From Bacteriovoracaceae bacterium (GTDB taxonomy: Bacteria > Bdellovibrionota > Bacteriovoracia > Bacteriovoracales > Bacteriovoracaceae): a stretch of DNA of 14,900 nucleotides. Each line of letters starts with the position of its first letter. The first letter of the stretch is position 1. A model generated the notes under the pieces. That model was not told the DNA's origin, ran no database searches, and saw only the letters and a list, made by a program, of their open reading frames with translations. Made by a program: the position numbers and the translations under genes. The stretch spans positions 1 through 14,900 of the forward strand of contig JBMYPC010000076.1 of assembly GCA_049599895.1 (NCBI GenBank). The letters run 5' to 3'. This document shows, in pieces, positions 1-14,900 of this stretch.

Positions 1-11
1 AAGGACAATTT

Positions 12-1265
12 ATGAAAAGATTCAGACCAAAATACTATGAAGAAATAAAAATACCTCATGTAAGGGACCTAGACCCCTCGCTAAAGCCATTTTTTGAGAA
101 AAAGCTATCAGAGGACAGGAATATTGTTTGTCTCTTTATGCTACTTTCTAGTGCCTTATATTTGACTTTTAAACTAAGTCCTTACGCTAAAGAGTTATCA
201 AAATTTATTGAGGCTATCCCATTTCTTGGTTCTCCTTTTGTAACTTCATTTTTAGTAACTTTGATTTTTTCTTTTTTAATTGTCGTTATCAAGAAGTCGG
301 CAAAATATAAGTTGTATCAAATCCCAGAGCTTGAGGGTGAAAAACCTTTTTGGGTTCAACGAATTTCAAAAAGCTGTGCCAAGGTCTTTTCTATTCTGAT
401 TGCTGCTTTTTTTGAGATTTCCAGAGTATTGCTTTTAGACATTAAGAATAAAAATAACCCGCGCCCACAGGCAATAATAATTCCTCTTCTGGTGGCAATT
501 ACCCCTTATGTATATAAAACAGATTATCTTACTATAAATACAATGTTTCTAACTTATTCAATATTATTTCCTTTGTTTTTGGTTTTTGTTTACCTGTTGA
601 AAAGAGTGATCTTTAGTGCTGTTTTTAGTTCACTTTCTGTTAGATCAGACTCAATCAAAAGTATGGAGGAGCTAAAGGAGTCGTTTTCAAGAGTATTTCA
701 ATTCTACAAAGAAAATTCTAAAAATTTAAGCAGAGGCGATATTTCACTGACTCCCAAGGGATTATCAACAGCTGGTTTTTGCTACCTTGCAAGTTCATTT
801 CTTAAAATTTCTCTATATTGTAGAGATAGAAATCAAAAGTTAGATAAAATCTTTGTTCTAGGAGGACAATTCTTGCTTTACGCCAGAAATGCAAGCTTTT
901 GGCTTTTGGTAAATTGGAATTTGCTCGCAATCTTGGTGATTGAGTTGGTCATTGGCTTGGTCGGGTTGTGGTTGATTCGAGAAGCCCTCGTGCAGGGGGT
1001 AGTAATTTATAAGAATTTTCAACTAAAAAATATTTTTAACTTTGAACAATACAAGCTATTCTTTGAGCACATGATTTTCCTCTCTGCAAGTACTGTTACA
1101 TCACATTCATGGATCAAAAGCAGCCTCTTTTCAAAGAGACTCCAAGAGTGCCTAGTCATTATTAATAAAATCGAATTTCAGAACCAAGTTAAAATTGCAA
1201 AAAAGCATTTTAATTCCAACCCAAAGAATCCCAGCAGAAGAAAAATTGGCTTAATTAGAAGTTAA
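12..1265 (+). CDS. Hypothetical polytopic membrane protein (417 aa)
   Basis: Long ORF with AAGGA RBS at 1-5. Several hydrophobic segments (IVCLFMLLSSALYLTF, FVTSFLVTLIFSFLIVVI, FLTYSILFPLFLVFVYLL, LLAILVIELVIGLVGLWLI). No family motif recognised. The 3' end overlaps the convergent kinase gene by 15 nt. Confidence 0.75.
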   Translation: MKRFRPKYYEEIKIPHVRDLDPSLKPFFEKKLSEDRNIVCLFMLLSSALYLTFKLSPYAKELSKFIEAIPFLGSPFVTSFLVTLIFSFLIVVIKKSAKYKLYQIPELEGEKPFWVQRISKSCAKVFSILIAAFFEISRVLLLDIKNKNNPRPQAIIIPLLVAITPYVYKTDYLTINTMFLTYSILFPLFLVFVYLLKRVIFSAVFSSLSVRSDSIKSMEELKESFSRVFQFYKENSKNLSRGDISLTPKGLSTAGFCYLASSFLKISLYCRDRNQKLDKIFVLGGQFLLYARNASFWLLVNWNLLAILVIELVIGLVGLWLIREALVQGVVIYKNFQLKNIFNFEQYKLFFEHMIFLSASTVTSHSWIKSSLFSKRLQECLVIINKIEFQNQVKIAKKHFNSNPKNPSRRKIGLIRS

Positions 1266-2492
1266 GCAGGCTTTAGTCACGTCTCCATCTTGTTTAATTT
1301 CAAACGAAAAGCCATTTAATTTTGAAAACTCTTGAACAATTTTCAGCCCTTGCCCCGCTCCCTTCTCTCCAAGAGTTCCCTCTTTTATGGAGTCATCTGT
1401 GTAGCCAATGCCAGCATTTTCGATAGAGATAAGGATTTTTCCTTCACACTTTTGAGCCCTGAGAGTTATCTCTGAGTTGGGACTTGAGAACTTTATTGCG
1501 TTCGATATCAGGTTGCCAAGTATTTGATTGTTAAACTGTGATCTATTTACATTAAGAGAAAGATCACTTGATGAATCCATAACAAAAGATAAATTTTTCT
1601 CAACTAGTTTTGATTCATACTTGTCTCTCAGAAGCTTAAATGAATCACTCATTAGCACTGACTCTTTCTTGGCTTCGACCTTTTGCGTATCAAGATCCAT
1701 TGCATTTTGAAGAATAGATTTAATTTCTTCAGATAACTGGTAAACCTTTTCTTTAGATTTTTGATCTAGAGCTTTCTGCCCACTAAGTTCTAAATATCCT
1801 GACAAAAGAGATGTGTTTCTTCCTAGGTCATGAAAAAGAACTGTTAAAAGCTTTTCTTTTTCAGATTTTTCTAGTTCAAGCTCTTTAGCTTGGATAGTAA
1901 TTTTAGATTGAAGTTTCTTTCTGTTGTAAGAATAAAAGCCGAACATCATAAAAAATAATAATGGACCAGTAAAAAGGTTGGATTGACCAACATTATAAAT
2001 ATGCCAATCGGACCAATCGTTTAGCTGAATACCTTGCCTTTTTACAAGTTCCATAACAACAATAGAGAACAATGCTGAAGCAAGTGACCAAAGTCCACCA
2101 TACCTTATCCCAAGTAAGGTTACAGAAATAATAGGAATGGCTGTAAGCCAAATAATAGTGGGGTTTATATTTGCCCCAGCATTTATATAGCTTGACTGCA
2201 GTCCCATTACTGTAAGGAGAATAATAACATTGTACGATGTGTTCTTGCTTAAGTATTTTCTCTTGTTGAGAAATAAGATTATTGATTGTAGTGCAAATGA
2301 GGTAAAGCAAAAGAATGAAATTGCATAAAGTCCAATTAATCCACAATAAATGGTTTGAACAATCCACATATAAAGACATGTGACCACAAAGCCTGTTTTT
2401 ATATAGTCTTCTTCCTGTTGGTCACCTCTTGAGCAGATTTCAATTAAATATAAATGTGTTTCAAGCAGTCTATTGGCTAGCCTTGATAACAT
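1251..2492 (-). CDS. Membrane-bound sensor histidine kinase (about 5 TM N-terminus, HisKA-like and HATPase_c domains)
   Basis: H-box LFHDLG, N-box QILGNLISNAIKFS, G1-like ENAGIG, G2 GTLGEKGAGQGL. Multiple N-terminal TM helices. Overlaps the upstream response regulator by 16 nt. Confidence 0.92.
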   Translation of the reverse strand: MLSRLANRLLETHLYLIEICSRGDQQEEDYIKTGFVVTCLYMWIVQTIYCGLIGLYAISFFCFTSFALQSIILFLNKRKYLSKNTSYNVIILLTVMGLQSSYINAGANINPTIIWLTAIPIISVTLLGIRYGGLWSLASALFSIVVMELVKRQGIQLNDWSDWHIYNVGQSNLFTGPLLFFMMFGFYSYNRKKLQSKITIQAKELELEKSEKEKLLTVLFHDLGRNTSLLSGYLELSGQKALDQKSKEKVYQLSEEIKSILQNAMDLDTQKVEAKKESVLMSDSFKLLRDKYESKLVEKNLSFVMDSSSDLSLNVNRSQFNNQILGNLISNAIKFSSPNSEITLRAQKCEGKILISIENAGIGYTDDSIKEGTLGEKGAGQGLKIVQEFSKLNGFSFEIKQDGDVTKACLTSN

Positions 2493-3163
2493 AGAGAAAG
2501 ACCAGAATTTCTTTTAGCTGAAATACTAACTCCTGCTGGACCTAGCTTTTTTCTAAGATTTGTTAATGTTGTATTAAAATTATTGTCTGTAACAATCTTG
2601 TCCTTACTAAAAGCGGACTTTATTAGTTCTTTTTTTGATATTAACTTCTTTGATAGTGACAAGGTTTCAATAATTTTCACCTCGGTATCAGTAAACTCAA
2701 ATGGAATGCTCAGTTTTGGATATATGGACTTATTACTCTCTTTGTTTATTACAAGCAATAGACTCCCTGAATCTACAAGTTTTATTACCTTTGATTGTGA
2801 AATAGATTTTTTCACTCTTGCCATTATTTCATCATTGGACATATAGGTGCTTATAAGTTCAACACCTTTATTGATTATAGATTCATCAATAACGCTCTTG
2901 TTTAATGATGAGGTCTTAAAAATAATGCTTAGATGCTTATATCTATCTTGTGACATAAAGAAGTCGTAAACTTCAAAACCATTAATCTCTGGCATGAATA
3001 TATCGCATAAAATAAGGTCGTATTTGAATTTATCACTTTCTAGAATCGATAATGCTTCATTTAACGTGTTTACTGCGTCAATATTAAACTCAACTTCAAA
3101 AACTTGGCTGTATAGATCAATAAAATTCTGATTATCATCAATTATTAAGATATTCTTTTTCAT
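2477..3163 (-). CDS. Response regulator, OmpR-like (receiver plus winged-helix DNA-binding domain)
   Basis: ILIIDD acidic pocket and phospho-acceptor LILCDIFMPEING. C-terminal FTDTEVKII...TDNNFNTTLTNLRKKL...ISAKRNSG follows the Trans_reg_C pattern. Confidence 0.92.
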   Translation of the reverse strand: MKKNILIIDDNQNFIDLYSQVFEVEFNIDAVNTLNEALSILESDKFKYDLILCDIFMPEINGFEVYDFFMSQDRYKHLSIIFKTSSLNKSVIDESIINKGVELISTYMSNDEIMARVKKSISQSKVIKLVDSGSLLLVINKESNKSIYPKLSIPFEFTDTEVKIIETLSLSKKLISKKELIKSAFSKDKIVTDNNFNTTLTNLRKKLGPAGVSISAKRNSGLSLCYQG

Positions 3164-3437
3164 GAGTAAATTTAAGCATTTCTATAAAGTAAAATCAATT
3201 ACCACATAGAGCTAACTTCTTAAAAACAGGTCAAAAGTAAAGCGTTTTACCTTATGATAATTCGTTTTTGAGCGATCATATACCTAGACAGAAAATATTC
3301 AAGAATAGAAAGCTTAGCTTAAAAAAGTCAAAGTAAACATCAAGCCTTCGGTTTTTGCAAAATGTTGACTTAGGCTTTTTATTCGCTGCCTTCTTGTTGC
3401 TTGAATTATTCAGGCAAGTTTTAAAGGAGACATGTTT

Positions 3438-4400
3438 ATGAAAAAAATGGTTATTTTATTAAGTATTGCAACCTTAATCACCTCATGTGGAAGCGATTCA
3501 TCACCTAGTGCTGGAGGCTCTTCTTCGAGTGCGGTAAGTATGAAGTTTTTTGACAGCTTGGTTTCTGGGCTAAAGTACAAAACTCAAGCTGGTGATGAGG
3601 GATTAACTTCTTCAGGGACTCTCAGTTGCATTCCAAACGAGTTAGTTGAGTTTTATATAGGGGATTTCAGGCTTGGCTCAGGAGTGAGTTGCGGAGAGAA
3701 AACAGTACTACCGACAGATCTCTTTGCCTCAAGCACAATCACAAGCACAGAAGTAATTAATGTTGGAGTCCTCCTTCAAAGCTTGGATGATGACGGAAAT
3801 CCCAACAACGGAATAAATATTCCTTCAGCTGTATCAAATTTCGAGTACGCAAGTATTGACTTGAGTGATGCGACAGACGGAAACGCTGATTCAATACCTG
3901 ATGTAGCTGCATCCTTTTTGAGTGAAGTTAATTCTGACTCAGGAGCTACCATTACAAGCAAAACGACAACTCAAGTCTCTGCTCATTTTCAAATAAGCTT
4001 CGGCACAAATGGAACAATAAATAAAAGTTTTACTAATACAACCGAGCTAGGAGGAGCAGGGACATGCCCTACAGCATTCTCAGTAGAGATAAGCAATGAT
4101 ACTCTAGGCTTTTCAATCACTTCAGGCACTTTTAGCGTAGACTTAACCAAATTTACACAGTTAAGTGCGTCCAGAAACCTATCAAATAACAATTTTGACA
4201 TAGTTTATGAAAGTAGTGACCCCACTTTGGATAGTGGAGCATGTGCTGGAAATGGTGGCTTTGCAAAGTCTACATTAACAATAGATGGGGTTGCCTATTA
4301 TAACGCAGGAACACCGAACACGGATGGTAATTATACATATGTAGATACATGTGTTGACTCATCTACGGTGAATGTATGCGTTGGGTCTTGGGCACAGTAA
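3438..4400 (+). CDS. Surface lipoprotein, Ser/Thr/Gly-rich, adhesin-like
   Basis: AAGGAG at 3424-3429 is spaced 8 nt from ATG 3438, whereas ATG 3432 is only 2 nt away. MKK plus hydrophobic core plus lipobox LITSC, then a Ser/Gly linker. Motifs DSLVSGLKY and LLQSLDDDGNPNNGI resemble the N-terminal domain of proteobacterial surface lipoproteins. Several Cys residues that could pair. Confidence 0.85.
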   Translation: MKKMVILLSIATLITSCGSDSSPSAGGSSSSAVSMKFFDSLVSGLKYKTQAGDEGLTSSGTLSCIPNELVEFYIGDFRLGSGVSCGEKTVLPTDLFASSTITSTEVINVGVLLQSLDDDGNPNNGINIPSAVSNFEYASIDLSDATDGNADSIPDVAASFLSEVNSDSGATITSKTTTQVSAHFQISFGTNGTINKSFTNTTELGGAGTCPTAFSVEISNDTLGFSITSGTFSVDLTKFTQLSASRNLSNNNFDIVYESSDPTLDSGACAGNGGFAKSTLTIDGVAYYNAGTPNTDGNYTYVDTCVDSSTVNVCVGSWAQ

Positions 4401-4401
4401 T

Positions 4402-4635
4402 TCACCTCAAGGCTTCTTTGTAAGCAGAAGCCTTAACTATACCCAGAAGTTCTAAATATTCTTGATATTCATTTTTAGTCATAGAAAGCCTTGGTTTTGA
4501 CATCAAGGCTTTTTCTTTTTCAGAAAAGAAATAAAGATTTTGAAACTCTTTAGCTAAAGCCTTTTTGAATCTTTTTCTTAACAGGTACCTCTTTAAAAAC
4601 CTCATAACAACTAAATAGAGGTTTTCTAGCTTCAA
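4402..4635 (-). CDS. Small basic hypothetical protein (start uncertain; may be the later ATG, MRFLK...)
   Basis: Only ORF filling the gap. Its stop abuts the lipoprotein stop convergently. No motif and no clear RBS. Confidence 0.45.
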   Translation of the reverse strand: MKLENLYLVVMRFLKRYLLRKRFKKALAKEFQNLYFFSEKEKALMSKPRLSMTKNEYQEYLELLGIVKASAYKEALR

Positions 4636-4753
4636 TCACATTGTAAATATCTATTTTTTTAGTTTTTTTAAAAAAGCGGGTATTTACTAAAATATTTGCT
4701 TTTTTTCAGGCTCTAAACCCCCCAAAAATTGATAATTCAATAAAATTTACTAC

Positions 4754-4816
4754 AAGTTGGTTGAGCCTTACGCTGGCAGTGAAGAGGTTGTCGGTTCGAT
4801 CCCAGCTACCCCACCA
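4754..4816 (+). pseudogene. Degenerate tRNA-Ala(GGC) remnant lacking the 5' acceptor strand
   Basis: D-loop-like AGTTGGTTGAGC, anticodon loop CTGGCAG (GGC at 4775-4777), variable loop AGGT, T-arm GTCGG-TTCGATC-CCAGC with mismatches, 3' end CCCCACCA. The expected 5' GGGG... strand is replaced by AT-rich DNA. Confidence 0.75.
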
Positions 4817-4821
4817 GTTTC

Positions 4822-4846
4822 GATCTCCTGTCAAGGACAGGAGATC
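4822..4846. terminator. Perfect 11-bp hairpin, possible terminator
   Basis: GATCTCCTGTC-AAG-GACAGGAGATC, located 5 nt after the tRNA-like CCA and about 45 nt past the stop of the convergent 4891-5217 gene. The T-run is offset by 9 nt, so it is not canonical. Confidence 0.45.
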
Positions 4847-4890
4847 ATCGAACGGTTTTTTGATTCTTCTGAGATTCGATTCTTCTTCTT

Positions 4891-5217
4891 TTACTTAGTT
4901 GTGATTTCAAGTCCACACTTAGGAAACCAACCTGGTTTTGTAACAACACGCTTTACAGAGATTTCATTGTAGTTGAATTTTCCATTGATGATGTAGTCTT
5001 CTTCTCTGAAAGAAACCATACCTTCATCAGCATCATCTTCAATTAGGTCAACAATCAGTTTTGTTCTTCCGTCTTTCATTGCTACTGTATCAGCAAGCTC
5101 AACTTCTTCTACAAAACATGGAAGTGAAACAGTTGTTGTATTTCTTTCTACACCGTAAGCACTAGCATTTGAGATTAATAAAACATAAGATAATAAACCA
5201 ATTAATTTCGTTTTCAT
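4891..5217 (-). CDS. Small secreted hypothetical protein (108 aa)
   Basis: AAGGGG RBS at 5224-5229. Sec signal peptide MKTKLIGLLSYVLLISNASA. Two Cys that could form a disulfide. Confidence 0.85.
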   Translation of the reverse strand: MKTKLIGLLSYVLLISNASAYGVERNTTTVSLPCFVEEVELADTVAMKDGRTKLIVDLIEDDADEGMVSFREEDYIINGKFNYNEISVKRVVTKPGWFPKCGLEITTK

Positions 5218-5292
5218 AAAGTCCCCTTAGGACATTTGTTTTTAATTTTTATGTCTGAGTATATGTCACAGGTATTCTGGTGCTGTCATGAC

Positions 5293-5319
5293 TCAAGATT
5301 TTTCACTGTGAACCGATAG
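5293..5319 (+). promoter_or_regulatory. Putative sigma28 (FliA)-type promoter
   Basis: TCAAG-N14-ACCGATAG matches the TAAAG/TCAAG-N14-GCCGATAA consensus. It ends 7 nt before ATG 5327 and there is no SD. Confidence 0.6.
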
Positions 5320-5326
5320 TTCATAT

Positions 5327-6133
5327 ATGAACATTGGTGAAACACTCACAGATATTAGGCAAAAGCTGGGATACCCCAGTGCCAGGCAGTTTTATATATA
5401 TTTGGAGTCAACGGGATTGATTGATTTCAACTATTCATACTATGTAAGGCTCGAAAAAAAGAAGGCCATTCCTTCGGCGAATATTATTAATAATATTGGA
5501 AAAATTATAGGGGGGAGACAAGAAGATAAATTACTTATTGCTTATTGCCAAAGCCTTTTTCCCCACAAAAAAACGCTTTTTACTGAGGGGATGAAAAAAG
5601 AAAAACAGCAAGCAATTCAAGAGAGCTTTAGTACAACCGTGATCAAGCAAAAAGAACTTACTGTTAAGCAAGTTCATCAGATAGGGAAGTCAAAAGAGTA
5701 TTATTATCTTTTCTTGATTTTAACTTTGGCGAGAAACCCATTACCAAAAACAGACCTACAAGAACTTTATGGAAAAGAGACGACAGAGAGAATTTTAAAG
5801 GAAATGCAATCATCAAAGCTATTACAAATAATAGACGATCATGTTGTTTCCCTGGCGTCTGAAATGAAGTTTCCATCCAGAGATAAATCTCTTGATAAAC
5901 TATATAATAAACTAGATGAGTGGGATGGTGAGTTTTATAAGTTTTTTAATTTTAAGAATTCGAATCGAAAGTTTATGATAAAGAGGGTGACCCCTCAAAC
6001 GTTAAAGTTAATTGAAGCCCATTGTAATTTAGTCATTGATCTTATTCGTTCTGGAGATGAAAACCGTCCAGACCTTCTCGAAGATGTTATTATCTTTAAT
6101 TTAAATTTAGAGAAAGGTATTTTACCAGGGTAA
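5327..6133 (+). CDS. XRE-type HTH transcriptional regulator, possibly TIGR02147/DUF4423-like
   Basis: N-terminal IGETLTDIRQKLGYPSARQFY...YSYYVRLEKKKAIPS is a Cro/CI HTH pattern. Length of about 270 aa, a central YYYLFLILTL helix followed by a winged-helix-like segment, and divergent position relative to a secreted-protein gene fit that family. The family assignment is by recall only. Confidence 0.75.
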   Translation: MNIGETLTDIRQKLGYPSARQFYIYLESTGLIDFNYSYYVRLEKKKAIPSANIINNIGKIIGGRQEDKLLIAYCQSLFPHKKTLFTEGMKKEKQQAIQESFSTTVIKQKELTVKQVHQIGKSKEYYYLFLILTLARNPLPKTDLQELYGKETTERILKEMQSSKLLQIIDDHVVSLASEMKFPSRDKSLDKLYNKLDEWDGEFYKFFNFKNSNRKFMIKRVTPQTLKLIEAHCNLVIDLIRSGDENRPDLLEDVIIFNLNLEKGILPG

Positions 6134-6237
6134 AAGTAGTCCTTATTTCGGCAACTTTTCAATATGGGGTGACAAGTTGCGCTAATTAGTATTCAATCAA
6201 TCGATACTTTTAGTCATGAGTAAGCGAAGTATTTGCA

Positions 6238-6396
6238 TTATTTCAACAAAAACTGTCTGATTTTACGGATTAAACTTTTAGCATTTTCACGGCGAAGTTT
6301 CTTTGAGGACTTCTTGGCTTCTTCACGAGTTCCCCAAAAACCTCCTCCATTTTTTGCTCCAGTATGTTCAGTTTTCATTTTTCTCTGATGTCCCAT
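6238..6396 (-). CDS. 52-aa basic hypothetical peptide, third gene of the TA operon
   Basis: ATG at 6396 lies 1 nt after the antitoxin stop (TAA-T-ATG) with AAGG upstream. Sequence MGHQRKMKTEHTGAKNGGGFWGTREEAKKSSKKLRRENAKSLIRKIRQFLLK has 16 K/R. The longer ORF call from 6492 overlaps the antitoxin out of frame. Confidence 0.7.
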   Translation of the reverse strand: MGHQRKMKTEHTGAKNGGGFWGTREEAKKSSKKLRRENAKSLIRKIRQFLLK

Positions 6397-6397
6397 A

Positions 6398-6688
6398 TTA
6401 GCCAACCTTTTTCTTCTTTTTAATGACTTCCTTGTACTCAGGAAGACTTTGGTAGCCGTTAGGATATAAGAGTATTGTGGGGCTAATCTCAAGAAATGCT
6501 GAGAGTTTTATGGCCAGTTTTGGACCAACTTCCCTGCGGTTATTTTCAATCGCAGAAAGATTCGCTTGAGAAATTCCACAGGCCCAAGCAAGATCATCTT
6601 GAAGAATGTCAAAGTTCTTTCTAAAGGCCTTAATAATATCACCCGATTTAACATTTTTTGGTGAAATCAGCTTTAATGGATCTTTCAT
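6398..6688 (-). CDS. higA: HigA-like antitoxin, XRE/Cro-CI HTH
   Basis: SGDIIKAFRKNFDILQDDLAWACGISQANLSAIENNRREVGPKLAIKLSAFL is a classic HTH_3. Starts 2 nt after the toxin stop. Confidence 0.85.
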   Translation of the reverse strand: MKDPLKLISPKNVKSGDIIKAFRKNFDILQDDLAWACGISQANLSAIENNRREVGPKLAIKLSAFLEISPTILLYPNGYQSLPEYKEVIKKKKKVG

Positions 6689-6690
6689 AC

Positions 6691-6993
6691 TTACCTTTTA
6701 TAATCATGCTCGGGAGTTATCCGAGCAATTAAAATTTTTATAACCTGATCTTCTATTTTATAAATAATTCGTCCACTGTTGGAAAAGCAAGAAGATCTAT
6801 AGCCTTTCCAATTGTCGTAAAGTTCGTGATCATCCCATCGTCTTTCACCCTGAATTGACTCAGGTCCTTCCTCAGAAATTTGCCTAATCCAAGCGGCAAT
6901 AACGATACGGTCTTCAGAGGAAAGCTTCTTCTTTTTAACTAACTCTTCAACTTCTTTTTCTACCTTAGGAGACTCAAACTCTACTTTCCACAT
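6691..6993 (-). CDS. higB: RelE/HigB-superfamily mRNA interferase toxin
   Basis: N-terminal beta strand WKVEF, then DHELYDNWKGYRSS...GRIIYKI and C-terminal HDY, as in RelE/YafQ/YoeB/HigB folds. 100 aa, located upstream of an HTH antitoxin. Confidence 0.85.
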   Translation of the reverse strand: MWKVEFESPKVEKEVEELVKKKKLSSEDRIVIAAWIRQISEEGPESIQGERRWDDHELYDNWKGYRSSCFSNSGRIIYKIEDQVIKILIARITPEHDYKR

Positions 6994-6999
6994 TTACCA

Positions 7000-7028
7000 A
7001 ACTTAGCATGTCGCAAAGCACATGTCAA
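7000..7028 (-). promoter_or_regulatory. Sigma70 promoter of the TA operon
   Basis: Minus strand: TTGACA (7028-7023), 17-nt spacer, extended -10 TGcTAAGTT (7008-7000), then 6 nt to the ATG at 6993. Confidence 0.8.
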
Positions 7029-7042
7029 TGGTGACATGTGCT
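7017..7042. promoter_or_regulatory. Perfect inverted repeat, probable antitoxin operator
   Basis: AGCACATGTCA-ATGG-TGACATGTGCT overlaps the -35 box. An extra partial half-site CATGTC at 7007-7012 lies in the spacer. Confidence 0.8.
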
Positions 7043-7248
7043 CAAGAAACGTGGAAAAACATCTAGAAATATCAAATGGCTAAGTTTGGCTAACTTTAAA
7101 CTGTAGCTTACTGATATCACTCACAAATGGTTTCTGGCCCCGCAGGGGACTAGGAAGCGTCAGCGCCCGATGTTTAGAAGTTCCCTTACTTGAAATTAAA
7201 ATCAGTGCGAGACTATATAACCAATAACTATCCTTCTAAGGCACTGTA

Positions 7249-7422
7249 TTGAAGACTTTTTTTCTGGTGTTAAACATCCTCGTTTTCTCTTCTCATTCCT
7301 ACGCCAATCTCACTGGTGTTTGGGTCGGAAAAGGTAAATATACTCTCAAAGGAAAAGAAAATTCCTGTCAATGGATAGAATTAAGGTTTCACCGTGAACA
7401 AGACCAGTTTATCTTTCTCTAA
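7249..7422 (+). pseudogene. 57-aa signal-peptide ORF, probably a truncated secreted-protein gene
   Basis: Translated by hand, as it is not in the ORF track: TTG start with AAGG at 7238-7241, MKTFFLVLNILVFSSHSYA-NLTGVWVGKGKYTLKGKENSCQWIELRFHREQDQFIFL*. It stops 14 nt inside the 3' end of the convergent hlyD-like gene. Confidence 0.55.
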
Positions 7423-8395
7423 ATGCACTTGAAGTCGAATGAATAAAAGGCTTCACCAGATATTGAAATAAGCTTTTTTGCCCTGTCTTCACTTCTCCAA
7501 TTAGAGTCATTCCAGGAATAATCGGAAGCTTCTTTTTTTCATCGAGATAGTTTCCAATAAACTGAACTGTTCCCTTGTAATAAGGACGACTTTGAATATC
7601 GAGCAAGGTTGTAGGGGATATCTCTTTAAGAGTCGCTCGTTTCCCGCCATATTGAGCAAAATCGTAGGTGTTGAATTTAAGTGTGACTTCTTGATCAACA
7701 TAGACATGGCCAATATCGTCAGGTGAGATTCTAATTTCTGCTACAAGCTCTCGTTTTTTAGGTACGATCTCCATTATGGTGTCACCTGCAGCGACGACCT
7801 CTCCTGAGTTTGAAATACTGAGGTTATGGACATGACCATCAATCTTTGAAAAAAGAGTGAGACGTCCTAATTGAGATTCATATCGCTTAATGACTTCATC
7901 ATTTTCAAGGACCTGTCCTTTGAGATCAGTGACTCTAATTTTAAGATCAAGATAGGACATTCTGGAATGAAGACCACTTTTAAAAAGCTTTTCTTTTACA
8001 TTGATTTGCTCTACAAGAGTCGAAAGTTTAAGTTTTAAGTTGTTGTTCTGAAGCTTTGTTTGTTCCAATAACGAAAGAATCTTTTGATCATCAAAGGTAA
8101 TCAAGGGGGAGCCGATTTTGACTTTGTCACCTTCTTTAACATGAATCTTTTTGATTTCTCCACCATCGATATGTTGAATTTTTGAAATTTGGTCAATGGG
8201 AATAATTGAACCTGTTGTAATAGCGACTTCTTCTATCTTTGTGATGATTGACCAGACAATAAAACCTAGGAGTATGCAGGAGCTTCCTATTATGATGGCC
8301 CTTGGAATAAGAGGACTGACTCCCTCTTTAAGAAGACTTGAGCGAGAGAGATAACGACTCTCTTTATTGAGAACAGATTTAAGGAACTTTTCCAT
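7409..8395 (-). CDS. HlyD-family type I secretion periplasmic adaptor
   Basis: Single TM, IQHIDGGEIKKIHVKEGDKVKIG lipoyl half, DDIGHV, YDFAQYG, IIPGM...EVKTGQKSLFQYLVKP. The start is placed at ATG 8395 (GGAG at 8408-8405) rather than 8443. Confidence 0.95.
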   Translation of the reverse strand: MEKFLKSVLNKESRYLSRSSLLKEGVSPLIPRAIIIGSSCILLGFIVWSIITKIEEVAITTGSIIPIDQISKIQHIDGGEIKKIHVKEGDKVKIGSPLITFDDQKILSLLEQTKLQNNNLKLKLSTLVEQINVKEKLFKSGLHSRMSYLDLKIRVTDLKGQVLENDEVIKRYESQLGRLTLFSKIDGHVHNLSISNSGEVVAAGDTIMEIVPKKRELVAEIRISPDDIGHVYVDQEVTLKFNTYDFAQYGGKRATLKEISPTTLLDIQSRPYYKGTVQFIGNYLDEKKKLPIIPGMTLIGEVKTGQKSLFQYLVKPFIHSTSSAFRER

Positions 8396-10508
8396 GAGAG
8401 ACTTCTCCAACCTTTGTTTGCATTTGTTTTGAGATATAGTCATTGGTTATTTGACGTGGCCCAAAAATCTTTGTTTTCCCTCTGTCTAGCCAAAGAATTT
8501 TGTCGGCAATCTCAAAAAAGTATTGTTCTTCTGTTGTGATAATAATGGTTTTCTTGTTTTTTTGTGTTGAAATAAGGTTCGAAACCTTTGTTCGATCCTG
8601 AATTGAAAGATCTGTTTCAAGATTATCAAAGATAAGAATTTTTGCATCTGAAATTAGAGTTTTGATAACATTAATTTTTCGTAAAAAGGAATAAGAAAAC
8701 TTTCTTTGGTCGGTTTCATCCACAACTGTGTCGAGACCATCTTCTAAATCGAGAATCTCTTGTTTAATTCCTAAAATTTCAAGGTATTTAAAAATTTCAT
8801 CTTCTGAGGCGTCAGGGCTTTCTAATTGAAAGAAGGTTCTTAAGCTTTCATTGAAGAAACTTGCGTACTGGGCACAATAAGCAATTTGATCTCTTAATTT
8901 TATAGGATTGATTTGTTTAAGATTAAGATCATCAATCATCACTCGGCCCGCTTGAGGTTGCACAAGACCCATAAGAAGTTTAAGAATTGATGTCTTCCCT
9001 GATCCTTCATGTCCATAGATTACGAGAAGGTCATTTCGCTCAATTTCAAAGTTTACACCAAGAACAGAAGGAAAAGAGCTTTGGACATAGCGAACAGAGA
9101 CTTGTTGAAATGAGATCTTTCCTTTGAGAGTGTTGTAATAAACAAAAGAGTCTTTATGTCTCTCTTCCTGAGTAAGGTTCATGAAGTTATTGATTTGCAT
9201 GATATTTGTTTTCAACTTATGAAGCTGGACACTCAGACTAAAAAGAGTTCTTAGTGGATTTAATATTTTCCATAAAATAAGAATTGAAGCAAGAAGTGCT
9301 CCTGAGCCCATTTCTCCATCAAGAACTTTTGTGACGCCAAAACCAATTGTGGAGAGGGCTGCGATAGAAATAACTGAATTTGATAATGTATTGATGTTAG
9401 AGTTGATGATGTTTGACTTTGAACTTGAACTAATATGGGCTTTTTGAAGCTCCGAGAACTTTCTTAGCCACATCTCTTGAAGTGAATAACTTTTTATTGA
9501 GTTGACCTTGGTAAAGGTTTCAAGAAGAAACTCACTTTTTTTCGTTGAGAGCTCTTGGTGAGAGTTTGAAAACTTTTTAACCACTGGTAAGTAATAGAGA
9601 CCAAGGATAATAAAGAAGATGATTGCCATGAGAGGGATGACGGCAATGCTGCCACCTATAAGATACATGACACCAAGAAAAATTAAAATAAATGGAATTT
9701 CAAATAAGGCAACAAAACCAGGTCCAGAGAAAAAATCAACGACATTATAAAAGTCTCTAAATTTTGAAAGTTGTTTTCCTACTGTTCCAGTCTCTGAGAT
9801 CTTTAGTGGCAGGTAGAGCAATCTCTTAAATATCTCCTGATTTAAAATGAAACTCAGTCGAGATGTAATGCTACTCAGAGTGTATGAGCGAATCATTCTA
9901 AAGAAGACCAATGCAAGAGTATAGATGAGAATCCCTACAGAAAGGAGCGCAAAGTTTGTCTGAACATTGGCTATGGCGATCTGTTTATAAACGAGCATTA
10001 CAAAGAGAGGGGAGATAAGATAAAGAATTGAAAGAGCAAATGATGTGAGAAAAACCACAAGGAAGGGTTTCTTAAATCTTTTTAAAAGGATTTGAAACCA
10101 ATTTCGAGATTTATCTTTAACGGTCACTTCATAATGACTTTTTTTAGAGAAGGTAATAAAGCTACCCTCAGATTCATCAAGTTTTCTTTCAAGATAAACA
10201 CCAGCTCTTGGGTCAAAATAAAGAAAGTTCTTTCCAACTTTTCTTATAATAAGAAAACATCTGTTTTCATTAAAAAAGATACATGGCAACGTTCCTACTG
10301 TTTCGTTAGTCAGATGAACATTTTGAAATTTGAGAATAAATCCTAAAGAAGAGATCGTGGAAATCAGTTCATCAATTCCAAAATCTTTGAAACTATAGGG
10401 GAGAGCACGATAGATATCTTGCTCTCGTCCTTTCCAGCCTAAGGAGTCTAGTAAAGGCCCGATGAGTTGGTAGTATTCATGTTTGTTAAGTTCTTCTCTA
10501 GAGTGCAT
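8379..10508 (-). CDS. Type I secretion ABC transporter 2 (C39-like N-domain, TMD and NBD)
   Basis: N-terminal LPC..F / FLYFDP C39-like domain, PLFVMLVYKQ TMD start, Walker A GHEGSGKT, Q-loop YCAQ, GLDTVV. Degenerate signature FSYSF and Walker B ILIFDN. Confidence 0.92.
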   Translation of the reverse strand: MHSREELNKHEYYQLIGPLLDSLGWKGREQDIYRALPYSFKDFGIDELISTISSLGFILKFQNVHLTNETVGTLPCIFFNENRCFLIIRKVGKNFLYFDPRAGVYLERKLDESEGSFITFSKKSHYEVTVKDKSRNWFQILLKRFKKPFLVVFLTSFALSILYLISPLFVMLVYKQIAIANVQTNFALLSVGILIYTLALVFFRMIRSYTLSSITSRLSFILNQEIFKRLLYLPLKISETGTVGKQLSKFRDFYNVVDFFSGPGFVALFEIPFILIFLGVMYLIGGSIAVIPLMAIIFFIILGLYYLPVVKKFSNSHQELSTKKSEFLLETFTKVNSIKSYSLQEMWLRKFSELQKAHISSSSKSNIINSNINTLSNSVISIAALSTIGFGVTKVLDGEMGSGALLASILILWKILNPLRTLFSLSVQLHKLKTNIMQINNFMNLTQEERHKDSFVYYNTLKGKISFQQVSVRYVQSSFPSVLGVNFEIERNDLLVIYGHEGSGKTSILKLLMGLVQPQAGRVMIDDLNLKQINPIKLRDQIAYCAQYASFFNESLRTFFQLESPDASEDEIFKYLEILGIKQEILDLEDGLDTVVDETDQRKFSYSFLRKINVIKTLISDAKILIFDNLETDLSIQDRTKVSNLISTQKNKKTIIITTEEQYFFEIADKILWLDRGKTKIFGPRQITNDYISKQMQTKVGEVSHGKVP

Positions 10509-11793
10509 CTGGCTTTCCTGTGCTTTGTTCTAGGATTTCTAGAGGTCGTTCCACAAGGGTCGAATAGTCATGAAAATTATTTTGTGAAATACAATGAAAA
10601 AGAATTTTATTTCTTAAGCTGATTGTGAACTCAAGACGACTCTCAAGAACATGGAGGAATACTTTGTCGAGATATTTTCGAAGTCGTTTTAGGTTTTCAG
10701 TATGATATTTTTTGATAACGATACCATTTTTTTTGGCATATTTATCTGTCGTAATGAGATGTTTATTAATAAGCATCATGACCTGACTCACGCTGTTCAT
10801 TGCCCGAGACTTATTCTTATTTTGATAAAGTTGATAAGATTCGAAACACTTTATAAGGATGTCTTCTAAAGATTGGTCTATTTCACTTATTCCAGTGTGT
10901 TTAATCAGAGGAGTCATATTTTCAAAGTCATTAACTCCTTCGAGATATTTGGGGGCCCAGCTCACAAGATCAAAGTCAGATTGAATCTCACGAGCAATAA
11001 AGACTAAAGAGCGATAAATAATCTCTCCTCGTCTTTTTGACGGGTCTTCATTTAGACTCTTTAGAAAGTATTGATCAAATAGCTTGTCTTGATACTTGTC
11101 TTCTCTTATGTCGTGAATAGAGTATTGAGTCTTTGTTTTAAGAGTGAGAGAATTAAAGTGCCTCAGTGAGTCAGAGAGCTTTTTCTTAAGTCCGTCTGTG
11201 TTTAAATTTTCATCAACGATAGAAAGGACATTGGTTAAGAAAAAAACGATTTCTTTATCAAGAGTTGGAACACCTGTGTAATTAATAAAGAGTTTTAAAT
11301 CTTCAAGCGTTTTAGCTGTTTGAAAGTGGTGTTTGAAGTTTCTTAGATGAAGGGCCTCATAATCTTGATGATTTGTATGATGAATGATCCAATCGAGAAG
11401 TTCATTCTTAAGGTCTTGAGTGAAAATGATTTTCCCTCGTTGCAGGTTGTGAACGACTCCTTTGATGTAATCAAGGGCCTGTTCATGATCAATCTCCTGA
11501 CTTTTGAGTTGTGGGAGATTATAGAGGTTCATGATTGATTCCTCTCTTTGGAAATGTTCTTCAGTATATTGAAGAAAGTGGGTTAACGTGACCCTTTCTT
11601 CTTCAAGGACTTGAACCGTGATTTCCTTCTTTTGAATCTTTTCGAGTATGAGATTTAAATCAAGAGTGTATCTCGCAAGTTGTTTATGGTCTTGGTCAAG
11701 GCTTGGTATATGAGTTCGTCTGAGAATATCCCGAATCGCATCCCATTCTCTTGAAGTGTGAAGCAACCAGCGATTGAAGGCGAGGTCATTCAT
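10498..11793 (-). CDS. Hemerythrin-domain protein with three tandem hemerythrin-like repeats (431 aa)
   Basis: GGAGG at 11803-11799 precedes ATG 11793. Repeat 1 has THIPSLDQDHKQL, HFQREESIM, QEIDH and WIIHHTNHQD. Degenerate repeats begin TGVPTLDKE and TGISEIDQS. No signal peptide or TM. Confidence 0.88.
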   Translation of the reverse strand: MNDLAFNRWLLHTSREWDAIRDILRRTHIPSLDQDHKQLARYTLDLNLILEKIQKKEITVQVLEEERVTLTHFLQYTEEHFQREESIMNLYNLPQLKSQEIDHEQALDYIKGVVHNLQRGKIIFTQDLKNELLDWIIHHTNHQDYEALHLRNFKHHFQTAKTLEDLKLFINYTGVPTLDKEIVFFLTNVLSIVDENLNTDGLKKKLSDSLRHFNSLTLKTKTQYSIHDIREDKYQDKLFDQYFLKSLNEDPSKRRGEIIYRSLVFIAREIQSDFDLVSWAPKYLEGVNDFENMTPLIKHTGISEIDQSLEDILIKCFESYQLYQNKNKSRAMNSVSQVMMLINKHLITTDKYAKKNGIVIKKYHTENLKRLRKYLDKVFLHVLESRLEFTISLRNKILFHCISQNNFHDYSTLVERPLEILEQSTGKPDAL

Positions 11794-13462
11794 TTTTACC
11801 TCCTTCAACCTCTAGTTTTTGAATAGATTTGTTTTGAATTTTGTATTTTAAATCTGCTTGAATATCTTTTGGGAGATTCTTTCCAATAAAGATGATTGTC
11901 ATCTTGCCATAGAGCTTTTGTAGTAGCCAACAAGTCATCTTTTGCGCGTCATGGTCCATGGAATGATAGCTTCTATCGAGAATCAGAATCTTTGGATGTC
12001 TGAGAAGAACTCTTGCCATAATGATTCGAAGGACAATCCCATTTGGCATAAACTGACTAGATCTAGAGTCTAAGACGGTATCATATCCTTGGGGGAGTTT
12101 TGAAATCAATTCATCAAGGCCCAACATTGAGGCGCAATCAAGAGCAATTTGGCTTCTACTGGGTTCAAACATGGTAATGTTCTCAAGAACAGTTCCATTG
12201 AAAAGCTCTGACTTTTGGGGAACATAGCCAATGAGGTTTTGAATTGAGGATTGATTAAATCCAACAGAATCATAATGATCAATAGAGATTTTTCCTGAGT
12301 GGAGTCTTCTTTGACCAAGGATCGTCCACATAAGCCGACTAATCCCAGATTTATCTTCAGATTTAATAAAGATTGTTTTTTTTGCTGGGACTTCGAAATT
12401 AAGATCTTTAAAAAGAGTTTGCTCTTCATCCATTATCGTTAACTCTTTAAGTTGAAGAGAGCCGTCAATATCTTGTGGGATGTCAGGAAGATCATTATCA
12501 CTTTGTCCTTCGATCTTTAAAACTTTTTCTAAGCACTCAAGTGCAAGTTGATAATTGGAAAGTTGGAACATAAAACCTACAAAGCTTTGAACAGGCTGAA
12601 AGAATCGGTTACCGAGAAGAACACATGCCGTAAGAACTCCAATTGTCATATCTCCGCGAACAACAAAATAAGAACCGATTCCTAAAATACCAAATAAGAC
12701 AAGTTGAGAGAAGAAGACTCCGAGTGAGTCAGGGACAATATCATAAGCCTTGAGTAATAAACTTCGATGAGTTCTTTTCTTTTCGAGAAATTCATACTTT
12801 CTGACAAGTCTTTCTTCAAAACTTGTCGATTTAACGATTGAAATTTTAGAGAGAATATCAATGAAAAAACTAGTTTTTTCTTCTTCAGTTTCTTGCTGGC
12901 CGATATTGATATGCTTAAAGCGTCTTTTGTGAAGGACGGCAATAGTAAAGTAAAGAGTAAAAATGAGAACTAAAAAGATGGCAATGGCAAGATTGAGATA
13001 GGCAATAAAGCAGAGAAAGAGAAAAACAAAGGGCAGGTCAAGTAGGCTTGAGATAATCCTGCCTGAAGTGAGATTTTTGACCGTTGAAATACTATTGAAA
13101 CTATCAATCAATGACCCTACAGAGAGTTCATTTATTGATTTGGTTTCTCCGTAAAGGATTTTATTGATAATTTGGTTTCCTTGAAAAATTTCATATTCTG
13201 TAGAGTAGTGGTTGATGAGATTTTCTTTAGCAAGTTTGATCGCTGTTTCAAGTAAGACTGCGACAAGCCCTCCAAAGATTAAAAACACATGAGATTCATA
13301 GGATGAGTTTCTGAGTGTACGATCATAGGTCTGCATGAGAACGATAGGAATCGTAAGAGAAAGGATATTGGTTACCGTTGAAGCGGTTAAAAAGAGAAAA
13401 AGCCGACTTTTACTTTCGGTCATCGAGTCCTTAATGAAAAACCAGATTGAGGTTGCTTTCAA
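11786..13462 (-). CDS. Type I secretion ABC transporter 1 (TMD and degenerate NBD)
   Basis: NILSLTIPIVLMQTYDR, LLDLPF, MTIGVLTACVLL, GYVPQKSELFNGTVLENI, LPQGYDT. The Walker A position reads SEDKSGIS. The start is uncertain: TTG 13462 overlapping the TolC TGA, or ATG 13423. Confidence 0.92.
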   Translation of the reverse strand: MKATSIWFFIKDSMTESKSRLFLFLTASTVTNILSLTIPIVLMQTYDRTLRNSSYESHVFLIFGGLVAVLLETAIKLAKENLINHYSTEYEIFQGNQIINKILYGETKSINELSVGSLIDSFNSISTVKNLTSGRIISSLLDLPFVFLFLCFIAYLNLAIAIFLVLIFTLYFTIAVLHKRRFKHINIGQQETEEEKTSFFIDILSKISIVKSTSFEERLVRKYEFLEKKRTHRSLLLKAYDIVPDSLGVFFSQLVLFGILGIGSYFVVRGDMTIGVLTACVLLGNRFFQPVQSFVGFMFQLSNYQLALECLEKVLKIEGQSDNDLPDIPQDIDGSLQLKELTIMDEEQTLFKDLNFEVPAKKTIFIKSEDKSGISRLMWTILGQRRLHSGKISIDHYDSVGFNQSSIQNLIGYVPQKSELFNGTVLENITMFEPSRSQIALDCASMLGLDELISKLPQGYDTVLDSRSSQFMPNGIVLRIIMARVLLRHPKILILDRSYHSMDHDAQKMTCWLLQKLYGKMTIIFIGKNLPKDIQADLKYKIQNKSIQKLEVEGGKNE

Positions 13463-14745
13463 ATTGAGCTCTTTTTCTTGAAATCTTCGAGTTGAAGTCT
13501 TCCTGTTCTCCAAAGCAATCTAAGCTCAAGTTTTATTTTTCGATAAAAACTCGAAAGCTTTGCTTTTTCCATATCTAAATATTCTCTTTGAGCGTCAAGA
13601 ACAATGTCCTGGTGTCCGGCTCCTTGTTGGAATTCAAAGGTGCGATCTTTAAAAACTGATTGGGCTGTATTAGAAGCTTCCTTGTATTTCCCATAGGCGT
13701 CTCTTTCGATTTGAATTTGTTCGATGAGATTAATGATTTCATTCTCAATCTGTATTTTTGCTCTTTGGTGCTCTGCTTTTGCAAGAAGAGATCTCGCTTT
13801 AGAGGCTTGAACATCATGATATTCTTTTCGACCTGTCCAAAGAGGGAAGTTAAAAGAAAGTCCAATAAGGGTGTCATAAGAGTCATCAAACTTATCTTCA
13901 ATGGCCCATTCCTGCTTGTGTTGAAAGTTAAAGCTTAAAGTGGGAAGACGAGTGGACTTAAATTGTTTTACTTCAAGTTCTGAAAGTTTTATTTGAAACT
14001 CAGATCTCTTAAGTTGATTTGAGCTAATAGAGAAGCTCTTTGCCTTATCTTTCTCTGCAATTATTGTTGAGACCTTATTTTCGAAACTTGGAAAATGAAA
14101 TTTTGTAGGAGGAGTTGTTGAAGAGATATCTTTGATTCTTGATTTGAGACTCAAAAGAGTTTGCTTAGTCGTTTCGAATTGGGCTTGGCTTAACAAGAGC
14201 CTAGAAGTGGCTCTTTTAAGTTCAACTTTTGAGAGATCGCCTGCCTGAAGTTTTTTTTCAACCATTTTTTTATTTTGAACAAGTGAGTTGGTACTCTTTC
14301 TATCAATTTGATTAAGAGAGAGGGCCAGCTTATAATCGGCTATGATACTTGTAAGCTGATACAAGAGATCATTTTTTGTAAGCTTAATTTCTTTTTCTGA
14401 GAAGCGAGCACTCAGTTCAGAGAACTCAGATCTGTATCTTCTTTCAAAGTCTAAGAGGTTGTAGTTGATATCAACTTCTGGGCCATAATAGCTGCGAAGA
14501 TCGACGCGAGGTTCTTTTTCACCTTCAAGACTAAAAGCCAAGTTGACCTGAGGGTGATACGCTGAGTTTTGGGACTTTGATACATGATAAGAACTCTTTG
14601 CTTGATGCTTTCTTATTTTAACAAGATAGGCATTCTCACTGGTCTCATTGAGGAAGCTATAGAGATCAAGATTACTTACACTTGCGTGCCCCGAATTGAT
14701 GGCGATTTTGGAAACGAGAATCAAAAAGCACAGTTTTTTCACCAC
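13459..14745 (-). CDS. TolC-family outer membrane efflux protein
   Basis: GTG start and signal peptide ending GHA-S. Two OEP repeats (AYHPQVNL...KLQAGDLSKVEL; RLPTLSF...FNFPLWTG...FQQGAGHQDIVLDAQ). First gene of the T1SS operon. Confidence 0.93.
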   Translation of the reverse strand: MVKKLCFLILVSKIAINSGHASVSNLDLYSFLNETSENAYLVKIRKHQAKSSYHVSKSQNSAYHPQVNLAFSLEGEKEPRVDLRSYYGPEVDINYNLLDFERRYRSEFSELSARFSEKEIKLTKNDLLYQLTSIIADYKLALSLNQIDRKSTNSLVQNKKMVEKKLQAGDLSKVELKRATSRLLLSQAQFETTKQTLLSLKSRIKDISSTTPPTKFHFPSFENKVSTIIAEKDKAKSFSISSNQLKRSEFQIKLSELEVKQFKSTRLPTLSFNFQHKQEWAIEDKFDDSYDTLIGLSFNFPLWTGRKEYHDVQASKARSLLAKAEHQRAKIQIENEIINLIEQIQIERDAYGKYKEASNTAQSVFKDRTFEFQQGAGHQDIVLDAQREYLDMEKAKLSSFYRKIKLELRLLWRTGRLQLEDFKKKSSI

Positions 14746-14767
14746 TAAAAGCCTAAGATAGAATGGG

Positions 14768-14795
14768 TTTATTTATGCATCGGCCCATAAATAAA
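14768..14795. repeat. 10-bp inverted repeat enclosing the sigma28 -10 element
   Basis: TTTATTTATG-CATCGGCC-CATAAATAAA. Confidence 0.6.
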
Positions 14796-14803
14796 TCTTT
14801 TTA
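14777..14803 (-). promoter_or_regulatory. Putative sigma28 (FliA)-type promoter of the T1SS operon
   Basis: Minus strand TAAA (14803-14800)-N15-GCCGATGC (14784-14777), about 30 nt upstream of the tolC-like start. Confidence 0.65.
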
Positions 14804-14900
14804 ATTTCATTTATTTATTTAATTTTAGACTAAGGTTTTGAAATTATTTTCGCTAGGCAATATTTCTCCGGTGATTTTTATACCCTAGAGAACGACTCGA

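Follow-up and report, generated by a model that had tools for sequence, protein, structure and literature searches.

Control of type I secretion is usually described at the level of gene expression, cargo recognition or periplasmic release. Type I secretion systems (T1SSs) with two ABC proteins are represented by the Vibrio RtxB/RtxD/RtxE-TolC system for MARTX, which has four components and a proposed ABC heterodimer (PMC4316617, available text). Hemerythrin sensors fused to output domains, a transport ATPase included, have precedent, and in the P1B-5-ATPases, which are transporters, the hemerythrin sits at the C-terminus and may serve in O2 or iron sensing; neither 'ABC' nor 'secretion' occurs in the available text of the review that describes them (PMC9388753). 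HetC of Nostoc, a peptide/protein exporter of the PCAT type with a cNMP domain, requires its attached ligand-binding domain for function (PMC10986499, available part), and CFTR carries a regulatory domain between NBD1 and TMD2 (PMC7756269, available part). Our literature search, which covered the main text of openly available papers, found no published link between hemerythrin and type I secretion or an ABC transporter with HlyD.

The window, that is, the whole stretch of 14,900 nucleotides analysed here (contig JBMYPC010000076.1, assembly GCA_049599895.1), comes from a seawater Bacteriovoracaceae relative that is not an obvious dweller of oxic-anoxic interfaces. Its minus strand holds five open reading frames in the order given by the original prediction: a TolC-family outer-membrane channel (13459..14745; Pfam OEP, E 7.4e-32; TIGR01844 under cut-off); ABC-1, a T1SS-type half-transporter without an N-terminal C39-like domain (11786..13513, alternative start TTG 13462); P0001, a three-repeat hemerythrin-family protein of 431 residues (10498..11793); ABC-2, a T1SS-type half-transporter with an N-terminal C39-like domain (8379..10508); and a short-form HlyD-family periplasmic adaptor (7409..8443), of 328 residues if read from the likely ATG at 8395, which has GGAG upstream; the lengths of relatives were compared in this assignment. 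The reported overlaps were recovered on re-reading the sequence: 8 nt between ABC-1 and hemerythrin (11786-11793), 11 nt between hemerythrin and ABC-2 (10498-10508), 65 nt between ABC-2 and HlyD (17 nt if HlyD starts at ATG 8395), and a start-dependent 55 nt, or 4 nt from TTG 13462, between TolC and ABC-1. The contig ends where the window ends, on the upstream side of tolC; promoter and terminator scans of the window were at or below chance, and an Rfam search of it returned 0 matches.

The arrangement is real and not a product of chance, because the same layout returns in 37 of 46 related loci, with ABC-1 upstream and ABC-2 downstream of the hemerythrin gene; seven others are consistent with it up to a contig edge, one is broken, and one (L011) is unlinked. 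This neighbourhood check had been named beforehand as a refuting test of the tie between hemerythrin and a two-ABC T1SS, and the tie survived it. Going by record names, the loci represent seven phyla, and many of the hosts are Magnetococcales, Magnetospirillum, Desulfovibrionaceae or SAR324, groups with a low-oxygen lifestyle. In whole-genome profile searches, 12 of 13 hemerythrin genes in Magnetococcales and 4 of 4 in SAR324 lay between the two ABC genes; one further match, G607, was dropped as two ordinary hemerythrins. Natural fusions of hemerythrin to the C-terminus of ABC-1 form four protein clusters, two with three repeats (P0024 and P0051) and two with one (P0093 and P0094), and sit in two separate regions of the tree; the AlphaFold model of P0093 has a pLDDT of 88.9 (linker 53-63) and a pTM of 0.73. 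No fusion of hemerythrin to ABC-2 was found in a search for longer fused forms, which is weak evidence of absence since the same search missed two known fusions in its length range. Because hemerythrin lies between, or is fused to, two ABC genes across seven phyla, it is likely to be a dedicated subunit of a two-ABC export machine.

The hemerythrin fold of the 431-residue protein is borne out, with three tandem helical-bundle repeats in place of one domain in the AlphaFold model (pLDDT 92.9, pTM 0.91). Profile matches to the protein itself fall just short of their cut-offs (Pfam hemerythrin, residues 34-148 only, 23.6 vs 25.3; TIGR02481, 51.3 vs 51.75), and its relatives match hemerythrin in three to four stretches. 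The top Foldseek rows for the model are DcrH-Hr and bacteriohemerythrin, with TM to target of 0.70-0.77 at E of about 0.2-0.4 and zero rows at E<=0.001, and a family profile search matched DcrH at E 1e-15; the four-helix hemerythrin fold is assigned on the model, these top rows and the profile together. Ahead of the repeats lies a conserved N-terminal segment (residues 5-30; 11704..11781, minus strand) with the family motif W-x-R-W-x-M-Q-T-A-R-x-W-x-D, whose core is carried by 65 of 82 aligned family members and which is 69-73% identical among the three closest relatives; it is a candidate docking helix. The ligand set H-HxxxE-HxxxH-HxxxxD is incomplete throughout the window protein, and the best site, with six of seven ligands, belongs to repeat 1 (11344..11706, minus strand), where H36, H80, E84, H103, H139 and D144 are joined by Gln99 in place of His. 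Repeat 2 (10969..11280, minus strand) has none of the seven ligands and 16-18% identity to the closest relatives; repeat 3 (10549..10896, minus strand) has three of seven ligand positions and yet is 46-53% identical to them, and this conservation despite ligand loss fits a structural role. Judged by these residues, repeat 1 is the sole repeat of the window copy that could hold metal.

The protein belongs to a distinct family of one to four tandem hemerythrin repeats in which His-to-Gln replacement at the third His ligand is frequent. At least one complete site is present in 65 of 82 aligned family proteins that are only about 30% identical, including 19 of 21 single-domain forms as counted by eye; seven of the 82 have a Gln-type site only, and ten lack an intact site. 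The ligand set is complete for the family as a whole, for which an O2-binding di-iron centre is predicted. Since it lacks a complete canonical di-iron site, the window protein makes a poorer candidate for a sensor than the majority of family members. The window copy is eroded, with Gln replacing His in one hemerythrin site, no ligands in the other two, and no catalytic Glu in ABC-2.

Several matches place the neighbouring genes within type I secretion. The adaptor exceeds the cut-off of TIGR01843 (231 bits vs 208.65), the best NCBIfam matches of both ABC proteins are T1SS permease/ATPase models (below cut-offs), and HlyB (7SGR) heads the Foldseek matches to the model of a fused relative (E 1e-28); by similarity to the window's TolC, a TolC was detected in only 6 of the 46 related loci. 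The operon is thus assigned to a T1SS with two different ABC half-transporters, with export itself predicted. Two more specific assignments were rejected. ABC-2 is not an active C39 peptidase of the PCAT kind, as its Peptidase_C39 match is weak (E 0.0042, below cut-off) and it has no Cys before about residue 75; an RtxB/RtxE-type MARTX exporter does not fit either, as gene order differs and neither RTX repeats nor Pfam toxin domains occur in the cargo-like neighbours. The original prediction set the operon against canonical T1SSs with three components; that picture is corrected by the Vibrio two-ABC system and by hemerythrin-less two-ABC relatives, which are common: two-ABC relatives occur in 110 of 251 genomes of one order (Rhodospirillales), hemerythrin absence having been assessed in the best 30 loci from these 110 genomes.

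In a quick tree of ABC-1, a single branch (SH-aLRT 100) sets off the hemerythrin-linked proteins in a group of 35 rows, 34 of which have a hemerythrin; in the remaining row, L092, a joint loss has taken the end of ABC-1, the hemerythrin and the beginning of ABC-2. Among 34 hemerythrin-linked ABC-1s, 1 keeps the Walker A Lys and none (0/34) the Walker B Glu, against 34/34 for both in a first hemerythrin-less set, a contrast that counts as n=1 because the group with hemerythrin goes back to a single evolutionary event. The idea that dead ABC-1 sites are exclusive to hemerythrin systems was rejected: in a further hemerythrin-less set the Walker B Glu is missing in 7 of 7, and in one of these seven the Walker A Lys is missing as well. 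The window's ABC-1, of the kind fused to hemerythrin in relatives, lacks both residues. Most relatives have an ABC-2 with Walker A Lys and Walker B Glu; that of the window keeps an intact Walker A, has Glu replaced by Asn in Walker B, lacks the H-loop His and has a degenerate signature, and its ATPase may be weak because the catalytic Glu and His are missing. Complementary loss of ATPase motifs backs the heterodimeric exporter originally proposed, the pairing itself being predicted.

An acidic, repetitive, previously unnamed protein family (13-34% Asp+Glu) adjoins 27 of the 46 related loci and is the likely cargo of the hemerythrin-linked exporter. Its members share an N-terminal E-L-D-E-L-T-V-L-Q tag and a two-Trp acidic tail, and have no RTX repeats, Pfam toxin domains or recognised metal-binding domain. 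The window holds no gene of this family, and profiles of the two cargo ends matched nothing in the window's own genome. That genome has one RTX-repeat protein, in pieces and away from the window, which is probably the cargo of the window system. No contig-end overlap joins the window's contig to those of the RTX fragments; the tail of one fragment fits the two-Trp acidic pattern, which 2 of 2663 tails show and which was defined after that tail was seen. A resemblance between the RTX N-terminal fragment and the L020 neighbour was discarded as not significant (pairwise E 0.019, absent from the top genome matches).

We propose, with about even confidence, that the hemerythrin is a di-iron sensor subunit, bound to ABC-1, and would gate export, with binding, iron loading and gating all predicted. 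ABC-1 and ABC-2 would pair as a heterodimer in which the ABC-2 Walker motifs and the ABC-1 signature make up a working ATP site and the other site is dead; the conserved N-terminal helix would dock the hemerythrin on the catalytically dead nucleotide-binding domain (NBD) of ABC-1; and a change at the iron site would shift the NBD dimer and alter the export rate. In this way the di-iron site, through its O2/redox state or its iron occupancy, would control when a large acidic surface protein is exported. Iron ligands kept across such divergent proteins, the conserved gene order, the fusions, the single ABC-1 clade with its motif losses, the many low-oxygen hosts and the precedent of fused hemerythrin sensors speak for this reading. 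Counting against it are the incomplete site of the window protein, the conserved but ligand-poor repeat 3, the seven members with a Gln-type site only and the ten without an intact site, the unlinked L011, dead ABC-1 sites in hemerythrin-less systems, a motif contrast of n=1, a window ABC-2 without catalytic Glu and His, and a host that is no obvious dweller of oxic-anoxic interfaces. A rather unlikely alternative gives the hemerythrin an indispensable structural part, or that of a chaperone for the cargo, clamping or stabilising the half-dead NBD pair or holding acidic cargo, with any metal structural and not sensory. The ligand-less but conserved repeat 3 beside a drifted repeat 2, the site-less members, and an N-terminal segment that is the best-kept part of the protein suit such a role, as does the absence of clean gene loss within the clade, where the only loss accompanied damage to both ABC genes. 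A pure scaffold would, however, have no need of the seven-ligand sites that 65 of 82 proteins, and almost every single-domain form, retain, and a clamp is not a general requirement, since some systems with a damaged ABC-1 site do without hemerythrin.

Stand-alone bacteriohemerythrins act as O2 scavengers, carriers or iron stores, and L011 supplies one unlinked copy, but mere co-expression of such a free protein, making no contact with the pump, is improbable: the gene keeps its place between two ABC genes in seven phyla, its reading frame overlaps theirs, fusions form four clusters, the N-terminal segment is specific to the family, and the hemerythrin goes with one ABC-1 lineage on the tree. 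A role in loading the exported acidic protein, or the pump, with iron or some other metal, without oxygen gating, would suit the Asp- and Glu-rich cargo and the several hosts whose record names place them in magnetotactic lineages, which are iron-rich, and Gln-type sites might release metal more easily; hemerythrin sites are buried, however, and the cargo has no recognised metal-binding domain, and we regard this as distinctly improbable. Cargo genes often adjoin T1SS genes, and a T6SS-secreted hemerythrin is named in the title of a cited work, yet that the hemerythrin is itself secreted is highly improbable when four clusters have it joined to ABC-1 at the cytoplasmic C-terminus, and when it lacks RTX repeats and has a separate cargo-like gene beside 27 of 46 loci.

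If the sensor reading holds, type I secretion would gain a new point of control in a metalloprotein subunit that works directly on the pump, a hemerythrin sensor would for the first time have secretion as its output, and export of a surface protein would be tied to oxygen or iron status. Its fullest form, which we advance tentatively and with rather less than even confidence, is that this is the first machine for secretion to carry an oxygen/iron sensor of its own: the hemerythrin would have taken over the dead-ATP-site side of a heterodimeric T1SS pump and, at the transporter itself, would turn on or off the export of acidic, disordered surface proteins of a new class, in oxygen-gradient bacteria of seven phyla. 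The analysis also defines a new tandem-hemerythrin family in which a His-to-Gln site is common, and brings to light a family of cargo proteins that had no annotation and whose two ends bear conserved motifs. Single-domain and fused versions are present in complete Desulfovibrionaceae chromosomes and a Magnetospirillum genome, both groups with genetic tools.

Set beside the Vibrio RtxB/RtxD/RtxE-TolC system, as outlined in its available description, the present one likewise has two different ABC genes with an adaptor and TolC, and differs in its hemerythrin, its gene order (ABC-1, hemerythrin, ABC-2, HlyD vs ABC-adaptor-ABC), its one dead ATP site and a linked cargo that is an acidic low-complexity protein instead of a MARTX toxin. 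With HlyB/HlyD/TolC and LapBCE it shares T1SS NCBIfam matches (below cut-off), an adaptor above cut-off and a C39-like domain on ABC-2; those systems rely on a single ABC gene, its motifs intact, and lack a metalloprotein in the cytoplasm. Like HetC, it joins an exporter ABC protein to a ligand-binding domain, here a hemerythrin; in the available account the HetC domain is N-terminal and binds ppGpp in vitro, is not a metal site, and accompanies an active C39 peptidase. One canonical and one degenerate ATP site recall the asymmetric exporters TM287/288, TmrAB and CFTR, and the CFTR regulatory domain, as far as the available text describes it, corresponds to the hemerythrin in its position along the chain; those exporters are not T1SSs, the CFTR domain is phospho-regulated, and here the Walker A Lys is lost besides the Glu. 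Finally, the hemerythrin has a fold and ligand motif in common with the sensors DcrH, Bhr-DGC, Bhr-HD-GYP and the P1B-5-ATPases, and is set apart from them by its one to four tandem repeats, frequent replacement of the third His by Gln, and family-specific N-terminal segment.

All five genes of the operon (7409–14745) lie on the minus strand in the order originally predicted, TolC, ABC-1, hemerythrin, ABC-2 and HlyD, and the hemerythrin gene overlaps its neighbours by 8 nt and 11 nt, as had been claimed. Family scans identify TolC as OEP, both ABC proteins as half-transporters of the type I secretion system (T1SS) kind, and HlyD by TIGR01843 above cut-off; the hemerythrin is matched over residues 32–152, slightly under cut-off. 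The window is an entire contig of a genome that is 97% complete, and G663, a genome of the same family, carries a related locus (L020, record name Bacteriovoracaceae), which places the host in the Bacteriovoracaceae; its best DNA match is a seawater metagenome, possibly the source.

The original prediction proposed asking whether homologues recur between two ABC genes, and they do. Pattern scans yielded 46 hemerythrin loci (22 from genomes and 24 from metagenomes, some of them near-duplicates), and in 37 ABC-1 is directly upstream of the hemerythrin gene, or fused to it, with ABC-2 directly downstream; of the remainder, seven fit as far as their contig reaches, L054 is broken and L011 unlinked. 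Whole-genome profile searches found the expected arrangement for 12 of 13 hemerythrin genes in Magnetococcales (carried by 11 of 56 genomes), the exception once more being L011, from a genome in which a second system is complete; in SAR324 (88 genomes) all four genes conform. By record name, the loci come from Pseudomonadota, Desulfobacterota, SAR324, Spirochaetota, Gemmatimonadota, Bdellovibrionota and Fibrobacterota. Within the host's family the system occurs patchily, in 3 of 237 genomes, which suggests that it has spread horizontally.

An exhaustive homologue search returned 345 clusters at E ≤ 0.001, of which 59 also passed 1e-30; most strong matches are 420–620 aa long and align over three to four stretches. 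The top structural matches of the window protein's confidently predicted structure (pLDDT 92.9) are DcrH-Hr and bacteriohemerythrin, none reaching E ≤ 0.001; the family profile matches DcrH at E 1e-15. The 82 full-length three-repeat members that were aligned have in common the N-terminal stretch W-x-R-W-x-M-Q-T-A-R-x-W-x-D, whose core motif is present in 65 of them. Complete seven-ligand iron sites number 25, 18 and 53 in repeats 1, 2 and 3, and sites with Gln replacing one His number 43, 34 and 8, respectively; at least one complete site is present in 65 proteins, only Gln-type sites in 7, and neither in 10.

Each ATP site joins the Walker motifs of one nucleotide-binding domain (NBD) to the signature of its partner (PMC7756269). 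Hemerythrin-linked ABC-1 proteins keep the L-P-S-G signature; of 34, one has the Walker A Lys and none has the Walker B Glu. In ABC-2, whose signature is degenerate, Walker A (G-H-D-G-x-G-K) is intact and the Glu is mostly retained. Because sites pair across NBDs, this motif pattern predicts the heterodimeric exporter of the original prediction, with the amendment that one site would be live and the other dead. A first set of hemerythrin-less ABC-1s retains both Lys and Glu (34/34 each). Glu loss is nevertheless not exclusive to hemerythrin systems: all seven further hemerythrin-less ABC-1s have Asn in its place, one also lacking the Walker A Lys. In the window's ABC-2, Asn replaces Glu and the His is absent; Glu is also missing in L013, L020, L021, L031 and L039, relatives with short HlyD, which may make the motor of this subgroup slow or unusual. 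HlyD adaptors measure just 258–328 aa in those five loci, L018 and the window (about 440 in most relatives), and are mostly paired with an ABC-2 devoid of the catalytic Glu.

As a reverse control, an ABC-1 profile was run on 251 genomes of the Magnetospirillum order; it matched 110, and 29 of the best 30 loci among them have no hemerythrin. In the order around Desulfovibrio it matched 15 of 251, with hemerythrin present in nine, deleted in one and absent in five, four of the latter being ABC-1–ABC-2 fusions. A quick tree of 72 ABC-1 rows sets the hemerythrin-linked proteins, the window's included, on one side of a branch (35 rows, SH-aLRT 100); L089, inside this group, carries a hemerythrin gene, whereas L092, the one row of the 35 without it, has suffered a loss that runs from the end of ABC-1 through the hemerythrin into the start of ABC-2. 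The window's ABC-1 has a long branch whose exact placement is unsure. Control and tree together indicate that the two-ABC chassis is common and that hemerythrin marks one sub-lineage that retains it. L109–L111 and open frames of 1294–1441 aa from the Magnetospirillum-order search hold ABC-1 and ABC-2 in one polypeptide without hemerythrin, which supports heterodimerisation throughout the two-ABC group. A second hemerythrin-less two-ABC T1SS group (L155, L159–L164), present in four members of the host's family plus one further genome, has an ABC-1 with Asn replacing the Walker B Glu.

ABC-1 and hemerythrin form single polypeptides in four clusters, of which two carry three repeats and the other two a single repeat. 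This fusion, together with the fixed gene position, the co-clustering and the retained ligands, argues for a hemerythrin that would be bound in the cytoplasm as a pump subunit, its di-iron state modulating a motor with one working ATP site, a reading to which we give an even chance. The main rival, a structural or chaperone role, is rated well below an even chance. Less likely are that the hemerythrin is co-expressed only, that it hands over metal, or that it is itself the secreted cargo. The structural or chaperone role gains probability in the copy of the window, which is eroded: repeat 1 has a Gln-type site and repeats 2 and 3 are lost as metal sites; despite that loss, repeat 3 is still conserved (46–53% identity to its three closest relatives, against just 16–18% for repeat 2).

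Many loci adjoin an acidic, low-complexity protein (complete examples 396–1291 aa) in which no Pfam domain was found. It carries an N-terminal E-(L/F)-D-E-L-T-V-L-Q motif and a C-terminal acidic tail with two spaced Trp; the D-L-S-A-x-E-H-G-G stretch after the N-terminal motif presumably bears a loose likeness to double-glycine leaders. One or other end was detected in 27 of 46 loci, with profiles built from the same loci and many loci ending at contig edges, and neither in 16 hemerythrin-less regions of 12–18 kb each. Unannotated genes of this kind include those at L025, L029, L030, L036, L042 and L048. In the window's genome, RTX nonapeptide repeats occur in two contig-edge fragments, L124 (G000:C266) and L125 (G000:C89:11917–12885), which share internal repeats and are probably two ends of one gene. 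Because the window's HlyD is the only T1SS-type HlyD above cut-off in that genome, the N-terminal motif is absent from it and these fragments hold the sole clear RTX repeats found there, the RTX protein is a candidate cargo by elimination only.

An intergenic sequence of about 90 bp downstream of hlyD (7123–7230) is a dispersed repeat, with 37 further matches in the genome spread over 31 contigs; it is REP- or MITE-like in appearance only and has no Rfam match. Adjoining it, a RelE/YafQ-like toxin gene and the HTH_3 gene that follows (6398–6993, minus strand) are likely a HigBA-type toxin-antitoxin pair. Family scans also place a MASE11-like membrane histidine kinase and OmpR-type response regulator, a two-component pair, at 1251–3163 (minus). 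Four open reading frames have no Pfam match: membrane (12–1265, plus), lipoprotein-like (3432–4400, plus), small and secreted-looking (4891–5217, minus) and HTH-like (5327–6133, plus).

No report of a hemerythrin within a T1SS was found in open-access text. Gating, if shown, would add a new way of controlling secretion. Three related arrangements are each already known: a T1SS with two ABC proteins in RtxB/RtxE (PMC4316617), a peptide exporter with a ligand-binding domain in HetC (PMC10986499), and a transport ATPase with a hemerythrin in P1B-5 (PMC9388753).
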